A stretch of DNA of 64,000 nucleotides from the NCBI GenBank assembly GCA_016192845.1, contig JACPTI010000030.1:1281-65280 (forward strand). The letters are read 5' to 3'. Below the pieces are notes generated by a model that did not search any database, was not told the DNA's origin, and saw nothing but the letters and a program-made list of their open reading frames with translations. Below are positions 1-64,000 of the stretch, piece by piece; position 1 is the stretch's first letter; every line of letters begins with the position of its first letter. Both the position numbers and the translations under genes were made by a program. Source of the stretch: Acidobacteriota bacterium (GTDB lineage: Bacteria; Acidobacteriota; Vicinamibacteria; Vicinamibacterales; UBA2999).

Positions 1-1
1 C

Positions 2-571
2 GTCGTCGGCAACGAGATCCCGTATCAGCCGTGGGCGCTCGAGCGGAAGCAGCAGAACTACGCGCAGCGCACGGCGCTCGACCCGGTGGCCAGGTGCTAC
101 CTCCCCGGCATCCCGCGGCTGATGTACATACCGTTCCCGTTCCAAATCGTGCAGACGCCGAACGAGATCGCGATGCTGTTCGAGTTCGTGCATGCGGTGC
201 GGTTCGTCTTCATGAGCGGCGCGCATCCGCCGGGGCCGATCGACTGGTGGATGGGCGACTCCCGCGGCCGCTGGGAGGGTGACACGCTCGTCGTCGACGC
301 CGTGCACTTCAACGACCGGACGTGGTTCGACAACGCCGGCAACTTCCACAGCGAGGCGCTGCACCTGGTCGAGCGCTACACGATGCTCGGGCCGGATCAC
401 ATCCAGTACGACGTGCGGATCGAGGACCCGAAGGTGTTCACGCGGCCCTGGGACATGAGCCTCGTCCTGTACCGCCGCAAGGAGCGGAACGCGCAGCTCT
501 ACGACTACGAGTGCTACGCGTTCGACTACGAAAAGTACTATCCGTATCCGCAATTGAGGAGTCCGCAATGA
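2..571 (+). CDS. secreted conserved hypothetical protein, paralog copy 1 (5' end outside window)
   Basis: Frame 2 is open from nt 2 (VVGNEIPYQPWALERKQQNY...) to TGA 569-571. Shares motifs PYQPWA, GxPR, GDxRGRWEGDTLVVD and FTRPW with CDS 568-1395 and 10060-10920. G/C-rich third codon positions. Confidence 0.7.
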   Translation, partial: VVGNEIPYQPWALERKQQNYAQRTALDPVARCYLPGIPRLMYIPFPFQIVQTPNEIAMLFEFVHAVRFVFMSGAHPPGPIDWWMGDSRGRWEGDTLVVDAVHFNDRTWFDNAGNFHSEALHLVERYTMLGPDHIQYDVRIEDPKVFTRPWDMSLVLYRRKERNAQLYDYECYAFDYEKYYPYPQLRSPQ

Positions 572-1395
572 GCACGCGACGGCTGATCGGGGCTCTCGGG
601 AGTCTGCTGTTTCTGTGGGTGTCTCCGCCCGTGGCGGCGCAGGAGGCGGGCCCGAGGCCGCTCGAGCGGCTGCCGGACGGGCAGCCGAACGTGCAGGGCG
701 TCTGGGGGCCGGTCAATCCAGGCTCGCTCTCGCTCACGAATCCGGTGCCGCAGCAGGCCGACTTCGATACGACGATCAAGCCGCTGCCGAGCCGGATCAT
801 CGATCCGCCGGACGGCAGGGTGCCGTATCAGCCCTGGGCCGCCGCGCTCCAGAAGGAGCAGAACCACTATTATGCGTATCCCATACGGCCCGAGCACATC
901 GACACGCAGCACCGCTGCATGCTCTCCGGCGTGCCGCGGCTCTTCACGATCGTCCCGGCCCTCAGAATCATCCAGTCGCGCGGCCTGATCGTCTTCCTCT
1001 GGGACACCTATACGGCGTACCGGGTGATTCCGCTCGACAACCGTCCGCACGTGGCGTCGAACGTCAAGCTGTACATGGGCGACGGCCGCGGCCGCTGGGA
1101 CGGGAACACGCTGACGATTGACACGCGCGGCGTGAAGGGGCACCGGCTCACCTACATCGGCGACTTCTACAGCGACAACGCGACGATCCTGGAGCGCCTC
1201 ACCTGGACCGATGCCAACACGTTCACCTACGAGGCGACGATCACCGATCCCGCCGTCTTCACGCGGCCGTGGACGATGCGCCTCGTCCAGCGGCGGCGGC
1301 CGAACGAGGAGATGTGGGAGGGTGCGTGCTACGAGGGGATGGCGGATCCGGACCAGTTCCTGCTGAAGAGCGCCCCGCCCCCGCCGACACGGTAG
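568..1395 (+). CDS. secreted conserved hypothetical protein, paralog copy 2
   Basis: ATG 568 overlaps the upstream stop (ATGA), with GAGGAG a few nt upstream. Signal-peptide-like MSTRRLIGALGSLLFLWVSPPVAAQ. Motifs DGRVPYQPWA, GVPR, GDGRGRWDGNTL and FTRPWTM are shared with the other two copies. Confidence 0.8.
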   Translation: MSTRRLIGALGSLLFLWVSPPVAAQEAGPRPLERLPDGQPNVQGVWGPVNPGSLSLTNPVPQQADFDTTIKPLPSRIIDPPDGRVPYQPWAAALQKEQNHYYAYPIRPEHIDTQHRCMLSGVPRLFTIVPALRIIQSRGLIVFLWDTYTAYRVIPLDNRPHVASNVKLYMGDGRGRWDGNTLTIDTRGVKGHRLTYIGDFYSDNATILERLTWTDANTFTYEATITDPAVFTRPWTMRLVQRRRPNEEMWEGACYEGMADPDQFLLKSAPPPPTR

Positions 1396-1410
1396 CCCCG
1401 ACAGGCGTAG

Positions 1411-1432
1411 AGGCGGACCTTCAGGTCCGCCT
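1411..1432. terminator. perfect 9-bp hairpin (AGGCGGACC-TTCA-GGTCCGCCT), probable bidirectional terminator
   Basis: Read directly. It sits between the stop of CDS 568-1395 and the displaced 3'-end copy of the phosphatidyltransferase gene (repeat 1434-1515). Confidence 0.55.
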
Positions 1433-1433
1433 T

Positions 1434-1515
1434 ACCGCAGGAGCGCCCAGAGCCCCCGGCCGGCGGCCGTCGGGTCGCCGAGCCAGTCCGGCGGCGTCAG
1501 CCAGACGAACGCCAG
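1434..1515. repeat. 82-bp direct repeat, left island boundary (attL-like); displaced copy of the phosphatidyltransferase 3' end
   Basis: 77/82 nt identical to 6788-6869. On the minus strand it still reads FVWLTPPDWLGDPTAAGRGLWALLR-TAA, versus FVWLTPPDWLADPTAAGLGLWALLR-TGA in the intact gene. Confidence 0.85.
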
Positions 1516-1758
1516 CAAGCGCGGTGTTCGCCACGGCGCGCGTCCACCGCGCCTTTCGACTATGTCTGCCGGTTCTTCGCGCCAGCAGGGCGGTCACGGT
1601 CATGAAGGGCGAACTTATCGAGTGACGCCGCGGCCTCGCGCGTGCATGCTGGCTGAACATTCTTGCCCCATCGCCAGCGGTGGCTCGATCAGCACCGCGC
1701 CGTTCGTCTACCCTGCGGCGTTTATCGCGACCGAAATTGCCGTCGGCACTCTTGATCG

Positions 1759-3036
1759 TTGTCGAATGATGCTCCAACCTTCATTGCGTTCGAGGACGAC
1801 ACCGAGCTTAGTTACGATCGTGTCATGTTTACGCTCGTAAAGCATGTTCGCTGGGAGCTCCCGTTCCCATTACGACTTCCGCCACAGGCATTCCTCGGCT
1901 GGGAGCCCCTGCATCGCGTGGCCGCAGTGTGCCTCATTCCCGGTGTCGGTGCGCTTCAGTGGAAACGCCAATGCAGTTTTCTTCAGAGAGCCGACGTGTT
2001 TGTCGATCCCGGGCCTGAACCCTCTGACGACGAGTTTCCCTCTCACAACTACCGCTTGGCATCCCTGCTCGCTCGAAACGGCCGTGAAGTGCTGACTCTT
2101 GAACTCACGGGGGGCCGTGGTGGTGGGTTCGAAGAGGCGCGACCGCACAGCACGGCGAACGTGTTCCTCGTCTTGACATCGCAGGACAGCACTAACGATA
2201 CAGATCTCGTTAACAGGGCGGCCCAGGCGATCAACAATTTCATCACGCTTGTTGCGTTCATGACGCTCGACGGCATGAGCCGACCAATGAACGGCGATCT
2301 TGACAGCTACTACACGGTCATCAGCACCGCGCGCGTGCCGGAGGACCTCGGTTGCGGAACGGCAGAAGAGGTTCTTCTCGGCCTTGACCGTCTCACCTTC
2401 AGCTCAATTGTTGGAGAGGGCCGTTCTCACAAGGTCGGGATGAACTCGTTCGAAGATCTGATGCCGGGAGCGGCCATCGATCGGCCGCCGCTCTTGCCGC
2501 AATTCGTTGATCTAGTCAGAGACGAGCAGCGCTTCGAGCTGTGGCATCAGTTGTTTTGGTCATCGCTCAGACGATTGAAGCGCCGGGAATATGCTCTCGC
2601 CATCCTCGATGCGGAGTCCGCTTTCGAGGTGTGCGTGGCCCTTACTCTCCGGGACGCTCTTCAGCGGCAGGGATTGACTGCTGAGGCTGCGGACGCTGCG
2701 CTTGCCGCCGATCTGGGTCGTCTTCAGGATCGGCTCGTGCGCCTGGATAGAATCGCGCAAGCCGAAGGTGCCACTGAACGCTTCATCGGCAGCCAGGCCG
2801 AGCGGAACTGGCGCCACGAACTCTATGACGTACGCCACGATGTGGTTCATCACGGTATTCGCGAGTTGACATTCGACGTCTCAAAGGCCGGTATCTCTCG
2901 TGGATTGCAGGCGGTCGAGCGACTGCTCACGCTCACGCCAACATTTCGGCGAAACTTCCTGTGGACTCAAGGCGCAACGACGCTGGCGCACCTTCGGGAG
3001 AGCGCTGGTCGTGTGTCTCGCTTGTTCGAATTGTGA
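1759..3036 (+). CDS. hypothetical protein with C-terminal HEPN-like domain (Rx4H motif)
   Basis: 425-aa ORF (TTG 1759; alternative ATG 1825). C-terminal helical region ...NWRHELYDVRHDVVHHG... carries R-x4-H at nt 2833-2850. No signal peptide. Lower GC than the backbone. Confidence 0.6.
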   Translation: MSNDAPTFIAFEDDTELSYDRVMFTLVKHVRWELPFPLRLPPQAFLGWEPLHRVAAVCLIPGVGALQWKRQCSFLQRADVFVDPGPEPSDDEFPSHNYRLASLLARNGREVLTLELTGGRGGGFEEARPHSTANVFLVLTSQDSTNDTDLVNRAAQAINNFITLVAFMTLDGMSRPMNGDLDSYYTVISTARVPEDLGCGTAEEVLLGLDRLTFSSIVGEGRSHKVGMNSFEDLMPGAAIDRPPLLPQFVDLVRDEQRFELWHQLFWSSLRRLKRREYALAILDAESAFEVCVALTLRDALQRQGLTAEAADAALAADLGRLQDRLVRLDRIAQAEGATERFIGSQAERNWRHELYDVRHDVVHHGIRELTFDVSKAGISRGLQAVERLLTLTPTFRRNFLWTQGATTLAHLRESAGRVSRLFEL

Positions 3037-3440
3037 AGCGAAAGCAACGCGCCTGCTCCCCCGCTTCACGGGATGGTCATCACAGATCCGGTTTCAAAAC
3101 AGGACCGCGGACCTTCCGCGCCAGCGTTTCCACACGAACTCGGAGCACGGGGGGAAGGATCCTGATTCACCGCGTCGATGGATCCGTAGCGGCCACACAA
3201 GATGCAGCATGTGGCGCATCACCAGAGCAGGTCGCGTCCGCGGCGACAACGCCGCGACAAATGGGACAGCATCCGGCGTAGGGAGGACGACACGCACGGG
3301 CACTGAGGCTTGCGAACTCGGGTAGCAGGGCCGCGCGGGCGGGCCCGAACATCATCGCTCCAAGGTGCGGCGTTGAACATTACCAATCCGCTTGTGGGAC
3401 GCAGTTTGGCCTCGCGGAGTTTGGCGGAGATCGGCGCGCC

Positions 3441-5777
3441 GTGTTGATCCAGTACGAAGCATGGCCTACGCTGTTCGACAATTCATACATTGTCGCAGGA
3501 GCCGGCGACCGCATGTACGAACTACACAACCTTGGTTGGAACGCCTTCCAACAACTTTGCCTTACGATTGTCAGGGAAATCCTGGGCCAGACCGTCGAGT
3601 CGTTTCTCGATTCCAATGATGGCGGCAGGGACGGCGCGTTCGCGGGCCAATGGAAGACGATCGGTGCCGAGAGCTTCACCGGGCGCTTCGTCATCCAGTG
3701 CAAGTTCACAGCCAGAATCAACTCCACCCTCCGGCTTGCCCATCTGTCCGACGAAGTCGCCAAGGCCAGACGCCTGGTGGAGCAAGGTCGCTGTGACGGC
3801 TACGTCCTTCTGACAAACGCCAAGGTATCGGGAAAGAAGGCAGAACAGATCGAGGATCTCTTCACAGCCGCCGGCGTCAAGCACATCATCGTCCATGGAC
3901 TGAGCTGGATCTGCGATCAGATTCGCGAGAACAAGCGTCTTCGGATGCTGGTGCCGAGGGTTTACGGCTTGGGCGATCTCAGCCAAATTCTCGACGAGCG
4001 CGCGTATACGCAGGCCCGCGCGGTTCTCGCGTCGCTTCGCGAAGAACTCGCAAAGACCGTCGTTACCGAGGCCTACAGGAGGGCCGCTGCGGCGCTGGAC
4101 CAGCACGGATTCGTACTCCTGATCGGTGAACCCGCTGCAGGAAAGACCACCATTGCGTCGCTTTTGTCGATGGCGGCCATCGACCAGTGGAATGCGTCTC
4201 TTTTGAAGCTCGACGCGCCGGGCAAGGTCATGGAGCACTGGAATCCCCACGAACCTTCCCAGTTCTTCTGGCTCGACGACGCCTTCGGCGTCGCGCAGTA
4301 CGAGGCCTTCCTAGTTCACGGGTGGAACCACATTCTCCCGCAGTTGCCAACGATGCTCAGGACAGGCGCCAAGGTCGTGATGACGTCGCGCGACTATATC
4401 TACAACAGCGCGCGCAAGGACCTAAAGGAAGGGGCGTTCCCTCTGATGAAGGAGAGCCGGGTTGTCATCGACGTGCAGGACCTGACGGCAGAGGAGAGAC
4501 GACAGATCCTCTACAACCATCTCAAGCTCGGGAAGCAGCCGAAGAGTTTTCGGGCGGACATCAAGCCACACCTTGAAGCGGTCGCATTGCATCGGCGGTT
4601 CATTCCGGAGACGGCAAGGCGCTTGGCCGACCCGCTCTTCACGAAGGGGCTGTACATTGACGACTACTACCTGGGACAGTTCGTGGAGAAGCGTGAACAA
4701 CTCCTCCAGGAGGTCCTGCAGGGGATCGACGACGACAGCAAGGCCGCCCTTGCCCTCGTCTACATGAGGAACGACCGGCTCGAGAGCCCGATCCAGCTCC
4801 AGCCTTCAGAAGAGCAGGCGATCGCGCGTCTGCGCAGCACGCTCGGCGGCTGCGTCGCGGCACTTGAGGCGCTCAAGGGCAGCCTCGTGCAGCACTTCTA
4901 CGACAACGGCGAATCCGTCTGGCGTTTCAAGCACCCGACGATCGGCGACGCATACGCCTCGATCCTCGTCCGGAATCCAGAACTCTTGGGCATTTACGTC
5001 CAGGGCACCGCGCCCGAGAAGCTGGTGGAGCAAGTCACCTGCGGCGACGTCGGGATTGAACAGGCGGTCATCATTCCGAAGGCGTTGTATCCGCTGGTGC
5101 TCAGCCGCCTCCGCGAGTTCGCCACGACGGCGTATAAGGATCCCTGGCTCGCCCGTTGGTCGGCGCGGAGCGGGCTTCAGGGCTTCTTGAGGTGGCGCTG
5201 CTCGAAAGAATTCTTGTCACTGTACCTCGCCAACCATCCAGACCTCTTGGACAAGGTGTCGCAGCCCGGTCTCATGCTCGACTCAGTGCCTGAAGTCGGC
5301 CTCGCGGTCCGCCTCCACGAATTGGGCTTGCTGCCGGAGGGCCACTGCAGGAAGTTCGTCGCCGCTGTCAGTAACTACGCCTTGGAAGGCCAGGATCTGT
5401 ACGCGCTGGACAACCTGGGCATCCGGAGTGTGTTTGAAGATCACGAGTTCGGCGAGTTCCTGCTAAAGGTCCGCACCGAATTGGTGCCCCGGCTAGACCA
5501 CATCCGCCGCGAATGGCAGAGCAACTATCCGTCTGATGACAGGCCTGAAAGCTACATGCAGCCCCTGCTCGACTCGTTCGAAGCGCTCAAAGGTCACTTC
5601 GTGGACGACCAGGAATCAATGAAGATCGTCGAGCGGGAGGCCGGACGCGCGGCTGAATGGATTCATGAGCATATGCCCGACGACTCCGACGAGAAGCCCC
5701 GCCGCAAGCTCGGGAAAGTGACCGCGGCCGATGCGCCTGGTGGCGAACGGAGCATCTTCGACGACGTCGACTTGTGA
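3441..5777 (+). CDS. Mrr-like (PD-(D/E)xK) nuclease domain fused to P-loop/STAND-like NTPase with alpha-helical C-terminal region
   Basis: 778-aa ORF (GTG 3441; alternative ATG 3513). The N-terminus DSNDGGRDGAF...GRFVIQCKF...YVLLTNAKVS (nt 3618-3704) fits the restriction-endonuclease D...(Q/E)xK pattern. Walker A is LLIGEPAAGKTT (4125-4148) and Walker B is FFWLDDAFG (4263-4289). It is followed by about 450 aa of helical, repeat-like sequence. Confidence 0.7.
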   Translation: MLIQYEAWPTLFDNSYIVAGAGDRMYELHNLGWNAFQQLCLTIVREILGQTVESFLDSNDGGRDGAFAGQWKTIGAESFTGRFVIQCKFTARINSTLRLAHLSDEVAKARRLVEQGRCDGYVLLTNAKVSGKKAEQIEDLFTAAGVKHIIVHGLSWICDQIRENKRLRMLVPRVYGLGDLSQILDERAYTQARAVLASLREELAKTVVTEAYRRAAAALDQHGFVLLIGEPAAGKTTIASLLSMAAIDQWNASLLKLDAPGKVMEHWNPHEPSQFFWLDDAFGVAQYEAFLVHGWNHILPQLPTMLRTGAKVVMTSRDYIYNSARKDLKEGAFPLMKESRVVIDVQDLTAEERRQILYNHLKLGKQPKSFRADIKPHLEAVALHRRFIPETARRLADPLFTKGLYIDDYYLGQFVEKREQLLQEVLQGIDDDSKAALALVYMRNDRLESPIQLQPSEEQAIARLRSTLGGCVAALEALKGSLVQHFYDNGESVWRFKHPTIGDAYASILVRNPELLGIYVQGTAPEKLVEQVTCGDVGIEQAVIIPKALYPLVLSRLREFATTAYKDPWLARWSARSGLQGFLRWRCSKEFLSLYLANHPDLLDKVSQPGLMLDSVPEVGLAVRLHELGLLPEGHCRKFVAAVSNYALEGQDLYALDNLGIRSVFEDHEFGEFLLKVRTELVPRLDHIRREWQSNYPSDDRPESYMQPLLDSFEALKGHFVDDQESMKIVEREAGRAAEWIHEHMPDDSDEKPRRKLGKVTAADAPGGERSIFDDVDL

Positions 5778-6159
5778 GTGGTAACCGCGACCGTGCGCTC
5801 GCTCCATCTCCAGCGCGCGCTTCGCCGTGAACGCTGCGCGCTCATCGCTCCAGGCAGTCCGTTCTCACTGCTTTGCGCGAAAAGAGCGGCGCTTGGCGCC
5901 AAGATGTCGTCACCGAGCGTGAGAAGCGTCACTCGTCGAATCGTCCTTTCACGCACGATCCTGCCGCGTTGACGATCGGCGTGCTCACCGTACTGCTCAT
6001 CGAGGAGACGCAGAACACAGAGCGCCGCAGATAGAAACGAGTAGTCGCCATATGCTGACCGACACAGCATGGCCACGTCGGAATCCGACGCCTCCAGCGG
6101 CGGGCGTGCGGCGGACGCTCGGCGTGCTGAACCTTGCCTTGGGGGGCTGGGCGCGCCCG

Positions 6160-6378
6160 TCAACGAGCCTGGTAAATCGCTGGTCGGTATCGAGGTGATG
6201 GAACGGGCTTCCCGGCCGCCCGCGCGGCATCCAACCAGAGTTGCTTGGCGCGTTCCACCTCGCGCAATGCCTGTTCGGGAGTCTGTCCGAAGGCCGAACA
6301 GGCATCTAGATCCGGAATGTCAGCGACGTAGGCGGCGTCTTCCTCGCTGTAGAAAATGTTGATGTGGTAGTCGCTCAT
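6160..6378 (-). CDS. hicB: HicB-family antitoxin
   Basis: 72 aa: MSDYHINIFYSEEDAAYVADIPDLDACSAFGQTPEQALREVERAKQLWLD..., a typical HicB/UPF0150 N-terminal fold sequence. Overlaps hicA by 4 nt. Confidence 0.8.
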   Translation of the reverse strand: MSDYHINIFYSEEDAAYVADIPDLDACSAFGQTPEQALREVERAKQLWLDAARAAGKPVPSPRYRPAIYQAR

Positions 6379-6632
6379 GGCGCGTCCCCTAACCTCAGAT
6401 TGTAGCGCTCGACGAGCCGAAGCACCTGCCGAATCTGATACGGCTTCGCGTCGCCGCCGACGTCCTGAACGTTGACGAGTTCTGGAATCTGCCGGTGCCC
6501 GTAGATTCGATGGCTTCCGGAGGTTCTGATGATCGAGAAGCCAAACGCCTCTACCAAGCGGCAGAAGTCGCTGAAGCTCACGTTCTGTAGGTCGCCCCGC
6601 GAGATTCGGGCTAGCAGCTTGCGCGGTTGCAT
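6375..6632 (-). CDS. hicA: HicA-family mRNA interferase toxin
   Basis: 85 aa containing F..L...GF....R.SGSHRIY, the hallmark of HicA/YcfA. Lies upstream of and is translationally coupled to hicB. Confidence 0.8.
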   Translation of the reverse strand: MQPRKLLARISRGDLQNVSFSDFCRLVEAFGFSIIRTSGSHRIYGHRQIPELVNVQDVGGDAKPYQIRQVLRLVERYNLRLGDAP

Positions 6633-6644
6633 TGTTCGCGTTGG

Positions 6645-6678
6645 ACTCCGCGCAGTATAGCGACTCTCACTCCGCGCA
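6645..6678 (-). promoter_or_regulatory. hicAB promoter/operator candidate: 10-nt direct repeat flanking a TATACT -10
   Basis: ACTCCGCGCA occurs at 6645-6654 and 6669-6678 (plus strand). On the minus strand this reads TGCGCGGAGT-N14(containing TATACT)-TGCGCGGAGT, and the promoter-proximal copy ends 12 nt upstream of the hicA ATG. Confidence 0.4.
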
Positions 6679-6785
6679 CCTTCGCGACCGATAGGTAATG
6701 ATCAGTCGCCAAGGGTTGACCGACCTTCGCGCCATAAAGCCCGAAGAGGCGACAGCAGACGTAGGTAACTGGCAGCGCCGATCGA

Positions 6786-7556
6786 TCACCGCAGGAGCGC
6801 CCAGAGCCCCAGGCCGGCGGCCGTCGGATCGGCGAGCCAGTCGGGCGGTGTCAGCCAGACGAACGCCAGAATCGCGATCACCCACGCGTCGTAGGGGATC
6901 GTCGTCCGCTCGTCCCGCCAGAAGAACGCGCGCCAGAACGCCCGCGCGGCGATGGTCGCGCCGGCCGGCATCGGCCGGCCGTTGAGCGCCAGATACGTGT
7001 GGTGGATCCGGTTGATCACGGTCACGACCGACAGGACGAGGATGACCCACAGGACGCCGGCCATCCGGTCGGTGAAGGCGCCGATCATGAAGAGGACGAT
7101 GCGCTCCGGCCGCTCCATGAAGCCCACCTTGCACTTCTCGATGAGCGACTCGGCGCGCGCCCGGGTGTAGCTCGTCATAATCGAAAACATCATGGTGAGT
7201 GCCGCCACCATCACGTAGTCGGTGCGCCGGAGGTCGGCGTAGAGGTAGATTAGGCCGAGGAACAGGGCGATATCGGAGAACCGGTCGAGCGTCGAGTCCC
7301 AGAAGGCGCCGAAGCGCGAGACCGTGTTGGTCAGGTGCGCGACCTTGCCGTCGATGAAGTCGAAGATGTTGGCGACGATCATCATCACGCCCGCCAGGAG
7401 GAACCGGTCGACGCCGAGCGCGCACGCGGCCGCCACATTCACCAGCACGCCGATGAGCGTGAGCACGTTGGGGTGGATGCCGAGCGCCACGCTGGCGGCG
7501 ATGATGGCGCGCAGCGGGAACATGCAGGCGGTTCCCACCAAGCCGGTAAATGTCAT
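6786..7556 (-). CDS. CDP-alcohol phosphatidyltransferase family protein
   Basis: 256-aa multi-TM protein. DFIDGKVAHLTNTVSRFGAFWDSTLDRFSD matches the DG-x2-A(R/H)-x8-G-x3-D-x3-D family motif. Confidence 0.85.
   Translation of the reverse strand: MTFTGLVGTACMFPLRAIIAASVALGIHPNVLTLIGVLVNVAAACALGVDRFLLAGVMMIVANIFDFIDGKVAHLTNTVSRFGAFWDSTLDRFSDIALFLGLIYLYADLRRTDYVMVAALTMMFSIMTSYTRARAESLIEKCKVGFMERPERIVLFMIGAFTDRMAGVLWVILVLSVVTVINRIHHTYLALNGRPMPAGATIAARAFWRAFFWRDERTTIPYDAWVIAILAFVWLTPPDWLADPTAAGLGLWALLR
6788..6869. repeat. 82-bp direct repeat, right island boundary (attR-like); functional 3' end of the phosphatidyltransferase gene
   Basis: See 1434-1515. This copy is contiguous with the rest of CDS 6786-7556. 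Confidence 0.85.
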
Positions 7557-7560
7557 GGAC

Positions 7561-7569
7561 TGTTATAAT
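7561..7569. promoter_or_regulatory. AT-rich TGTTATAAT box in a divergent intergenic region
   Basis: On the plus strand it is an extended -10 (TGnTATAAT) about 120 nt upstream of uvrC. On the minus strand it reads TATAAC ending 7 nt before the ATG at 7556, which has no SD sequence. That placement fits a leaderless transcript of the phosphatidyltransferase gene. Confidence 0.4.
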
Positions 7570-7691
7570 TAGAGGTTTTCGTCGCCGGGATCCGCGCCCG
7601 AGCGGGGCCCCCAACCCGGGCCCCCATCGCGCCCCGCGCGATGGGGTGGCGTCGCGCGGACTGTGCGCGTTGGGGTGCTCTAGAGTAGCCC

Positions 7692-9551
7692 ATGGCGATC
7701 CACGACCTCAAGGAGCAGATTACGCGGCTGCCGGAGCAGCCCGGCGTGTATCTGTGGCGCAACGCCGCCGGCGACACGATTTACGTCGGCAAGGCGCGCA
7801 CGCTCAGGGATCGTGTGCGCAGCTACCTCGGGGCGGCCGGCCTCAGCCCGCGGCACGACGCGCTGCTCGAGGAGATCGCCTCGCTCGAGGTAATCGTCAC
7901 CGACTCGGTCATGGAGGCGCTCGCGCTCGAGAACAACCTGATCAAGCAGCGCCGGCCGAAGTACAACATCCTGCTCCGCGACGACAAGAACTACCCGTAC
8001 CTGCAGCTGACCACGAGCGAGCCGTTTCCGCGCATCCTCGTGGCGCGCCGCGTGGAGAAGGGGGGCGATTTCTACGCCGGCCCGTTCCTCCCCGCGAAGC
8101 TCGCGCGCCGGACCATGGGGCTGGCGCACCGGCTGTTCGGGATCCGGTCGTGCAACGAGGTGATCACCGGGCAGCGCGGGCGGCCCTGCCTCGAGTACGA
8201 CATCAAGCGCTGCATCGCGCCGTGCGTCGCGGAGATCTGCGGCCGGGAGCGCTACGGCGCGGCGATCGAGAACGCGAAGCTGCTCCTCGAGGGGCGCACC
8301 GACGAGCTGGCCGACACGCTGCAGGCGCGCATGCAGGAGGCGGCCAGCGCCCAGCGCTACGAGGAGGCGGCGCAGCTCCGCGACGCGCTCCGCACGGTCC
8401 AGACGCTCCGCGATCGGGAGCAGAAGGTCGCAACGCCGGGGCTCGGCGACCGCGACGTGTTCGGCCTCAAGGTCGGCCCGAGCGGCGGCGCCATCCAGGT
8501 CTTCGCGATGCGCGGCGGCCGCGTCGTCGAGCGCGTGGAGCTGGCGGTGGAGCCGGGGCTTGCCCGGCGAGACGCGGAGGTGTTGCAGGCGGCGCTGCAG
8601 CAGTTCTACGAGGACCGCGCAGCGCCCACCGAGATCAACCTGCCGCTGGAGATCGAGGACGCGGAGGCGCTGGAGGCGTGGCTGTCCGGACGCGCGGGCC
8701 GGCGCGCGCGCGTGACCGTGCCGCAGCGGGGCGACAAACGGGCCCTCGTCGACCTGGCGACGCGCAATGCCGAGCTCTCGTACCGCACCCGCTTCAACGA
8801 GATCACCGCCGCCCACTTCGAGGGGCTCGAAACGCTGCGCGCCACGCTCGGCCTCCCGGCGATGCCGCGGCGCATCGAGTGCTTCGACATCTCGACGATT
8901 CAGGGGAGCGAGACCGTGGCGTCGATGGTCGTCTGCGAAGACGGCCGGATGAAGAAGGCGGAGTACCGGAAGTTCCGGATCAAAGGGCTTCGGGCTTCGG
9001 GCTTCGGGCTTCGGACACCCAAAGCCCACAGCCCAGAGCCTAAAGCCCTTCCGGATGACTTTGCGGCCATGCGCGAAGTCGTCCAGCGGCGCTGCCGCAA
9101 GGTGATGGAGGAGGGCGGGCCGTTTCCGGATCTGATCCTGATCGACGGCGGCAAGGGGCAGGTGACCGCCGCCTATGAGGCGCTCGAGTCGATTGGTCTC
9201 GGCACCCTGGTGGCGGTCGGGATTGCCAAGCGGGAGGAGCTGCTCTTCACGCGCGACCGGTCGGAGCCCATCGCGCTCGCCGAGAACGACCCGGCGCTGC
9301 TGCTCCTCGAGCGCATCCGAAACGAGGCGCACCGGTTTGCTGTGACGTTCCACCGCAAGGCGCGCTCGATGCGTGACCTCCGCTCCGAGCTCGATGCCGT
9401 CCCCGGCATCGGCCCGCGCCGGCGCCGCGCGCTTCTCACCGCGTTTGGGAGCCTGGCCGGCGTCCGCCGCGCCACTCGCGAGGAGCTTGGCGCCGTGATC
9501 GGGCCGAAGGCAGCGGCCGCCGTTATCGATTACTTCGCGAAGTCTGCCTGA
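7692..9551 (+). CDS. uvrC: excinuclease ABC subunit C
   Basis: N-terminal GIY-YIG motif (PGVYLWRNAAGDTIYVGKARTLRDRVRSY), UVR domain, ECFDISTIQG nuclease motif and C-terminal (HhH)2 (LDAVPGIGPRRRRALLTAFGS). Confidence 0.95.
   Translation: MAIHDLKEQITRLPEQPGVYLWRNAAGDTIYVGKARTLRDRVRSYLGAAGLSPRHDALLEEIASLEVIVTDSVMEALALENNLIKQRRPKYNILLRDDKNYPYLQLTTSEPFPRILVARRVEKGGDFYAGPFLPAKLARRTMGLAHRLFGIRSCNEVITGQRGRPCLEYDIKRCIAPCVAEICGRERYGAAIENAKLLLEGRTDELADTLQARMQEAASAQRYEEAAQLRDALRTVQTLRDREQKVATPGLGDRDVFGLKVGPSGGAIQVFAMRGGRVVERVELAVEPGLARRDAEVLQAALQQFYEDRAAPTEINLPLEIEDAEALEAWLSGRAGRRARVTVPQRGDKRALVDLATRNAELSYRTRFNEITAAHFEGLETLRATLGLPAMPRRIECFDISTIQGSETVASMVVCEDGRMKKAEYRKFRIKGLRASGFGLRTPKAHSPEPKALPDDFAAMREVVQRRCRKVMEEGGPFPDLILIDGGKGQVTAAYEALESIGLGTLVAVGIAKREELLFTRDRSEPIALAENDPALLLLERIRNEAHRFAVTFHRKARSMRDLRSELDAVPGIGPRRRRALLTAFGSLAGVRRATREELGAVIGPKAAAAVIDYFAKSA
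8985..9048. repeat. in-frame heptamer-array palindrome inside uvrC
   Basis: GGGCTTC x4 in tandem (8985-9012), then GG-ACA, then the inverted array CCCAAAG CCCACAG CCCAGAG CCTAAAG CCC. It is translated as GLRASGFGLRTPKAHSPEPKAL. Confidence 0.8.
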
Positions 9552-9633
9552 CGTGCGAAATTTCACGCCCATTGGCGCTTCCGTGCCCTGGGGCTGGAAC
9601 GGTCATTGCTGGGGTGGCGCGTGGAGGCGGTGT

Positions 9634-10032
9634 ATGAACGTGCATCTTTTTCGCCTCGTGGCCTCCGGCGCGCTGATGCTGGCGGCCTCACCCGGCCTCG
9701 CCCATCACTACTTCCCGCGCGAATCCGATACGCCGACCACCGTGACCGGGACAGTCGTCCGATTCGACATGGTGAATCCGCATGCGCGCCTGCTGCTGGA
9801 AGTCCGAGACAGCAGCGGGACAGCCACCATCTGGGACATCGAGCTTGGAAGCATCCAGGTCCTGGTGGCCCGGGGATGGAAGCGGGACGCGGTGCGTGCA
9901 GGGGATGTCGTGACGGCCGACGTCATCATGTGGAAAGGCCGAGCGAACGCCGGATCCGCGCGCACGGTGCAATTGCCGGACGGCCGGAAGGTGTTCGCCG
10001 GGTCGCACGCAGGCGATTCCGCCCGGCGGTAA
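9634..10032 (+). CDS. small secreted protein, mature N-terminus HH (paralog of 12102-12524)
   Basis: ATG 9634 preceded by GGAGG. Signal peptide ...SPGLA|HHYF. Shares LAHH.F, NPH, RGW.R and DGRK.FAG with the paralog. Confidence 0.7.
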   Translation: MNVHLFRLVASGALMLAASPGLAHHYFPRESDTPTTVTGTVVRFDMVNPHARLLLEVRDSSGTATIWDIELGSIQVLVARGWKRDAVRAGDVVTADVIMWKGRANAGSARTVQLPDGRKVFAGSHAGDSARR

Positions 10033-10059
10033 AAACAACTCGAGGCGGGGGGAGGAGCC

Positions 10060-10920
10060 CTAGTGGGGGCCCTTGCCCGTGACGCCGGGATAGATGCGGT
10101 AGCCGAGGTCGATGAGAGGCTGCGTGTTGCGCTCGCCTTCGTGGCACGCCTCCTCGAGCAGCTCGAGATCCCGTTCCGCCATGCGCCTGAGCGGAAACGC
10201 CATCGTCCAGGGACGCGTGTAGACGCCTGGGTCCTCGATCGTGGCCTGCACGTGGATCGTGTCAGGGTCGATGCGGGTGAACCGGGCGACGATGTGGGCC
10301 CGTTCCGAATAGAAGTTTCCGGCCTGGTCGAACCACGGCTTCGCGTTGAGGTTCGTCACGTCGACGACCAGCGTCGAGCCTTCCCAGTGCCCGCGCAGGT
10401 CTCCCTGCCACAGGCCTACATTCCCGCCGATGTGCGGACGCGCGTCGGTTGGAATGATCCAGTAGGTATGCGCCCGCTCGAAGAGCACGACGACATATCC
10501 GCGCGTCTGCAGAATCTGGATGGTGGTCGGCGTGTAGAGCGAGCGTGGAACGCCGGACGGGAAACACGGCACGTTGGGATCGATGTACCGTGCCTTGTTC
10601 TCGTCGCGCTGCGCCGCCGCCCAGCGTTGGTACGGAATCCTGCCGTCCGGCGGGTCGACGATGAGGCTCGGCCCGCCGGCGTCGTCGAGCGTCTTGGGAT
10701 GAGCCTCGATGCTCTCGGTCGCGTAGGTCGGGCCGCGCCAGAACCCCTGCAGGCTGGCTTTGCCGTCCGGTGTTCGCGGCGGATCGAACACCGCGCCCCG
10801 TGCCACCGCGCAGGGATGGAACAGTGCGGGGTCGGCCGGACAACGCTCCTGTGCCGAGGTCAGCGGCGCCGCCAGTCCGGTGACGGCAGCCGCTGCCACG
10901 ACACAGGCCGACAGCCTCAC
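10060..10920 (-). CDS. secreted conserved hypothetical protein, paralog copy 3
   Basis: 286 aa. The GTG start overlaps the upstream stop (GTGA). Signal peptide MRLSACVVAAAAVTGLAAPLTSAQ. Motifs DGRIPYQRWA, GVPR, GDLRGHWEGSTLVVD and YTRPWTM. Confidence 0.8.
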   Translation of the reverse strand: MRLSACVVAAAAVTGLAAPLTSAQERCPADPALFHPCAVARGAVFDPPRTPDGKASLQGFWRGPTYATESIEAHPKTLDDAGGPSLIVDPPDGRIPYQRWAAAQRDENKARYIDPNVPCFPSGVPRSLYTPTTIQILQTRGYVVVLFERAHTYWIIPTDARPHIGGNVGLWQGDLRGHWEGSTLVVDVTNLNAKPWFDQAGNFYSERAHIVARFTRIDPDTIHVQATIEDPGVYTRPWTMAFPLRRMAERDLELLEEACHEGERNTQPLIDLGYRIYPGVTGKGPH

Positions 10921-11429
10921 AGGCCCCAGGGTACCAGACGGCCGAAGTACACGACCCCCGTCCAGAGGACCAACGACGCGGCGGCCATCGCTTTGGCCGC
11001 TCCCGGTACGTCCTCGCCGGGTCCGACGTCATCGACCTGTCGTCCCACGCCCGTCACGTAAAAGAACAGTATGTTGAGCCCGGCGAGGATGATCAGGATC
11101 AGCTTCAACTGCAAGTACAGGTTGGTCACCAGGACGTCGTAGGCGTTGACCCCGAACAGATTGGCTCCCAACCCCAGCGTGAATCCGAGGCCGCTGACGA
11201 CCGCGAGCGCGAACCCGAAGATCGCCCAGGGGAGGAGCCGCCGGAACGGCCGGAGCGGCAGCTCCTTGGCGACGCCCAGCATGCGCAGATCGAACATCAT
11301 GATGATGCCGAAGAGCAGGGCCAGGCCGACGAAATGCGTCGTTTCCAGCAGCGGCCAGCCCCAGGGATTCTGGTTCAGGAAGGCGTTCAGCGACGGCCAG
11401 TCGAAGATGTAGCGAAGCACGGCTTCCAT
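10917..11429 (-). CDS. integral membrane protein (4-5 TM), unknown function
   Basis: 170-aa hydrophobic ORF with AAGGA upstream of the ATG. Lies in an operon with its neighbours. Confidence 0.7.
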   Translation of the reverse strand: MEAVLRYIFDWPSLNAFLNQNPWGWPLLETTHFVGLALLFGIIMMFDLRMLGVAKELPLRPFRRLLPWAIFGFALAVVSGLGFTLGLGANLFGVNAYDVLVTNLYLQLKLILIILAGLNILFFYVTGVGRQVDDVGPGEDVPGAAKAMAAASLVLWTGVVYFGRLVPWGL

Positions 11430-11447
11430 GGCGTCATCGTCCTTTCA

Positions 11448-12077
11448 TCACGCGTGAGACCGCCGGGCGCCGGCGGCCGCTCGTGCCGAGCCGGCCTCCC
11501 TGGCGTCCGCCGCCAGGCTCACCCGGCGAGCCACGATCGCCCCGACGATGGCGACCACAATCCCCACGACCAGCACGGCAATCCCGGTTTCCACCTGGAT
11601 GTAGGCGTCGTATGCCGACACGCGTCCAGTGAAGATCGCCACGGCCCATGCCGCAAGCGTTACGGCGGCGAACCCCTTGCCCTTCGTCGGTGGCCTGCCA
11701 GCCTGAACGGCCGGATCGCGGAAGACCTGGTTCGAGATCTTCAGCATCATGACGATGGCGAGCGCGATCGCCCCCAGCTTTATGTAGAAGATGGGAATGG
11801 TCAGGAACTTGATTGGCTCGAGGATGAACAACACCACGCCTGAGACGGCATTGACCCAGAAGCCGATCCACATGAACCGGAGGTACTTCTCCATCGGCGC
11901 CAGCGGCAGCGCGGCTGCGACGCCGAGGATCCGGAAGCAAATCCCCGCACTGATGCCGACGACCATTCCGAGGCCGATCGCGTGGAGGGTGATGTAAAGC
12001 TGGTACGCGAGCAGTGACGGCGACTCACGCACCCACGTGGCGAAGCCACTGTTTTGGAGCGATTCGAGGATGCCCAT
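11448..12077 (-). CDS. integral membrane protein, unknown function
   Basis: ATG at 12077 (MGILESLQ...) preceded by GGAG. Multiple TM segments. Confidence 0.7.
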   Translation of the reverse strand: MGILESLQNSGFATWVRESPSLLAYQLYITLHAIGLGMVVGISAGICFRILGVAAALPLAPMEKYLRFMWIGFWVNAVSGVVLFILEPIKFLTIPIFYIKLGAIALAIVMMLKISNQVFRDPAVQAGRPPTKGKGFAAVTLAAWAVAIFTGRVSAYDAYIQVETGIAVLVVGIVVAIVGAIVARRVSLAADAREAGSARAAAGARRSHA

Positions 12078-12101
12078 GCTGTTCTCCTGCAATCGCTGGC
12101 G

Positions 12102-12524
12102 CTAGAAACCGCGCTCCGGGCCCTCCCCTGGGGCCTGGCCCGCCGTGCCCGCAAACAGCTTTCTCCCGTCGGCCAGCGACACATCGCGGGCGTTCGCTTT
12201 GGCCGACCCGTCTTTGGCCTGGAACCCCGTCACCGTCACCGGCGCGCCGACCGGCAGGTCGGTCCTCCGCCAGCCGCGGCGCAGCAAGGCGTTGGAGGCT
12301 CCGAACTCGAGACTCCACGTCACGACCGTGCCGTCCGGCTGTTTCACGTCGATGAAGAGCCATGAGTGGGGATTCACCCAGTCCATGCTCTTGATCGTGC
12401 CGGTCAGGGTCACCGGCTTGTTGGCGTCGAACTCCGCCGCAAACGAGTGGTGGGCTAAGGCCGGCGTCGCGATCAGGAACAGACCGACGACACCCATCAT
12501 TACAACGAACCGCTTCGTGTTCAT
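12102..12524 (-). CDS. small secreted protein, mature N-terminus HH (paralog of 9634-10032)
   Basis: ATG 12524 with GAGGTG upstream. Signal peptide MNTKRFVVMMGVVGLFLIATPALA|HHSF. Confidence 0.75.
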   Translation of the reverse strand: MNTKRFVVMMGVVGLFLIATPALAHHSFAAEFDANKPVTLTGTIKSMDWVNPHSWLFIDVKQPDGTVVTWSLEFGASNALLRRGWRRTDLPVGAPVTVTGFQAKDGSAKANARDVSLADGRKLFAGTAGQAPGEGPERGF

Positions 12525-12866
12525 GGAGTCACCTCGCACTGTGTGACCAAACCTGAGCAAACAGGATGCCGGAGCGTGAATCGCGTGCCGAGGGCTGCTG
12601 GAACGCGGTGCGCAGCCAATGCCGGCCCTCACCACGGGGCGGATCACCCTGCGGTCTTCGTCGTCGTGACATTTTCCGCAGCCGCACGCGCGGGGAGAAA
12701 CGGATCGGCGCAGGATTTCCAATGTCGCACGCCGTTCTTCGGGTTGGCCCGTGGTGTGCTTGGCTTGGGTGCCGCGCACAGGGATGTGCGTCGCGGCCGC
12801 GCATTTCTCCCGTTTTGTTTTCTTCGGTCGGTCGTGAATTCATATCGGAATTTATAGGGGGGACCT

Positions 12867-15755
12867 TTGGGAGGACCAATAACACGAGGCGGCGTCGGGC
12901 GGTGGGTTCTGTTCGGTCTCATCCTGCTGCTGCCTGGGATGGTAGAGGCCCAGGAGGCAGTCCTGACGGGCACCATCACGGATGCGACCGGCGGCGTCCT
13001 GCCCGGCGTCACCGTGGTCGCCGTGCACGAAGCGACGGGCAACCGCTTCGAGGCGGTGACCGATGAGCGCGGCATCTATCGGATTCCCGCGCGCGTGGGC
13101 GGCTATACGATCACCGCGGAGCTGGACGGCTTTGCGCCCGCGACGCGCGCGAACGTACAGCTCCTGGTCGGCCAGACCGTCACCATCAACCTGCAGATGC
13201 AGCTCTCGACGCTGCAGGAGACGGTGCAGGTGACGGCCGAGGAGCCGCTCCTCGATGTGTCCACCTCCGTCGTGGGCGGCAACATCGACCCGCGCCAGAT
13301 GCAGGAGCTGCCCGTACAGGGACGCGACTGGACGGCGCTGGCGCTCCTGGCCCCCGGGAACCGGACAACAGCCATGGGCGGGACGCCGGTGCAGGACCGC
13401 GCCGACGTCCGCGAGTACCACATGAACGTCGACGGCCAGCAGGTCACGCAGACGATGGGGATCGGCGGGCAGCCGTTGTACAGCCGCGACTCGATCGCGG
13501 AGTTTCAATTCGTTTCGAACCGGTTCGACGCCTCCCAGGGGCGGTCCTCCGGTGTGCTCGTGAATGCGGTCAGCAAGTCAGGCACCAACAACGTGTCCGG
13601 CCTCTTCAGCAGCTACTTCCGCGACTCCGACTGGAACGCCAATGATCACGTGCTGAACCGGGTGATTCCGTTCTCGAATCAGCAGGTCAGCGCCGCCGTC
13701 GGCGGGCCCATCCTGCGCGACCGGGTGCACTTCTTCGGTAACTATGAGTACGACCGCACGCCGAAGACGAGCATCTGGAACACGCCGTACCCGGCGTTCA
13801 ACATCACGCTGAACGGCAAGGAGGTCAAGCACATCGCCGGCGGCCGGGTCGACTACCAGCTCTCGCCGGCCGTTCGCATCATGGGGAAGGTGAGCGGCGC
13901 CAGCCACGACGATCCGTTCGGCATCGGGAGCGCCACGCAGCACCCGGCGAGCACCGGCAGCCAGGATCGCGAGAACCGCGAGTACCTGGGCCAGTACACG
14001 CACGTCGTCAGCAACCGCGCCGTCAACGAGGTGAAGGGCGGCTTCGCGGAGTGGAACATCCTCCAGGGCCTTCTGACCAACTGGTCGAACCACTGGGCGC
14101 GCGACATCGGCGTGACCGAGGGGCACCCGCGCGTGCAGATGGTGGGCCTCACGATTGGGGGCAACCAGAACGCGCCGCGCGTCCGCGATCAGAACATGTA
14201 CTTCGTGCGCGACGATTTCTCGCTCAGCTACGAGGCCCGTGGCCGCCACGACCTCAAGGCGGGCGGTGAGTACCTCTTCATGCACGAGCTGACGCGCAAC
14301 TGCCGCAACTGCATGGGGCTGATCGACGCGCGCCTCAGCCGGATTCCTGCCGACGTGATGCAGGCGATCTTCCCGGACCCGTTCAATGCCGACACGTGGA
14401 ACCTCAACGCCCTGGCGCCCTACACGCGCCGGTTCACGCTGGGGATCTCGGACACGTTCCGTACGCCGTTCGACGTGCCGCGCACGGCCGCGTGGGTCCA
14501 GGACGACTGGCGCGTGGCCAGCAACCTCACGCTGAACCTGGGCCTCCGCTACGACCTGATCTGGGACGCGTGGGCCAACTATGCGGAGGTACAGCCGATC
14601 CTCGACGCCAACCGGCCGCAGGACACCGACAACATCCAGCCGCGCGTCGGCTTCGCGTGGCAGGTCGACGACCGGACGGTGGTTCGCGGCGGCGTGGGGC
14701 GCTACTACGGCGACGTGCTGACGAACCTGCAGATGTGGACGTTGGGGAACAATGTCATCGCCTCGGTGGAGGTGAACAACGACGGACGCGCGGATTTCCC
14801 GACTAATCCGTTCAACGGCCCGAAGCCGACGCCGACGCAGGCGTTCGCGAACTTCTGCGACGTGAACAACCGGCCGGGCTGTCTGACCCGCGGCCTGCAG
14901 GAACTGGCGCCGCCGCCGCCGTACGACGACGTGCAGAACAGCTGGCAGACCTCCATCGGCTTCCAGCGCCAGTTCGGCACAGACATGTCGGTCGAAGTCG
15001 ACTACGTCTTCAACGGCAGCCGCGACGAGAAGGTGATTCAGGAGAACGTCAACGTTTCCTTCGATCCGCGCACGGGGGAGCCGCTGCCGTACTCGAACCG
15101 CGCCCTCCGGCCGTACCCGCTCCTCGGCATCATCTCGGTGACGCCGTACACGGGATGGTCCAACTACCACGGCGTGCAGACCGCGTTCACCAAGCGGTTC
15201 AGCAGGCAGTGGCAGGCGTCGGCGACCTACACGGTGGGCGGGCTGTGGAACGCGGCCGCCCGTCCGTTGAGCGGCCGGCGCATGGTCGACTTCAGCGTGT
15301 CGCCGGACCTCGGCGACGAATACACGCTCGCCGAGACCGATCAGCGCCACCGCATCGTGTTCAACGGCATCTGGCAGCCGGGGTTCGGCTTCCAGGTGAG
15401 CGGCGTTTACTTCTTCGGGTCTGGCGAGCGCGATCAGATCGAGGCTGGCGACGTGAACCGGGATGTCGGCGAGTGGGCGAACCAGCGCTACCGCGAGAAC
15501 GGCACGATCATCCCGCGCTACAGCTTCGTGGGCGACCAGATCCACCGCGTCGACCTCCGGCTCCAGCAGCGCATTCGACTGGTCGGCAGGGCCGGAATCG
15601 ACGGCATCTTCGAAGTGTTCAACGTGTTCGACCGCGCGAACTACGGTTCGTACGTGCTCGATGAGAGCAACCGTTCCTTCCTTCAGCCGGCGCAGAACGC
15701 GAACCTCGCCTATGCGCCGCGCACGCTGCAGCTCGGTTTCCGGCTGACGTTCTGA
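12867..15755 (+). CDS. TonB-dependent receptor with N-terminal carboxypeptidase-regulatory-like domain
   Basis: 962 aa. Signal peptide, then GTITDATGGVLPGVTVVAVHEATG...YRIP..L..G.Y (CarboxypepD_reg-like), a plug region (...QGRDW...), and a C-terminal beta-barrel ending ...RTLQLGFRLTF. Confidence 0.85.
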   Translation: MGGPITRGGVGRWVLFGLILLLPGMVEAQEAVLTGTITDATGGVLPGVTVVAVHEATGNRFEAVTDERGIYRIPARVGGYTITAELDGFAPATRANVQLLVGQTVTINLQMQLSTLQETVQVTAEEPLLDVSTSVVGGNIDPRQMQELPVQGRDWTALALLAPGNRTTAMGGTPVQDRADVREYHMNVDGQQVTQTMGIGGQPLYSRDSIAEFQFVSNRFDASQGRSSGVLVNAVSKSGTNNVSGLFSSYFRDSDWNANDHVLNRVIPFSNQQVSAAVGGPILRDRVHFFGNYEYDRTPKTSIWNTPYPAFNITLNGKEVKHIAGGRVDYQLSPAVRIMGKVSGASHDDPFGIGSATQHPASTGSQDRENREYLGQYTHVVSNRAVNEVKGGFAEWNILQGLLTNWSNHWARDIGVTEGHPRVQMVGLTIGGNQNAPRVRDQNMYFVRDDFSLSYEARGRHDLKAGGEYLFMHELTRNCRNCMGLIDARLSRIPADVMQAIFPDPFNADTWNLNALAPYTRRFTLGISDTFRTPFDVPRTAAWVQDDWRVASNLTLNLGLRYDLIWDAWANYAEVQPILDANRPQDTDNIQPRVGFAWQVDDRTVVRGGVGRYYGDVLTNLQMWTLGNNVIASVEVNNDGRADFPTNPFNGPKPTPTQAFANFCDVNNRPGCLTRGLQELAPPPPYDDVQNSWQTSIGFQRQFGTDMSVEVDYVFNGSRDEKVIQENVNVSFDPRTGEPLPYSNRALRPYPLLGIISVTPYTGWSNYHGVQTAFTKRFSRQWQASATYTVGGLWNAAARPLSGRRMVDFSVSPDLGDEYTLAETDQRHRIVFNGIWQPGFGFQVSGVYFFGSGERDQIEAGDVNRDVGEWANQRYRENGTIIPRYSFVGDQIHRVDLRLQQRIRLVGRAGIDGIFEVFNVFDRANYGSYVLDESNRSFLQPAQNANLAYAPRTLQLGFRLTF

Positions 15756-15776
15756 CGAGGCAGCGGCAGCCGGATT

Positions 15777-15810
15777 CGGCCGGCGGGGGTTCGAGGGCCT
15801 CCGCCGGCCG
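15777..15810 (+). terminator. GC-rich hairpin after the TonB-dependent receptor gene
   Basis: CGGCCGGCGG (15777-86) pairs perfectly with CCGCCGGCCG (15801-10). There is no clear T-tract. Confidence 0.4.
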
Positions 15811-16079
15811 CTCGTGTCCGGCTCGCGGAAGCGGGATCCAACGAAACAAGACGGAGGGTCGTCGACTCGGGTTGGCACAGCAGTTGCGCATGGCCCGCAA
15901 GCGCCGCCACTCTTCGGCGGATTCATTGCGGCGCTGGTATCCCGGCGAGCGGACTGGTTACGGATTCGTGTACCCGTCGGTCCGGGCTCGCTTGCGTGCG
16001 GTCGGCGTGCCGGTCCGCCTGTCGAGACAACCGTAGCCAATTCGTGCAACCGCATGACGACGGGTGGTTACGCCGCGCG

Positions 16080-16095
16080 TATGACGATCGTCATA
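16080..16095. promoter_or_regulatory. perfect 16-bp palindrome TATGACGATCGTCATA (operator candidate)
   Basis: Read directly, about 50 nt upstream of ATG 16148. An extra ATGACGA half-site lies at about 16054-16060. Confidence 0.45.
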
Positions 16096-16147
16096 GGAAA
16101 CCGCACACGCGTTGCTCCAGAGTGGTGCTGAGGGAGGCGAGGCGCGG

Positions 16148-16753
16148 ATGACGCATCACGTTGCGTGGGGGATCGTGGCGCTTCTGTGCCTCGCCGCTCA
16201 GCCCGCGGCCGCGGACGCGGAGCCGAAGAGGACCGGCGCGGCCGGCGCCCCGTCGTCGCCGACGACAAAGGTGCCGGCGCGCTCGCGCGTGCGAACCCTC
16301 GAGGCGGACGTGGCACAGCTCGTCAGAGACGGAGAGCGCAAGTCGCCCACGCTCAAACGCCTCATGCGGACCATCGACGGCTCGGACCTGCTCGTCTACG
16401 TCCTTCGATACGTGAGGCTGTCGGTCACCGGGGGCGGCATGGAAGTGATGGGGGCGGCCAACGGCCAGCGCATCGTCTTCATCCTCATCAATCCCGCATT
16501 GTCGTCCGTGCACGCGACCGCGATGATTGCCCACGAGCTGCAGCACGCGATCGAAATTGTGACGGCCCCTGAGGTGGTCGACCGCCCGTCGCTCGTCCGG
16601 CACTACGAACGCATCGGCATACGGACCGGGTTTGGGCCGCGTTCGCAGTCGTTCGACACGGCTGCCGCACGCGCCATCGAAGACATCGTCCTCGCCGAAT
16701 TGCTTGGGCGCGACAAGAGCGTCCCCGGAGACGTGACCGACGTGGGCTCGTGA
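16148..16753 (+). CDS. secreted hypothetical protein with HExxH motif
   Basis: MTHHVAWGIVALLCLAAQPAAADA signal peptide. MIAHELQHAIE is a zinc-metallopeptidase-type motif. Strong GC3 bias in this frame. Confidence 0.6.
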   Translation: MTHHVAWGIVALLCLAAQPAAADAEPKRTGAAGAPSSPTTKVPARSRVRTLEADVAQLVRDGERKSPTLKRLMRTIDGSDLLVYVLRYVRLSVTGGGMEVMGAANGQRIVFILINPALSSVHATAMIAHELQHAIEIVTAPEVVDRPSLVRHYERIGIRTGFGPRSQSFDTAAARAIEDIVLAELLGRDKSVPGDVTDVGS

Positions 16754-16885
16754 CGGACGCTCAGCCCATCTCGTTCCGCGCGCGGCCGAAGCAGACGCGC
16801 GCGGGCGTCTGGTCATCCCACCCGAGCGAAAGGCGGGACGGAATGTTTCTCCGTTCGCCGAGGCGTGGGTTTTTTTCGCGCCCGC

Positions 16886-17104
16886 TCACCAGTGGTGCAC
16901 GATCGGCGGCGGGTAGCTGTTCGCGTTCCACGGCGGCGTCCCGTACTCGACGCCCCAATGGATCATCCCTGTCAGCACTACGATCACCAGCGCGACCACG
17001 ACGAACGCGATCGCGACGGCGAGCATCAGCGGGTCGTGAAACGGGTCCTCGTTATCGGTCGTCTCCGGCGGTATGTGTCCGGCTTCCGTCAAGGGGGTGG
17101 CCAT
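16886..17104 (-). CDS. small membrane protein (uncertain)
   Basis: 72-aa ORF with one TM segment (LMLAVAIAFVVVALVIVVLTGMI). It overlaps the upstream gene by 53 nt, so the true start may be the internal Met at 17026. Confidence 0.35.
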   Translation of the reverse strand: MATPLTEAGHIPPETTDNEDPFHDPLMLAVAIAFVVVALVIVVLTGMIHWGVEYGTPPWNANSYPPPIVHHW

Positions 17105-18101
17105 ATTTCTCCTTTTCCCAGCTCTGGAGTGTCCGGATGTAGCCTGCGCGCTCCAGTGCGGCGGGATCCGTCACGCGCTGCAGGCTCGCGTCGCCGCGCA
17201 TCTCGTCGACGCTCGGGACCTCGTGCCGCTCCATCCACTCCAAGAGGCCCTGCCGCATCACGTCGATGTATTTCGATCCGTAGCGGAGCAGTGCCGATAC
17301 CATCTGCACGGCGTCGGCGCCGGAGAGGATCGCCTTGATGCCGTCCTCCGGCTGGTCGATGCCGCCGGTGATCGCCAGCGACGGGCGCACCCGGCCGTAC
17401 AGGATGGCCAGCCAGTGCAGCCGGAGCAGCAACTCGCTCGCCGACGAGAGCTCGACGTGCACGCAGACCTTCATGGTGGTGAGATCGATGTCGGTCTGAT
17501 AGAAGCGATTGAAGAGCACGAGGCCGTCGGCGCCGGCCTCGTCAAATTGCCGCGCCATATGTCCGAATGCGGTGAAGAACGGCGAGACCTTCACCGAGAC
17601 CGGAATGCGGAGGATGCGCTTCACTTCCCGTACGATGCCGGCGAGCCGTTCCTCGACGACCGCACCGGGCGTGTGAAGGTCTGCCACCACCTCGTACAGG
17701 TTCAACTCGATGGCGTCGGCGCCCGCCTGCTCGATCACGCGCGCGAACTTGAGCCACGATTCCGGTGAGGTGCCGTTCAGCGAGCCGACCACGGGAATGT
17801 CGACGGCCTGCTTCACGCGCCGGACGTGCTCGGCGTACGCGTCGGGGCCGAGCGGGTACTCCTCGGCCGCCGGAAATGCCGCCAGCGACCGCGCGAAGGC
17901 GACATCCGCCTTGTCCATGTGCCGGATGCGCCCCTGCCGCGCTGCCGTGATCTGTTCCTCGAACAACGAATGGAGCACGACGGCCGCGCACCCGCCGTCC
18001 TCGAGGCGGCGGACCGTGTCGAGGTGATGCCCGAACGGCGATGCCCCGGCGATGAACGGGTGTGAGAGGCGGAGTCCGAGGTACGACGTATCGGTCCGCA
18101 C
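17052..18101 (-). CDS. dihydroorotate dehydrogenase-like protein (class 1 PyrD-like TIM barrel)
   Basis: GTG 18101 (VRTDTSYLGLRLSHPFIAGASP...). ...VVGSLNG..., AIELNLY, VKVSPFF, GLVLFNRF and ITGGI motifs. The upstream part of ORF 17052-18518 is an Arg/Gly-rich artefact. Confidence 0.75.
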   Translation of the reverse strand: MRTDTSYLGLRLSHPFIAGASPFGHHLDTVRRLEDGGCAAVVLHSLFEEQITAARQGRIRHMDKADVAFARSLAAFPAAEEYPLGPDAYAEHVRRVKQAVDIPVVGSLNGTSPESWLKFARVIEQAGADAIELNLYEVVADLHTPGAVVEERLAGIVREVKRILRIPVSVKVSPFFTAFGHMARQFDEAGADGLVLFNRFYQTDIDLTTMKVCVHVELSSASELLLRLHWLAILYGRVRPSLAITGGIDQPEDGIKAILSGADAVQMVSALLRYGSKYIDVMRQGLLEWMERHEVPSVDEMRGDASLQRVTDPAALERAGYIRTLQSWEKEKYGHPLDGSRTHTAGDDR

Positions 18102-18112
18102 CGCCCCGCTTC

Positions 18113-18565
18113 TCAGTCCGCAATCGTGCTGGCGACGTCGATCGCGTGGATGCGATCGGTCGCCTTTCGTATTGCGTCCCGCTGCGCCTCCACGATCTCG
18201 CTGACGGTGGGCGGGAGCATTCCGTCGAGCGCGTCCTCGTACGCCCGCCAGGCGGCGTGTTCGCCGCGCTGGGCCTCCGCCAGGATGTGGTGATCGTGGT
18301 CGCCCGGCACCAGTCCCTTGAGCACCATCCACGTGCGGTGGAGTGCGCCCGCGCCCGTGCCCTCCGCGTCCGGCATCCCGCCCAGCCGCTGGAGGTGCGG
18401 CAGGAGCTCCTCGGCGAACCGTTTCCGCTGCGCCGCCAGCTCTGTGAAGAGCGACTTCAGCGCCGGGTCGCCCACGTGATCCGCCGCCGCACGGAACCCG
18501 CGCTCTCCGTCCCGGCACCGATCGATCAGGTGGTGGAGCACATCTCGTTCGGTTCGTTCGGCCAT
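18113..18565 (-). CDS. four-helix-bundle (PA2169/DUF2383-like, ferritin-like) protein
   Basis: ATG 18565 preceded by GGGAGGA. The sequence DVLHHLIDRCRDGERGFRAAADHV...LFTELAAQR..F..EL is typical of this family (assignment from memory). Confidence 0.55.
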   Translation of the reverse strand: MAERTERDVLHHLIDRCRDGERGFRAAADHVGDPALKSLFTELAAQRKRFAEELLPHLQRLGGMPDAEGTGAGALHRTWMVLKGLVPGDHDHHILAEAQRGEHAAWRAYEDALDGMLPPTVSEIVEAQRDAIRKATDRIHAIDVASTIAD

Positions 18566-18734
18566 CGCATCCTCCCGCGACTGCAGCCGCGGCGTCTCGA
18601 CTGCCGCGCCCGTCACGGGCGGTGCAGATTGCAGGCCAACGGTTTCCATCGGCGTCAGACGCCTGTCGGGGCCTCGGCTCTGGGTGGCCGGAGATACTCC
18701 GCCGCGGCGCGGAATAGTTCGCGCCGCCCGACGG

Positions 18735-19070
18735 TCAGCGGGGCGGCTCGGGTTCTTTGGCCGGCTCCTCCAGGTAGCGCGTGTGGCAGTTCTCGCACGT
18801 CGTGTACACGTCGTCGGAAGCCGGCGCGAGCGCGTCGGCGTTCTTTGTCTGGAGCGTCTCGGCCGCCTTCCTCAGCGCGCCCCACTTTTCGTCGGTGGTG
18901 GGCGGCTCGGAGGCGGCCTCGAAGATCGCGTCTGAGGCGGGGATCGTCATGCTGGTCATCACGTCCCTGACCGTCGCCGGCGCAGCCGAGCGATCCTGCC
19001 GGGCCGGCGCAGAGGTAGACGCGAGGAGGACCCCCGCCGCGGCAAGCACGAAAGAAGCGGTTCGGCACAT
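18735..19070 (-). CDS. small secreted c-type cytochrome (C-terminal CxxCH, cytochrome c'-like layout)
   Basis: Internal ATG 19070 (MCRTASFVLAAAGVLLAS signal). A single heme motif CENCH lies near the C-terminus. Confidence 0.55.
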   Translation of the reverse strand: MCRTASFVLAAAGVLLASTSAPARQDRSAAPATVRDVMTSMTIPASDAIFEAASEPPTTDEKWGALRKAAETLQTKNADALAPASDDVYTTCENCHTRYLEEPAKEPEPPR

Positions 19071-19308
19071 ACCGGCGGCCCGCGTGCAGATTGTGCGCCA
19101 GCGCCCGGAGGCGGGTGCGCAAGCGCCCGGCCGCGGCGTGTGCGAAGTAGTCCGCACCGCGCCACGAAATTGTCCGCACCATGCCCTCTGCGGCGGCGGA
19201 TCACCCGTGTACGGGCGCAGGCCTCGGGCCGAGGACGATCCGGTACGGTTGATGCTGCTACTGTCGCCGGACGCCGCTGCACGCACACGCGTCGGGAGCG
19301 ATCAGGCC

Positions 19309-19875
19309 ATGCGGGTCACTCAAGCCGTCGGTATCGGGTTGCTTGGGTGCGCCGCGATCCTCAGCGCGTGGTCGGGTGCAGCGGCGTTTGCACCCACGGA
19401 TGACCAGGAGGTCGCGGCGCGGCTCTTCACGGACCGCGTCGAGCGGTACGTGCGGCTTCGTACGCGGCTGGAGGAGCCGCTGCCGCCGTTCGACCTGCGC
19501 CGAGACCCCTGGTCGCGACTGCTCACGCGACGGTACCTCGCCTCCGCCATCCGCACGGCGCGCGCCCAGGCGAAGCCGGGCGACATCTTCGGACCGCCGG
19601 TCGACGGGCTCTTCCGGGAGGCGATCACCAGGGCAATCTACGAGGTCGACATCGAAGGGCTCGTCGACGGCGGCGCCGAATCGCCCATCGATCTGATGGT
19701 CAACGAGCCGGTTCCGGAGTGGGCGCTGCATGACGTCCCGCGGAAGCTCCTCGAACGGCTCCCGCCGCTGCCGGCGGCCCTCGCGTATCGAATCGCCTGC
19801 GGCGCTCTCGTGCTCTGGGACGAGCACGCCGAAATCGTCATCGACGCGCTGCCGGACGCGTTTGTCACGCGGTGA
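19309..19875 (+). CDS. secreted hypothetical protein
   Basis: ATG 19309 (MRVTQAVGIGLLGCAAILSAWSGAAA). Good GC3 bias. No motif recognised. Confidence 0.5.
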   Translation: MRVTQAVGIGLLGCAAILSAWSGAAAFAPTDDQEVAARLFTDRVERYVRLRTRLEEPLPPFDLRRDPWSRLLTRRYLASAIRTARAQAKPGDIFGPPVDGLFREAITRAIYEVDIEGLVDGGAESPIDLMVNEPVPEWALHDVPRKLLERLPPLPAALAYRIACGALVLWDEHAEIVIDALPDAFVTR

Positions 19876-19901
19876 GGACCCTCGACGGGAAGGAGGTTGT
19901 C

Positions 19902-20156
19902 ATGTCACGAACGAAGCTCGTGTTGGCGCTGGCGGGTGTGACGCTGGCGGCGGGCGCGGCCGGATGGGCCTTCGGCCTGCTGTCGGCGCCGGTGTCGGGC
20001 AAGGAACTGCGGCGCCGGCTCGCCTGGCGCGCCGAGGAGGAGTGCCGGGGCGCCTCGAAGGCAAGCCGCGCGTTCCTGGGCCGTGTGGTCAGTCGGGCCA
20101 AAGCCGAGATCGACCACCAGCGCGCCCGGCTCGGCGAGACGATGACCCACGGTTGA
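19902..20156 (+). CDS. YtxH-like small membrane-anchored protein
   Basis: GGAAGGAGG upstream of ATG 19902. TM segment followed by SAPVSGKELRRRL... (YtxH-type). Confidence 0.55.
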   Translation: MSRTKLVLALAGVTLAAGAAGWAFGLLSAPVSGKELRRRLAWRAEEECRGASKASRAFLGRVVSRAKAEIDHQRARLGETMTHG

Positions 20157-20161
20157 GTCGC

Positions 20162-21199
20162 GTGCGGACGATCGCCGGCGCGCGTATCGGCGTTCTGGCT
20201 CTGGCGATCGTCGCGGCACGGAGTGTCACCGGCACCGACGTCACGACCTCGGTACCTGACCCTTTCGCATTTCTCCCGCCGGGCGTCGAGATGAACGGCG
20301 CCGACCGAGGCAGGCTCGACGCCGGCAGGACCGTGATTCGGGTGCTGCCCGGCCGCGATCGCGAGCTCGCGCTCATGGCGGCAGTGCGGATCGACGCGCC
20401 GCCCGAACGGCTGCTCTCGTGGACGAGCCGCATTGCGCCGCTGCTCCAGAGCCGCTACGTCCCGATCGTCGTTCGCTTTTCGAGCCCGCCGCGCATCGAA
20501 GACCTCTCCGCGCTGGAGCTCGAGGAGGGCGACCTGAACGATCTGCGCAACTGCCGGCCGGGCGACTGCGGCGTCAAGCTGAGCGCGGGCGACATCGCAC
20601 GGCTGCAGCAGCGCATCACCGGAAGATCCGACTGGAAGCCGGGGGTGCAACAGGAGTTCCGCCGCATCGTGCTCGATCGAACGGCGACCTATCTCAGCGA
20701 CGGCGATCTCGGGCTGCCGCCATACAACGATCATCGCGATCCGATTGCCGCCGACGCTGAATTCGCCTCGCTGATTCGCCGGCTCGGGCTGCTGCCCCCC
20801 GGCATCTCCGAATACCTGCAGGCCTACCCGCGTATCGGCCACCCCGACGTCGTCGAGTCCTTCCTCTACTGGTCGAAGGAAACGCTCGGCGGCAAGCCGA
20901 TCGTGTCGGTCACACATGCGGCGCTCGTGCGCGGGGCCGGCTCGACCGGCGCTCCGGCGCTGGTGGTCTCCAAGCAGGTGTTCGCCACGCACTACCGGAC
21001 AGGCGCCGTGTCAATGACGGCGATCGCCGGGTCGAGTCCGAACCGGTCTCTCGTCTACCTGCACCGGTCGCACGTCGACGTGCTGCAGGGCTTCTTTGCC
21101 GGGCTCGTGCGCCGCATCGTCGAAGGACGGATCCGCGACGAAGCGCCTGCCGTGCTCAACGCGATTCGCGCCCGCCTCGAACGGAGCAATCCGCCGTAG
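20162..21199 (+). CDS. conserved hypothetical protein (paralog of 58649-59740)
   Basis: GTG 20162 (or TTG 20153). Shares PPERL..WT, C..GDC..KL, LPPY.D..DP, ESF.YWSKE, VS.THA, K.(V/I)FA.HY, LVYL.RS..D and EGRIR.. with the second copy. Confidence 0.7.
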   Translation: MRTIAGARIGVLALAIVAARSVTGTDVTTSVPDPFAFLPPGVEMNGADRGRLDAGRTVIRVLPGRDRELALMAAVRIDAPPERLLSWTSRIAPLLQSRYVPIVVRFSSPPRIEDLSALELEEGDLNDLRNCRPGDCGVKLSAGDIARLQQRITGRSDWKPGVQQEFRRIVLDRTATYLSDGDLGLPPYNDHRDPIAADAEFASLIRRLGLLPPGISEYLQAYPRIGHPDVVESFLYWSKETLGGKPIVSVTHAALVRGAGSTGAPALVVSKQVFATHYRTGAVSMTAIAGSSPNRSLVYLHRSHVDVLQGFFAGLVRRIVEGRIRDEAPAVLNAIRARLERSNPP

Positions 21200-21255
21200 G
21201 ACCTGCACGGGGGTTCCGCTGCGAAATTTTTCGCGGTAAGCTAGGGCTCACTCCC

Positions 21256-22338
21256 GTGAAGGCTCCCAATTCCGGCAACCACGCCGCGCAGGTGCTGGCG
21301 GCGATCATCGACTCCGCCGTCGACGGCATCATCGTCATCGACGCGCAGGGGCGGATTGAGACGTTCAATCCCGCCGCCGAGCGCCTCTTCGGCTACCAGG
21401 AATCTGAGGTCATCGGGCGCAACGTGTCGATGCTGATGCCCTCGCCCTACCGCGAGGAGCACGACGGCTATGTCGCCCGCTACCTGGCGACCGGCGAGGC
21501 CAAGATCATCGGCATCGGACGCGAAGTGCACGCCAAGCGGCGCGACGGGACGATCTTCCCGGTGCACCTGGCGGTCGGCGAGATGACCGTCGACGGGGAG
21601 CGCAAGTTCACCGGCATCATCCACGACCTGAGCGCCCGCGTGCTGATGGAGGAGCAGCTGCGCGAGCAGGCGGCGCTGGTGCGGCTCGGCGAGATGGCCG
21701 CCGTCATCGCGCACGAGATCAAGAACCCGCTGGCCGGCATCCGCGGCGCCGTGCAGGTGATCGCCGACCGGCTTGCGACCGGGAGCCGTGAGGCGGCCGT
21801 TGGGGGCGAGATCGTCGCGCGGATCGACGCGCTGAACGCGCTGATCCAGGACCTGCTGCTGTTTGCCCGTCCGCCCCAGCCGAGGCCGGCGCGCGTCGAG
21901 GTCCCCTCGGTGGTCGCGACGACGATCGAGCTCCTGCGCGACGACCCGGCGGTCGCTCACGTCGACATCGACGTCGAGGGGACGTCGCCACCGGTGCTGG
22001 CCGATCCGGAGCTGCTGAAGATCGTGTTCCAGAACCTGCTGATCAACAGCGCCCAGGCGATGCAGGGGCGCGGCCGCATCCGTGTTGCGATCGGGACCAC
22101 CGACGGCGGCTGCGAGGTGAGATTCGTCGACAGCGGACCGGGAATCCCGGCGGAGATCCGGGACAAGGTGTTCGCCCCATTCTTCACGACCAAGACGCGG
22201 GGCACCGGGCTCGGGCTGGCCACGGCCAAGCGGCTGATCGAGGCACACCGTGGCGCCATCCGAGTCGAGTCGCCGCCCGGCGGCGGCGCGGCGGTCACCG
22301 TGCAGCTGCCGCTGGCCGATGCGGGCACCGCAGTCTGA
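21256..22338 (+). CDS. PAS-domain sensor histidine kinase
   Basis: PAS region (IIVIDAQGRIETFNPAAERLFGY...), H-box (IAHEIKNPL), N box (LLINSAQA) and G boxes (DSGPGIP, GTGLGLA). Confidence 0.9.
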   Translation: MKAPNSGNHAAQVLAAIIDSAVDGIIVIDAQGRIETFNPAAERLFGYQESEVIGRNVSMLMPSPYREEHDGYVARYLATGEAKIIGIGREVHAKRRDGTIFPVHLAVGEMTVDGERKFTGIIHDLSARVLMEEQLREQAALVRLGEMAAVIAHEIKNPLAGIRGAVQVIADRLATGSREAAVGGEIVARIDALNALIQDLLLFARPPQPRPARVEVPSVVATTIELLRDDPAVAHVDIDVEGTSPPVLADPELLKIVFQNLLINSAQAMQGRGRIRVAIGTTDGGCEVRFVDSGPGIPAEIRDKVFAPFFTTKTRGTGLGLATAKRLIEAHRGAIRVESPPGGGAAVTVQLPLADAGTAV

Positions 22339-22386
22339 CGCGTTGGACCGCTTCTTGAAAGACACCCCGCAGTAACCCTGAAAGTC

Positions 22387-22803
22387 GTGATGATGCAAGC
22401 CCCGCATCTTCGCGTGCTCGTCGTCGAAGACGAGGCGCTCATCCGCTGGTCGATAGCCGAAACGCTCGCCGAGCACGGTCATTCGGTGGTCGAAGCGGGC
22501 AGCGCGGCGACCGCCGTGCAAGCGCTCCACGATCTGCCTCAGCCGATCGACGTGGTGCTGCTCGATCTCCGGCTGCCCGATTCGAGCAATCTGGATCTGC
22601 TGGCCAGCATTCGGCGTCTGCGGCCGGAGAGTGCGGTCGTGATGATGACCGCCTACGACTCGCCGGAAGTCGCCCGGCACGCCTTGGAGCTTGGCGCGTA
22701 CCGCGTCCTCGACAAGCCGTTCGACCTGCACGCCCTCGAACACCTGCTGATCGAGGCGCACAGCGCACGCAACCACGCGGCGTCCGGCACGTCGCCGCAC
22801 TGA
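22387..22803 (+). CDS. single-domain response regulator (receiver)
   Basis: LRVLVVEDE, ...VVLLDLRLPD and ...MMTAY... receiver motifs. The start could be ATG 22390 or 22393. Confidence 0.85.
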   Translation: MMMQAPHLRVLVVEDEALIRWSIAETLAEHGHSVVEAGSAATAVQALHDLPQPIDVVLLDLRLPDSSNLDLLASIRRLRPESAVVMMTAYDSPEVARHALELGAYRVLDKPFDLHALEHLLIEAHSARNHAASGTSPH

Positions 22804-22932
22804 CCGCGCGAAATTCCCCACGTCTCAGTAAGTTTCCATTTGCCCCGGCGCGTGCGCCTCTCGGTGTCGGACGTTCGGCCGGCTGTGCGGTGGCCGCGCC
22901 CTTGCACCGTGAGCACGACAGGAGCGTTTCGA

Positions 22933-23169
22933 ATGTGGTGTTCGAAGTTGCTGCGGTCGACGCCGGCACGGATGCTGTTGGTGATCGTCGGACTGTCGCT
23001 CATCGTCTGGGGCAGCACGCACCCGTCGCTGACGGGACTCGTGCTCATGATGGTGGGGATGGTGCCGACCGTCAGCGGCCTCGCGGGTATCTGTCTGCTC
23101 GACGAGGTGCACCGCAGCCGCCGGGCCAGGAATCTCCCGCCCGGTCAGCCGCGCGAAGGCCGCGCGTAG
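22933..23169 (+). CDS. small two-TM protein (DUF2892/YgaP-like)
   Basis: Internal ATG 22933 (MWCSKLLRSTPARMLLVIVGLSLIVWG...MVPTVSGLAGICLL). Confidence 0.5.
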   Translation: MWCSKLLRSTPARMLLVIVGLSLIVWGSTHPSLTGLVLMMVGMVPTVSGLAGICLLDEVHRSRRARNLPPGQPREGRA

Positions 23170-23209
23170 CCCGGCGAGCCCGAGGCCGGGCGTCGGTGCG
23201 GAGGCCGTC

Positions 23210-23932
23210 ATGTTCGACCTCATTACCGGAGATGTGAAGCACACCCCGCAGCGGCGGGGAGCGTCGCTCCTCATCTCGATCGTGGCGCACACGGCGCTTG
23301 TCGCCGCTGTGTTCCTCAGCACCGTGCTGTTCATCGCGACGCCGGTCCCGCAGATGCAGACGATGATGGCGTTCGCGGCGGCGCCCCCGCCCCCGCCGCC
23401 GCCGCCTCCTCCTCCTCCCGCGCCGCCGCCGCCGGAGGCGCGGCGCGTGGACACGCCGGTCCCCACCTCTGGGAACGTGGCGCCGGTGACGGTGCCGACG
23501 GGAATCGCGCCCGAGCCTCCGCCGGTCGAGCGTGAAGTGTTCGCGGGCGTCGAGGGAGGCGTTCCGGGCGGCGTGGTCGGAGGGCTGCTGCCGGAGGCGC
23601 CGCCTCCGCCGCCGCCCCCGCCACCACCACCACCGCCGCCGCGCGCGCCGGTGCGCATCGGAGGACAAATCAAGGAGCCGAAGCTCGTCCATCGCGTCGA
23701 CCCCGAGTACCCGCTGCTCGGACTCGCGTCCCAGATCGAAGGGGTCGTCATCCTCGAGGCCATCGTGGACGAGGAAGGAGAGGTGGAGAGCGTCAAGGTC
23801 CTGCGCTCCGCCGGGATCTTCGACGAGTCGGCGCTCAAGGCGGTGCGGCAGTGGCGCTACTCGCCGGTAATCCTGAACGAGCGGCCCGAGAAGTTCATCC
23901 TGACGGTGGTCGTCTCGTTCAAGCTCCAATGA
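23210..23932 (+). CDS. tonB: energy transducer TonB
   Basis: N-terminal TM segment, two poly-Pro tracts, and a C-terminal TonB domain (PEYP...A....GVV.LE..V...G.V....VL.S.G....D.AA..AV..W.Y.P). Confidence 0.85.
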   Translation: MFDLITGDVKHTPQRRGASLLISIVAHTALVAAVFLSTVLFIATPVPQMQTMMAFAAAPPPPPPPPPPPPAPPPPEARRVDTPVPTSGNVAPVTVPTGIAPEPPPVEREVFAGVEGGVPGGVVGGLLPEAPPPPPPPPPPPPPPRAPVRIGGQIKEPKLVHRVDPEYPLLGLASQIEGVVILEAIVDEEGEVESVKVLRSAGIFDESALKAVRQWRYSPVILNERPEKFILTVVVSFKLQ

Positions 23933-24126
23933 AGCTCTCGGTCATCGCCCTCGATTACGACGGCACGATCACACAGCGTGACGGAGTCGATCCGGCGGTG
24001 CGCGAGGCGATTGCCGAGGCGCGCACCCGCGGCATCCTCGTCATGCTCGTTACCGGGCGGATTCTCCTGGGTGAGGAACGCCCATTGCAGAGGACGCCAT
24101 GGAGGCAGTTATGCGAATGCGTGTGA
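23929..24126 (+). pseudogene. HAD-superfamily hydrolase, N-terminal fragment only
   Basis: MKLSVIALDYDGTITQRDG...ARTRGILVMLVTGR matches HAD motifs I and II, but the frame then degenerates and stops after 65 codons. HAD-IIB proteins are roughly 250 aa. Confidence 0.55.
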
Positions 24127-24440
24127 CAGTGGCGGCGGCGCTCGTCGTCGGCGTGCTGACGATGTGGGGCTTCGCGCAGCAGTCTCAACCGAACGCGCCC
24201 GACATGATGAAAATGCACGAGCAGATGATGGCCGAGATGAAGGCGGGGGACGCGAAGCTCGACGCGCTGGTCGCGCAGATGAACGCCGCGTCCGGCGCCG
24301 CGAAGGTCGACACCGTCGCCGCGGTGGTGACCGAGCTCGTGCGTCAGCAGAAAGCGATGCATCAACACATGGGGCAGATGCATACGCAGATGATGGGGCG
24401 CGGGATGATGGGCGGCCGTGGCATGATGAGAGGACAGTGA
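24111..24440 (+). CDS. secreted Met/His-rich protein (possible periplasmic Cu(I)/metal binder)
   Basis: GGAGG 5 nt upstream of ATG 24111. Signal peptide, then MMKMHEQMMAEM...MHQHMGQMHTQMMGRGMMGGRGMM. Confidence 0.6.
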   Translation: MRMRVTVAAALVVGVLTMWGFAQQSQPNAPDMMKMHEQMMAEMKAGDAKLDALVAQMNAASGAAKVDTVAAVVTELVRQQKAMHQHMGQMHTQMMGRGMMGGRGMMRGQ

Positions 24441-24901
24441 AAGAGCTCCCTCACCACTATGACGCCCGGCTGACGGGCGGGCCTTCCGGCTATGCCGAGG
24501 TGCGATCCGCCGGCCTGGCCGTGCTGCCCGTGGCGCCGCCGGTCGAGTACGACGGCCCGGGCGACGCCTGGAGCCCTGAGCACCTGCTCCTCGCCTCCGT
24601 CCAGGCGTGTTATCTGTTCACGCTCCGCGCGGTGGCGCGGCTGTCGAAGGTCGAGTTCACGCATCTGGAGGTCGATGCGGCCGGCACCGTGGATCGGCAG
24701 GAGGGCGCCACGCGGTTCGTGGAGATCGTTCTCCGCCCGACATTGACCGTGCCCGCGGGCCTCGACCGCGCGCGCGTGCTCACCGTGCTGGAGAAGGCGA
24801 AGAAGGCGTGCCTCGTCTCGGCGTCGCTCTCGACGCCGATCCGCCTCGAACCGGAGATTCGGGAGGCGCCGGCGTCCGTTGCGGCTGCTGCGGCTCGCTG
24901 A
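24437..24901 (+). CDS. OsmC/Ohr family protein
   Basis: The GTG start overlaps the upstream stop (GTGA). SPEHLLLASVQACYLFTL and KACLVSASL are the two conserved Cys regions of OsmC. Confidence 0.75.
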   Translation: MKELPHHYDARLTGGPSGYAEVRSAGLAVLPVAPPVEYDGPGDAWSPEHLLLASVQACYLFTLRAVARLSKVEFTHLEVDAAGTVDRQEGATRFVEIVLRPTLTVPAGLDRARVLTVLEKAKKACLVSASLSTPIRLEPEIREAPASVAAAAAR

Positions 24902-25223
24902 GCGGGCGCTGTCACGACAGTCAGCCTCCTTCCTCGTCCACGTGGACGACGGCGCGATGCCGCCAACCGCAATCGCAATGATGATGAGGTAGGCGAGCAG
25001 CCTCATAGCGTCAAATCCGCTATGACGCAGGGGCAGTGCCACTCCCTCAGGCGCGATCCGCGTCCGGCCGCGGGCGCAGTCGCTTCGCGCATGACGAACT
25101 ATTCCACATGGCGCGGGGATTCCCGCACCTCTGCCGGTGTGTGACGCAGGCGTTCGCCGCTCCTCTGCCGCCGGGGGCTCGCCTCGTCGCGGCATGGAAT
25201 GTGTTCGATCACCTGGGTGGGTC

Positions 25224-25955
25224 ATGCGTGCCGCCTCCGTTGCAGCCGGGCTCGAGCCGATCTTCACCGCCCGCGGCGTGCGGAAGGTCTACGAGATGGG
25301 GGAGGTCACCGTCGAAGCGCTGCGCGGCGTGGACTTCGATCTCTTCGAGGGCGAGTTCGTCGTGCTGCTCGGCCCGTCGGGCTCCGGCAAATCGACGCTG
25401 CTCAACATCCTCGGCGGGCTCGACGTGCCCACCTCGGGCGAGGTGCTGTACCGCGACCACGACCTCACCGTGGCCGACGATGCCGCGCTGACGATCTACA
25501 GGCGCGACCACGTCGGGTTCGTGTTCCAGTTCTACAACTTGATTCCGAGCCTGACGGCGCTCGAGAACGTGGCGCTCGTCACCGACATCGTCGCGCACCC
25601 GATGCGGCCGGAGGAGGCGCTCGCGCTCGTCGGCCTCGGGCACCGGCTCGACCACTTTCCGGCGCAGCTCTCGGGCGGCGAGCAGCAGCGCGTCGCCATC
25701 GCGCGCGCCATCGCCAAGCGCCCCGAGGTGCTGTTGTGCGACGAACCGACCGGCTCGCTCGACATCAGCACTGGCGTGCTCGTGCTCGAAGCGCTCGAGC
25801 GCGTCAATCGCGAGCTCGGGACCGCGACGGCCGTCATCACGCACAACGCGGCGATTGCGGCGATGGCCGATCGCGTCGTGCGGCTCGCCGACGGCCGCGT
25901 TGCGGGCGTCCAGGCGAACACGCGGAAGGCGACCGCGAGGGAGCTCCAGTGGTGA
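25224..25955 (+). CDS. ABC transporter ATP-binding protein (MacB/LolD-like)
   Basis: Walker [11 protein letters not shown]-loop, signature [14 protein letters not shown] and Walker B VLLCDEPT. Confidence 0.9.
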
Positions 25956-28330
25956 CGCTCGCCAGGCTGCGGCTCCTCGATCGGAAGCTCCTGCGCGACC
26001 TGTGGGCGATGAAGGGGCAGGCGCTCGCCATCGCCGCCGTGATTGCCGCCGGCGTCACGATGTACGTGACGTATCTGTCGAACTTCGACTCGCTCCAGCG
26101 CACGCGCGCCGCCTACTACGCGGAGGCGCGCTTTGCCGACGTGTTCGCGTCGCTGACGCGCGCGCCGGCCTGGCTCGCGGGCCGCATCGCCGCCATCCCC
26201 GGCGTCGCGGCCGTCGACACGCGCGTCGTCGCCGACGTGACGCTCACGGTGGCCGGGATGACCGAGCCGGCCGTCGGGCGCTTGATTTCGATCCCCGATC
26301 GTGGCGCGCCGGGGCTGAACAGCGTGCACCTGCGGCGCGGGCGGTGGATCGATCCGGCGCGGCCCGATGAGGTGCTCGCCAGCGAGCGCTTCTGCGAGGC
26401 GCACGGCCTCGCGCCCGGTGATGCCGTGTCGGCGGTGATCAACGGCCGCTACCGGCGGCTCACCATCGTCGGCGTCGCGCTCTCGCCCGAGTACGTCTAC
26501 GCGATCCGCCCGGGCGAGATCTTTCCCGACGCGCGGCGGTTCGGCGTGTTCTGGATGAACCGCGCCGCGCTGGGCGCCGCCTTCAACATGGAAGGCGCGT
26601 TCAACGACGTGGCGGCGGCGCTCGGGCCCGGCGCGTCCGAGCCGGCCGTTGTCGCCGAGCTCGACCGGCTGCTCGCGCCGTACGGCGGCCGCGGCGCGAT
26701 CCCGCGGTCGCTGCAGCCGTCGGCGTGGACGCTGGAGAACGAGCTGGCGCAGCTCCAGCTCTTCGGGTTTCTCGTGCCGGCCATCTTTTTCGGCGTGGCC
26801 GCGTTCGTGCTGCACGTGGCGCTCACGCGCGCGCTGGCGCTGCAGCGCGCGCAGATTGCGGCGATGAAGGCGCTCGGCTACGCCACTCGTACGCTGGCGT
26901 GGCACTACATCAAGTGGGCGCTCGTCATCGCCGCGGCGGGCGCGGTGGCGGGCGTTGCCGCCGGCGCGTGGCTCGGCGCGTGGTTCATCACCATCTACAA
27001 CGAGTTCTTCCGGTTCCCGGTGCTGAGCTATCGGCTCTCGGGCGGCGTGGCCGCGCAGGCGGTGGCGGGGAGCCTGACCGTGGCGGCGCTCGGAGCGGTC
27101 GCGGCGGTCCGCCGCGCCGTGCGGGTGCCGCCCGCCGAGGCGATGCGGCCGGAGGCGCCGGCGCGCTACCGCCGCAGCCTCCTCGAGCGGCTGTCGGCGC
27201 GGCTGCGGCCGTCGCTCGCCACCCGCATGGTGCTGCGTAACCTCGAGCGGCAGCCGGGGCGCGCGCTGATCTCGACGGTCGGCATCGCGTTTGCCGTCGC
27301 CGTGCTGTTCGTGGGCCTCGCGTTCATCGACGTGATGGACGCGCTCATCAACGAGCAGTTCACGCGCGTCATGCGGCAGGATGCCACGGTCGCCTTCGTC
27401 GAGCCCCGCGCCGCGAGGGCGATCTACGACGTGCGCCACCTGCCGGGGGTCCTGGATGCCGAGCCGCTGCGCACGGTGCCGGTGCGGCTGCGGGCCGGCG
27501 CGCGGGCGCGCACGCTGGCGCTCACGGGTCTCCCGGACGGGGCGCATCTGAACCGGGTGGTGGACCGCCGCGGACGAGCGGTCCCGCTGCCGCCGCAGGG
27601 GCTCGTCCTGTCCGAGATGCTCGGGGTACGGCTCGGCGTCGCGCCGGGCGACGAGCTGCAGGTCGAGATCCTCGAAGGGAGGCGGCCGACGAGACGCGTG
27701 CCCGTGGCGATGCTCGTCGACGACACGCTCGGGCTCCAGGCCCACATGCGGCTCGACGAGCTCGGCCGCCTGCTCGGCGAAGGCGACGCCATCTCGGCCG
27801 TCGCGCTCACGCTGGATCCGGCGAGGCGCGATCGCTTCTACGACGAGGTGAAGGTGATGCCGGTGGTGGCGGGCGTGGAGCTCCGTGAGGCGACGCTCCA
27901 GAACTTCCGCGAGACGCTCGCCGAGCACATGAACCTGTCGATCTTCATCAACGTGATTTTCGCGGCGATCATCGCCTTCGGCGTCGTCTACAACTCGGCG
28001 CGCGTGTCGCTGTCGGAGCGGAGCCGCGAGCTGGCGAGCCTGCGCGTGCTCGGCTTCACGCGCGCGGAAATCTCGCTCATCCTGCTCGGCGAGCTCGCCG
28101 TCCTGACGCTCGCCGCGCTGCCGCTCGGCGCGCTCATCGGCGAGCTGTTCGGCGAGCTGATCATCGCGGCGTTCAGCAACGAGATCTACCGGCTGTCGTT
28201 CGTCGCCGAGCCGGCGACGATCGCCTGGTCGTGGCTCATCGTCTCGGCGGCGGCCGCGGTGTCGGGCCTGCTTGTCCGGCGGCGTCTGGACCATCTGGAT
28301 CTCGTGGCGGTGCTGAAGACACAGGAGTGA
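25952..28330 (+). CDS. ABC transporter permease, FtsX family (duplicated FtsX domains)
   Basis: The GTG start overlaps the ATPase stop. About 790 aa with two MacB-like periplasmic regions and two FtsX TM bundles. Confidence 0.85.
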
Positions 28331-28335
28331 GGCAG

Positions 28336-29523
28336 ATGCGGCACATGTTGATGCATCGGCGCACGTGGCTCGGGGCGGCGGCGGCCGGCGCCATGCTGGC
28401 GGTCGCGCTCTGGCCGGAGACCCTCGAGGTCGATGTGGCGCCGGTCGTCCGCGGGCCGCTCGTCGTCACCGTGGAGGAAGAGGGGCGTACCCGCGTGCGC
28501 GACCGCTTCGTGGTGTCGGCGCCCGTGACCGGACGCGTGCGTCGCATCGAGCTCGAGCCGGGCGATCGCGTCCGGCGCGGGGCCGTTGTCGCGCGCCTGC
28601 AGCCCGAGCCGCCGCCGCTGCTCGACGCGCGCACGCGCGCCGAGGCGCAGGCGGCCGTCGAGAGCGCGCGGGCGGCGCTTGGCCGCGCGCGCGCCGAGGA
28701 GCAGCGCGCCGCCGCGGCGCTGGCGCAGGCCGACCGGGAGCTGGCGCGCAGCCGCCGGCTCGTGGATGCCGGCGTCCTGCCGGCGCAGGAGGCCGACCTG
28801 CGCGAGACCGACGCGCGCCTGGCTCGAGAGGCGAACGAGGCCGCGGCGTTTGCCGTCCGTGCCGCCGCTGCCGAGCTGGCGCGCGCCGAGGCGCGGCTCG
28901 CGCCCTCGTCGCCGCGCCAGGCGGGCGCCGCCGTGGCCGTGACCGCGCCGGCCGACGGCGTCATCCTGCGGCGCCTGCGCGAAAGCGAGAGCCTCGTGCC
29001 GGCAGGCGAGCCGCTCGTCGAGATCGGGGATCCGGCCGACCTGGAAATCGTCGTGGACCTGCTTTCGACCGACGCCGTGCGGATCCGGGAGGGATCGCGC
29101 GCGCTCGTCGAGCAGAGCGGCCAGGCGCCGGCGCTCGAGGCGATCGTCCGCCGGATCGAGCCGTCTGGTTTCACGAAGGTCTCGGCGCTCGGCGTCGAGG
29201 AGCAGCGCGTGAACGTCATCCTCGAGCTGCCGGGACCGGCGGGCGGCGAGGACCTCGTGCTCGGCGACGCGTACCGCGTCGACGTGCGGATCGTCGTGTG
29301 GGAGGCGGCCGACGTGCTCAAGCTGCCGACGAGCGCGCTCGTCCGCGACGGTGAGCAGTGGGCCGTCTTCCTCGTCGAGGCGGGACGGGCGCGCCGGACA
29401 CTCGTGGAACTCGGGCAACAGAACGGACGCGAGGCCGAAGTGCTGGCGGGCCTCGCCGAGGGCGCGCGCGTCGTCATTCATCCAAGCGACGCGCTGACGG
29501 ACGGGTCGCGCGTCCGCGAGTGA
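28336..29523 (+). CDS. HlyD-family efflux periplasmic adaptor
   Basis: AGGAG upstream of ATG 28336. TM anchor, Ala/Arg-rich coiled coil, lipoyl and beta-barrel segments (VTAPADGVIL, GEPLVEIGD). Confidence 0.85.
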   Translation: MRHMLMHRRTWLGAAAAGAMLAVALWPETLEVDVAPVVRGPLVVTVEEEGRTRVRDRFVVSAPVTGRVRRIELEPGDRVRRGAVVARLQPEPPPLLDARTRAEAQAAVESARAALGRARAEEQRAAAALAQADRELARSRRLVDAGVLPAQEADLRETDARLAREANEAAAFAVRAAAAELARAEARLAPSSPRQAGAAVAVTAPADGVILRRLRESESLVPAGEPLVEIGDPADLEIVVDLLSTDAVRIREGSRALVEQSGQAPALEAIVRRIEPSGFTKVSALGVEEQRVNVILELPGPAGGEDLVLGDAYRVDVRIVVWEAADVLKLPTSALVRDGEQWAVFLVEAGRARRTLVELGQQNGREAEVLAGLAEGARVVIHPSDALTDGSRVRE

Positions 29524-29530
29524 GACGGCC

Positions 29531-29809
29531 TCAGGCCGCCAGCCGCTCGTACTCGTCGCGGTTCTGGCGCGGGCCCGCGCGACGCGAGAGGCCGCGCAGC
29601 TCGCGTGGCCCTGCCACGGCGAGCGCGACGAGCGCCAGCATCATCACGCCCGTGGTCATCACCGCCGCAATGAGACCGGCGGCCGCCTCCGAGGCGACCA
29701 GCACGTTGAACAGCCCGTGCCAGAGGACAATGGCCAGGGCGACGCCGGCGCCGCTGGCGCCGGGAGTATTCGGCCCGAATGGGAACTTTTCCCCGGCTCT
29801 GCGCCGCAC
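29531..29809 (-). pseudogene. possible C-terminal fragment of a CPBP-type intramembrane protease
   Basis: LAIVLWHGLFNVLV resembles the last conserved H...N helix of CPBP proteins. The upstream motifs are absent. Confidence 0.3.
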
Positions 29810-29897
29810 GCGGCGGCGACGCCTCGTTCTTCACGCCGGCATGGCGCGCATTCGAAGGCACTGCGCTTGCTTCGTCCGGGGTAGTAAGGAGCGTGTC

Positions 29898-30620
29898 ATG
29901 TTCAGAACGACAATGGCCACCATAGCGGTCGCGGCGTTGCTGCTGGCGACTCCCGCGGTGGCGCAGACGCCGGAGACCGCTGGCCCTGGAAGAACAATCG
30001 CGTTCCTCGGCGGCGGTGCGGCGACGACATCCACGGCCGGCCCGCTCGCGGGCGCGACGGTCGTTTACGATCTCAACGAGCGTCTCTCGCTCGAAGGGCA
30101 GGGCGCGTGGCTGGGGCGCGGCTCCGGCGCCGACGCCTTCACGCTTACCGGCAGCGTGCTGGTCAACCTGCTGCCGCTCGGACGGCGAGTCGTCCCGTAC
30201 GCCGCGGCCGGCGGCGGCATGTACCGCGCCTCGTTCGACCTCGGGCACACGCACCTGCTGGGCGCCATTGCGGCGCCGTTCGGGCCGGGCAGCGAGTTCT
30301 GTCCGTCGCCCGGCACCGGCTACATGCGCGGGCCCGGCTACGGCTACGGCGACTGCACGGCGCCGGGCGCCGGGTTCTGGGGTGTCGGTGAGATGCCTGC
30401 CTTTTACGGACGGCGTCTCGGGATGATGATGGTCCCGTCCGGCGGCGCCTGGGACACGCGGAGCTTCACCGATCCCGCGATGAGCTTCGGCGGCGGCGTG
30501 CGCCTCAACCTGGCGTCGCATCTCGAGGTGCGGCCCGACGCGCGCGCGATCGTCGTGATCGACGGCTCCGACAACCATACGGTCGGCGTGTTCGGCGTGA
30601 ATCTCGGCTACCGGTTCTGA
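29898..30620 (+). CDS. small outer-membrane beta-barrel protein
   Basis: AAGGAG upstream of ATG 29898. Signal peptide ...ATPAVAQ, alternating beta-strand pattern, C-terminal ...VNLGYRF. Confidence 0.75.
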   Translation: MFRTTMATIAVAALLLATPAVAQTPETAGPGRTIAFLGGGAATTSTAGPLAGATVVYDLNERLSLEGQGAWLGRGSGADAFTLTGSVLVNLLPLGRRVVPYAAAGGGMYRASFDLGHTHLLGAIAAPFGPGSEFCPSPGTGYMRGPGYGYGDCTAPGAGFWGVGEMPAFYGRRLGMMMVPSGGAWDTRSFTDPAMSFGGGVRLNLASHLEVRPDARAIVVIDGSDNHTVGVFGVNLGYRF

Positions 30621-30631
30621 GAGGCGCGGCG

Positions 30632-31189
30632 ATGAAGGATCAACTGGTGCTGTCGGTGGTGTTTGCGTTCGGTGTGATTGTGTGCATCGGCGTCGTGATT
30701 GCGGCGCCGAAGTACCGCGGGGCGGGTGCGACGCCCGCGCCGCTCTTCGACACGCCCGGCTCGATCACGATCGAACACGCGGAGCTGCACCGCGAGCTGG
30801 CGGCGGCCACGCGGATCCCCGGCCGGACCGGTCAGGCCGCTCAGCGCGTGGCCGCGCTGCTGCACGGACATTTCTACCGCGAGGAGGAGTTCGCGCTGCC
30901 GCCGCTCGCGCTGCTGCGTCCGCTGGCACAAGGGCGCGTGTCGCCCGAGATGCGCGACGTGCTGGCGATGAGCGATCGGCTGGAGGTGGAGCTGCCCCGC
31001 ATGCTCGACGAGCACAAGGCGATCGTCGCCGCGCTCGACGAGCTGGAGCGCGCGGCACAGGCCAACGGGCACCCGGAGGTCGTCCGCTTCGTTGAGAAGC
31101 TCAAGCTCCACGCGCAGATGGAAGAGGAGATCTTCTATCCGGCGGCGATCCTCGCGGGGAAGTTCCTGAAGCTGCAGCGCGCACCATGA
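30632..31189 (+). CDS. membrane-anchored hemerythrin-like domain protein
   Basis: N-terminal TM segment. H..LH.....H..EEE..LPP and ...H...EEEIFYP are HHE cation-binding motifs. Confidence 0.65.
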   Translation: MKDQLVLSVVFAFGVIVCIGVVIAAPKYRGAGATPAPLFDTPGSITIEHAELHRELAAATRIPGRTGQAAQRVAALLHGHFYREEEFALPPLALLRPLAQGRVSPEMRDVLAMSDRLEVELPRMLDEHKAIVAALDELERAAQANGHPEVVRFVEKLKLHAQMEEEIFYPAAILAGKFLKLQRAP

Positions 31190-31202
31190 CGCGCCGGCCG
31201 GG

Positions 31203-31346
31203 TCAGGGCTGCAGCGCGTCCGGTGCCGCCGGGATGCTGAAGGAGAAGGTGCTCCCGGCGCCCGGCGGGCTTTCCGCCCAGATGCGTCCGCCGTGCGCTT
31301 CAACGACCTCCCTGGCGATGGCGAGGCCAAGGCCTACGGCTCTCTC
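31203..31346 (-). pseudogene. histidine kinase C-terminal (HATPase_c G2 box) fragment
   Basis: ...[36 protein letters not shown]-stop. Nothing kinase-like lies upstream in this frame. Confidence 0.6.
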
Positions 31347-31380
31347 CGAGGCGTTCCACTTCGTCGGCGGTCCTGGCGCG

Positions 31381-31629
31381 CCGCTGCTCGACGCCCTTCT
31401 GCGCCGGCAGGCGGTAGGCGTCGCCTTCGACCTCGGCGACAACCTCGAGGCCGTGCTCAGATTGATGAGGAAGTACGCGGACGTGCCCGCAAGCCTGGCC
31501 GACGCGTGTCTCGTGCGCATGACGGAAACGCTCGACGACCCGCTCCTGCTGACGACCGACGCCGACTTCCGCCGGTATCGCCGCCACGGCCGCCAGGTCG
31601 TGCCGGCGGTGATGCCGTCCATCCGCTGA
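31381..31629 (+). pseudogene. PIN-domain (VapC-like) toxin, C-terminal fragment
   Basis: ...[24 protein letters not shown]...[21 protein letters not shown] matches the C-terminal half of PIN toxins. The N-terminal acidic motif is missing. Confidence 0.5.
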
Positions 31630-31632
31630 GGC

Positions 31633-32178
31633 TCAGACGAGCCGCTGCCGGATGTCCTCCGGGACGAGCGGCCGCAGGTGCGGATAGGCTTCGAGCAGGC
31701 GGGCGATGTCGGCGAGATCCTTCTGGCGCTTGCTGGCGCGACGTTCCGGATCGGAGGCGGCCCAGATTTTCCCGCGCAGGACGTCTTCAACGCGAGCGAC
31801 TGGAAGCCGGATGCCGAGGATCTCCCGCGGTTCCGCGTGCACGAGGAACTCGCCGTAGCGCGGGTCGGTCTGGATCTGAACGCGAAGATCGCTGCCGGCG
31901 AGCGACACGGTCATGCTGTGAGGGAAGTGTTCCACGCTGAAGCGCTCGGCGAGCACTGGTTCGAGCCGCTCCAGATCCGAGAGCGCAATTACCAGATCCA
32001 CATCCAGACTCACAACGGGATCGACGTAGGCGTTGACAGCCTGTCCACCGACGACGCAGAAGTGGGTGCCCTGCTCGCCGAGGAGCGCCAGGAACCGGTC
32101 GAGGAAGTCGGCGCGATCGAGAGTCACGGCTTTCCAGAAGGCGCGGCGCTGCATGGACGAGCGACTCCATTGAAACAC
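31633..32178 (-). CDS. nucleotidyltransferase-fold protein
   Basis: [13 protein letters not shown]...SLDVDLVI fits the minimal NTase GG...DxD pattern. 181 aa (the start may be an internal Met). Confidence 0.5.
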
Positions 32179-32205
32179 AAACGGAGCACCCGCGTCTGGA
32201 GACGC

Positions 32206-32712
32206 TTATGCGGCGGGCTGAATGACGGCCCGCCCCTGAATCTCGCCGCGCTTCAGCCGGGCGTACACCTCGTTGATGCGGTGGAGCGGCGCCACCTCGA
32301 TCGGGATCGACGTGAGCTGTCCCGATTCGGCCAGCGCGATCACCTCGCGCAATTCCTTGATCGTGCCCCAGAGCGTCGCCTCGAACTGCACCTCGAAGCG
32401 CGTGTTCTCCGGCACCTTCAGGCGCGCGGCGCCGCCGGCCAGCCCGATCTGGCTCACCTTGCCGAGCGCGCGCGTCGCGCCGACCGCGAGCGCAAGCGTC
32501 GCGTCGCTGCCGACGAAGTCGAACGCGGCGCTGACGCCGCGGCCGCCCGTCAGCTCGCGCAGCTGGTCGGCGAGCCGCGGATCCTTCCCGTCGAGCGCGT
32601 GCGCGGCGCCGAGCTCGCGCGCCAGGCGGAGCTTGTCCGTCGACACGTCGACGACGATGACCGGGCACCCGGCGAGGAGCCGTAGCAGCTTCAGGCCGTA
32701 CTGGCCCAGGCC
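32206..32712 (-). pseudogene. zinc-type alcohol dehydrogenase, C-terminal (Rossmann) fragment
   Basis: Reads GLGQYGLKLLRLLAGCPVIVVDVSTDKLRLARELGA...RGAVIQPAA. The catalytic N-terminal domain is absent. It is joined directly to the DsrE fragment in a different frame. Confidence 0.7.
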
Positions 32713-32912
32713 GCGTGGAGCATCACCTCGATGTTGTAGTAGCCCTCCGGAACCTTCTGGTTCCGTTTGGCGCAGGCGGCGGCGTCGCCGAGGAGGAACC
32801 CCGCAACCTCCTGGCCCTCCCGTCTCGCGAGCGATCCCGCGAGCCGCAGCGCGTTGTAGCTGCGCTCGGTCCCGTACGGCGGGTCGTTGAGGATGAAGAG
32901 CGTCCTGGCCAT
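32691..32912 (-). pseudogene. DsrE/DsrF-like protein, N-terminal fragment
   Basis: MARTLFILNDPPYGTERSYNALRLAG...GDAAACAK..QKVPEGYYNIEVML is family-typical up to about nt 32715, then runs into ADH-derived sequence and stops. Confidence 0.65.
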
Positions 32913-32916
32913 GGTG

Positions 32917-34539
32917 TCAGTACGGCTCAGGCACCGAGGCCACGGGTTCCGGCTTCGGCTCGCGTATCTCGGTCATGGTCGCCTCGGTCAGCAGCAGGAC
33001 GCCCGCGACCGACACGGCATTCTCGAGCGCCAGCCGGACCACCTTGGTCGGATCGATGATGCCGGCCTCGATGAGGTCGACGTACCGGCCGGCGGCCGCG
33101 TCGAAACCGAAGTTGGCGGTGCCCGCGCGCATCTTCTCGACGACGACGCCGCCGTCGGCGCCCGAGTTCTCGGCGATCTGACGGGTGGGCGCCTCGAGTG
33201 CCCGCCGCAGGATCAGCACGCCCGCACGCTCGTCGCCGTCGGTGCGCGCGGCCTCGGCTTCGACGGCCGGGATCGCGCGCAGCAGGGCCAGCCCGGCCCC
33301 GGGCACGATCCCCTCGGCGATGGCCGCCCGCGTCGCGGAGATCGCATCGTCGAACGCCTCGCGCCGGCTCTTCATCTCGGCTTCCGAGGGCGCGCCGACG
33401 CGGATCACCGCCACGCCGCCGGTAAGCTTCGCCAGGCGCTCCTCGAGCTTTTCGCGGTCGTAGTCCGACGTGGTGTCGGCGATCTGCTTCCGCAGCTCCT
33501 GGCAGCGCGCCTCGATCCGGCGCGTATCGCCCTTGCCGCCGACGATGGTCGTGTGTTCCCGATCGACCACGACGCGCGCGGCGCGCCCGAGCTGGTCGGG
33601 CGCCACGTTCTCGAGCCGGATCCCGAGCTCCGGAGCGACCAGCTGTCCCCCCGTCACGATGGCAATGTCCTCGAGCATCGCCTTGCGGCGATCGCCGAAG
33701 CCGGGTGCCTTGACCGCCACGGTGGCCAGCGCACCCCGGAGCCGGTTGACCACGAGCGTGGCGAGCGCTTCGCCGTCGACGTCCTCGGCAATGACCAGCA
33801 GCGGCGCGCCGCGCTTGGCGATCTGCTCGAGGAGCGGCAGGAGGTCCTTGACCGTGCTGATTTTCCCCTCGTAGAGGAGAATCAGCGGATCGTCGAGGAT
33901 CGCCTCCATCTTCTCGGGATCGGTGACGAAGTACGCCGAGAGGTATCCGTGATCGAACTGGAGCCCTTCGACCACCTCCAGCGCGGTCTCCGTGCCCTTG
34001 GTCTCCTCGACGGTGACCGCGCCCTCGGCGCCTACCTTTTCGATCGCGCGCGCGACGAGATCGCCGATCGCCGGGTCGTTGTGCGCCGACACGGTGGCGA
34101 CCTGCTCCTTCTCGCGCGCGCTCTGCACCGGCCGCGATTGGGCGCGCAGCGCGTCGATGGCGGCGCGGGCCGCCCGGTCGAGCCCGCGCTTCAGATCGAT
34201 CGCGCTCGCCCCCGCCGCGATATTGCGCATTCCTTCGGCGACGCTCGCGTGCGCCAGCAGCATGGACGTGGTGGTGCCGTCGCCCACCGCGTCGCCGGTG
34301 CGTTCGGCCGCGCCCCGGAGCATCTGGGCCCCGAGGTCCTCTTCGGGATCCTTCAGGGCGAATTCCTTTGCGATCGTGACGCCGTCGTTGCAGACGATCG
34401 GCTTTCCCCATTTCCGCTCGATCAGCACCGACCGCGATCGCGGTCCGAGCGTCGAGCGCACCGCATCGGCAATCGCCGTGGCGCCGTGCAGCACTTTTTC
34501 GCGCGCTTCTGACCGGAACAGCAGATGTTTGGCAGGCAT
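32917..34539 (-). CDS. groEL: chaperonin GroEL (divergent, orphan copy)
   Basis: [37 protein letters not shown] and IIDPTKV motifs. Start is ATG 34539 (GAGGA upstream) or 34545. The C-terminus ...[15 protein letters not shown] lacks a GGM tail. No groES lies adjacent. Confidence 0.9.
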
Positions 34540-34563
34540 CGTCATCCTCTACTGAGAGCTGCC

Positions 34564-34746
34564 GTTCACGCTTCTGGCTCCTTGCTTCTTCGTTCGTGTT
34601 CACGTTCGGTTCGGTGTTCCAGGTTCTTCATGCCGTGTTCGCTCCGATCGAGTGGGGTCGACAAACTTCGAACCCCGAACTCCGAACCGCGAACCGCGAA
34701 CCGAACCAGAACACGAACCGAGAACGGAGAAGTCAGAAGTGTGAAC
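34564..34746. repeat. 183-nt imperfect palindrome built from inverted GTTCG/CGAAC short-repeat arrays
   Basis: The outer arms GTTCACGCTTCTGG.../...CAGAAGTGTGAAC pair. There is a 10-bp perfect core (34592-34601 with 34709-34718) and five tandem CGAACYN heptamers at 34669-34703. It fills the groEL upstream intergenic region. Confidence 0.75.
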
Positions 34747-34756
34747 GACATGTTCT

Positions 34757-37700
34757 CTAGAACCCCGGCGTCAAACTGAACCCCCACACGAGCCGGCGGC
34801 CGGGCCGCTGGAACGGGTGGGCCATGTCGATCTGCGCCACCGCAAAGCCGAACAGGTTGATCCGGAACGTCACTCCCGCGCTCGACACCGGTGTGCGACC
34901 ACCGCCGGCGAGCGTGGGCCGATCGGCCGACGCCCAGGCGAGGCCGCCGTCGGCAAAGAGCGCCACCTCCGTCGGCAGCGGGCCGTACATCCCGCCGCCC
35001 GCGCCGAAGGGGCGCAGCAGCGGGAAGCGGAGCTCGAGATTGGCGACAAGCATCCGCGAGCCGAGCAGGCGATCGAACTCGACGCAGGAGCTGGTCGCCG
35101 TGGCCGTGCACTCGCCGGCATCGAACGAGCCGATCGCATAGCCACGCACGAGCTCGGGATAGCCCAGAAAGAGCGGCAGCAGGCGCCGGTCTTCGCCGCC
35201 CGATTCGTAGCGCCCGTAGTGGAGCACGCGGCCCGCGACCGTGTAGAACGGCACCGGCATCACGTACCGCCGGTAGTCGGCCAACGCGCCCAGATAGGAC
35301 AGCGTGCCGGCGGTGGGCGCCAGCTCGAGCCGCGAGCGGCTGCCGGCGACCGGGCTCGTCGCGCCGAAGACCGCGCTGTCGAAGACGAGGGCGGTGCTGG
35401 CGCTGCCGAGCTTCAACGAGTCGGCGAGTGCCGTATGCGTCCACTCGTCCAACAGGCGGCGCCCCGTCACGCGCGACCACGCCGTCGTGCGGACGTCCTG
35501 CTCGAACGAGACGTGTTGATAGGCCCCGGCGAACTCAACGCGGCGCGTCCGCGTCTGCGGGCGCGCGACCGTTGCGCCGACGGCGCGGAAGATCTGCCGC
35601 TGTACGACGGTCTGCTCGATGATGGCCGGCTGTCCCTCGGCGATCCCGACGCCCCTCAGGAAGCCACCTGCGATGTACGGCTGCTGCTCGACGCTGGCAC
35701 CCCAGTCCCAGCGGCGAGTGAGGTTCTGGTAGGCGACGAGTCCCGCCACGCCCTTGTAGAGATCCGAGAGACCCGTGCCGAAGGTGCTGGCGTCGACGGC
35801 GGCGGCCAGGTTGTGATCGCCGAGCATGTCGCTCCAGAGGAACGCAATACCGCCCCCGATCGTCGGGCCGAAGCGCCCGATACCCGCCGCCACGTACGGC
35901 TGGCCCACCCAGTCGAGCGTCAGGCGCGGCCGGTACGGGGCGGAGCCTACGGGCTCCGGGGGCAACCCACTCGTCGCGTCGTCGAGCAGCGCCGGCAGCT
36001 CGGCGGCCGTGCGCGTCTCGGGCGGCAGCGCCCCCATGAACGGGCCGGATCGGGGCGGCGGCGCCGGGGACCCGATCAACGCGGTCGGATCGGTCACGAC
36101 GTACATCGCGAGCTGTTCCTCGTCGTACGCGCTGAACGCCACGCGCCGGCTGTCGGCCGCAGTGGAAAGCGCCGGGCTGAGCGGCGTCACGCCCGTCACA
36201 CCGCCGTCGAGGTCGGTCACCCGGTGCAGCGCGCCCGTCGCCGTATCGATAGCGTAAATGTTCGTGACCCCGTCGCGGTTCGACAGGAAGTAGAGCCGCC
36301 GCCCGTCCGGCGCCCACTGCGGGTTGATGCTCTTGCCGGTGTCGAACGTCGGCAGCGCGTCGATCGAGCCCGTTTCGACATCGAACAGCGCCAGGCCCCA
36401 GGCGCCGCTGTCGAGCGCCGCGAGGTTCGTCGAGAACCGATCGGTGACGAACGCCAGACGCCGGCCGTCGGACGACCACGCCGGCTGCAGGTCGGCGTAC
36501 GCGTCGCTGGTGAGCTGTCGCAGCGTGTCGCGCGTGAGGTCGTAGACGAAGAGGTCGGAATAGCCGCCGCTCATGCCCGCAAAGGCGATCCGCTGCCCGT
36601 CGGGCGCCCACGCCGGATTGAGGATCTCACCAAGAGTGGGGAAGGAACGCTGCCGCGTCCGGCGGCCCGTCTCGACGTCGAAGATCACCAGCGCCGGCCG
36701 GCCGCTGCGGACCGCCGCCACGGCGAGCTCGTTGCCCGCCGGGCGCCAGGCGCCGGCCGAGCCGATGAACTGCAGGCTGCTGACGTGCGGGTCGATCGCC
36801 GTGTTCGTCAGACGACGGAGGATGCGGCCGGTGTCGGCGTCCGCGACGTACAGATCCACCGACAGGAGATTGCGTTCCGAGAAGAACGCAATCCGCCGTC
36901 CGTCTGGACTGAGCGCCGGCGAGGCGTGGAGCGGCCGGTTCGTCCTGGTGCGCCGGGCGAGCGCGTGTCCGTACGCTGTCGGGCGCTCGGCCGTGGTGAA
37001 GATCCCCTCGTAGTGCGCTGCGATCGCCTCGTGCCAGGCGCGCGACAGCGCCCTGGGGTCGAGCCCGGTCACGCGTTCGAGGGCGCCGTACGGCCCGATC
37101 TGCAGCGCCGCCTCGAAGACGTCGCGCACGACCCGGTCGCCCCAACGCCCGGCGACGTACGCCCACAGCGCATGCCCCCAGCGGTACGGGAAGTAGCGCG
37201 GGTGCCCCAGCTTCTGGATCTCGGGGAGCTCTTTCTGGCGGGCGGCATCGCGCAGCCACATCGCCGTGTGCGGATCGACCGGGCCGATGGAGAGGTACTC
37301 GGCCATCCCTTCCACGAGCCACAGCGGAAGCCGATTCAGCGACGAGCCTCCAGGCTGATCCTTGTCGTCCCGGCGCGCGAGGTCGTACTGGAAGGCGTGC
37401 ACCAGCTCATGGCCGAGCACGTGATGGGTTTCCGCCAGCGCCCCTGTGAGCGGCAGGACGATGCGATGCTTCAGGCCTTCGGTCACCCCGCCGGTGCCCT
37501 CGCCGATCTCGCCCGACACGACGTTGGTCTGCTCGAAATCGGGGTGCGACGCGTAGAGCACGATCGGCTGCCGGCGCTGGAGCGAGTGCTGCAGCACCGC
37601 GGCGAGGCGCGCGTGCCAGCGCTCGGCCATCCGCGCCACGTCGCCGGCCGCGGCGCGCTCTTCGGGGTAGAAGTAGACGTCGAAGTGTTCGGTCTGCAGG

Positions 37701-37831
37701 ATCTCGAACCGGAACTCGCGGTGCTGAACCTTGTTGCGTCCGAAGTACTGCGCCTCGGCGGCCGACGCGATCGCCAGCGCGACCGCAACGATACCGAACC
37801 CCCGCGCGGCACGGCCGGATGGCCGCGGCAT
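34757..37831 (-). CDS. large outer-membrane protein: HExxH peptidase-like domain + PD40/TolB-like beta-propeller repeats + Omp85-type beta-barrel
   Basis: Signal peptide. HVLGHELVHAFQ...EGMAEY. Repeated SPDGRRIAF/APDGQRIAF/SSDGRRLAF/APDGRRLYF blades. The C-terminus ...LELRFPL...FGFAVAQIDMAHPF...WGFSLTPGF is like bacterial surface antigen barrels. Confidence 0.8.
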   Translation of the reverse strand: MPRPSGRAARGFGIVAVALAIASAAEAQYFGRNKVQHREFRFEILQTEHFDVYFYPEERAAAGDVARMAERWHARLAAVLQHSLQRRQPIVLYASHPDFEQTNVVSGEIGEGTGGVTEGLKHRIVLPLTGALAETHHVLGHELVHAFQYDLARRDDKDQPGGSSLNRLPLWLVEGMAEYLSIGPVDPHTAMWLRDAARQKELPEIQKLGHPRYFPYRWGHALWAYVAGRWGDRVVRDVFEAALQIGPYGALERVTGLDPRALSRAWHEAIAAHYEGIFTTAERPTAYGHALARRTRTNRPLHASPALSPDGRRIAFFSERNLLSVDLYVADADTGRILRRLTNTAIDPHVSSLQFIGSAGAWRPAGNELAVAAVRSGRPALVIFDVETGRRTRQRSFPTLGEILNPAWAPDGQRIAFAGMSGGYSDLFVYDLTRDTLRQLTSDAYADLQPAWSSDGRRLAFVTDRFSTNLAALDSGAWGLALFDVETGSIDALPTFDTGKSINPQWAPDGRRLYFLSNRDGVTNIYAIDTATGALHRVTDLDGGVTGVTPLSPALSTAADSRRVAFSAYDEEQLAMYVVTDPTALIGSPAPPPRSGPFMGALPPETRTAAELPALLDDATSGLPPEPVGSAPYRPRLTLDWVGQPYVAAGIGRFGPTIGGGIAFLWSDMLGDHNLAAAVDASTFGTGLSDLYKGVAGLVAYQNLTRRWDWGASVEQQPYIAGGFLRGVGIAEGQPAIIEQTVVQRQIFRAVGATVARPQTRTRRVEFAGAYQHVSFEQDVRTTAWSRVTGRRLLDEWTHTALADSLKLGSASTALVFDSAVFGATSPVAGSRSRLELAPTAGTLSYLGALADYRRYVMPVPFYTVAGRVLHYGRYESGGEDRRLLPLFLGYPELVRGYAIGSFDAGECTATATSSCVEFDRLLGSRMLVANLELRFPLLRPFGAGGGMYGPLPTEVALFADGGLAWASADRPTLAGGGRTPVSSAGVTFRINLFGFAVAQIDMAHPFQRPGRRLVWGFSLTPGF

Positions 37832-37917
37832 CGCGCACCTCCTCGCAGGCGGCGCTCGCGCCGCCCGTCACAGTAGATGCAAGCTAACTTCGCGCCAATG
37901 GCCGCCGCGCTGCACGG

Positions 37918-37975
37918 CCGCGAAGAATACGCGCGTGCCGCGAAGAATTTCGCGCCCGCGCGGAGATTCCGCGCG
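37918..37975. promoter_or_regulatory. cluster of direct and inverted repeats in a divergent promoter region
   Basis: CCGCGAAGAAT occurs at 37918-28 and 37938-48 (20-nt phasing). Also CGCGAAgaatTTCGCG, and CGCGCGGA-gat-TCCGCGCG at 37957-75. Confidence 0.4.
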
Positions 37976-38023
37976 CCTCGCGCGCCGCTTCGGCTGGCAC
38001 GGCACGTGCGTCTCGGCTCGGCG

Positions 38024-38914
38024 ATGCTCCAGATCGCACAGGTCCTCTGCCCGGTGGATTTTTCGGACTTTTCGCGTCGTTCGCTGGACCACGCGTCGGC
38101 CCTCGCCCGATGGTACGGAGCGCGGCTCACGCTGCTGCACGTCTTCGTCAACCGCCCGGCCGTCGATCTGCCGCCCACGCCGATGACCGATGGCGAACGC
38201 CAGCGGCTTACCTCCGACCTGCGCCGCCTGGCAGCGCACGTCCCGTTCGAGGTGCCGCTCGACCTTCGGGTCACCGAGGCGGGCGACATCCATCGTGAGA
38301 TCCTCATCCAGGCCGAGATGGTGTCGGCCGATCTGATCGTGCTCGGCACGCACGGCCGATCGGGCTTCGAGCGCCTGGTGCTCGGGTCGGTCGCCGAGCG
38401 CGTGGTCCGCAAGGCGCCGTGCCCGACGATGGTCGTCCCGCGGCAGGCGCTCGACACGGCGCCGGACGAACCGGTGCGCTTCCGGCGCGTCGTGTGCCCG
38501 GTCGATTTTTCAGACGCATCGGTCCGCGCCGTGCAGTACGCGAGGAGTCTCGCCGAAGAGGCGCGGGCGCAGCTCATCCTGCTGCACGTGCTCGACGTGC
38601 CGCCCGAGATCCTGGCGCACCCGATGTCGGCCGGCTTCGACGTCGACCGGATCCGCGCCGATGCCGTGGCCGAGGCCGAGCGGCATCTGCAGGCGCTGGT
38701 ACCCGAGCCGCGGCCGCACTGCGTCGTGAAGCCCGTCGTCCGCGAGGGCGCGGTGTATCGCGAGATTCTCGTCGTTGCCGCCGAGCGGGCGGCCGATCTG
38801 ATCGTGATGGGCGTGCAGGGACGCGGCGCGGTGGACCTGATGGTGTTCGGGTCGAACACGGCGCGGGTGATGCGCGCCGCGGCCTGCCCGGTGCTCGTCC
38901 TGCCGCCGGCGTGA
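38024..38914 (+). CDS. tandem-domain universal stress protein
   Basis: Two Usp repeats (VLCPVDFSD...[11 protein letters not shown]...[18 protein letters not shown], and VVCPVDFSD...[10 protein letters not shown]...[18 protein letters not shown]). Confidence 0.9.
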
Positions 38915-38928
38915 GAGAGGGCGCTCCC

Positions 38929-40098
<1,170 letters not shown>

Positions 40099-40110
40099 GG
40101 AGGTGAGACC

Positions 40111-41076
40111 GTGCCGATGACATCCACCGCCGCGCCGCCGCGGGACGCCTGCGCGACGCTGCGGGGCCGTGACCTGCTGTCGATCCGGGATCTGACCCGC
40201 GAGGAGCTGGTCGGCCTCATGACGCTGGCGGTGGACGTCCGGCGCGAGCCCTCGCGCTACGCAGGCGCGCTCCGCGGCAAGACGCTCGCGACGATCTTCG
40301 AGAAGCCGTCGCTCAGAACACGCGTCTCCTTCCACGTGGCGGCGCATCAGCTGGGCGGGCACGCCCTCGATCTCGCGCCGCAGGAAATCGGTCTGGGCGT
40401 ACGCGAGCCGATCGCGGACGTGGCGCGCACGCTCGAGCGCATGGTGAGCGGCATCATGATCCGCACCTTCGCCCACGACCTCGTCGTCCAGCTCGCCGCG
40501 GCGGCCACGATTCCCGTCGTCAACGGCCTGACCGATTTCAGCCATCCCTGCCAGGCGCTCGCCGACTACCTGACGATGCTGGAGGTGAAGGGGCGGCTGA
40601 AGGGGCTGCGGCTGGCGTTCGTCGGCGACGGCAACAACGTGGCGAATTCGCTGATCTTCGGCGCCGCCCTGCTGGGGGTGGACATGAGGATCGCCGCGCC
40701 GACCGGCTACGAGCCGGCGCCGGGCGTGCTCGCGTGGGCGCGACGCCATCAGACGGCGAACGGTATCGCCTGCCGCGTCGTGCGGTCGCCCGAAGAGGCG
40801 GTGGACGGCGCCGACGTCGTCTATACGGACACGTGGGTCAGCATGGGCCAGGAGGCGGAGGCGGAGGAGCGGCGGCGGGCGTTCGCTGGCTATCAGGTCA
40901 CGGAAGCGCTGTTCGACCTGGCGGCGCCGGGTGCGATCTTCATGCACTGCCTCCCGGCGCGCCGCGGCGAGGAGGTGGCGGCCGGGGTGATCGACTCGCC
41001 GCAGTCGGTGGTGTTCCAGCAGGCGGAGAACCGCCTGCACAGCGAAAAGGCGCTGCTCGTCGCCTTGATGGGGTGA
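40111..41076 (+). CDS. argF: ornithine carbamoyltransferase
   Basis: FEKPSLRTRVSF, HPCQALAD and FMHCLPARRGEEV motifs. A catabolic (arcB-like) role is possible given the adjacent carbamate kinase. Confidence 0.9.
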   Translation: MPMTSTAAPPRDACATLRGRDLLSIRDLTREELVGLMTLAVDVRREPSRYAGALRGKTLATIFEKPSLRTRVSFHVAAHQLGGHALDLAPQEIGLGVREPIADVARTLERMVSGIMIRTFAHDLVVQLAAAATIPVVNGLTDFSHPCQALADYLTMLEVKGRLKGLRLAFVGDGNNVANSLIFGAALLGVDMRIAAPTGYEPAPGVLAWARRHQTANGIACRVVRSPEEAVDGADVVYTDTWVSMGQEAEAEERRRAFAGYQVTEALFDLAAPGAIFMHCLPARRGEEVAAGVIDSPQSVVFQQAENRLHSEKALLVALMG

Positions 41077-41077
41077 G

Positions 41078-42001
41078 ATGCGGACGGTGCTCGTTGCGGT
41101 CGGCGGCCACGCGCTCATCCACGCGGATGGCCCGGCACGCGTCGATGTCGAGCGCTTGCGCCTCGCCGAGACATGCCGCGCGCTCGCCGGCGTGGCCCCA
41201 GCCGGCTGGCGCCTGCTCGTCACGCACGGCAACGGCCCCCAGGTCGGGGCCGCGCTCCGCCGGATGGAGTTGGCGCGCGCCGAAGTGTACCCGCTGCCGC
41301 TCGACCTCTGCGTCGCGGGCACGCAAGGCGAGATCGGCCTGCTGCTGCAGCAGGAGCTCGACGCGGCGCTGGCGGCCCGCGGCGTCGTCGCGCCGGTTGC
41401 CGCGCTGGTCACGCAGGTGGTGGTGGCGCGCCGCGACCGGGCGTTCCGGTATCCGACCAAGCCGATCGGCCTGCCCGGCTTCCAACGCGTGGTGCCGTCG
41501 CCGGAGCCGCTCGACATCGTGGAGGAACCGGTCATCCGGGCGCTCCTCGACGCGGGCGTCGTCGTGATTGCGCTCGGCGGAGGCGGGGTACCGGTCGTCC
41601 GCAGCGGCGCGCGCTACGAGGGGGTCGAGGCGGTCGTCGACAAGGACCTCGCCTCGTCGCTGCTGGCGGTTCGCCTCGGCGTCGATCTGTTCGTGATGTT
41701 GACCGACGTGGACGGGATCTACCTGAATTTCGCGACGCCCGCCGCGCGGCGGCTCGGCGACGTCACCGCGGGCGAGCTGCGCCGGCACGCAGCCGAGGGG
41801 CACTTTCCGCCCGGGACGATGGGGCCGAAGGTCGAGGCGGCGCTGCGATTCGTGACCGCCACGGGCGGCGAGGCGATCGTGACCTCGCCCGACCGGCTCC
41901 TTGCGGCGCTCGGCGGAGAAGCTGGTACCCACGTGTTCCACGAAACCGGTTCCGACCTCCCGTGGCGGCGCGCGGAGGTGAGCGGCGCGCCGGGTGTGTG
42001 A
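41078..42001 (+). CDS. arcC: carbamate kinase (short form)
   Basis: [40 protein letters not shown] and MLTDVDG motifs. The segment between KPIG and RVVPSP is only 5 residues. Confidence 0.8.
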
Positions 42002-42009
42002 GGGTCGTC

Positions 42010-43215
42010 ATGGTCGTCAGGGAGTTCGTCGATCTCGAAGAGCAGTACGGGGCCCGCAACTACGAGCCGCTCGATGTGGTGCTCGAGCGCGGTGAGGGAG
42101 CGTGGGTCTGGGACATCTACGGCCGCCGGTACCTCGACTGCCTGGCGGGTTACTCGGCCGTCAGTCAGGGACACTGTCACCCCCGTATTCTCGATGCGGC
42201 CATCGCTCAGGCGCGGCGCCTCACGATGACCTCGCGCGCCTTCAGGAACGACCAGCTGCCGCTGCTCTACGAGCAGCTTCACGAGCTGACCGGCATGGAG
42301 ATGGCGCTCCTGATGAACTCGGGGGCCGAGGCGGTGGAGACCGCCATCAAGGCGGCGCGGAAGTGGGGGTACACGGTCAAGGGAATTCCGCCTGGCCAGG
42401 CGGAGGTGATCGCGTGCGCGAACAACTTCCACGGCCGGACGCTCACGCTCGTCAGCTTCTCGACCGTGCCGCAGTATCGTGACGGCTTCGCGCCGTTTAC
42501 CCCGGGCTTCCGCATCGTGCCGTTCGGCGACGCCGACGCGCTCGAAGAGGCGATCGGGCCGAACACCTGTGCGTTCCTGGTGGAGCCGATCCAGGGCGAG
42601 GCGGGCGTCGTCATTCCTCCCGCCGGCTATCTCACCGAGGTGGCGCGGATCTGCCGGCGGCGCGCCGTGCTGTTCATGGCCGACGAGATCCAGTCGGGCC
42701 TTGGCCGCACCGGGAAGCTCTTTGCGTACATGCACGACGAGGACGCGCGGCCGGACGTGCTGATTATTGGCAAGGCGCTCTCGGGCGGCTTCTATCCCGT
42801 GTCGGCCGTGCTCTCGTCGCGCGAGGTGCTGGGCGTCTTCGGTCCCGGCGACCACGGCAGCACGTTCGGCGGCAATCCGCTCGCGTGCGCCGTCGCGCGC
42901 GCTGCGCTCGACGTCATTGAGGACGAGAAGCTGCCGCGGCGCGCCGAGCAGCTCGGCACGTACTTCCTCGCCCATCTTGAGGCGATCCGCGCGCCAATCG
43001 TGCGCGACCTGCGGGGCCGCGGCCTCTGGATCGGCATCGAGCTGAATCGGCCGGCCCGGCCGGTGTGCGAGGCGCTCGCCGAGCGCGGGCTGCTGTGCAA
43101 GGAGACGCACGAGCGCGTGATCCGGCTGTCGCCGCCGCTGGTGATCACCAGCGAGCAGATCGACTGGGCTGTGGAGCGACTCGACGAGGTGTTATGGACC
43201 GCATCCGTACATTGA
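42010..43215 (+). CDS. rocD: ornithine--oxo-acid aminotransferase
   Basis: Class III aminotransferase; [34 protein letters not shown] and GKALSGG (PLP Lys) are typical of OAT. Confidence 0.85.
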
Positions 43216-44546
43216 TCCTCGGCGCCGCAGGGCGCGACTTCCACAACTTCAACGTCGTCTATCGCGACGACACCCGCTACGACGTCGTCGGGTTCACGGC
43301 GGCACAGATCCCGAACATCGCCGGCCGGCGCTATCCGCCGGCGCTGGCCGGGCCGCTCTACCCGAACGGCATTCCGATCTTCCCGGAGGAGCAATTGCCG
43401 GCGCTCATCAATCGGCTCGAGGCGCGGCAAGTGGTCTTCTCGTACAGCGACGTCTCGTACCCGTACGTGATGCACCGGGCGGCCATCGCCAACGCCGCCG
43501 GCGCCGACTTCGTGCTGCTCGGACCGCGCGCCACGATGCTCGAGAGCCCGGTGCCGGTGGTCGCGGTCTGCGCGGTCCGGACCGGCGCCGGGAAGAGCCA
43601 GACGAGCCGGGCGATCGTGCGGCTGCTGCGGGAGCGCGACCTGCGGGTCGCCGTGGTGCGCCATCCGATGCCGTACGGCGACCTGGCCGCGCAGCGCGTC
43701 CAGCGGTTTGCCAGGCTGGCCGACCTCGAGCGCCAGCGCTGCACGATCGAGGAGATGGAGGAGTACGAGCCGCACCTCGTGAACGGCTCCGTCGTCTATG
43801 CCGGGGTCGACTATGCGGACATCCTCGCGGCGGCGGCCGCCGAAGCGGACGTGATTCTGTGGGACGGCGGGAACAACGATCTGCCGTTCTACCGGCCGGC
43901 GCTGCACGTGGTGGTGGCCGACCCGCTGCGGCTCGGCAACGAGCTCTCGTACCATCCCGGCGAAGCGAACCTCCGGATGGCCGACGTCGTCGTCATCAAC
44001 AAGGTGGACACCGCGGACCTGGCGGCCACCGAGCAGCTGCGCGACCACGTGCGCACGGCCAATCCCCGGGCGCGGATCGTCGACGCGGCCTCGCCGGTCG
44101 CGGCCGATCGCCCGGACCTCATCAGCGGGCGGAAGGTGCTCGTCGTGGAGGACGGGCCGACGCTCACGCACGGCGAGATGCGGTTCGGCGCGGGGATGGT
44201 CGTGGCGCGGAAGTTCGGCGCGGCGGAGATCGTCGACCCGCGGCCGTTTGCCGTCGGGAGCATCGCAGAGACGTACCGGGTCTATCCCGCCATCGGCGCG
44301 GTGCTGCCGGCGATGGGCTACGGCGCGGCGCAGATGCGCGAGCTCGAAGCGACGATCGCGAAGGTGCCGTGCGACACGGTTATCGTCGGCACACCAATCG
44401 ACCTGAGCCGACTGCTGACGATCCGGCAGCCGATCGTGCGCGCGCGGTACGAGCTGCAGGAGATCGGACGGCCCGACCTGCGCGACGTGCTGGTGCCCTT
44501 CCTCCAGCGGCTCGAGCCCGCCCCGCGCATTGCGTCCGCAGGCTAG
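43194..44546 (+). CDS. predicted P-loop GTPase (COG2403 / cyclic-2,3-diphosphoglycerate-synthetase-like family)
   Basis: ATG 43194 overlaps the rocD end. Walker [20 protein letters not shown] and INKVD (NKxD) motifs. Confidence 0.6.
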
Positions 44547-44551
44547 CTGGT

Positions 44552-44656
44552 GCTGATAACGTGGTGAGCTACGGCGAGGAGAAGCCGGTGGCGCCGAACC
44601 AGACGCGCGACGGACGCGCGCAGAACCGGCGCATCGTCATCCGCGTGCTGTCGTAG
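44552..44656 (+). pseudogene. OmpA-like domain, last ~34 codons only
   Basis: ADNVVSYGEEKPVAPNQTRDGRAQNRRIVIRVLS-stop is the canonical OmpA_C tail (GyGe..P.a.N.t..gRa.NRRv). Nothing OmpA-like lies upstream. Confidence 0.65.
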
Positions 44657-44690
44657 ACGACGAATCCGTCGCGCGGATTCGGAGGCGCCG

Positions 44691-45326
44691 ATGAGGAATC
44701 ACAGACTCGACTGTGCGTGCATCGCGCTTGCGGCGATGCTCGTGGTCGTGCCTCCGGTCCGGGGTCAGACTGCCGGTGAAAACGACTGGCGGCAGGGCAC
44801 GACACTGGCCGGATTCATCGGGGCGGCGTCGCCGTCGGGCAGCACGGACGCGGCCTGGGGCGCCTCGATCGGGTGGGAGGTCACGCCCCGGTTCGGCATC
44901 GACGCACGCGGCACGTGGCTCGGCGCGAACCAGGACGCGAGCGCGTTTGCGGCGGCGATCGGCGCGCACCTCGCCCTCGACTCGGAGCGTCCGATGGTGC
45001 CTTTCGTGTCGGCCGGTGCCGGGCTCTACCGCGCAATGTTCGAGGCGCCGCTCAGCCGCGTGCCGGCCTTCTATCGCCGGCGCATCGTGGCCGGAAGCGA
45101 CCTCGTCAGCCGCACCTTTGACGATTTTGCGGTCGTGTTCGGCGGGGGAGCGGAGGTGTTCCTCTCACGGCATGTCGCGTTGCGTCCGGAGCTCACCGTG
45201 CTGCTGGTGACGACGCGATCCGACGTCCGGGCGGTGCCGGTCTACGGCATTCACCTCGGCTACCACTTCGAGGAGCACCCGATCACGCCGGCGCCTACGT
45301 GGTCCGGCGGGCGAACGGTGCGGTGA
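44691..45326 (+). CDS. small outer-membrane beta-barrel protein
   Basis: Signal peptide ...VVPPVRGQ, alternating strands, ...GIHLGYHF near the end. Confidence 0.7.
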   Translation: MRNHRLDCACIALAAMLVVVPPVRGQTAGENDWRQGTTLAGFIGAASPSGSTDAAWGASIGWEVTPRFGIDARGTWLGANQDASAFAAAIGAHLALDSERPMVPFVSAGAGLYRAMFEAPLSRVPAFYRRRIVAGSDLVSRTFDDFAVVFGGGAEVFLSRHVALRPELTVLLVTTRSDVRAVPVYGIHLGYHFEEHPITPAPTWSGGRTVR

Positions 45327-45738
45327 TCCGCAGCAGCCCGTTCCGGTACTGTGCGCGCGTATGCGCGGGGTCGACCGGGTGCGCGAAGTGGTACGACCGG
45401 AAGAGCGACCCGGTGGCGAATTCGCACAACAGCGCATCGCCGGTGTGTTCGTGGCGGTGGTGCACGTTCGCCTCGATCACGACGTCGTGCGGCGCCATGC
45501 GGATGTGAAGGTCCCCCGGCTCGACGCCGGCGACGGCGGCCTCGACAACGTAGCCGTTGTCGTGCTCTTGGACCTCGATGGCCGGGCGCCAGAAGGTCTC
45601 GCGCTCGGCGGCGAGCCAGTCATCGAGCGCGTTCTGTCCGCCGTGGTCGTGCAGTTCCTCGGCGCGCGCCGCGATTTGCCGCTCCCTCGCCTCGATCTCG
45701 CCGGCCACGCTGTCGACGCAATAGACTGAGATTTTCAT
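45295..45738 (-). CDS. Hsp20/alpha-crystallin-domain protein with DUF2934-like N-terminus
   Basis: AGGAGA upstream of ATG 45738. ...ALDDWLAAE... is followed by an alpha-crystallin domain (YVVEAAVAGVEPGDLHIRM...NGLLRITAP). Confidence 0.7.
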   Translation of the reverse strand: MKISVYCVDSVAGEIEARERQIAARAEELHDHGGQNALDDWLAAERETFWRPAIEVQEHDNGYVVEAAVAGVEPGDLHIRMAPHDVVIEANVHHRHEHTGDALLCEFATGSLFRSYHFAHPVDPAHTRAQYRNGLLRITAPFARRTT

Positions 45739-45958
45739 GGTCGTCTCCTGCGGCAAATTCCACGGCTGCGGGCCAAAAATCCGCGCTCGCCTAGGCGCGG
45801 CTCACCTTCGAGACCCAGCGGCAGTTCGCCGCCGTGTGCGCGATAGGCAAGCTCACGCCCATACACGCCTGCGTAGAGAGGCTGCAACTCTGGCACCAAC
45901 TCGCCCTGATGTCGGGCGGGGGCACAGCTGTTGCGTGAATGCCTGGGGGCCCGGGAGC

Positions 45959-48445
45959 ATGAATGCGGAGACGCGAACCGCGACGCTGGTGAGCCGGGTC
46001 GAACGGAAAGAGGCGCCACGGGCCGAAAGGCTGACGCCCGAGCAGCTTTATCGCGCGTGCGATCCGACAACGCTGGGGTTCCGGACGACCGACGAGCTCC
46101 CCGACGGTGCCATCACGCTGGGACAGGACCGCGCGGTCTCGGCGGTTCAGTTCGGCATCGGCATCCGCGATCACGGCTACAACCTGTTCGCATTCGGACC
46201 GGCCCACATCGGCAAGCATGCGATTGTGCGGCAGTTCCTCGAGGAGCGGGCCGCGTCCGAGCCGGCGGCGCCGGACTGGTGCTACGTCCACAACTTCGAG
46301 GAGCCGCATCGCCCGCGGGCGCTCTCACTCCCCGCCGGCACGGGCGTGCGCTTCCGCGCGGACATGGCGCGGCTGGTCGACGAGCTGCGGATCGCCGTCG
46401 TGGCGGCGCTCAACACGGAAGAGTATCGCCTCCGGCACCAGCAGATCGACGAGGAATTCGCCGAGCGCCGCCGGGAGGCGCTCTCGGATCTCGGCAAGCG
46501 AGCGGAGGCGCGCGGAGTGGCGCTCATTCACACCCCGGTGGGCTTTGCGCTGGTCCCCACCCGCGACGGCCAGCCGCTCGGCCCGGAGGCGTTCGGGGGG
46601 CTCCCCGAATCGGAGCGCCACGCGCTGAAGGCGACGCTCACGGAGCTGGAAGCGGAGCTCGAGCGCCTGCTGCACCAGGTGCCGCAGTGGCAACGCGAGC
46701 GCCGGGAGAAGGATCGCGCGCTGAAGCAAGCGGTCACCCGCACGGCCGTCGAGGCGCTCATCGACGACCTTGCCGGCGCGTACGCCGGACAGCCGGACGT
46801 CCAGGCCTATCTGGCGGCCGTGAAGGCCGACGTCGTCGAGCACGCCGACGATTTCCGGGCGGCGCCGGACGAGAACGACCGGGGGCCGATCGAGGCGTTG
46901 ATGACACGCGCCGGCCTGCTCGGCGATCGCCTCAACCGCTATCAGGTGAACGTGCTCGTCGACCGCAGCGGCGCGCACGGCGCGCCGGTCGTCTACGAGG
47001 ACAAGCCGACGTTTCAGGGCCTGGTCGGACGGATCGAACACGTGGCGCAGATGGGCGCGCTCGTCACGCACTTCACGCTCATCAAGCCGGGCGCGCTGCA
47101 CCGGGCCAACGGCGGGTACCTGCTGCTGGACGCTCGCCGCCTGCTGCTCGAGCCCTTCGCGTGGGAAGGCCTGAAGCGTGCGCTCCGGGCGCGCACGCTG
47201 CGGGCGGAGTCGCTCGGCGAAGCGCTCAGCCTGATCAGCACCGTCTCGCTCGACCCGCAGCCGATTCCACTCGACGTCAAGGTGGTGCTCATCGGCGAGC
47301 CGGTCCTGTACTACCTGCTGCACGCACTCGATCCAGACTTCACGGACCTGTTCAAGGTCGCGGTCGACTTCGAGGCGACGGTCGATCGTGCCGAGCCGGG
47401 GTCGGGCAGCGTTCAGTACGCCGGCCTGATCGGCACGCTCGCCCGCCGGGCGGGTCTGCGCCCCGTCAGCGCCGCCGGCGTGGCGCGGCTGCTGGAGCAC
47501 GGCGCGCGCGTCGTGGGTCACGCCGACAAGCTGTGGCTCGGCCTCGACGGGCTGACCGATCTGCTGAAGGAAGCCAGCTACTGGGCGGGGACGGCCGGAG
47601 GCGAGATTGTCGAGGCGGCCGACGTCGAGCGGGCGATCGAGGCACGGCTGGCTCGCTCCAGCCGCCCGCGGGAACGGCTGCAGGAAGAAATCGCGCGCGG
47701 AACGATCGCGATCGCGACCGGCGGCGAGGTCGTCGGCCAGGTCAACGGGCTCTCCGTCGTCGAGCTGGGTGGCTTCACCTTCGGGCGGCCGAGCCGGATC
47801 ACCGCCCGCGTGCGCCTCGGCGGCGGCACCGTCGTCGACATCGAGCGCGAGGTGGAGCTCGGCGGGCCGATTCATTCCAAGGGCGTGCTGATCCTCTCCG
47901 GGTTTCTGGCCGGCCGGTACGTGCCCGACGAGCCGCTGTCGCTGGCCGCGAGCATCGTCTTCGAGCAGAGCTACGGCCTGGTCGAGGGCGACAGCGCCTC
48001 GTCTGCGGAGCTGTGCGCGCTGCTCTCGGCGCTGGCGGATCTGCCGGTGCGCCAGTCGATCGCCGTGACCGGGTCGGTCAACCAGCGCGGCGAGATCCAG
48101 GCGGTCGGCGGCATCAACGAAAAGATCGAGGGGTTCTTCGACGTGTGCGCCGCGCGAGGGCTGACCGGGGCCGAAGGCGTGCTGATTCCCGCCGCCAACA
48201 AGCGGCACCTCATGCTGCGGGCCGACGTGATCGCTGCGGTGCGGGCCGGCAGGTTTCACGTCTACGCCGTCGACACTGTCGACCAGGTGATGGAGGTCCT
48301 CACCGGCGTCGCTGCCGGCGAGCGCGACGTCACGGGCCGCTTCCCGAGCGGCACCGTCAACTGCCGCGTCGAGCAGCGCCTCGAAGCGCTCGCCCGGCAG
48401 GCGCGGTCGTTCCGGATGGGCGCAACCGATGCGAGCCGTGCATGA
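45959..48445 (+). CDS. Lon-like protease (LonC/COG1067 type) with atypical Walker A
   Basis: ATG 45959. P-loop-like FGPAHIGKH (46196-46219), a long helical insertion, and a C-terminal Lon protease domain ([34 protein letters not shown]). Confidence 0.8.
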
Positions 48446-48455
48446 AGGGGCCGTG

Positions 48456-49865
48456 ATGTCGCGCAGCCTGGAAGAGAGCGTCAACTTCTACTTCGATCGC
48501 GCCGCCGCGCTGAGCGACCACCCGAGCGGCCTGCTCGACCAGATCCGCGCCTGCAACGGCGTACACGCGTTCCAGTTTCCCGTGCGCCACGGCGACGGCC
48601 GCATCGAGGTGGTGCATGCCTGGCGGGCCGAGCACAGCCACCACAAGCTGCCGACCAAGGGCGGCATCCGGTACAGCGCCGCGGTCGATGAGTCGGAAGT
48701 GCGGGCGCTTGCTGCGCTGATGACGTACAAGTGCGCGGTCGTCGACGTGCCGTTCGGGGGCGCGAAGGGAGCCGTGCAGGTGGATCCGCACCGGCGCAGC
48801 GCGGAGGAGCTGGAGCGCATCACGCGGCGCTACGTCCACGAGCTCTCGCAGCGAAACCTCATCGGCCCCGGCGTCGACGTCCCGGCGCCCGATGCCGGCA
48901 CGGGCGAGCGTGAGATGGCGTGGGTGGCCGACACGTACATGGCGTTGCACCCGGGGCAGCTCGACGCCCTGGCGTGCGTCACCGGCAAGCCGGTCACGCA
49001 GGGGGGCGTTCGAGGCCGTAAGGAGGCGACGGGGCAGGGCCTCGTGTACGCGCTCGTCGAGGTGTGCGCCCAGGCGGACGACATGCAGGCGCTCGGCCTC
49101 AGCGTGGGGCTCGATGGTAAGCGCGTGGTCGTGCAGGGCGTCGGCAACGTCGGCTACCACGCCGCGAGGTTCTGCCGCGAGCGCGGCGCGCGCATCATCG
49201 CGTTTGCCGTGCCCGAAGGCGCGATTGTCGATCCGCGCGGGCTCGACGAAGACGCGGTCGTGGAGCATCGGACGCGCACCGGATCGATCCTCGGCTTTCC
49301 CGGTGCAACTTCCATCCCCGGCAGTCGCGACGCGCTGGAGCTGGACTGCGACGTGCTCATCCCCGCGGCGCTCGAGAATCAGCTCACCGCCGAGAACGCG
49401 CCGGCCATCCGGGCCAAGATCGTGCTGGAGGGCGCCAACGGGCCCACGACGCCCGAAGCCGACGAAATTCTCCGCGCGAAGGGGACGCTCGTGATTCCGG
49501 ACATCTACGCCAATGCCGGCGGCGTGGTCGTCTCGTACTTCGAGTGGCTGAAAAATCTCTCGCACGTCCGCTTCGGGCGCCTGGAGCGGCGGCATCGCGC
49601 CGCCTCGGATCTGAAGCTGCTCCGCGCCGTGGAGCAGGCGACCGGGTACGCCTTCAGCGAGGCGGATCGCGCGGCGCTGGCCGACGCGCCCGACGAGCGC
49701 CGCATCGTCAACTCGGGGCTGGAAGAGACGATGATCGCCGCGTATCACCAGTTGCGCGACACACTCCGGGAGCGCCCCGCGCTCGGAGACCTGCGCACGG
49801 CGGCGTTCTACCTCGCCATCGAAAAGGTGGCGCACGCGTACCTGGAGCTGGGGATTTTTCCGTGA
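48456..49865 (+). CDS. Glu/Leu/Phe/Val dehydrogenase family, probable glutamate dehydrogenase
   Basis: [14 protein letters not shown] (catalytic Lys region), [11 protein letters not shown] and [10 protein letters not shown] Rossmann motifs. Confidence 0.85.
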
Positions 49866-49906
49866 GCGTTGACCTCGTGTCGCTGACGGCGCTGGCGGAA
49901 TGACCG

Positions 49907-50710
49907 TTACGGCAGCAACGTTCGCAGTTGCGCCGCCGCGCGGGTGAACTGCTCGGCGATCGAGGCGGGGGGGCAGCGCAGCTCCAGCATGATCCATCCG
50001 TCGAACCGGGCCTCCTGCAGATCGCGTCCGATGGCGTGCCAGTCGAGGACGCCTTCACCAGGAGGGAGATGGTCGTCGAAACGGCCGTGATTGTCGTTGG
50101 CGTGGATGTGCCTCAACCGGCCGTTTGAGATGTCGAGGAAGCGTCGCCACTGACCTCCGAGTGTGGTGTGGCCGGTGTCGAGGCACACGGCGACGGCGGC
50201 GGGCAGTCTTTCGAGAATCCAGCCGAACTCCTCGGGGCGGCCGCCGATCAGGTGTGGCAGCGGGCTCTCGACGGTCAGGACGAGATCCATATGATCGCAG
50301 GCGCGCGCGAGCACCTGCAGCGATTCTTGAATCAGCCGAAGGCGGAGCGCCACGTTCTGGCCGTCGCGGGGCACGTCGCTCGTATGCACCACCACGTGGC
50401 GTCCGCCGAGATCCTTGAGCGCCGCCGCCGCCGTGAGGATGGCGCCGATCGCCGCATGTCGGTGATGAGGGTTGGGATCGGAGAGGTCCAGCAGTCCGCC
50501 AAAGGGCGCGTGAATCGAGATCGGACGGATCGCGTGACGGTCGAGGCGGTCGCGCAGCGCCCGCACTTCGTCCTCACGCCACGGATCGAAATGCCCCGGC
50601 GGTGTGCCGACCTCGACCGCATCGATGCCGGCGCCATGAATGGCATCGAGCACCTCGAGCACCGGGCGATCCGCGCAGCAGCCGGTCGACGCCCCAATCT
50701 GCCAGCCCAT
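49907..50710 (-). CDS. sugar phosphate isomerase/epimerase (xylose-isomerase-like TIM barrel)
   Basis: AVEV..., ISIHAPF, VVVH, LTVES, CLDTGH, HIHANDN and ...LEL pattern of the AP endonuclease 2/TIM family. Confidence 0.75.
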   Translation of the reverse strand: MGWQIGASTGCCADRPVLEVLDAIHGAGIDAVEVGTPPGHFDPWREDEVRALRDRLDRHAIRPISIHAPFGGLLDLSDPNPHHRHAAIGAILTAAAALKDLGGRHVVVHTSDVPRDGQNVALRLRLIQESLQVLARACDHMDLVLTVESPLPHLIGGRPEEFGWILERLPAAVAVCLDTGHTTLGGQWRRFLDISNGRLRHIHANDNHGRFDDHLPPGEGVLDWHAIGRDLQEARFDGWIMLELRCPPASIAEQFTRAAAQLRTLLP

Positions 50711-50711
50711 A

Positions 50712-52148
50712 TCACGCCCAGCGCGCCAGCAGCCGATCCCGGTTGACGCGGAGATCGCGCGGGCACCCGGTCAGCGGACACAGCCGCTTTTCCTGGGCGG
50801 ACCGGCAGTTGAAGTCGACGCCCCGATCGAGGCCGGTGGCGACCATGCCCGCGAACACGCGGACGTCGAACTCCGCCCGGGCCCGGGGCGACAGGCGCAT
50901 CCACCGATCACCCCACCCGAAGTCCTTCCCGTAGCGCGACCACACGAGACCGGCGATGTGGCGCGGCGCCCACCCGTCGCTCATCAGGTGGCGGGTGACG
51001 TGCTGCAGGTGCTCAGGCCTCAACAGCAGGTCGTGGGGCGCCGCCAGCGGCGCGGCGACGCACGGCGGAAGGGCCGGCAGGTCGAGCCGATCGTAGGTGG
51101 ACGCCCACGCGGCCGGTCCGTGCGGCTCGATCGCATGGAAGTCGCGATGGAAACGAGCCAGCGATGACGGCTCGTAATCGGCGGCGAGCGCGGTGAGCCC
51201 CTCCGTGACGTCTGGAATCCTTGCGTCGCTCGATTCGGCCAGTAATCCGGCGCCGGCGGGGGAGCGGTACCCGTGCAGCATCTCGTCAAGTGTACGGCTG
51301 CCGCGCGGCACCGCGACGAGCGGTTCGAGCGCGGCCACGTCCGGGCCATAGAGATCCGGCCGGAACCGGTGCAGCTGGTACCCGCCGAACGTCACGCGCA
51401 CGTGCCGCACGTCCAGCGGGTCGCCCGCAAATGACAGATCGAGGGAGACGGCCTCACGTCCCTCGCCTCCGGCCCCGACGTTCGTCCCATTGAGGACCAG
51501 GGGAATGGGGCTGGCGCCGGCGGCGCGTCGCATCACCTGATGGGCCAGATGTTCCAGGAGCAGGCCGGTGCCGACGTACGCCCGCGCCTGGAGGGAGCTC
51601 ATCCGATCGTCGATCCATCGCGGCAGTCGCCGATCGCGCATCGCGTGCCAGTCGGGTACACCGGGCGCCAGCGCGGCGACATGATGCACGATCGCTGACT
51701 CCAGCGGCACCCGGCCGATGAACTGGTACCCGCGTCCGGTCATCACGGGCAGCAGGCTCAGGCCGTGCTGCACGAGCAGCCCGCACACCGCCTGATAGGT
51801 CGGCTCCAGCTTGCGAAAGACCTCTGCGGGTCGGGCGAAGGGGTGCCCGAGGCGGTCGGCGTTGAGACAGTCCACGTCGAAGCAGACGAGCAGGCTGTCA
51901 CGATCCCACAGCGAACGGAAGATGTCGGCGCCACGGTCGAGGAGCTCGTCGAGGTCGCGCGTTGGAAACCGGGGATGCAGCGTCCACCGGTTCGGGATCG
52001 GCGCGCCGGGAAGCGCCGCGCTGAGAAACACGCTCGTTGCGGAGTGCCCGCTGTCGAACCCGCAATACTCGCGAATCCGCGCGCGCACGGCCGGCCGGCC
52101 GTAGTACTCCGCCAGCGCCGGACGGCTGAGCACCTGCGTCGCAGGCAT
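50712..52148 (-). CDS. hypothetical protein with archaeo-eukaryotic-primase-like motif set
   Basis: 478 aa. LLVCFDVDCL (DxD, nt 51870-51878), MTGRGYQF (51723-51737) and SLDLSFAGDPLDVRHVRV...H. C-terminal Cys cluster NCRSAQEKRLCPLTGC. Tightly coupled to the flanking genes. Confidence 0.6.
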   Translation of the reverse strand: MPATQVLSRPALAEYYGRPAVRARIREYCGFDSGHSATSVFLSAALPGAPIPNRWTLHPRFPTRDLDELLDRGADIFRSLWDRDSLLVCFDVDCLNADRLGHPFARPAEVFRKLEPTYQAVCGLLVQHGLSLLPVMTGRGYQFIGRVPLESAIVHHVAALAPGVPDWHAMRDRRLPRWIDDRMSSLQARAYVGTGLLLEHLAHQVMRRAAGASPIPLVLNGTNVGAGGEGREAVSLDLSFAGDPLDVRHVRVTFGGYQLHRFRPDLYGPDVAALEPLVAVPRGSRTLDEMLHGYRSPAGAGLLAESSDARIPDVTEGLTALAADYEPSSLARFHRDFHAIEPHGPAAWASTYDRLDLPALPPCVAAPLAAPHDLLLRPEHLQHVTRHLMSDGWAPRHIAGLVWSRYGKDFGWGDRWMRLSPRARAEFDVRVFAGMVATGLDRGVDFNCRSAQEKRLCPLTGCPRDLRVNRDRLLARWA

Positions 52149-52154
52149 CGCGCC

Positions 52155-52586
52155 TCAGGCAACCGAGACGACCCGGATGGCGGGTTCGACGTGCAGGTGC
52201 GCGCCGAGCAGGCGGAGGGTCGGCGACCGCTCGATCGCCTGCGGCCAGAGCCGCTCGATCCGCCGGCGGTCCGCGTCGGACTCCACCACCACACAGGGCG
52301 CCAGCGCGATCTCCGGCGGCGCGCCGGCCGTCTCGCGCAGGCGGGCCGACGACACGTATCCCTGCACCGCGATGCCGGCTTCACCGGCCAGCGTCAACAG
52401 CGTGGTCATCAGGCAACTCGACGCGGCGAGCGCCAGCAGGTGCTGCGGCGAAAGACTCGCCGCGGGGCCAATGCGAAGGGGCTCGCCCTGTTCGGTCACG
52501 GCAGTGGCGTTCAAGCCTTCGTCCCACACCAGTTCCAGGCTGCAGTGGCACTCCTCGCGGGGATCATGACACTCACACGGCGACAT
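52155..52586 (-). CDS. OsmC-like protein with Cys-rich N-terminus
   Basis: SPQHLLALAASSCLMTTLL is the OsmC-type Cys helix. The N-terminus is MSPCECHDPREECHC. The start is uncertain (alternatives ATG 52655 and TTG 52709). Confidence 0.5.
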   Translation of the reverse strand: MSPCECHDPREECHCSLELVWDEGLNATAVTEQGEPLRIGPAASLSPQHLLALAASSCLMTTLLTLAGEAGIAVQGYVSSARLRETAGAPPEIALAPCVVVESDADRRRIERLWPQAIERSPTLRLLGAHLHVEPAIRVVSVA

Positions 52587-52729
52587 ATTGAAAGCCGCGA
52601 CGCAATTCCTTTGCCTGACGCCGGAGACGGGGACCAGCAGCCGGCGCTCGCGCATGAACGGGCGCGGTGGGGAGCTTTCAGCGGCGGCTGGGAAAAAATG
52701 GTCTGACAACGGGCACGCCTGCTGCTTGT

Positions 52730-53020
52730 CTCGCGACCGTGTTCGCCAGCGGACAGCTCGTCGGCCTGCCGGTGCCCAGCACCCTCGTCTTTGCCATCGG
52801 GGTCATCGTGGTCAACGTGCCGGAGGGACTGTTGCCGACCGTCACGCTCGCGATGGCGATGGCCGCCCGTCGCATGGCGCGGCGGCGCACGCTGGTGCGC
52901 CATCTTCCCAGCGTCGAGACGCTTGGGTCGGCTACGGTGATCTGCACGGACAAGACCGGCACGCTGACGGAGAACCGGATGGAGGTGCGGTCGATCTACG
53001 TGGCGGGGCGTCGCGTGGAT
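52730..53020 (+). pseudogene. P-type ATPase internal fragment (M4 PEGL helix + DKTGT phosphorylation site)
   Basis: [66 protein letters not shown], about 95 codons with no flanking ATPase sequence. Confidence 0.75.
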
Positions 53021-53148
53021 CCGGGTCACGCTCGCCGCAAAATTTGCGCAGCACTGAGTGGCCGTACCCGACATGTGTCGCCCGTGCGCCGCCACGGGCT
53101 GGCACTGCCGTTGCCTTCGTTCCCGGCAGGCGCATGCCACGGGCGGCG

Positions 53149-54814
53149 ATGCACGGCGTCTTCCGCATGGGACACATGCGGCGATACAGCGATATCGTCG
53201 GCGTGCTCGTGAAGTACGGGTTCGTCGACATCGTACAGGCGCTGCACCTGACGCCGTACCTCGCCGCCGGCCGGCGGCTCCGCACCGCGTTCGGTCGCCA
53301 GATTGCCCCGGACCCGAGCCGCGGCGAGCGGCTCCGGCTGGCGCTCGAGACGCTTGGGCCGACCTTCATCAAGTTCGGCCAGGCGCTGAGTCTACGGGCC
53401 AGCCGACGTCGTGGCCGAGCTTGCGCGGCTGCAGGACGCGGTCCCGCCGCTCGACCCCGGCGTGGCCGTGCGCACGATCGAGCAGGCCCTGGGCCGGCCC
53501 CTCGGCGAGCTGTTCGCCGAGTTCGATCCGGAACCGCTCGCGGCGGCCTCGATCGCGCAGGTGCACCGGGCAACGCTGCATTCGGGCAAGGTCGTCGCCG
53601 TCAAGGTTCGGCGCCCCGGTATCGACGCGACGATCGAGGCGGACCTGGCGATTCTGGCCGATCTGGCCGCGCTGGCCGAACGCCACGTCCCGAACGGGGA
53701 CTTGTACAGCCTCAGCGGTCTGGTCGACGAGTTCGCCAGGACGATTCGGCGCGAGCAGGACCTCGCGCGGGAAGGCCGGATCATCGAACGGGTGGCCTCG
53801 CAGTTTGCGGGCGATCCCACGGTCCGCTTTCCGGCGATCCACTGGCCGCTCACGACGCCGGCCGTGCTGACGATGGAGTTCCTGAAGGGCGTGAAGGTGA
53901 CCGACGTCGGCACGGCTGCGGCGCCGGATCTGGATCCCCGGCTCGTGGCGCGTCGTGGTGCGGACGTGGTACTGAAACAGATCCTCGTCCACGGTCTCTT
54001 TCACGCCGATCCGCATCCGGGCAACATCCTGGTCCTGCCGGGCAACGTTGTCGCGCTCGTCGATTTCGGGATCGTCGGACGAGTCAATCGGCAGATGCGC
54101 GAGCGGCTCGGGGAGACCATTCTGGCGGTCCGGCAGCACGACGCGGACCGGCTCGCCGAGATCGTCGCGGCGGTGGCCACGCCGCTTCGGCCTGTCGACA
54201 TGGCAGAGCTGGCGCGGGACATCGAGGAGATGCTCGACGTGTTCGGCGATCTCTCGGTCGGAGATCTCTCGCTCGGCCAGTTGTTCGCTTCGATTACCGG
54301 TGCGATGTCACGCCACCGGCTGAAGCTGCCGGCCGACCTGCTGCTGCTCCTCAAGTCGGTCACCACCATCGAGAGCGTGGGCTGCCAGCTCGACTCGTCG
54401 TTCAAGATCGTCGGACACGCGGCGCCGTTCGTCGAGGCGCTCCTCGAGCAGAAGTACACGCCGAGCGCGCTCGCGCTGCGCACCGCCGACGCCGGCCGCG
54501 AGATGTTGAGCGCGTTCCGTAGCCTTCCCGGGAATCTGGCGGAGATCGCGCGGAAGGCGCGGGCCGACGGCCTGCAGATTCAGTTCGTGCACCGCAATCT
54601 CGACTACTTCATCCGCGAGATGGACCGGTCGAGCAACCGCCTCAGCTTCGCCATCGTCATCGCGGCGATCGTGGTCGCGTCGTCGATCATGGTGCACGCC
54701 GCGGCCGGTCCGCAGCCGTTCGGCTATCCGCTGCTGGGGCTCGTGGGCTTTGTTGCGGCCGCCGTCCTGGGGATCGGCCTGGCGGTAGGCATCCTGCGGT
54801 CGGGCCGCCTGTGA
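53149..54814 (+). pseudogene. ABC1/UbiB-family kinase, apparent +/-1 frameshift near 53398-53405
   Basis: The N-terminal part (...[18 protein letters not shown]) is in frame 1. The continuation ([17 protein letters not shown]...IAQVHRA...VAVKVRRPG...HADPHPGNI...DFG) is in frame 2. The C-terminus has TM helices. Confidence 0.7.
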
Positions 54815-55058
54815 ACGGACGGCCCCATGCGCTCACCGGGCCTCCTTGTTTCGACAAGAAGTGACGCGCGGATTCCTTCACGCTCGGCGTGCGGCAAAAC
54901 TCGCGTCCGCCACGGCGAATCCCGCGCCTTCGCGAACCGTACCTCTCAGAGGGTCAGCGCCGGGGGCGACGTGCCGGGGGCATCCGCGTTGCAACACTTT
55001 TCAGCCGAACGCATTTGGAGGCAAATGCGGAATTTCCCACAGAACAAGAGGGGGAAAT

Positions 55059-55688
55059 ATGGCTCGTTACATCGCGGTCCTGACGACGGCTGTCTTGCTC
55101 CTCGGCCCGGCCACGGCCGTTGCGCAAGAGCAGGCCGGTGCCGGCCGATTCGAAGTGAACGCGGCGCCCGCCGGAGGGATGTTCTTCACCAAGGGGGAGA
55201 ACGATTCCGAAACGGACTTCGGCAACTACGCGTTGGGCGCCTCGGCCACCTACAACATCAATCACCTGTTCGCGCTCGAGGGCGAGATCGGCAGCGGAAT
55301 CGGGGTCAGGCAGGAGCTGAACATCAGCGGTAACGCGTTCAGCAACACGAAGAGCCCGAATACGCTGGCCTACAACGGCAACCTGGTCTACACGCCGGGG
55401 GGCAACGATCGGTCTGTCGTGCCGTACCTCACTGGCGGCATGGGTGGATTGACGCTGTTCGAGCGTGAGGAGCTTGCGTCGCTCGGTCTCGCGAAGAACG
55501 AGACGTTCTTCACGGCGAACATGGGGGCGGGCGCCAAGTGGTTTTCGAGCCGCTACTGGGGCCTGCGCGGCGACTACCGGTTGTTCTGGGTGAACGGCAA
55601 GGACGACGCGCCAACGTTCTTCGGGCTCACCGGTGACCGATACGGCCACCGCTTCTACGGCAGCATTCTGTTCACGTTCGGACGGTAG
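55059..55688 (+). CDS. small outer-membrane beta-barrel protein
   Basis: ATG 55059. Signal peptide MARYIAVLTTAVLLLGPATAVAQ. C-terminal ...SILFTFGR. Confidence 0.75.
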   Translation: MARYIAVLTTAVLLLGPATAVAQEQAGAGRFEVNAAPAGGMFFTKGENDSETDFGNYALGASATYNINHLFALEGEIGSGIGVRQELNISGNAFSNTKSPNTLAYNGNLVYTPGGNDRSVVPYLTGGMGGLTLFEREELASLGLAKNETFFTANMGAGAKWFSSRYWGLRGDYRLFWVNGKDDAPTFFGLTGDRYGHRFYGSILFTFGR

Positions 55689-55717
55689 CTGCCGGCTCGG
55701 AAGTCGATGACCGGGCA

Positions 55718-55752
55718 GTGACGACGCAGAGCGATTGATCGCTGCGTGTCAC
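55718..55752 (+). terminator. bulged GC-rich hairpin downstream of the OMP gene
   Basis: GTGAC-g-ACGCAG-ag-CGAT tg ATCG-CTGCGT-GTCAC, followed by TTTCC. Confidence 0.4.
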
Positions 55753-55774
55753 TTTCCGGTTCGTCGTGTTGCCT

Positions 55775-55870
55775 CCTAGCGCGGATTGCGGTCGAACGTG
55801 GCGCGAACCCTTCGGGTTCGCGTGGCGAGCCTGGCAAGGCTCGCCCCACCATCCTGCAATCCGCGCTAGG
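55775..55870 (+). ncRNA. candidate structured RNA: 96-nt three-way junction (strand not resolved)
   Basis: P1 is a perfect 15 bp (55775-89 with 55856-70). P2 is 55802-55822 (8 bp, loop CUUCG). P3 is 55824-55845 (8 bp, loop UGGCAA). The joining strands are short. The element lies in a 411-nt intergenic region. Confidence 0.45.
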
Positions 55871-56078
55871 TTGCCGCGCCCAGTCAACTTCACGTTTGCC
55901 CGTGTATCCGACATTTGACGTATCGCGTTCGCGCATCAGCGCGCGCCACGGCCCACGCCACCGGGAACGATCACGCGCGCTCGCGGGAACTTCCGCGTCA
56001 CGGGCCCGCTGGCTGCGAGGTCCGCCTCGGCCTCTCGCGTCGGATGCGCAGGCGGCCGCTGGTGACCGCTTTGCACTA

Positions 56079-56099
56079 AACAACCAACAGGGGGTTGTT
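56079..56099 (+). promoter_or_regulatory. hairpin abutting the CBS gene start codon (possible translational control)
   Basis: AACAACC (56079-85) pairs with GGTTGTT (56093-99). The loop AACAGGG and the 3' arm contain the only SD-like purine run. The ATG is at 56100. Confidence 0.35.
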
Positions 56100-56585
56100 A
56101 TGAAGGTTCGGAACATCATGACCGAGCCCGTTCTGACGTGCACGCCGCAAACGTCCCTGGCCGTTGCCGCGCGTCTCATGCGAGAAGCGGACTACGGCAC
56201 GCTGCCCGTCGTCGACACCGCGGGGCGACTGGTCGGCATCCTCACGGACCGTGATGTATGCCTGGCGCTGGCCGGCACCAGGCGGAACGCCGTGAACATC
56301 GCGGTGCGCGAGGCGATGACGGCCACGGTCTTCTCTGCCCTGGTCGATGACGATGTCCGCAGCGCGCTGGCGGTGATGAAACGCCACCGGGTCCGCCGCC
56401 TGCCGGTGCTCGATACGTCGGGGAACCTCAAAGGGATGCTCTCGATCGAGGACCTGGTCGTGCGCGGCCTCACCGGCGACGGGATCGGCGCAGAGGAGAT
56501 CGTCGACGCCTTGCGGGCGATGTACGTGCGCGTGCCCGTCGTAGCGGAACCGACTCCGGCACCGAACGACTTCACGCCGGGCTGA
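56100..56585 (+). CDS. CBS-domain pair protein
   Basis: VRNIMTEPVLTC...LPVVD..GRLVGILTDRD, and ...AMT..V.....DD....A...M..H.VRRLPVLD..GNL.GMLSIEDL. Confidence 0.85.
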   Translation: MKVRNIMTEPVLTCTPQTSLAVAARLMREADYGTLPVVDTAGRLVGILTDRDVCLALAGTRRNAVNIAVREAMTATVFSALVDDDVRSALAVMKRHRVRRLPVLDTSGNLKGMLSIEDLVVRGLTGDGIGAEEIVDALRAMYVRVPVVAEPTPAPNDFTPG

Positions 56586-58368
56586 TCCCGAGGCGATCTC
56601 CTGAGCACGCCACCGGACCGGCCGCGCATTCCGGGCACTGCGCGACGTCGGCTTCTGCCGGCCCGAAGATCTGGCCGGCGCGTGTGCCCTGCCGGTACAC
56701 GGTGACGCCCTTGCAGCCAAGCGTCCACGCCAACTGGTAGGCGGTTCGAACCGCGTCCGGCGCCGCCGATGCCGGGAGGTTGACGGTCTTCGAGACACCG
56801 TTGTCGACCCGCTGCTGAAAGGCCGCCTGCACTCTGACGTGCCAGGCGGGATCGATCTCGAGGGCGGTCGGAAACAGCGTCCGGAGACGCGAGGGCAGCG
56901 ACGCGTCATCGCGCACGGTGCCGCTGGCCAGGATGTGTCGTTGCAACGCCGCGTCCCAGACGCTCAGTGCCTGCGCTTCCCGTACCAGCCGCGGGTTGAG
57001 CACACGAAACGTGCGCTCGTCGAGCATGCGCCGGGTGTAGGCGAGCGCGTAGTACGGCTCGATCGAGTGCGAGCATCCCGCCAGCAGTGCCAGGCTGCCC
57101 GTCGGCGCGATTGCCGTACGGGTGGCGTTCCGGACGGCGGGTCCGCCCGCCGCGGCGTCGCGGCTGCCCGCACTGGCGGAGAAGGGACCGCGTTCCCGCG
57201 CAAGCTGGCGCGACGCGAGGGTTGCGCACGTCTCGACCACGGCCATGATGTCCGCGGCGACGTCCAGCGCGCGATCGCTGTCGTAGGCGGTCCCGAGCTC
57301 GACGAGGCAGTCGGCGAACCCCATCACCCCGACGCCGATCTTGCGCGTCCTGGCGACGGCGCGCGCGATCGCGGGAATCGGGAAGCGGCTGGCGTCGATG
57401 CAGTCGTCGAGGAAGCGCACGGCGAGGTCGACCAGCTCTCCCAGCCGCGTCGAGTCGAGACGACCGCCGCGGGTCAGCCGCGCGAGATTGATCGAGCCGA
57501 GAAAACAGGCTTCGTAGGTGAGCAACGGCACCTCGCCGCACGGGTTCGTCGCCGTGATGCGGCCCAGGGCTGGGGTCGGATTGTCCCGATTGATGCGGTC
57601 GACGAACAGCAGACCCGGATCACCTGTGGCCCAGGCGCACTCCACAATCAGGTCGAGCAGCGAGGCGGCGCTGCGCGTCGCCGCCGTCTGACCCGTGCGA
57701 GGATTGACGAGCGGGAGGTCGCCACCCCGTCCTGCCGCGGCCATGAACGTGTCGTCGCAGGCGACGCTGAGGTTGAACGTGTGGAGCCCGGGCGAATCAC
57801 GCTTCGCCCGAACGAACGCCTCGATGTCCGGGTGGTGCACGTCCATGACGGCCATGTTGGCCGCCCGGCGGCGCCCGCCCGACCTGACCGCTTCGGACGC
57901 CGCATCGAAGACGTGCAGGAAGGAGACGGGGCCGCTGGAGACGCCGCCAGTAGACGCCAAGGGATCGCCGGCGGGACGCAAGCGCGAGAAGTCGAAGCCG
58001 ACGCCGCCGCCGGACCGATGGACGAGCGCGGCGTCGCGCATCGCGGCAAAGATGCTCTCCAGGTCGTCTTCAACGGGAAGGACGAAGCACGCCGCGAGCT
58101 GCCCCACGGGCGTGCCGGCGTTCATCAACGTCGGAGAGTTCGGCAGGAACTCGAGCGAGCGCATGGCGTGTTCGAAGCGTTGCTCCCATCCGCGGGCGTC
58201 TCCGCCGTATCGCGCCTCCACGGCCGCAACGTGAGTGGCCACCCGACGAAACATGTCGTCCGGCGTTTCCACGACGCGACCGTCGGCGTCCTTACGGAGA
58301 TAGCGGGCGCGTAGCAATTCCAGCGCTGCCGTGTCGAACGCCGGCGAAAGAGTGGTTGGATCCGGCAT
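56572..58368 (-). CDS. nrdJ: adenosylcobalamin-dependent (class II) ribonucleotide reductase
   Basis: FLPNSPTLMNAG, LAACFVL, SGGGVGFDFSRLRP, GGRRRAANMAVM, ATNPCGEVPL and a C-terminal CPEC...C redox tail. GAGGAAGG upstream of the ATG. Confidence 0.9.
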   Translation of the reverse strand: MPDPTTLSPAFDTAALELLRARYLRKDADGRVVETPDDMFRRVATHVAAVEARYGGDARGWEQRFEHAMRSLEFLPNSPTLMNAGTPVGQLAACFVLPVEDDLESIFAAMRDAALVHRSGGGVGFDFSRLRPAGDPLASTGGVSSGPVSFLHVFDAASEAVRSGGRRRAANMAVMDVHHPDIEAFVRAKRDSPGLHTFNLSVACDDTFMAAAGRGGDLPLVNPRTGQTAATRSAASLLDLIVECAWATGDPGLLFVDRINRDNPTPALGRITATNPCGEVPLLTYEACFLGSINLARLTRGGRLDSTRLGELVDLAVRFLDDCIDASRFPIPAIARAVARTRKIGVGVMGFADCLVELGTAYDSDRALDVAADIMAVVETCATLASRQLARERGPFSASAGSRDAAAGGPAVRNATRTAIAPTGSLALLAGCSHSIEPYYALAYTRRMLDERTFRVLNPRLVREAQALSVWDAALQRHILASGTVRDDASLPSRLRTLFPTALEIDPAWHVRVQAAFQQRVDNGVSKTVNLPASAAPDAVRTAYQLAWTLGCKGVTVYRQGTRAGQIFGPAEADVAQCPECAAGPVACSGDRLGISPA

Positions 58369-58521
58369 GCCTTCCTCAATGGCCGCAGATGCAAGTCATC
58401 AGCCGTCAACGCGTGCGAGTGCGGACTTTTTCGATGACCGCCGAAATTACCGGGCGTTGAGTCCCCAGTGAGCTGGAACCTGGGTTGCACAATAGACGAG
58501 CGGACCCGGAAGGAGGGAGTG

Positions 58522-58620
58522 ATGGCCGCTATACAGACGCTGGGGTGGTCCATCTGGACCATCGTGTTCATCGTCGTTGTGTTGATTCTCGTTCTGGGGA
58601 TGCTCTACGTGGCGTACTAG
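58522..58620 (+). CDS. 32-aa hydrophobic micro-protein (not in ORF track)
   Basis: GGAAGGAGGGAG upstream, with ATG 58522 two nt after it. MAAIQTLGWSIWTIVFIVVVLILVLGMLYVAY-TAG has a single TM segment. It lies 28 nt upstream of CDS 58649. Confidence 0.5.
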   Translation: MAAIQTLGWSIWTIVFIVVVLILVLGMLYVAY

Positions 58621-58648
58621 CGTCCCCGCGGGTGCGAAGGGGCCGACC

Positions 58649-59740
58649 GTGCGCCGCTGCTGGGTGTCGCCTCTCGCCGGTGCGATATGCGTGGCTGGAG
58701 CCGCACATCTCTCCGGCCCCGCCGGCGGGGATGCGTTCGCCTTCTTTCGACCGTGGATTGTGGTCTCGCAGGAGGACCTCGAGCGCGTGGACGCGCGTGA
58801 GGTTGTGGTGCGGACGCTGCCCGGCGGGAACGGCCAGCTTGCTGTCCTCGGGCTGGCGCGCGTGAGCGCACCGCCCGAGAGGCTCGTGGCGTGGACGCAT
58901 GCCATTGCCGACCTGAAACGCGGTCCGTTCGTGCTCGCCATCGGGAGGTTTTCGGACCCTCCGGTGCTGGAAGACCTCGACGGCGTGTACCTGGACGACC
59001 GGGACCTCGACGCGGTCCGCACATGTCGGTCCGGGGACTGCGCGCTGAAGCTGGGCGAAGCCGAGATCGCGTCGCTCAGACGCGCCGTGGGCCGGGCGGG
59101 CGCCGGGTGGCAGGCAGCCGTGCAACGCGAGTTCCGCCGCATCCTGCTGGCGCGCGTCGAGCTGTATCAGTCGCTGGGATTAACCGCGCTGCCCCCGTAC
59201 GCCGACGCACGGGACCCTGTACGCCCGCAGGAAGCATTTGCGGCGATCCTCGCGAGCTCTCCCTACCTCGTCCAGCACTTGCCGGATCTGGCTGCACAGC
59301 TCGAGTCGTACCCGCAGGTACGCAGTCCCGGGGTGGAATCGTTCTTCTACTGGTCCAAGGAGGTGTACAACGCCGCAAAGCCGGTTGTCACCGTGACGCA
59401 CGTGCACATCCTCCGTTCGGCCGATCGCGCTGGCGCGCCGCTGGTCACGGTCGCGGGGAAGCAGATCTTCGCCAGCCACTACATGAACGGAGCCTTGGGC
59501 CTCACCGTGCTGATGCGCGGTTCGGCAGACGGGGCGCACTATCTCGTGTACCTGAACCGGTCACAACTCGATATGGTCGGCGGATTCTTCGGCTTTCTGA
59601 AGCGGCCGGTTCTGGAGGGACGCATCCGGCGCGATACGCCCGGCATTCTCCATGCCGTGCGGAGCAGGCTGGAGGGTGCTGCGCCGCCGAAAAGTCCGCC
59701 CGGATCGGGAAAAGATTCAAGCCACGCAGCGGTCGAGTAG
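58649..59740 (+). CDS. conserved hypothetical protein (paralog of 20162-21199)
   Basis: 363 aa. See the shared motifs listed for 20162-21199. Confidence 0.7.
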   Translation: MRRCWVSPLAGAICVAGAAHLSGPAGGDAFAFFRPWIVVSQEDLERVDAREVVVRTLPGGNGQLAVLGLARVSAPPERLVAWTHAIADLKRGPFVLAIGRFSDPPVLEDLDGVYLDDRDLDAVRTCRSGDCALKLGEAEIASLRRAVGRAGAGWQAAVQREFRRILLARVELYQSLGLTALPPYADARDPVRPQEAFAAILASSPYLVQHLPDLAAQLESYPQVRSPGVESFFYWSKEVYNAAKPVVTVTHVHILRSADRAGAPLVTVAGKQIFASHYMNGALGLTVLMRGSADGAHYLVYLNRSQLDMVGGFFGFLKRPVLEGRIRRDTPGILHAVRSRLEGAAPPKSPPGSGKDSSHAAVE

Positions 59741-59831
59741 CGAGCCCGAGCACCAGAGGGCATCAGGATGGGGTCCGCAGCGCCAGGCCCGTGGCGCGGT
59801 ACTTGCGGCCGTACCAGGCGGGTGAGAGCAA

Positions 59832-60464
59832 ATGGCATTCAAGAATCGCGACGAGACAGCGCGGCTGCTGGCGGCGCAGCTTCTGGCGTACAAGGGCCAG
59901 TATCCGCTGGTGCTCGGCGTTCCCCGCGGTGGCGTGCCAATGGCCCGAATCATCGCCGACGCCCTGGAGGGCGAGGTCGACGTCGTGCTCGTTCGCAAGC
60001 TGCGGGCGCCGGATCAGCCCGAGCTGGCGATCGGGGCGGTGGACGAGGCCGGAACCGTGGTGGAGGGTCCGTACTTCCACATCGCCGACGATGAATACGT
60101 ACAGCAGGAGGTCCGAGCCCAGCTGAAGATCATCCGAGCGCGCCGTCAGCGATACACCCGCGCCCAGACGGGCGTCGATCCCGCCGGACGGATCGTCATC
60201 ATCGTCGACGACGGGATCGCCACCGGCGCGTCCATGCTGGCGGCGATTCGCGCGGTGCGGGCGCGGAAGCCACGGAAGATCGTCGTCGCGATTGGCGTCG
60301 CGCCGCCGGACTCGCTCGCCAGCATCGGGGGCGAAGCCGACGATGTCGTGTGCCTGCTGACGTCGGAGATGTTCTTTGCAGTTGGGCAGTTCTTCGAGGA
60401 CTTCTCGGAGGTGACCGACGAGATGGTCGAGGCGGCGCTGAGTCATCCGGCGCGCGCGGCCTAA
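59832..60464 (+). CDS. phosphoribosyltransferase family protein
   Basis: LVLGVPRGGVPMA and the PRPP loop IVIIVDDGIATGASM. Confidence 0.85.
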   Translation: MAFKNRDETARLLAAQLLAYKGQYPLVLGVPRGGVPMARIIADALEGEVDVVLVRKLRAPDQPELAIGAVDEAGTVVEGPYFHIADDEYVQQEVRAQLKIIRARRQRYTRAQTGVDPAGRIVIIVDDGIATGASMLAAIRAVRARKPRKIVVAIGVAPPDSLASIGGEADDVVCLLTSEMFFAVGQFFEDFSEVTDEMVEAALSHPARAA

Positions 60465-61276
60465 GGCGCGCCGCTATGCGCGCCCGGCGTGACCGGGGGG
60501 CGGCCTTGCGGCACATCGATCCCGTGAGCCAACTGCTCGGGCGAGCGCCACGGCGGGGGCGCATCGAATGCGTACTGGCCGACGATGAGGAGTGGCGTGC
60601 CCTGCGCGAGGATCTGGCCCTTGCGACCGAGCACCCACTCGTCGCCCCACTCGTGGATCCAGATGGCATCGCGCGCGAGCAGGCGGATGCACGCGCGCGA
60701 AGCAGGATAGCCGGGGAGCACGTAGGCGTGCAGCGCCAGCCCCCGCGCGTTGTCGAAGTTGAAGTACCACTCCATGTACCACTCCGGGTTCACCGTGCTG
60801 TGCCGGCCGCGTGAGCGCCAGTTGAGATGGAACCATCCGCTTGGCGTCGGATGCGCCCGGCGTCCCGAGCTGACAGGCCCCCACCGGACGAGCTGCCCGT
60901 CCTCATAGGCGGCAAACGCCTGCCCCGGCAGATCGACGACAAGCAGCTTGGGAAGATGCGCATCCGCGGCATAGACGAGCGGGAAGGGGCTGTACTGCAG
61001 TTCGTCGTCGTACCACGCCGATGGAACGACGAGGGAGTCCTGCCGGTGCAGGTGCGCCGCATCCGCCCGATTGAGCTTCTCGAGAATCGCGCGCTGCGGG
61101 GCGGTGAACCGCGCACCGAGATCGCGCGCTGTCTCGACGCGCCGCTCGATTCGGTACTCGGCTCGAGCGCCGGGGCGGTACTCCGTTTCGGCGACTGCCT
61201 GCGCGGGGACGTGCGCCGGCAGCACGATCACCGACAGGACGACCGGGCCGACTGGCACAAGCCTGAGGAGCTCCAT
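60461..61276 (-). CDS. L,D-transpeptidase (YkuD) family protein
   Basis: Signal peptide. ...PTPSGWFHL... and GLALHAYVLPGYPASRACIRL (catalytic H...C(I/V)R). Confidence 0.8.
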   Translation of the reverse strand: MELLRLVPVGPVVLSVIVLPAHVPAQAVAETEYRPGARAEYRIERRVETARDLGARFTAPQRAILEKLNRADAAHLHRQDSLVVPSAWYDDELQYSPFPLVYAADAHLPKLLVVDLPGQAFAAYEDGQLVRWGPVSSGRRAHPTPSGWFHLNWRSRGRHSTVNPEWYMEWYFNFDNARGLALHAYVLPGYPASRACIRLLARDAIWIHEWGDEWVLGRKGQILAQGTPLLIVGQYAFDAPPPWRSPEQLAHGIDVPQGRPPVTPGAHSGAP

Positions 61277-61523
61277 GCACTTCTATCGCCGCCAGGAATG
61301 CACCAGCCGGCAAGTGCCGAGCGCGAAGACCGGGAATGTGGTGCGCGGAAGATTCCGATTCCCTCGTCGACAATTCCGCACATCGCTCTTGGGCGGCCGA
61401 TGCGAAAACGCTGGAGCCGTTGATTCCGCGCCGGTCGCAAAGGAACGGCCGTTGCTGATTGTTGGTCCGAGGGAGTGTGAGCGTGGGCCGATGCTCGTGC
61501 TCCCCGTCACAAGGAGGCGTGCC

Positions 61524-62054
61524 ATGGCACCCAGGAAAGGAAGCGAGCTTGTTCCCAGCCGTCTCTTCCGTGAGCCGTTTGCGGCGATGCGGGAGCTGCG
61601 GTCGGAGTTCGACCGGATGTTCGACGAGTTCGGCTTGCCGTCGCTCCGTTGGCCGACGTTCGGCAGGCTCCGGACCGCGGAGGAGGCGTGGTTCCCGGAG
61701 ATCGACGTGTTCGAGAAGGACAACTGGCTTGTCACGAAGATCGATTTGCCCGGCATGAAGAAGGAAGACGTCAACGTCGAGGTGATCGACGGCCAGCTCG
61801 CCATCTCCGGTGAGCGGAAGCGCGAGGCCGAGGAGAAGGGCGAGGAGTTCTACCGGTGCGAGCGGGAGTACGGGAGCTTCTATCGGACCGTGCCGCTGCC
61901 GGAGGGCGCGAAGATCGAGGACGTCAAGGCAACGTTTGCCGACGGCGTGCTCGAAGTGAGCGTGCCGCTGCCGGCCCGGGCGGAGACGAAGGCGCGGACG
62001 ATCGAAATCAAGGAGGCCGCGAAAGCCGCAAAGATCGAGAAGACCGCGGCGTAG
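61524..62054 (+). CDS. Hsp20/alpha-crystallin small heat-shock protein
   Basis: AAGGAGG upstream of ATG 61524. FPEIDVFEKDNWLVTKIDLPGMKKEDVNVEV.DG.L.ISGERK...ERE.G.F.R...LPEG......KA.F.DGVLEV.VP. Confidence 0.9.
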   Translation: MAPRKGSELVPSRLFREPFAAMRELRSEFDRMFDEFGLPSLRWPTFGRLRTAEEAWFPEIDVFEKDNWLVTKIDLPGMKKEDVNVEVIDGQLAISGERKREAEEKGEEFYRCEREYGSFYRTVPLPEGAKIEDVKATFADGVLEVSVPLPARAETKARTIEIKEAAKAAKIEKTAA

Positions 62055-62071
62055 CGCGCAGAGGAGGAGTC

Positions 62072-62722
62072 ATGACGAAGGCGGTCCTCGCCGTCGCCGG
62101 CTTTGGCCTGGGAGCCGGGGTCATGTACCTGGCAGATCCTGACCAGGGCAGGCGTCGGCGTGCGCGCCTGGGTGACGCGACGCGGCACGCCGCGCATCTC
62201 GTGAAGAGAGCGGCAGGCATGACGTCGCGCGATGTGCAGCACCGGCTGAGCGGACTTGCAGCCAGGATGCTGGATCAGCTAATCGAAGAGCCGCCGCCGA
62301 TCGACGATGTGCTCGCGGCGCGGGTGCGCGCGCGGCTCGGCCGGCTCGTCTCCCATCCGGGCGCGATCGAGGTGGCCGTGCGCGACGGCGTCGTCACCCT
62401 GAGCGGGCCGATCTTCGAGACGGAGGTCGAGCAGCTCGTGAAAGGCGTGGAAGCGGTGGCCGGCGTCACGGAGGTTGAGAACCGGCTGCAGCCCCACCGG
62501 GAGGCGACTCACGTCCCGGCACTGCAGGGGCCCGGTCCACGGAAGATCGCCCGGGTGCCGTCGAGCTGGGCGCGGTGGAGTCCGACCGCTCGCCTCGTCG
62601 CGGGCGCGGCGGGTCTTGCGCTGCTGGCGCTTTCGTCGGCGAATCGTCCGGTCCGCGGCGCTGCCACGGGAATCGCGGGCGTCGAGCTGCTCGAGCGCGC
62701 CTTGCTCGGGACGCGCGGCTGA
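62072..62722 (+). CDS. BON-domain membrane protein
   Basis: GAGGAGG upstream. N-terminal TM segment with a YtxH-like stretch. The BON core is IEVAVRDGVVTLSGPIFETEVEQLVKGVEAVAGVTEVENRL. Confidence 0.75.
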   Translation: MTKAVLAVAGFGLGAGVMYLADPDQGRRRRARLGDATRHAAHLVKRAAGMTSRDVQHRLSGLAARMLDQLIEEPPPIDDVLAARVRARLGRLVSHPGAIEVAVRDGVVTLSGPIFETEVEQLVKGVEAVAGVTEVENRLQPHREATHVPALQGPGPRKIARVPSSWARWSPTARLVAGAAGLALLALSSANRPVRGAATGIAGVELLERALLGTRG

Positions 62723-62734
62723 AGGAGGCGGCCC

Positions 62735-64000
62735 TCATCGGGCGATCGCCTGGATCCGTTCGGCGATCCGGTCCAGCGCGGCATCCGCCACGCGCTCCAG
62801 GCTGCGTGACGCGTCGATTCGCGCCCAGTCGAGCGGCATTGTCGCGCGCGCGTACTGCCGGCGAAGCACGGCTCCGGTCGCATCGGACGCGTCGCCGCGT
62901 CGCGCCGCCAAGCGCGCTTCCATGACGCCGAGCGGCGCATCGAGCCACAGGCCGACGAACGGAATGCCTTCAGCGGCCGCGGCATCGCGGATTGCCCGGC
63001 GCCATGCGTCGGTGGGAAAGACCGCATCGACGATCGCCACGTGCCTGGCACGCGCGACCTCGCGTGCCGACCGGGTTAGCTCGCCGTATACCGCGGCATT
63101 GACGGGCGCGTTGTAGGCGCTATCGGGGAGGTGCTCGGTTGGCTCCACGCCGAAGCGGCGCTTCCGCACGACATCGCTCCGCAGCACCACCGCGCCCGGC
63201 GGCCGCCCGATCGCCGGCGCAAGGCGACGGGCGAGTGCCGATTTCCCCGATCCGGAAAGGCCTCCGATGGCGACCATCGCGCCCGCGCCCGGCGACATCA
63301 GCGCGAGCGCGCGATCCAGGTACGCGGCCGCGTCACGCTGCAGGCGGGCGATCTGCGCGGGCGCCTGATTCGTCGCGGCGGCGGTAATCGACACCTTGGC
63401 CCGAATGGCCGCCCGGCACGAGAGAAACAACGGAAGCAGCGGGAGCGCCTCGTACTGCGGCAGCCGCTCCAGCCACGCGTTGAGTGCCGCGTTCGCCTGC
63501 GCGGGGAGGCTGCGGTGCAGCAGGTCCATGACCAGGAAGGCCACGTCGTACAACACGTCGATGCACGACAGCTCGTCGTTGAATTCGATGCAGTCGAACA
63601 GCACCGGCCGATCGCCCGCGAGGAAGACGTTGCCGAGGTGCAGGTCGCCGTGGCACTCGCGGACCCAGCCGCGCGCCCGGCGCGCGTCGAGGAGATCGCC
63701 GTGCCGCGTCAAGGCCTGCAGCAAGGCTTCGTGGAGCCGTGCGCGTGCCGGCTGCGCGACGAGGGCACCAGCGGCGGACAGTTCGGCATCGTTCTCCTCG
63801 ACGACCCACTGCATCGCGGACCGCCCGCCGTGGTCGCGCCTCGGTGCGGCGGCAACGTGGAGCGCCGCTGCGGCCGCGCCGATCCCGGCCGCCATCTCGA
63901 CGTCGAGTTCACCGCGGCTCGCGACGGCATCGAGGAGCCGATCCTGCTCGAACCGGCGCATCTCGACCAGCCATTCGACCGGCGTGCCCGTGCCGCCGAT
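62735..64000 (-). CDS. bifunctional aminoglycoside-phosphotransferase-like / P-loop kinase protein (5' end outside window)
   Basis: APH-type HGDLHLGNVF...DCIEF, and a C-terminal P-loop GGLSGSGKSALA. The frame stays open to the window edge. Confidence 0.75.
   Translation of the reverse strand: MGGTGTPVEWLVEMRRFEQDRLLDAVASRGELDVEMAAGIGAAAAALHVAAAPRRDHGGRSAMQWVVEENDAELSAAGALVAQPARARLHEALLQALTRHGDLLDARRARGWVRECHGDLHLGNVFLAGDRPVLFDCIEFNDELSCIDVLYDVAFLVMDLLHRSLPAQANAALNAWLERLPQYEALPLLPLFLSCRAAIRAKVSITAAATNQAPAQIARLQRDAAAYLDRALALMSPGAGAMVAIGGLSGSGKSALARRLAPAIGRPPGAVVLRSDVVRKRRFGVEPTEHLPDSAYNAPVNAAVYGELTRSAREVARARHVAIVDAVFPTDAWRRAIRDAAAAEGIPFVGLWLDAPLGVMEARLAARRGDASDATGAVLRRQYARATMPLDWARIDASRSLERVADAALDRIAERIQAIAR

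Follow-up and report, generated by a model that had tools for sequence, protein, structure and literature searches.

A short integrase-less islet with predicted defence genes between two copies of a phosphatidyltransferase gene end in an uncultured Vicinamibacterales bacterium

Results

The phosphatidyltransferase gene and its native neighbours

The locus described here is chromosomal and belongs to an uncultured soil acidobacterium of the order Vicinamibacterales (Acidobacteriota). It was analysed within a 64-kb stretch of DNA, hereafter the window. The gene at one edge of the locus (6786-7556, minus strand) encodes a CDP-alcohol phosphatidyltransferase of 256 residues (Pfam CDP-OH_P_transf, 1e-14), which is nearer to PIP-synthase models than to PgsA, with matches to NCBIfam archin_ph_syn (1e-41) and PIPSynth (4e-35) that both lie below the cut-offs. 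The protein forms a singleton cluster, and its closest relative is 92% identical. The gene adjoins uvrC, a pairing conserved in Vicinamibacterales, and 80 orthologous loci were compared.

On the far side of the islet, the native chromosome is marked by a conserved convergent neighbour, flankB (568-1395, plus strand), encoding a 275-residue protein without a Pfam domain. This protein is 73-87% identical to the product of the gene that directly follows the phosphatidyltransferase stop codon in three related genomes, L001, L004 and L006. Between flankB and the islet lies a hairpin, AGGCGGACC-TTCA-GGTCCGCCT (1411-1432), with a perfect 9-bp stem and a 4-nt loop. The computed free energies of -22.7 and -24.8 kcal/mol (z-scores -2.9 and -5.8) indicate that this structure, described in an earlier note on this DNA as a perfect terminator hairpin abutting the left repeat, is real, though it has no U-tract. 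It probably terminates transcription in both directions, as the native terminator of the two convergent genes, and inverted-repeat sequence was also seen by eye in the corresponding intergenic DNA of L001, L004 and L006.

Two in-frame copies of the gene end flank the islet

Two direct repeats of 82 nt (1434-1515 and 6788-6869), identical without gaps at 77 positions (blastn E = 8e-32), enclose 5,270 bp of DNA (1516-6785). Each corresponds to the last 27 codons of the phosphatidyltransferase gene, and the match sets in at the final base of the stop codon. The right repeat with its TGA stop (6786-6869, minus strand) serves as the functional 27-codon end of the gene, whose product ends in LAFVWLTPPDWLADPTAAGLGLWALLR, and represents the proximal att-like site. 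The left repeat with its own TAA stop at 1432-1434 (1432-1515, minus strand) is an orphan tail of 27 codons, still in frame and encoding LAFVWLTPPDWLGDPTAAGRGLWALLR; it is contiguous with native downstream DNA and represents the distal att-like site. The two encoded tails share 25 residues and differ by two substitutions. Alignment and reading frames thus agree with the earlier note, which had taken the right copy for the working gene end and the left one for a copy with the same 25 residues and a stop of its own. Upstream of the left tail (1516 onwards), the DNA has no similarity to the phosphatidyltransferase gene. Neither repeat half has any further copy in the 64-kb window (0 expected in shuffles), so that within this range the 82-mer is not a dispersed repeat.

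The five mismatches comprise three third-position and two second-position changes, and no indel. At the two substituted residues, each alternative (A/G and L/R) is also found in natural tails of close relatives. Judged by the codon positions involved and by these natural variants, the copies look like gene ends that were each functional in a separate lineage, not like a gene end and its decaying duplicate. Compared with 79 relatives, the five mismatch states form a mosaic from which neither the crossover position nor the native copy can be located. In sequence, both repeats are intact putative att sites.

Cargo genes

The islet carries four genes. Cargo gene 1 (1759-3036, plus strand) encodes 403-425 residues, the start being probably at 1825, and combines a beta-rich N-terminal domain with a C-terminal HEPN-fold domain. 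No profile in Pfam, PADLOC, NCBIfam or PHROG matched this protein, and its family has only 18 relatives among 5.8 billion proteins, all in differing contexts. The N-terminal domain is novel. Residues R337, H342, G344 and R346 are invariant in the family, as are D262, A263, S265 and E268, and R337 and H342 make up an Rx4H motif. The AlphaFold2 model (pLDDT 85) was matched by Foldseek to the HEPN structures 2hsb (probability 0.98, TMt 0.64) and 2q00 (probability 0.93), with weak E-values (0.3-0.5). Cargo gene 1 hence unites the HEPN fold with the Rx4-6H motif, and its product may be an RNase-type abortive-infection effector.

Cargo gene 2 (3441-5777, plus strand) encodes 778 residues, with a Mrr-type restriction-endonuclease domain (Mrr_cat, residues 29-131, 2.6e-4), a nSTAND3 NTPase domain (residues 207-362, 1.5e-40) and a helical C-terminal region, the last ~400 residues having no Pfam match. 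It also matches the PADLOC family PDC-S73 (3.3e-29) and has more than 3,480 homologues, about 65-73% identical and spread over several phyla. With an effector, a STAND NTPase and a C-terminal region on one polypeptide, the product is a predicted Avs-like STAND defence protein. The nSTAND3 module is the NTPase of the experimentally studied Avs5 (bioRxiv 10.1101/2025.07.08.663546). Cargo gene 2 resembles Avs5 (SIR2, nSTAND3 and repeats) in having an N-terminal effector, a nSTAND3 NTPase and a helical C-terminal region, but its effector is a Mrr-type PD-(D/E)xK nuclease instead of SIR2, and its family has the rank of a PADLOC candidate.

The two remaining genes lie on the minus strand and encode a HicB-like antitoxin of 72 residues (6160-6378; Pfam HicB_lk_antitox, 1.1e-6; PHROG 497) and a HicA toxin of 85 residues (6375-6632; Pfam HicA_toxin, 1.3e-9; PHROG 353). 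They are adjacent and overlap by 4 bp, as a type II toxin-antitoxin pair. The hicA gene is oriented like the phosphatidyltransferase gene and lies 153 bp downstream of it. With its Mrr_cat and nSTAND3 domains, HicA and HicB and the HEPN-fold protein, the islet does contain conflict-type genes, as had been supposed. The nearest relatives of the cargo proteins are 50% and 72% identical and occur in unrelated contexts; the contexts of the nSTAND3 homologues likewise differ from that of the islet.

Non-coding stretches

Four stretches of the islet are non-coding. The distal end (1516-1758, 243 bp) gave no match to Pfam in six frames or to Rfam and is unlike any related locus. Of the two gaps of about 0.4 kb announced in the earlier note, both exist, but the first is more likely to end at 3512 than at 3440. 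Gap 1 (3037-3440), without Pfam matches in ORFs or six frames and without Rfam matches, has a fold z-score of +0.87, and it probably extends to 3512 since the homologues of cargo gene 2 begin ~24 codons later, at about residue 25. Gap 2 (5778-6159) contains a minus-strand terminator-like hairpin (5901-5887) downstream of hicB. The proximal end (6633-6785, 153 bp) has no terminator-like structure, with a fold z-score of +1.2 (6740-6790). No Rfam match was obtained in the gaps at E <= 1, the gaps fold no better than shuffled sequence, and the non-coding DNA of the islet has no similarity to any of the loci fetched.

Base composition and assembly support

The GC content of the islet (1516-6785) is 0.608, against 0.693 in the rest of the window, where no other stretch of 5.27 kb falls below 0.657. 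GC3 ranges from 0.65 (cargo gene 1) to 0.78 in the islet genes and reaches 0.95 in the phosphatidyltransferase gene and 0.92 in uvrC. These GC and GC3 profiles substantiate the visual impression of a stretch poorer in GC and richer in A/T-ending codons than its flanks, and the interior is uniformly foreign in composition.

Contigs from two other public sequencing runs (Logan) cover positions 1076-5519 and 1146-5519 of the window at 100% identity. Both stop at 5519, and only the contig of the window itself contains the right junction, which would leave room for an artefact or an origin in situ: either a chimeric contig in which two strains meet at their shared tail, or a local duplication of the tail followed by accumulation of unrelated DNA. 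We regard this as very improbable. The left junction, from flankB through the hairpin and the orphan tail into the islet, was recovered at 100% identity in the two independent assemblies, indicating that it is not an assembly artefact, and it could not exist without an insertion. At the right junction, the repeat is in frame and gives the gene the same full length as in all orthologues; the uniformly foreign interior argues against this reading too.

Empty sites in related genomes

Alignment with relatives, proposed earlier as a way of finding an empty site, revealed one in L001, L004 and L006, where the gene stop is followed by ~75-130 bp and then by the same convergent neighbour (protein identity 93% for L001). 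These genomes are three related Vicinamibacterales, so that the presence/absence polymorphism seen here is one among related species. In all 80 related loci, both the islet genes and a second copy of the gene tail are absent within 10 kb, and none shares the arrangement of the window. The interval between the phosphatidyltransferase gene and Ku varies over these loci and contains mostly ordinary genes; a dedicated integration hotspot is unsupported, as no locus has a duplicated gene tail. When the exact protein sequences of the target gene, HicA and flankB were looked up, no record was obtained, and metagenome scans for the empty-site junction pattern and for the hairpin joined to a left-copy 31-mer gave no match in a collection from which the species itself is absent.

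At the junctions of the islet, the left copy is joined to the native hairpin and flankB, and the right copy to the native gene body. Together with the empty sites and the foreign composition, this makes a genomic islet of horizontal origin in a Vicinamibacterales chromosome the best explanation of the 5.27-kb stretch. The right copy would then have been supplied, wholly or partly, by the incoming element. Of the three outcomes that the earlier note had named as refuting its interpretation (an arrangement common to all relatives, a dispersed 82-mer, a GC and codon profile like that of the backbone), none materialised.

Such a structure could also arise by a RecA-dependent, Campbell-type insertion, in which circular DNA, be it a plasmid fragment or an island that had excised, brought in the captured tail of a relative and entered by a single crossover within the 82 bp, thereby doubling the homologous segment. 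This route would need neither an integrase nor its remnant, and both repeat variants do resemble natural tails of related lineages. Homology that seems to end at the stop codon would be expected in any case, because the intergenic DNA 3' of the phosphatidyltransferase gene is not conserved between species. On the other hand, the longest stretches of perfect identity, read off the alignment of the repeats, measure only 23 and 20 bp, which does not exceed the minimal efficient processing segment usual for E. coli RecA. For the tail to be captured in the first place, an element inserted earlier at this site would still have had to excise imprecisely, and a donor-like arrangement is absent among the 80 relatives. 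We therefore consider RecA-dependent insertion rather unlikely.

Search for a recombinase and for a parent element

The earlier note had found no integrase, excisionase or transposase remnant in any frame, and our searches of the ORFs and of the six-frame translations of the non-coding stretches led to the same result. Pfam searches detected no integrase, excisionase or transposase in gap ORFs of at least 50 residues and, at E <= 10, no recombinase remnant in six-frame translations of all four non-coding stretches. With a single integrase, a single transposase and neighbours of the cargo homologues as queries, tblastn found nothing in the whole window, and no element-encoded integrase lies beside either att-like site. 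As a pseudogene scar of a recombinase was undetectable in the six-frame translations, a loss by deletion is assumed, not seen.

The databases searched contained no integrase-bearing relative and no element with an att site in a phosphatidyltransferase tail. IMG/VR held no relatives, and no plasmid or phage DNA matched. A parent ICE or IME of the same specificity was found neither in the 80 related loci, nor in IMG/VR, nor in the plasmid and phage collections, nor around the cargo homologues. A transposon or insertion sequence was rejected, since no transposase was detected, the inverted repeats listed include no terminal pair and the duplication is 82 bp long and imperfect; a tRNA target was rejected as well, the window having no tRNA.

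IMEX elements such as the CTX phage and the gonococcal genetic island exploit the host XerCD, lack an integrase of their own and are flanked by short target repeats; they insert at the chromosomal dif site and have 28-bp dif-like flanks. The islet shares with them the lack of an integrase and the flanking direct repeats, but its target is a coding gene tail and no AT-rich dif-like core was seen by eye in the repeat, and an IMEX model was rejected on these grounds.

The islet might also be a functional, non-autonomous hitch-hiker that never encoded an integrase. It would be moved in trans, either by an integrase that belongs to another element of the same genome and recognises the phosphatidyltransferase tail, or by a host recombinase, much as IMEX elements use XerCD. 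Two undamaged att-like copies with no indel and a compact element are what one would expect of such a passenger, and helper-mobilised elements without an integrase are known, for example CIMEs mobilised in cis (PMC6323972). IMEX elements are another example. Against it, neither a second occupant of the site nor a tandem array exists here or in the 80 relatives, the ten lowest-GC3 ORFs in the other 57 kb of the window include no integrase, and no second copy of the cassette occurs in any database searched. For the Xer route in particular, the repeat is GC-rich coding sequence in which, by eye, there is nothing like the AT-rich dif site. A functional hitch-hiker thus appears unlikely to us.

Discussion

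The reading that we favour, and hold to be probably correct, is att-type integration of a circular element that supplied a replacement gene end, in the architecture known from e14 and icd, with a recombinase that was since lost or never present. The circular element would have borne an attP-like segment mimicking the last 27 codons of the host phosphatidyltransferase gene, and this segment would have recombined with the gene's own tail, the enzyme being probably a site-specific recombinase of the tyrosine type. In the arrangement observed, the live gene ends in the proximal copy (6786-6869) and runs straight into islet DNA, and the other copy (1432-1515) is stranded 5.3 kb away, still joined to the native hairpin and neighbour. 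Deletion may have removed the recombinase gene together with the remainder of a larger parent element, so that a CIME-like remnant survives; alternatively, the gene may never have been carried, the integrase being supplied in trans. The surviving genes (Avs-like, HEPN-fold and HicAB) would be those that selection or addiction keeps, and HicAB may also stabilise the islet.

A protein-coding target had been called unusual in the earlier note. This was overstated, as integration into a gene's 3' end with a replacement end is classical, the example being e14 at icd (PMC13626634). In Escherichia coli K-12, e14 (and phage 21) in icd leaves behind the icdC pseudogene (PMC13626634). As with the islet, the insertion is at the 3' end of a protein-coding housekeeping gene, codons that the element supplied complete the live gene, and a near-identical C-terminal fragment (icdC) lies at the far end, with few substitutions between the copies (PMC13626634). 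The islet has in common with this type the tail repeats at both ends, the intact gene, the distal orphan fragment and a base composition and codon usage that differ from the surroundings. In contrast, e14 is ~15 kb long, has its own integrase and excises upon SOS induction, whereas the islet is 5.3 kb long, lacks a recombinase and lies in another gene of a host from another phylum.

The missing integrase had likewise been presented as unusual, and again this went too far, since att-flanked islands without an integrase form a named class, the CIMEs (PMC6323972, PMC5704250). These elements keep attL and attR, have lost their integration and transfer genes and are interpreted as decay products of ICEs or IMEs (PMC6323972, PMC5704250). 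Like CIMEs, for example those at the 3' end of fda in Streptococcus thermophilus, the islet has no integration or conjugation genes. For CIMEs, by contrast, there is a known cognate ICE family with its integrase and a demonstrated cis-mobilisation, while the islet has putative att sites and no known parent or helper. The islet is therefore a real but familiar sort of decayed or hitch-hiking genomic island.

Under a bolder proposal, Acidobacteriota would have a hitherto undescribed class of minimal defence cassettes that lack an integrase, and the islet would be one that still works. In such cassettes, the mimic of a housekeeping gene tail would be the sole mobility determinant, a helper integrase in trans or host recombination would move the cassette, HicAB would enforce retention and would itself be expressed by read-through from the phosphatidyltransferase gene. 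We think this quite unlikely.

The islet does not overturn current understanding, and the kind of element to which it belongs is already known. Its practical value lies mostly in annotation, as it would escape island finders that depend on an integrase. Cargo gene 1 adds a very rare, unannotated HEPN family as a candidate defence gene, and the tail of a phosphatidyltransferase gene is added to the list of protein-coding integration targets. To our knowledge, the mobile elements of Acidobacteriota have barely been described. The islet offers a clean, well-bounded example of how predicted anti-phage genes enter and persist in uncultured soil Acidobacteriota, and of how a toxin-antitoxin pair and two putative defence genes can outlast the machinery that delivered them.

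An islet inserted at the 3' end of a phosphatidyltransferase gene

The gene at 6786-7556 (minus strand) encodes a CDP-alcohol phosphatidyltransferase of 256 aa (Pfam PF01066), and its 3' end is the right copy of an 82-nt direct repeat (1434-1515 and 6788-6869). As the earlier note had claimed, the two copies are identical at 77 of 82 positions; the alignment has no gaps (blastn E = 8e-32). The 82-mer, which begins with the 20 nt CTGGCGTTCGTCTGGCTGAC, is not a dispersed repeat within the 64-kb window, where it has two copies only; each repeat half turns up exactly two times there, against an expectation of none in shuffled sequence. The right copy is translated as LAFVWLTPPDWLADPTAAGLGLWALLR followed by TGA and the left copy, in the same frame, as LAFVWLTPPDWLGDPTAAGRGLWALLR followed by TAA. 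Identity extends from the final base of the stop codon to 27 codons upstream; past this limit the right copy is continuous with the gene body, and unrelated DNA adjoins the left one. The hairpin described at 1411-1432 was recovered as a perfect 9-bp stem with a 4-nt loop (-23 to -25 kcal/mol, z-scores of -2.9 and -5.8); it carries no U-tract.

Orthologous loci were collected with one genome per species, giving 80 loci (L001-L080), all from Vicinamibacterales or other Acidobacteriota, and nearly all have a divergent uvrC upstream of the target gene, as in the window. Three loci, L001 (93% protein identity), L004 and L006, have an empty site: within about 75-130 bp of the gene stop lies a convergent homologue of the gene at 568-1395 (plus strand). 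The presence of the insertion thus differs between related species. None of the 80 loci carries homologues of the island proteins, nor was another gene tail seen within 10 kb in any of them. A metagenome collection was scanned as well, but the species does not occur in it. Synteny with L001, L004 and L006 covers both 568-1395 and 86-571; therefore, the island is bounded precisely by the inner edges of the repeats. Two contigs from other sequencing runs reproduce the left junction at 100% identity, which excludes an assembly artefact there; the right junction is seen in the window's contig alone. These two Logan contigs (L091 and L092), independent and 100% identical to the window, both end at 5519, in the C-terminal region of the island's nSTAND3 gene, which may reflect strain-level variation in the presumed sensor region or a break in coverage.

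The lower GC content noted between the repeats is confirmed by the profile: the island (1516-6785) has a GC content of 0.608, versus 0.693 for the rest of the window, where the lowest value among other 5.27-kb stretches is 0.657. GC3 is 0.65-0.78 in the island genes, versus 0.95 in the target gene and 0.92 in uvrC. The island is foreign DNA whose composition shows no amelioration towards that of the host.

The neighbourhood shows other features. Three paralogues without a Pfam domain (86-571, 568-1395 and 10060-10920, the last on the minus strand) flank the uvrC/target-gene pair, two as a tandem pair on one side and the third inverted on the other, with the same layout in L001 and L002; they account for the long inverted repeats I1-I3 of the repeat scan. 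The interval between the target gene and Ku differs among species across the 80 loci: it holds a fragment of a 7TM-PAS sensor in L002, a DDE_5 transposase with low-GC3 genes including a 2'-5' RNA ligase-like protein in L043, four histidine-kinase/response-regulator genes in L018 and an RND efflux pump in L073. No duplicated gene tail was found in these intervals.

Origin of the islet

Of the five mismatches between the repeats, three fall at third and two at second codon positions; there are no indels, and both amino-acid variants occur in natural gene tails of close relatives. These features favour a pre-existing functional look-alike of the gene end over a duplicate that diverged later. In a comparison with relatives, the state most often seen is carried by the left copy at the two informative sites on the 5' side and by the right copy at the 3'-most site; this mosaic points to no single crossover position within the repeat.

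The absence of an integrase, excisionase or transposase reported for the island holds in every frame. Its four non-coding stretches (1516-1758, 3037-3440/3512, 5778-6159 and 6633-6785) match no protein family in any frame at E <= 10, recombinase remnants included, and no Rfam entry; they fold no better than shuffled sequence and resemble none of the loci compared. Outside the island, no recombinase was found among the 10 ORFs with the lowest GC3, and the window contains no tRNA.

Site-specific, att-type integration is the most likely origin and, in our judgement, a reasonably probable one. A circular element bearing a look-alike of the gene's 3' end would have recombined with that end, leaving the target gene complete and in frame and displacing the original end to the far junction. 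The recombinase would either have disappeared together with the other parts of a larger parent element or never have been on board. The e14 element at icd, with its icdC pseudogene, is the textbook case of such geometry (PMC13626634), and CIMEs are defined as elements that retain attL and attR after loss of their genes for integration and transfer (PMC6323972, PMC5704250). The main rival, a RecA-mediated Campbell insertion, accounts for the missing integrase, but it would have been limited to perfect-identity blocks of 23 and 20 bp and would still require an earlier event to place the gene tail on the element; we consider it rather unlikely. Slightly less probable still is that the islet is a functional cassette mobilised in trans, for which no helper, tandem array or second cassette copy was found.

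Cargo of the islet

Domain assignments and predicted folds agree with the earlier description of the cargo as conflict-type genes. The protein encoded at 3441-5777 (plus strand) combines Mrr_cat, nSTAND3 (1.5e-40) and a tail of about 400 aa that lacks annotation, and matches the PADLOC candidate PDC-S73 (3e-29). Judged by its predicted domains, it is laid out like Avs proteins, as effector, NTPase and sensor, and its NTPase is nSTAND3, as in Avs5. More than 3,480 family members, at about 65-73% identity, are spread over several phyla, and homologues were seen in Betaproteobacteria, Vicinamibacterales and Candidatus Abyssubacteria, in unrelated contexts. One Vicinamibacterales homologue (L093, 5757-11553) lies between two ISAZ013 DDE transposase genes in a composite-transposon-like arrangement. 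These observations suggest that the family has been moved often and recently by horizontal transfer, probably with several vehicles.

The gene at 1759-3036 (plus strand; likely start 1825, giving 403 aa) encodes a protein without a match in Pfam, PADLOC, NCBIfam or PHROGs, whose family numbers only 18 among 5.8 billion proteins. Two motifs are invariant in the family alignment, D-A-x-S-x-x-E and R337-x4-H342-x-G-x-R346. In the AlphaFold model (pLDDT 85), the second motif lies in a helical C-terminal domain matching solved HEPN proteins (2hsb, probability 0.98; 2q00, 0.93), and the beta-rich N-terminal half has no convincing structural match. The relatives (P0002-P0018, loci L081-L090) always lie amid restriction, toxin-antitoxin or STAND genes, including Mrr, Eco57I, PIN and HicA, with an integrase nearby in one case; immediate neighbours differ at each locus. 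The gene is a candidate stand-alone abortive-infection gene.

Consequences for the target gene

Among NCBIfam models, those for archaetidylinositol-phosphate synthase (1e-41) and phosphatidylinositol-phosphate synthase (4e-35) fit the target gene far better than the PgsA model does (4e-6), though neither score reaches its cut-off. Orthologues of the gene are labelled PgsA in public sources. A conserved extension of about 65 aa lies at the C-terminus of the protein, and the island is located within it.

HicB (6160-6378) and HicA (6375-6632), both identified by Pfam on the minus strand, are convergent with the two putative defence genes. The native hairpin now lies 5.3 kb away from the target gene, no terminator-like structure was found in 6633-6790, which includes the 153 bp after the new stop, and hicA, which has the same orientation, begins 153 bp downstream. 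Because of this arrangement, target-gene transcription may continue into hicAB, so that the toxin-antitoxin pair may be co-transcribed with a host gene; HicAB may also stabilise the islet.

A protein-coding target and a missing integrase had been singled out as unusual, but both are well known, as e14/icd and CIMEs illustrate. Imperfect repeats, foreign composition and defence or toxin-antitoxin cargo are each well known already. The novelty lies in the lineage of the host, the identity of the target gene and the presence of a rare HEPN family in the cargo.

Follow-up and report, generated by a model that had tools for sequence, protein, structure and literature searches.

The gene at positions 1825 to 3036 of the window, the 64,000-nucleotide stretch of DNA analysed here, encodes a rare and unnamed protein of 403 amino acids with two domains, the C-terminal half of which is very probably an RNA-cutting domain of the HEPN type. 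Most probably the product works on its own, as a toxin or an immune effector, and its gene sits on a small inserted island. Our preferred reading, held with moderate confidence, is that the product is a HEPN ribonuclease complete in one polypeptide and outside the HEPN families described so far; its ribonuclease activity and its part in defence or in abortive infection are inferred. Every database name for members of the family was "hypothetical protein". The features of the gene and its product are:

1825 to 3036, forward strand: gene for the two-domain protein P0001, from the public gene call, the alignment of homologues and the ATG at 1825
1825 to 2490, forward strand: N-terminal beta-rich domain, residues 1-222, a proposed regulatory or sensor module, from the AlphaFold domain model
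2539 to 2928, forward strand: HEPN-like helical core, residues about 239-368, from AlphaFold secondary structure, Foldseek and sub-threshold Pfam matches
2833 to 2850, forward strand: R-x4-H motif RHDVVH, predicted to be catalytic
2929 to 3036, forward strand: C-terminal tail, residues 369-403, with the conserved ending ...H-x5-AGR-L-x-R-L-F-E, from the alignment

Gene model and predicted domains

The list of open reading frames and its translation showed an uninterrupted reading frame of 425 codons on the forward strand at 1759 to 3036, starting with TTG, and the earlier note on this DNA had described a protein of that length. The reading frame stands, but the length of the translated product probably does not. 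Since the public gene calls for the protein give 403 residues and the alignment with homologues begins only at residue 24 of the 425-residue frame, where their own N-termini fall, translation probably starts at the ATG at 1825, and the first 22 codons of the maximal frame are probably untranslated.

The AlphaFold model of the full-length protein had a pLDDT of 85 and a pTM of 0.81, with residues 230-380 mostly above 90. The helical character that the earlier note had ascribed to the C-terminal part was apparent in this model, in which helices span residues 224-402 of the 403-residue product and include the HEPN core. The core begins with helices at 239-252 and 256-281, the latter with the invariant E268 in a DAxSAFE motif, is interrupted by an insert at 286-313, and continues with helices at 324-343, ending in R-x4-H, and 350-368. 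The insert carries D308, in a helix at 300-313, which was invariant in the long form of the family. The typical E-x3-[KR] context was absent around the conserved upstream acidic residue. In the tail that follows the core, W380, L387, G395 and R399 were invariant and H389, F401 and E402 nearly so; this tail was confined to the long form and was missing from the short form found in Chloroflexota.

Comparison of the full model with the PDB by Foldseek matched 2hsb with a probability of 0.98 (TM over target 0.64), 2q00 with 0.93 (TM 0.64) and 4nqf with 0.60, and all other matches had a probability of 0.15 or less. The E-values of the HEPN matches were weak (0.3-1.1) despite their high probabilities. 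The structure prediction proposed earlier as a check for a HEPN core gave a HEPN-like helical bundle, and the credible PDB fold matches to it were solely HEPN. Sequence searches of PDB chains with the full protein and with domain profiles gave no significant match; those to designed helical repeats and to EF-G were set aside as due to low complexity or chance.

In Pfam, HEPN_RiboL-PSP (PF18735) matched 18 of 25 relatives (best E 3.7e-5) and covered the R-x4-H region, further matches among the relatives were to Apea (three), HEPN (two) and HepT-like (one), and HEPN_Swt1 was matched by 9 of 20 proteins in a set rich in short forms. No Pfam HEPN model reached its curated cutoff, the cutoffs being 28.4 (HEPN_RiboL-PSP) and 27.5 bits. 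Six per-member scores for HEPN_RiboL-PSP or HEPN_Swt1 were 12.3-15.8 bits, well under the cutoffs, and the three that belonged to HEPN_RiboL-PSP were 15.8, 13.4 and 12.3 bits. The sole Pfam match of the window protein itself was to HEPN_Swt1 (E=0.11); HEPN_RiboL-PSP did not match it at E up to 1, and nothing above threshold was found for it in Pfam, NCBIfam or PADLOC. Because the only Pfam families that recurred among the relatives were HEPN families, all of them below threshold, the protein founds a new HEPN family. The assignment of its C-terminal approximately 165 residues to a HEPN-type helical bundle is directly supported by the predicted structure.

The string ERNWRHELYDVRHDVVHHG, quoted in the earlier note, was found in the reading frame, and its R-x4-H (RHDVVH) lies exactly at nucleotides 2833-2850, at residues 359-364. 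In other words, R359 and H364 of the 425-residue frame are R337 and H342 of the 403-residue product. The motif taken alone is not above chance, since 68% of shuffles of this protein, which has 41 arginines and 11 histidines, contained at least one R-x4-H (mean 1.05), and a second, unconserved R-x4-H is present at residue 258. By itself it has little meaning, and its significance comes from conservation. The earlier note had named conservation among homologues as a check, and the residues of the motif proved to be invariant in alignments of 18, 30 and 20 sequences. Among 30 relatives with identities down to 22%, R337, H342, G344, W329, L333 and E268 were all invariant, and the alignment, with a mean column identity of 44%, had only 14 invariant columns, R337, H342 and G344 among them. 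When the 317-residue Chloroflexota form was added, in the 20-sequence alignment, R337, H342, E268, W329 and F320 were still invariant. The family consensus around the motif is W-x3-LY-x-L-R-N-x-I-V-H-x-G.

Active HEPN RNases carry R-x4-6-H at the end of core helix 3, with a polar N, D or H after the arginine; a second conserved acidic residue lies upstream, in helix 2, spatially near the motif; and non-catalytic HEPN domains lose R-x4-6H (PMC3710099). In the model and alignments of the present family, a conserved R-x4-H closes core helix 3. The residue directly after the conserved arginine was polar, as in the HEPN superfamily, being N in the consensus (LRNxIVH) and H in the window protein (RHDVVH) and some relatives. 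Since the position and chemistry of the motif match those of active HEPN RNases, they were counted in favour of a catalytic domain. The HEPN-like predicted bundle, the HEPN fold matches and the invariant R-x4-H together support the earlier proposal of a HEPN RNase, the RNase activity being the presumed part of it.

The N-terminal domain was modelled with a pLDDT of 92 and a pTM of 0.85. Its residues 1-205 are mainly long beta-strands plus one long helix (125-147), and its invariant residues were P13, G42, G100-G101 in a GGF-x-E loop, and R131 and N137, both in the long helix. Consistent with the earlier remark that the N-terminal part had no recognisable motif, it matched no known family or fold. 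A fold search of the domain against the PDB gave nothing significant (best E 0.1, probability at most 0.13, TM at most 0.27), nor did a search of the full model against the BFVD viral structures, and no Pfam match to this domain recurred among the relatives. Many Cas7, Csm3 and Csa2 entries were among the fold matches, and at these probabilities and TM values a RAMP relationship is not claimed. By sequence, a nucleotide cyclase was matched among PDB chains at a non-significant E of about 0.1. When 5.8 billion proteins were searched with a profile of the domain, it was recovered only in the same architecture or as fragments, and not on other effectors. The domain never swaps effectors, unlike many modular defence sensors, an observation that was counted against the preferred reading.

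Island, distribution and neighbouring genes

The gene, whose product the earlier note called an island protein, lies in a 5.35-kb insertion that also carries an NTPase gene and a HicAB pair. The insertion was called because of 82-nt direct repeats at its ends together with a drop in GC. Apart from the HEPN gene, the features in the insertion and next to it are:

1434 to 1515, no strand assigned: left 82-nt direct repeat, duplicating at a displaced position the final 27 codons and stop of the CDP-alcohol phosphatidyltransferase gene
3441 to 5777, forward strand: gene for a 778-residue protein with an Mrr-like nuclease and an nSTAND3 NTPase, from Pfam and PADLOC, regarded as a separate system
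6160 to 6378, reverse strand: HicB antitoxin, island cargo, from Pfam
6375 to 6632, reverse strand: HicA toxin, island cargo, from Pfam
6788 to 6869, no strand assigned: right 82-nt direct repeat, in which the CDP-alcohol phosphatidyltransferase gene has its functional 3' end
6786 to 7556, reverse strand: CDP-alcohol phosphatidyltransferase gene

The two repeats (family D1) are 94% identical and 5354 nt apart; their relation to the phosphatidyltransferase gene was read from conceptual translations of both copies. GC falls from about 0.66-0.70 to 0.60 in the island, and the insertion, which we describe as recent, has no integrase. The HicAB pair was identified by matches to HicA_toxin (E=1.3e-9) and HicB_lk_antitox (E=1.1e-6). 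No tRNA or Rfam RNA was found around the HEPN gene. Promoter-like sites (2, against a shuffle mean of 0.7) and terminator-like sites (4, against 4.0) were at or near shuffle numbers and uninformative.

The family is small, with 73 representative clusters among 1.84 billion and 18 clusters at 90% identity among 5.8 billion proteins, and it is patchily distributed over Syntrophaceae, Betaproteobacteria, Ignavibacteria and Chloroflexota. The preferred reading has the gene travelling alone between distant phyla. Truncated copies occur among IS elements. No homologues were found in phage genomes, plasmids or IMG/VR viral contigs; this absence is neutral with regard to defence but provides no link to mobile elements.

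At other loci, the neighbours related to defence or restriction included Mrr, type IIG restriction-modification, Shedu SduA, a DruE-like helicase, Lamassu LmuA and type IV restriction, and those related to toxins or mobile elements were integrases, PIN, HicA, ParE/Phd, HipA and a Y1 transposase. PADLOC analysis of 117 neighbour ORFs identified type IIG restriction-modification (2), LmuA (2), type I methyltransferase, DruE-like helicase, SduA, a type IV restriction enzyme and PDC-M48B; Mrr and Eco57I were also seen beside family members. Defence-type neighbours were present in a minority of loci only, and many loci lay amid housekeeping genes such as those for pyruvate kinase, RsgA, PGK, RuvC and MutS. 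One locus had a convergent ParA-like gene, not ParB.

The co-oriented gene downstream, as the earlier note had it, encodes a nuclease-NTPase, with Pfam matches to nSTAND3 (E=1.5e-40) and Mrr_cat (E=2.6e-4). It also matched PADLOC PDC-S73 (E=3.3e-29), in which we take the "S" to stand for a single-gene defence candidate. The co-occurrence of the two genes, put forward earlier as a check, was not borne out beyond one organism. The 73 loci of the HEPN gene were dereplicated to 51 groups, and at least 2.7 kb of downstream DNA was present in 28 of these (27 of 50 when the window's own group is excluded). No NTPase homologue was found by tblastn (E up to 0.01) within the DNA retrieved for the other 50 groups. 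NTPase homologues were alongside the HEPN gene only in the window's own group, in contigs L014 and L015, which are from the same organism as the window (protein identity 100% and 99.9%). All-against-all clustering of ORFs showed that only the gene itself and its antisense shadows were common to more than 4 of the 51 groups. No Pfam family occurred more than twice among the 117 neighbour ORFs, and no MNT or nucleotidyltransferase antitoxin was among the recurring families.

Because the NTPase was absent from the other 50 groups and no neighbour was conserved, the HEPN gene is predicted from these genome comparisons to act alone, without the NTPase or another partner. The earlier note had left open whether it acted alone or with the NTPase; the former is upheld and the latter is not. 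A two-gene system, in which the Mrr-nSTAND3 NTPase would sense infection and switch on the HEPN RNase, or the other way round, would fit the co-orientation of the genes, their 404-nt separation within a single insertion, and the retention of the pair in L014 and L015. Nevertheless, the common origin of those contigs, the lack of the NTPase in all 50 other groups (27 of them with at least 2.7 kb of downstream DNA), the likely single-gene nature of PDC-S73, and a gap that is long for an operon leave this explanation close to refuted and extremely improbable.

Proposed function and alternatives

If the protein is a single-polypeptide HEPN ribonuclease, two copies would dimerise through their HEPN domains and the pair of R-x4-H motifs would form one composite, metal-independent RNase site, which would cleave RNA and leave a 2',3'-cyclic phosphate. 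Dimerisation, the composite site and RNA cleavage are proposed because they are established for HEPN domains. The targets would most likely be the anticodon loops of tRNAs, or other abundant RNA of the cell or of a phage. The beta-rich N-terminal domain may restrain the nuclease until an infection or stress cue (a ligand, a nucleic acid or a phage protein) is encountered, and activation would then stop translation and abort phage replication; this gating and outcome are suggested because of the analogy with ApeA and DARNA. The gene would have reached the window on the 5.35-kb insertion with two unrelated conflict modules, the Mrr-nSTAND3 NTPase and HicAB.

A more specific proposal, which we advance tentatively and with some doubt, is that this is an unrecognised single-gene immune or abortive-infection system in which the beta-rich domain is an infection sensor for the new HEPN RNase family. 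The N-terminal domain would in that case possibly have a new fold, or be a very distant RRM/RAMP-like module for RNA binding, the latter hinted at by noise-level Cas7/Csm3 and weak nucleotide-cyclase matches. If the immune proposal is correct, both what triggers the protein and how it senses this would set it apart from ApeA, DARNA, PrrC and RloC.

It is unlikely that the protein is instead a housekeeping or stress RNase for RNA processing, of the Las1 or Swt1 type, rather than an immune effector. The positions of several loci amid genes for pyruvate kinase, RsgA, DNA polymerase III alpha and MutS, the Swt1-like HEPN among the weak Pfam matches and the lack of an antitoxin-like partner are all consistent with such a role. 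Processing enzymes usually keep a conserved genomic context and a lineage-wide presence, whereas this family is extremely rare, patchy and scattered over unrelated phyla, its neighbours are never conserved, truncated copies are found among IS elements, and the window copy lies in a recent insertion of lower GC. An equally improbable alternative is a selfish toxin or addiction module that stabilises the island, with the HEPN toxin neutralised by the N-terminal domain or by an unrecognised small RNA or peptide. HEPN toxins are common in toxin-antitoxin systems such as HepT/MNT (PMC3710099), toxin-antitoxin genes travel with the family (HicAB here, ParE/Phd at the P0108 locus, PIN and HicA elsewhere), and the insertion has no integrase. 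Against this are the lack of an MNT or other conserved adjacent ORF and of any Rfam RNA in the region, as well as the fixed fusion to a folded 220-residue domain, which resembles sensor-effector immune proteins more than toxins of toxin-antitoxin systems. This alternative overlaps with the main explanation, in that both involve an auto-inhibited toxic RNase.

Least probable among the remaining alternatives, and very unlikely, is a non-catalytic HEPN-like domain that serves as a binding or scaffolding module, with its residues conserved for the binding of ligands or proteins. The best fold matches, 2hsb and 2q00, are HEPN-T proteins, a group in which the canonical histidine is often missing; in the present family, however, the arginine, the histidine, the polar residue after the arginine and the upstream acidic residue are all invariant, which speaks against this alternative.

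Numerous immune and toxin systems, among them Cas13, Csm6, ApeA, DARNA, PrrC and HepT, use HEPN RNases as effectors, and the central question is how each of these is kept silent and then switched on. The present family is a compact, partner-free case, with 403 residues, or 317 in Chloroflexota, and a putative regulatory domain that is confidently modelled yet resembles no solved structure. If it is a defence system, it would add a new type of sensor and, from uncultured bacteria of soil and sediment, a small RNase scaffold that looks programmable. Otherwise, approximately 70 clusters of hypothetical proteins could be annotated as a new HEPN family with defined predicted catalytic residues, and the neighbouring NTPase could still be treated as a separate system.

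Comparison with known HEPN systems

ApeA is reportedly a single-protein HEPN anti-phage system, said to have been described by Gao and colleagues in 2020. The window protein is like ApeA in being a single polypeptide with a C-terminal HEPN domain, a non-catalytic N-terminal part and no partner. The pattern of the catalytic helix, W...YRxRNxIVHxG in ApeA (PDB 9hxj), is also similar, at a non-significant profile E of 1.3, and 3 of 25 relatives weakly matched Pfam HEPN_Apea (E 0.049 or worse). ApeA forms HEPN dimers and causes abortive infection by ligand-gated cleavage of tRNA anticodons; its N-terminal and Mid domains are alpha-helical and form a ligand pocket with HEPN, and insertions interrupt its HEPN domain (residues 335-583), the whole protein having at least about 580 residues (bioRxiv 10.64898/2026.01.26.701840). 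In contrast, the N-terminal domain here is beta-rich, the protein has 403 residues, and its sequence is not significantly similar to that of ApeA. ApeA was not among the top Foldseek matches of the full model, and the PADLOC library as a whole gave 0 matches to the window protein at E up to 1. The earlier description as "ApeA- or Abi-like" holds as a functional analogy but not as family membership.

DARNA is a HEPN tRNase that is activated by ssDNA bound to viral SSB, a single protein with a non-catalytic sensor domain and with active sites across HEPN dimers (bioRxiv 10.64898/2026.02.22.705581). The window protein likewise combines HEPN with a non-catalytic domain in one polypeptide, for which trigger-sensing is proposed here by analogy. 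The order of domains is reversed, with the HEPN domain of DARNA being N-terminal, and the sensor of DARNA is Pds5-like and alpha-helical. The window protein matched DARNA neither in sequence nor in fold.

By sequence, the nearest family to the C-terminal domain is Pfam PF18735, HEPN_RiboL-PSP. The Ribo L-PSP-HEPN family is distantly related to AbiD/AbiF (Anantharaman et al. 2013), and occurs fused to an endoRNase L-PSP domain or in an operon with ParB (PMC3710099). Unlike that family, the present one has no L-PSP domain and no ParB operon, and it falls below the gathering cutoff.

By structure, the C-terminal bundle is most like the HEPN-T/HepT toxins (2hsb, 2q00, 4nqf, 7ae8). HepT toxins are stand-alone proteins of approximately 120-145 residues encoded with an MNT antitoxin gene, whereas the HEPN domain here is fused to a 220-residue domain and, unlike in HEPN-MNT pairs, no MNT or other partner is conserved. 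Proteins of the 2hsb type are usually without the canonical histidine (PMC3710099), while in the present family this histidine is invariant.

The C-terminal HEPN domain

The open reading frame that an earlier note on this DNA had placed at 1759-3036 is on the plus strand, starts with TTG and has 425 codons, but a product of 403 aa was more likely than the 425-aa product given there. Translation probably begins at the ATG at 1825, because the gene as called in public data (P0001) encodes 403 aa, every homolog aligned only from residue 24 of the longer frame, and the N-termini of the homologs themselves fell at that ATG. Residues are numbered here on the 403-aa product, so that R337 and H342 are R359 and H364 of the note. 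The string ERNWRHELYDVRHDVVHHG quoted there was present in the translation of the longer frame, and the R-x4-H motif (RHDVVH) was exactly where the note had put it, at residues 359-364 of that frame (nt 2833-2850). The presence of such a motif is by itself no evidence, since a protein with this composition (41 R and 11 H) has at least one R-x4-H in 68% of shuffled sequences; an additional one, at residue 258 of the longer frame, was not conserved.

Conservation set the motif apart. In 18 close relatives it was part of a block, LY-x-L-R-N-R-I-V-H-x-G-x-R, in which R337, H342, G344, and R346 were invariant. Across 30 sequences, with identity down to 22%, only 14 columns were invariant, including W329, L333, R337, H342, and G344 in one helix as well as E268, D308, and F320. 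With 15 proteins of a shorter form added, A266, E268, F320, W329, R337, H342, and N137 of the N-terminal domain were still invariant, so R337 and H342 were retained in every alignment.

An AlphaFold2 model built with the family alignment had a pLDDT of 85 and a pTM of 0.81, with most of the C-terminal half above 90. Helices were predicted at residues 239-252, 256-281 (with E268), 286-294, 300-313 (with D308), 324-343 (ending in R337...H342), and 350-368. Only three PDB structures were matched by Foldseek with meaningful probability, 2hsb (0.98) and 2q00 (0.93), each with TM 0.64 over the target, and 4nqf (0.60), and all three are HEPN proteins. Two of the three rules for active HEPN domains of Anantharaman et al. 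(PMC3710099) apply to the protein: R-x4-6-H at the end of core helix 3, and the N, D or H that usually follows the motif R in active domains. The third, a conserved acidic residue in helix 2, applies in part, with the invariant E268 in the presumed helix 2 and the usual E-x3-[KR] context absent.

The sole profile match of the protein itself was HEPN_Swt1 (E=0.11), over the motif region. Among its relatives the only recurrent Pfam families were HEPN families: HEPN_RiboL-PSP in 18 of 25 (best E 3.7e-5), HEPN_Apea in three, HEPN in two, and HepT-like in one, with HEPN_Swt1 in 9 of 20 in a set rich in short forms. The reported bit scores of these matches were 12-16, far under the curated cutoffs of 27.5-28.4 bits, the E 3.7e-5 match had no reported bit score, and no HEPN match was shown to attain a curated Pfam cutoff. 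The catalytic helix of ApeA (PDB 9hxj; eW..YRtRNnIVHsG) aligned with that of the family (eW..LYrlRNdIVHeG), though only at E=1.3, which is not significant. Conservation, model, Foldseek matches, and sub-threshold profiles thus uphold the C-terminal HEPN domain with Rx4H that the note had proposed. By alignment and model, the C-terminal half is predicted to adopt a HEPN fold whose catalytic signature is intact, and it is very probable that the protein is a HEPN RNase.

The family is rare, and is described by none of Pfam, NCBIfam, and PADLOC. Among 5.8 billion clustered proteins 18 clusters belonged to it, and of 1.84 billion representatives searched exhaustively with HMMER, 73 did, about 25 of them full length. 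None of the members had precomputed Pfam domains, and all source names were 'hypothetical protein'. Members came from metagenomes and from metagenome-assembled genomes of Syntrophaceae, Betaproteobacteria, and Ignavibacteria, and the short form (~317 aa) from Chloroflexota and Dehalococcoidia. Searches of 50,697 phage records, 72,556 plasmids, and the IMG/VR viral contigs gave no homologs. The short form, seen at loci L019-L028 and L060-L072 (for example L023, 9614-10567), retains two N-terminal motifs, (E/D)IPYPL and H-x-A-I-N-R-L-L-x-V-Y-R, together with the HEPN core, but has neither the GGF-x-E hairpin nor the AGRLxRLFE tail at the C-terminus.

The N-terminal domain

The N-terminal domain, modeled alone from 25 sequences, had a pLDDT of 92 and a pTM of 0.85. 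The model has long antiparallel strands (2-12, 33-47, 76-81, 88-95, 101-118, 163-170, and 198-204) and a single helix of 23 residues (125-147). The earlier note had recognized no motif in this part, and the searches agreed: Foldseek against the PDB gave nothing significant (best E 0.1, probability ≤0.13, TM ≤0.27), a BFVD search gave no match, and no Pfam family recurred in the domain. Cas7/Csm3/Csa2 proteins crowded the Foldseek list at noise level, and the domain profile against PDB sequences returned 'nucleotide cyclase' alone, at E ~0.1. The latter matches, to the class III nucleotide cyclases 6sir and 5oyh, were weak (E about 0.1) and covered residues 102-207 (2128-2445 of the window). 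An RRM/ferredoxin-like core is common to nucleotide cyclases and the Cas7/Csm3/Csa2 RAMP proteins, and the likeness may reflect chance or very remote kinship.

In this domain P13, G42, G100-G101 (in the GGF-x-E loop), R131, and N137 were invariant, which hints at a functional site. When the domain was used on its own for a profile search, 34 proteins were recovered, all of the same ~400-aa architecture or fragments of it, which indicates a domain dedicated to this HEPN domain rather than a promiscuous sensor module.

Genomic context and the downstream NTPase gene

Features of the island and its borders in the window
1434-1515: left copy of an 82-nt direct repeat
1825-3036, plus strand: HEPN gene, 403 aa
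3441-5777, plus strand: NTPase gene, 778 aa, N-terminal Mrr-like nuclease fold and nSTAND3 NTPase
6160-6378, minus strand: HicB antitoxin
6375-6632, minus strand: HicA toxin, overlapping HicB by 4 nt, at the right end of the island
6786-7556, minus strand: CDP-alcohol phosphatidyltransferase
6788-6869: right copy of the 82-nt repeat

The repeats are 94% identical and bound a 5.35-kb segment carrying the HEPN gene, the NTPase gene, and the HicA/HicB pair, with a GC content of 0.60 inside versus about 0.66-0.70 outside. Each copy encodes the last 27 codons and the stop of the phosphatidyltransferase gene, so the segment entered that gene at its 3' end, regenerating it; the repeats resemble the att-type duplication left by site-specific insertion. 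Because no integrase or tRNA was found on the island, it may be a remnant or may be mobilized in trans. Outside it are three paralogous genes without Pfam matches, two in tandem upstream (86-571 and 322-1395, plus strand) and one downstream (10060-10920, minus strand). They share blocks that include MGD-x-RGRWEG-x-TL and VFTRPW-x-M (direct repeats D2-D4) and form an uncharacterized family, possibly secreted.

The note had left room for the HEPN and NTPase genes forming one system, and the two are neighbors on the same strand. NTPase homologs accompanied the HEPN gene in two further contigs only, both from the organism of the window. When 73 loci were collapsed to 51 groups at 85% identity, none of the 28 groups with 2.7 kb or more of sequence downstream had the NTPase except the window's own, and the two-gene system thereby failed the co-occurrence test that the note had named. 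When all flanking ORFs were compared with one another, no family was common to more than four groups other than the HEPN gene itself with its antisense shadows, and among 117 neighboring ORFs within 3 kb, 104 different Pfam families were represented, none more than twice. Since neither the NTPase nor any other neighbor is conserved across these loci, the HEPN gene is a solo unit, and the NTPase, paired with it only in the window organism, was rejected as its partner. The NTPase protein, whose Mrr-like match was barely over the Pfam cutoff, resembles the PADLOC candidate PDC-S73 (E=3.3e-29), in which we take the 'S' to denote a single-gene candidate. It is probably a single-gene defense protein of an Avs-like kind, independent of the HEPN gene.

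Elsewhere the surroundings of the family were mixed: it was seen with Mrr and a 1,368-aa Eco57I-type enzyme as neighbors and a PIN toxin farther along the contig; in an integrase-carrying island; and with a Phd/ParE pair and a Y1-transposase fragment on one side and a ParA-like gene on the other. In three Dehalococcoidia genomes (L023, L024, and L027) a 912-aa DNA methyltransferase directly followed the short-form gene. Scattered defense proteins identified among the neighbors by PADLOC were type IIG restriction-modification, a type I methyltransferase, a DruE-like helicase, SduA, LmuA, and a type IV restriction enzyme, and some loci had purely housekeeping surroundings. On a 6.99-Mb contig a truncated 152-aa copy with the N-terminal domain only (L073, 6001-6459), probably a decaying pseudogene, had an ISAZ013-type transposase gene on either side. 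Taken together, these varied surroundings hint at a mobile conflict gene.

Several other matches, 190-250 aa in length and likewise on long contigs (P0120, P0122, and P0081), may be similar truncated copies. Two members had large uncharacterized neighbors. A 390-aa protein without a Pfam match was directly downstream of one of them in all four contigs recovered for it, which come from four related samples (L004-L007; 2455-3627 in L004), and a divergently transcribed 1,170-aa AAA/STAND-like ATPase was near the other in an integrase-bearing island (L008, 6312-9824); neither neighbor recurred in other loci.

Proposed mechanism and comparison with known systems

The analysis itself supports the predicted fold, the conserved motif, a gene that stands alone, and its arrival by insertion; dimerization, composite site, and product chemistry would follow from established HEPN biology (PMC3710099). 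Two HEPN domains would dimerize to form a composite, metal-independent RNase site, with H342 as general base and R337 as transition-state stabilizer, and the RNA products would bear a 2',3'-cyclic phosphate. By analogy with ApeA and DARNA, the dedicated N-terminal domain would hold the nuclease silent until it sensed an infection-linked cue, and the released enzyme would cleave RNA, probably tRNA, and arrest translation. This full model, an auto-inhibited solo effector in conflict or defense, is somewhat favored.

The working mode would be like that of ApeA, but the protein is not an ApeA member: no ApeA profile matched it, and its N-terminal secondary structure differs. It would also work like DARNA but is no member of that system, the domain order being different. 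The nearest sequence family, Ribo L-PSP-HEPN (AbiD/F clade), was matched below threshold and without that family's contexts, and the nearest structures are minimal HEPN-T toxins, whereas this protein has no MNT partner. HEPN domains joined to uncharacterized N-terminal domains are a recurrent theme, and the most intriguing element here is a confidently modeled N-terminal domain without a structural relative. By these comparisons the protein represents a new HEPN family, and its N-terminal domain is new as well.

Follow-up and report, generated by a model that had tools for sequence, protein, structure and literature searches.

The window, as we call the whole 64,000-nucleotide stretch of Acidobacteriota DNA analysed here, contains a 5.3-kb low-GC islet bounded by 82-nt direct repeats, in which a long coding sequence with the signatures of a nuclease and of a STAND-type NTPase lies between a gene of a rare family and a toxin–antitoxin pair. 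The features of the islet and of its edges are the following.

1434..1515, no strand assigned: left 82-nt direct repeat, islet edge; pseudo-3' end duplicated from the 256-aa flanking gene
1825..3036, forward strand: 403-aa islet gene (P0271); rare family, Rx4H invariant
3441..3512, forward strand: upstream in-frame extension from a GTG; translation improbable, the few longer homologues having unrelated extensions
3513..5777, forward strand: REase–nSTAND3 coding sequence in its likeliest extent, 754 aa plus stop (from homologue lengths and N-termini, an AGGAG and alignment A1)
6160..6632, reverse strand: hicB and hicA toxin–antitoxin pair, rightmost in the islet (hicB 6160..6378; hicA 6375..6632)
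6788..6869, no strand assigned: right 82-nt direct repeat, islet edge; here the genuine 3' end of the 256-aa gene
6786..7556, reverse strand: 256-aa flanking gene, whose 3' end holds the right repeat

An empty site is seen in a related metagenome contig (L096), and both toxin–antitoxin genes are matched by Pfam (HicB_lk_antitox, E = 1.1e-6; HicA_toxin, E = 1.3e-9). The mobile island and the hicAB pair proposed in a preliminary description of this DNA are borne out, while the HEPN-like character that it gave to the neighbouring 403-aa product is plausible only, resting on the invariant Rx4H and on weak HEPN_RiboL-PSP matches in seven of 18 homologues. Searches of Pfam, PADLOC and NCBIfam find no ATPase in this product, which is unrelated to the neighbour found at locus L001; the idea that its gene regularly partners the STAND gene was considered and rejected, none of its homologues lying beside the 80 other loci. 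One of its homologues, in L090, has an Mrr gene on one side and an Eco57I gene on the other. No tRNA was found near the islet, and promoter, terminator and Rfam scans of positions 1300–7000 returned nothing informative.

The open reading frame previously placed at 3441–5777 on the forward strand is real and intact: it runs without interruption, encodes 778 aa if read from GTG 3441 and contains every motif quoted for it, namely DGGRDG (aa 60–65), VIQCKF (aa 84–89), LLTNAKVS (aa 123–130), GEPAAGKTT (aa 229–237) and FFWLDDAFG (aa 275–283) in 778-aa numbering. The GTG itself, on the other hand, is not favoured as the start. Full-length homologues (n = 120) are mostly 752–761 aa long, those whose N-termini were inspected begin, with few exceptions, at the equivalent of M25 (MY[ED]LH.LGW), and ATG 3513 has an AGGAG 11 nt before it; the gene therefore most likely spans 3513–5777, with ATG 3513 (754 aa) almost certainly replacing GTG 3441 as the start. 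In the 754-aa numbering used below, the catalytic residues D64 and K88 of the longer product, correctly singled out for mutation at the outset, become D40 and K64, and the Walker A lysine, then given as K234, is K235 in the longer product and K211 here. Invariant residues are those of an alignment of 43 full-length sequences (A1), which extends to the C-terminal motif. The predicted protein is divided as follows.

3513..3962, forward strand: Mrr-type PD-(D/Q)xK nuclease domain, predicted effector (aa 1–150; from Pfam Mrr_cat, invariant residues and AF2)
4059..4526, forward strand: nSTAND3 P-loop NTPase core (aa 183–338; from Pfam PF20720 and A1 invariants)
Within the NTPase, forward strand: Walker A, G205–T213; Walker B, F251–D256; TSR, T291–R293 (754-aa numbering)
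4527..5012, forward strand: putative helical and winged-helix-like STAND region (aa ~339–500; from secondary structure, invariants and Foldseek)
5013..5678, forward strand: compact all-alpha family-specific C-terminal domain, presumed sensor (aa ~501–722; from the domain model)
5679..5774, forward strand: acidic disordered tail with the terminal motif RSIFDD[VI]D (aa 724–754 with pLDDT below 50; motif from A1)

Judged from its sequence, the N-terminus is an Mrr-type nuclease domain with a borderline score and a perfect motif, in agreement with its first reading as a restriction endonuclease. The Pfam match to Mrr_cat (PF04471; E = 2.6e-4) is marginal (21.5 bits; cutoff, 21 bits), with divergent relatives reaching 30.1 bits; D36, D40, Q62, C63, K64, E81 and K84 are invariant. 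QxK is the Mrr-family variant of the PD-(D/E)xK motif, and the D40...Q62-x-K64 motifs are seen in nearly all full-length representatives. In the AF2 model, helices and strands alternate through this domain (pLDDT 80–90), which also gives weak PADLOC matches to Argonaute-associated REase models. The Mrr_N winged-helix DNA-recognition domain is absent in Pfam searches, the nuclease domain beginning at residue 1.

The earlier assignment of the next region to the STAND NTPases is upheld by a strong nSTAND3 match (PF20720; E = 1.5e-40; 138.9 bits, the cutoff being 27.2; profile positions 2–154 of 155), which recurs in all of the homologues listed, and by Foldseek, in which the best solved match is Avs4 bound to portal (PDB 8dgf; E = 1.6e-9), the other top matches being SAMD9 (~1e-6), the Avs5 filament (PDB 9nc9; 6.4e-5) and plant NRC2, with McrBC far behind (E = 0.07). 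The signature GEPAAGKTT, FFWLDD and MTSRDY includes the invariant residues G210, K211, T212, D255, D256, S292 and R293; a TT/SR motif has been described for EfAvs5, ZAR1 and Apaf-1 (PMC11897194). The NTPase region is poorly modelled (pLDDT 50–75, pTM 0.48), and the inter-domain geometry is therefore not readable from the model. The NCBIfam search returned only sub-threshold P-loop noise.

Residues ~339–500 are consistent with the helical and winged-helix domains of a STAND protein. W470, F472, H474-P475-T476, G478 and D479 are invariant, alpha/beta elements are modelled between residues 405 and 500 (pLDDT 75–88), and the matches to Avs4, SAMD9 and Avs5 from the whole-protein Foldseek search are colinear over this region. 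The ~450 residues placed after the Walker A/B NTPase had been described as lacking any recognizable motif; this fails for their first part, which contains the invariant motifs MTSRDY and FKHPTIGD. Only the last ~220 residues before the tail are all-alpha and specific to the family.

Modelled alone (aa 495–725), this C-terminal domain is well defined (pLDDT 86.9, pTM 0.82). Fold searches with the isolated domain gave nothing significant among PDB folds (best E = 0.32, to ARM/HEAT-like proteins) or viral models (BFVD; best E = 0.54) and did not retrieve Avs5 or SAMD9. The domain has no Pfam assignment, and neither Pfam nor the domain fold search yields a TPR match, so that the remark that the C-terminal region looks unlike TPR repeats was well founded. 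The C-terminal half is common to 776 representatives (50% identity), and the C-terminal domain is ~55–65% identical to the query among the 120 best matches, a degree of conservation that is unlike that expected of a sensor surface in an arms race and therefore counts against an Avs-like reading. In the tail, R746, S747, F749, D751 and D753 are invariant in A1.

At E ≤ 1e-3, homologues fall into more than 3,480 protein clusters, which places the protein feature far beyond chance. Identity stays at 50–72% across more than 12 phyla, indicating horizontal transfer, and family members occur on plasmids (Piscirickettsia, rhizobia), the Piscirickettsia plasmid copy lying among helicase/RecB-like nuclease and SIR2/ATPase genes. 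Homologues include those of Huaxiibacter (L063), Vibrio owensii (L068) and Piscirickettsia (WP_054300661.1). The family is all but missing from phages, and a phage origin was considered and rejected, with only one partial match in IMG/VR and no full-length match in INPHARED. Relatives are at present labelled 'hypothetical protein' or, wrongly, 'EcfA2' or 'restriction endonuclease', and no experimental report on this REase–nSTAND3 family was found in the literature.

On this sequence evidence, the gene is intact and its product belongs to a large and horizontally transferred family of NLR-like single polypeptides, in which an Mrr nuclease, an nSTAND3 NTPase, a putative helical/winged-helix region, an all-alpha C-terminal domain and an acidic tail follow one another. 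D40/Q62/K64, K211, D255-D256, S292-R293 and H474 are invariant across the 43 sequences, and the domain order satisfies the tripartite Avs layout of effector, STAND NTPase and presumed C-terminal sensor. By analogy, the predicted function, which we hold to be moderately probable, is Avs-like abortive-infection defence by a single protein. In an uninfected cell, the protein would be a nucleotide-bound, auto-inhibited monomer; upon infection, a cue would bind the C-terminal domain and permit NTP-dependent oligomerization through the NTPase and winged-helix module, and the oligomer would bring the nuclease domains together in an active state, in which they may cut DNA without sequence specificity.

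The neighbourhoods of the homologues are of a defence-related or mobile kind, as the preliminary description would lead one to expect. Besides the plasmid copies, one homologue (at L007) is embedded in a type I R-M operon, one adjoins a pentapeptide-TIR gene and some solo homologues are flanked only by IS elements. Across 36 loci, matches to the PADLOC mad3 model account for 18 of the 144 nearest genes (two per side) against two of the 144 outermost genes of the same loci, which served as the control (Fisher p = 2.6e-4; genes called with a home-made ORF caller). No conserved neighbour was found in the clade of the window protein.

Across the family, an SMC/ABC ATPase gene occupies position −1 on the same strand at 25 of 70 loci, against at most three at any other position; Ralstonia (L041) and Delftia (L047) hold such paired loci. 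The gap between the ATPase and STAND genes is at most 40 nt in 17 of these 25 (home-made ORF calls), SMC_N is found by Pfam in 22 of 30 large upstream genes, and in PADLOC the upstream ATPases match either PDC-S06 (E as low as 1e-226) or LmuB (E as low as 5e-66); one relative (P0170) joins an LmuB-like N-terminus to the C-terminal half of the family. Given this arrangement, sensing might lie outside the protein: in a two-gene system, the upstream LmuB- or PDC-S06-like ATPase would be the sensor and the STAND protein the effector, the copy in the window being an orphan that is either inactive alone or served by an ATPase encoded elsewhere. We consider such a division of labour rather unlikely. 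The other 45 loci, the window included, have no ATPase at position −1, and at 41 of 77 loci none is found within 10 kb (ABC ATPase neighbours were identified by iterative phmmer); the islet of the window itself holds only P0271, hicA and hicB beside the STAND gene. Moreover, solo copies are intact and highly conserved, including those with only IS elements as flanks, the partner ATPases come from different families (13–28% identical to the L041-type ATPase) and the STAND module already provides a switch and sensor layout.

It is improbable that the protein is instead an NTP-dependent Mrr/type IV-like nuclease reading foreign or modified DNA directly, with a DNA-binding C-terminal domain and an NTPase whose part is that of a switch, not of an NLR-like oligomerization hub. 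The Mrr-type catalytic domain, the 'restriction endonuclease' annotation of relatives and the homologue inside the R-M operon are in line with this proposal, and the conservation of the C-terminal domain would fit an invariant ligand, such as DNA. However, neither Mrr_N nor another DNA-binding domain is detected by Pfam, the NTPase is of the STAND type, with TSR and WHD-His signatures, the folds of Avs4, SAMD9 and Avs5 come well ahead of that of McrBC, and no linked methyltransferase was found in the window. A role outside defence, for example as an addiction or stabilization module of mobile elements or as a STAND-type regulator, is very improbable: although the gene is carried by plasmids, accompanies IS elements and, in the window, shares an islet with hicAB, and many STAND clades are without defence association (Lee et al., Nature 2026), the nuclease active site is conserved, with no HTH output domain in its place, the neighbours are enriched for defence-type genes and the sister candidate PDC-S73 was nominated from its embedding within defence systems.

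More tentatively, the family might form a distinct, unnamed antiviral STAND lineage, in which the compact, unusually conserved and non-repeat C-terminal domain would sense a trigger unlike those of the characterized Avs proteins (a conserved small ligand, say, or else a nucleic-acid state or host-derived signal) and which, in about one third of genomes, would work downstream of an SMC/ABC ATPase of the LmuB or PDC-S06 type. If this were true, NLR-like STANDs and Lamassu-like SMC ATPases would be linked in one pathway, and the 'single-gene' PDC-S06 of PADLOC would sometimes be half of a two-gene system.

Should the preferred reading, Avs-like abortive infection by a single protein, be validated, a widespread nuclease-armed Avs5 relative would join the bacterial NLR-like repertoire, and its small, well conserved presumed sensor would make it an attractive minimal model for the coupling of recognition to effector activity in STAND proteins. 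The recurrent operon with SMC/ABC ATPases offers a lead on cross-talk between two sensor classes, and an informative family name could replace the current annotation labels.

Among known systems, Avs5 (AVAST type 5, SIR2–STAND; EfAvs5 and PaAvs5) resembles the window protein in several respects. nSTAND3 (PF20720), present here, is also reported for the Avs5 proteins of a dedicated study; the effector–NOD–sensor order is common to both, the TT/SR motif is present and the sizes are alike (754 aa here and 768 aa in the solved Avs5 chain). In contrast, the effector is an Mrr-type nuclease here and a SIR2 NADase in Avs5, and there is no sequence match to any solved Avs5 chain or PADLOC AVAST model. 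Indeed, sequence and profile searches of PDB chains with the whole protein, the A1 profile and the nuclease domain alone gave nothing usable, and neither the AVAST nor the PD-lambda-4 (= Avs8) models of PADLOC-DB v2 were matched at E ≤ 1, a threshold at which the only matches were to PDC-S73, TRIP13, two Argonaute-associated REase models, mad8 and PDC-M58A. A large repeat-type Avs sensor is absent, the family-specific domain being only ~220 aa; sensors of at least 400 aa were those clustered by Lee et al. (Nature 2026), who catalogued 589 STAND clades and enlarged their seed set with the BLAST hits of effector proteins, Mrr included. Avs5, with its short sensor, is an accepted exception among the Avs families (PMC11897194), and the statement that the protein is shorter than typical Avs proteins, while true of Avs1–4, does not extend to Avs5.

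An Mrr-type nuclease fused N-terminally to a STAND NTPase is shared with Avs4 and Avs8A (PD-lambda-4A). The solved Avs4 chain, at 1,534 aa, is about twice as long as the window protein, the extra length being what we take to be a TPR-type portal sensor; its nuclease-dead mutants reportedly hit a QxK at almost the same position. The window protein differs from both Avs4 and Avs8A in its NTPase clade (nSTAND3), in its compact, non-TPR C-terminal domain and in having no HMM match to them. Avs8A, unlike the window protein, is encoded in a two-gene operon with Avs8B; it has a dsDNA nuclease activity that requires Mg and ATP, and capsid protein was tested as its inducer (PMC12236752). Avs3/4 assemble as tetramers and Avs5 as filaments (PMC11897194, PMC12236752). 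Avs8A, as a nuclease that depends on a trigger, ATP and Mg, and these assemblies are precedents for the mechanism proposed for the window protein.

The ATPase gene adjoining the STAND gene in 25 of 70 genomes recalls the systems that combine an SMC/ABC ATPase with a nuclease (Lamassu LmuB+LmuA, PARIS, Septu, HEC-01 to HEC-03 and PDC-S06). Weak similarity of the REase domain to LmuA is confined to one family member, and the window protein has no LmuA model match in PADLOC. The window protein has its own STAND switch, which LmuA is not known to possess.

By profile comparison, the closest catalogued relative is the PADLOC candidate PDC-S73 (PDLC05079), which is homologous only over the N-terminal ~370 aa. 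The two share a length class of ~750 aa and an N-terminal REase plus nSTAND3 module. The PDC-S73 profile is matched at E = 3.3e-29 over positions 4–400 of 752 only, and hhalign gives a probability of 99.2% over aa 2–369 with no homology beyond aa ~370, whereas true members, examples of which come from a B. thuringiensis plasmid and from Clostridium phage HM T, cover profile positions 1–751 (E = 1e-133 to 1e-172) and share only ~22% identity with the window protein. Divergent members of the family of the window protein align along almost the whole profile. PDC-S73 is one of the 145 untested candidates of PADLOC, nominated via 'guilt by embedding', and no paper was found on it by name. The Avs-like sensor reading put forward initially is supported in silico, but its presentation as an undescribed defence family or subtype was overstated, since nSTAND3 is a curated Pfam family reported in Avs5 and the sister PDC-S73 is already in PADLOC: the protein belongs to an already catalogued class and is not a new kind of system.

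The open reading frame at 3441 to 5777 (+ strand) spans 778 aa counted from a GTG codon and contains all of the motifs quoted in the preliminary description, which read it as an Mrr-like nuclease joined to a STAND-like NTPase. Because homologue lengths are mostly 752-761 aa (120 best), nearly all homologues inspected begin at the counterpart of M25 and the ATG at M25 has AGGAG 11 nt upstream, the STAND gene was taken as 3513..5777 (754 aa). Residues are numbered throughout from this start, whereby the D64 and K88 of the preliminary description become D40 and K64; its Walker A lysine, given as K234, is actually K235 (K211 in the 754-aa numbering). The gene is real, intact and well conserved.

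The nSTAND3 family (PF20720) is matched with E=1.5e-40 (138.9 bits against a Pfam cutoff of 27.2), and Mrr_cat with 21.5 bits (cutoff 21), rising to 30.1 bits in more divergent relatives; an NCBIfam search of the window protein gave no match. Invariant in a 43-sequence alignment are D36, D40 and Q62-C63-K64 of the nuclease, G210-K211-T212-T213 of Walker A, D255-D256 of Walker B, W470, F472, H474-P475-T476, G478 and D479, as well as S292-R293 within MTSRDY, which corresponds to the 'TT/SR' motif reported for ZAR1, Apaf-1 and EfAvs5 (PMC11897194). Among the top hits, the NTPase is ~80% conserved and the C-terminal domain ~55-65%, a lower value but one that is high for a putative sensor. The architecture as assigned is almost certainly correct. 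In the AlphaFold2 model of the whole protein (mean pLDDT 72.3, pTM 0.48) it comprises the following regions:

aa 1-150, nuclease domain, pLDDT 80-90
aa 152-183, disordered linker, pLDDT <50
aa 190-370, NTPase, pLDDT 50-75
aa 405-500, alpha/beta winged-helix-like region, pLDDT 75-88
aa 500-720, all-alpha domain, pLDDT ~90
aa 724-754, disordered acidic tail, pLDDT <50

The final residues of the tail, RSIFDDxD (RSIFDD[VI]D; aa 746-754, window 5748-5774), are invariant despite the disorder and could serve as a docking or auto-inhibitory peptide. The acidic linker preceding them is disordered and poorly conserved.

Solved proteins were not detectable by sequence and profile searches. A Foldseek search of the PDB returned portal-bound Avs4 as the top match (E=1.6e-9), followed by human SAMD9 (~1e-6), the Avs5 filament (6.4e-5) and plant NRC2, with low TM-scores, which is unsurprising for a multi-domain model whose inter-domain geometry is uncertain. 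When residues 495-725 were modelled alone, pLDDT was 86.9 and pTM 0.82. This C-terminal domain has no significant match in the PDB (best E=0.32; CNOT9, designed armadillo proteins and importins) or in BFVD (best E=0.54), so its fold is compact and alpha-helical, any ARM/HEAT-like character being generic at most. It is not TPR, in agreement with the initial impression that the region is unlike TPR repeats. The sensors of Avs5 and SAMD9 were not retrieved by searching with it. Searching 1.84 billion representatives with aa 370-754 yielded 776 proteins at E<=1e-3. The N-terminal nuclease signature LGW..FQ.LC..DGGRDG..QCK is present in 41 of the 46 matches of at least 690 aa, three more are N-terminally truncated, beginning near QCK, and the only exceptions are the proteins P0170 and P0248; the domain architecture is therefore essentially fixed. 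In these two proteins (738 and 835 aa, respectively), unrelated N-termini with no nSTAND3 match precede the family's C-terminal half (aa ~370-754). The N-terminus of P0170 is LmuB-like, weakly matching that PADLOC model, and both proteins could be fusions of an upstream ATPase to the STAND gene, or assembly artefacts.

The gene lies in an islet for which the following genes were called:

1825-3036 (+), 403-aa gene
3513..5777 (+), STAND gene
hicBA

Copies of an 82-nt direct repeat (94% identical) are found at 1434-1515 and 6788-6869, the right copy being the true 3' end of a 256-aa gene at 6786..7556 (-), and it is this 3' end that received the insertion. In L096, a related metagenome contig whose flanks share 90% (256-aa gene), 87% (uvrC) and 76% (left-flank gene) identity with the window, the stop codons of the flanking genes abut (TAG|TTA) with no insert, leaving an empty site at L096:6940-6990, and neither the STAND gene nor hicA occupies this site in any of 45 related loci. 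From these repeats, empty site and related loci, ~1516-6787 is identified as a 5.3-kb insertion, with a GC content of ~0.60 compared with 0.64-0.72 in the flanks, which bears out the mobile-looking island proposed at the outset; the hicAB neighbour is likewise present. No tRNA was found near the islet, and since no called gene matched an integrase by Pfam, it resembles an integrative element that is either cis-mobilisable or decayed. Between the stop codon of the left flanking gene and the left repeat sits a 36-nt segment (1398-1433), absent from the L096 empty site, that contains a GC-rich hairpin, GGCGGACC-TTCA-GGTCCGCC. Direct repeats D2-D4 reflect three paralogous ORFs (86-571, 322-1395 and 10060-10920) with common motifs, MGD.RGRW.G.TL and TRPW.M among them; two of these ORFs lie next to each other at the islet's left edge.

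The family of the 403-aa gene is rare (18 clusters). Its Rx4H motif is invariant and seven of the 18 members match HEPN profiles weakly (best E=0.008), making the HEPN-like neighbour of the preliminary description plausible, not established. A homologue at L090:2281-3507 has an Mrr endonuclease gene on one side and an Eco57I-type gene on the other, without a STAND gene, and the 403-aa gene may be an independent defence-island gene.

Homologues of the STAND protein form more than 3,480 clusters at E<=1e-3. A scan that covered one genome per species and was seeded with only two peptide patterns found 131 loci, which is a lower bound. The 80 loci kept match the query at 51-72% identity across the aligned stretch. 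According to record titles, these include Acidobacteriota, Nitrospirota, Beta-, Gamma- and Deltaproteobacteria, Chloroflexota, Cyanobium, Bacteroidota, Planctomycetota, Verrucomicrobiota, Gemmatimonadota, Ignavibacteria and Parachlamydia, a spread that at such identity implies horizontal transfer. Relatives occur on 71 plasmid records (20 near full length), including Piscirickettsia salmonis pPSA1-3, where a 57% identical 'hypothetical protein' is flanked by a DEAD helicase/RecB-like nuclease pair and a SIR2/ATPase pair; phage collections yielded only one partial match and distant PDC-S73-type genes. Other homologues adjoin IS1595, lie between two ISAzo13 transposases, or are near a pentapeptide-TIR gene or an SMC_N/AAA_23 cluster. 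At L007:6408-17075 the gene is within a type I R-M operon (hsdM-hsdS-Ymh-[gene]-Fic-hsdR), the same 'embedding' signal by which the PADLOC phage-defence candidates (PDC) were nominated.

Neighbours were compared at 36 loci using PADLOC models, ORFs at the 80 loci being our own calls:

two nearest genes on each side (144 proteins): mad3 18, LmuB 15, AriA 15, PtuA 10
outermost genes, same loci (144 proteins): mad3 2, no model matched by >3

Defence-type genes are enriched near homologues (for mad3, Fisher p=2.6e-4), and the signal is largely due to one gene, an SMC/ABC-type ATPase. It occupies position -1 on the same strand at 25 of 70 loci, against three or fewer at any other single position, with a gap of <=40 nt at 17 of the 25 (own ORF calls). 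SMC_N is present in 22 of 30 large upstream genes, and PADLOC places the ATPases with PDC-S06 (best E=1e-226) or LmuB (best E=5e-66). Upstream ATPase genes include:

7334-9973 in L041, L043, L047, L057 and L073
7223-9973 in L054
also in L037, L038, L050, L081, L082 and others

The arrangement suggests a two-gene cassette joining two 'single-gene' PADLOC candidates. A literature search found no paper on this pairing, which, recurring in other genomes, is among the undescribed elements of the family, as is the compact C-terminal domain. It also underlies the main rival to a single-protein sensor, in which the STAND protein is the effector of an ATPase-led system and solo copies are derived; the window copy, which has no SMC/ABC ATPase partner, would be one of these.

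The analysis establishes what domains the protein has, that its catalytic and nucleotide-binding residues are intact, that the gene is mobile and that its neighbourhoods are of defence type. We consider a conflict or defence role likely. By analogy with Avs3, Avs4, Avs5 and Avs8, the protein would rest as an auto-inhibited monomer until its C-terminal domain, possibly together with the conserved acidic tail, recognizes a cue; NTP-dependent oligomerisation would then activate the nuclease, leading to abortive infection. This specific mechanism has perhaps slightly better than an even chance of being right, and a restriction-type protein that senses DNA directly competes with it less strongly than the ATPase-led system does.

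Among Mrr-nuclease STANDs, Avs4 and Avs8A have experimental support, the latter sensing major capsid proteins with a nuclease activity that needs Mg and ATP (PMC12236752). Avs5 resembles the STAND protein in its NTPase, the nSTAND3 Pfam family being reported for the Avs5 proteins studied in one paper, and also in a short sensor and similar size. The PADLOC AVAST and PD-lambda-4 models did not match the window protein, whose only substantial PADLOC match is PDC-S73 (E=3.3e-29, profile positions 4-400 of 752), one of 145 candidates put forward because they are embedded in BREX, DISARM or type I R-M systems. Bona fide PDC-S73 proteins, in contrast, match the profile end to end (E=1e-133 to 1e-172), for example:

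L174:3001-5364, Clostridium phage HM T (HMT_19; temperate phage/prophage), annotated 'restriction endonuclease'
L175:2992-5241, B. thuringiensis plasmid, annotated 'restriction endonuclease'

A short way downstream of both is an integrase gene: on the plasmid it is the immediate neighbour, in the phage it is three genes away. Homology of the window protein to them covers only aa 2-369 (hhalign), whereas some divergent family members align to nearly the whole profile. Lee et al. (Nature 2026) listed 589 STAND clades, 198 of them defence-associated, from a seed set extended with BLAST hits to effector proteins, Mrr included. The suggestion of an undescribed defence family or subtype is overstated: the STAND gene is not categorically new. 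It represents an uncharacterised subfamily, sister to PDC-S73, of an already known type, the antiviral-type STAND NTPases of the nSTAND3 clade that are armed with a nuclease.
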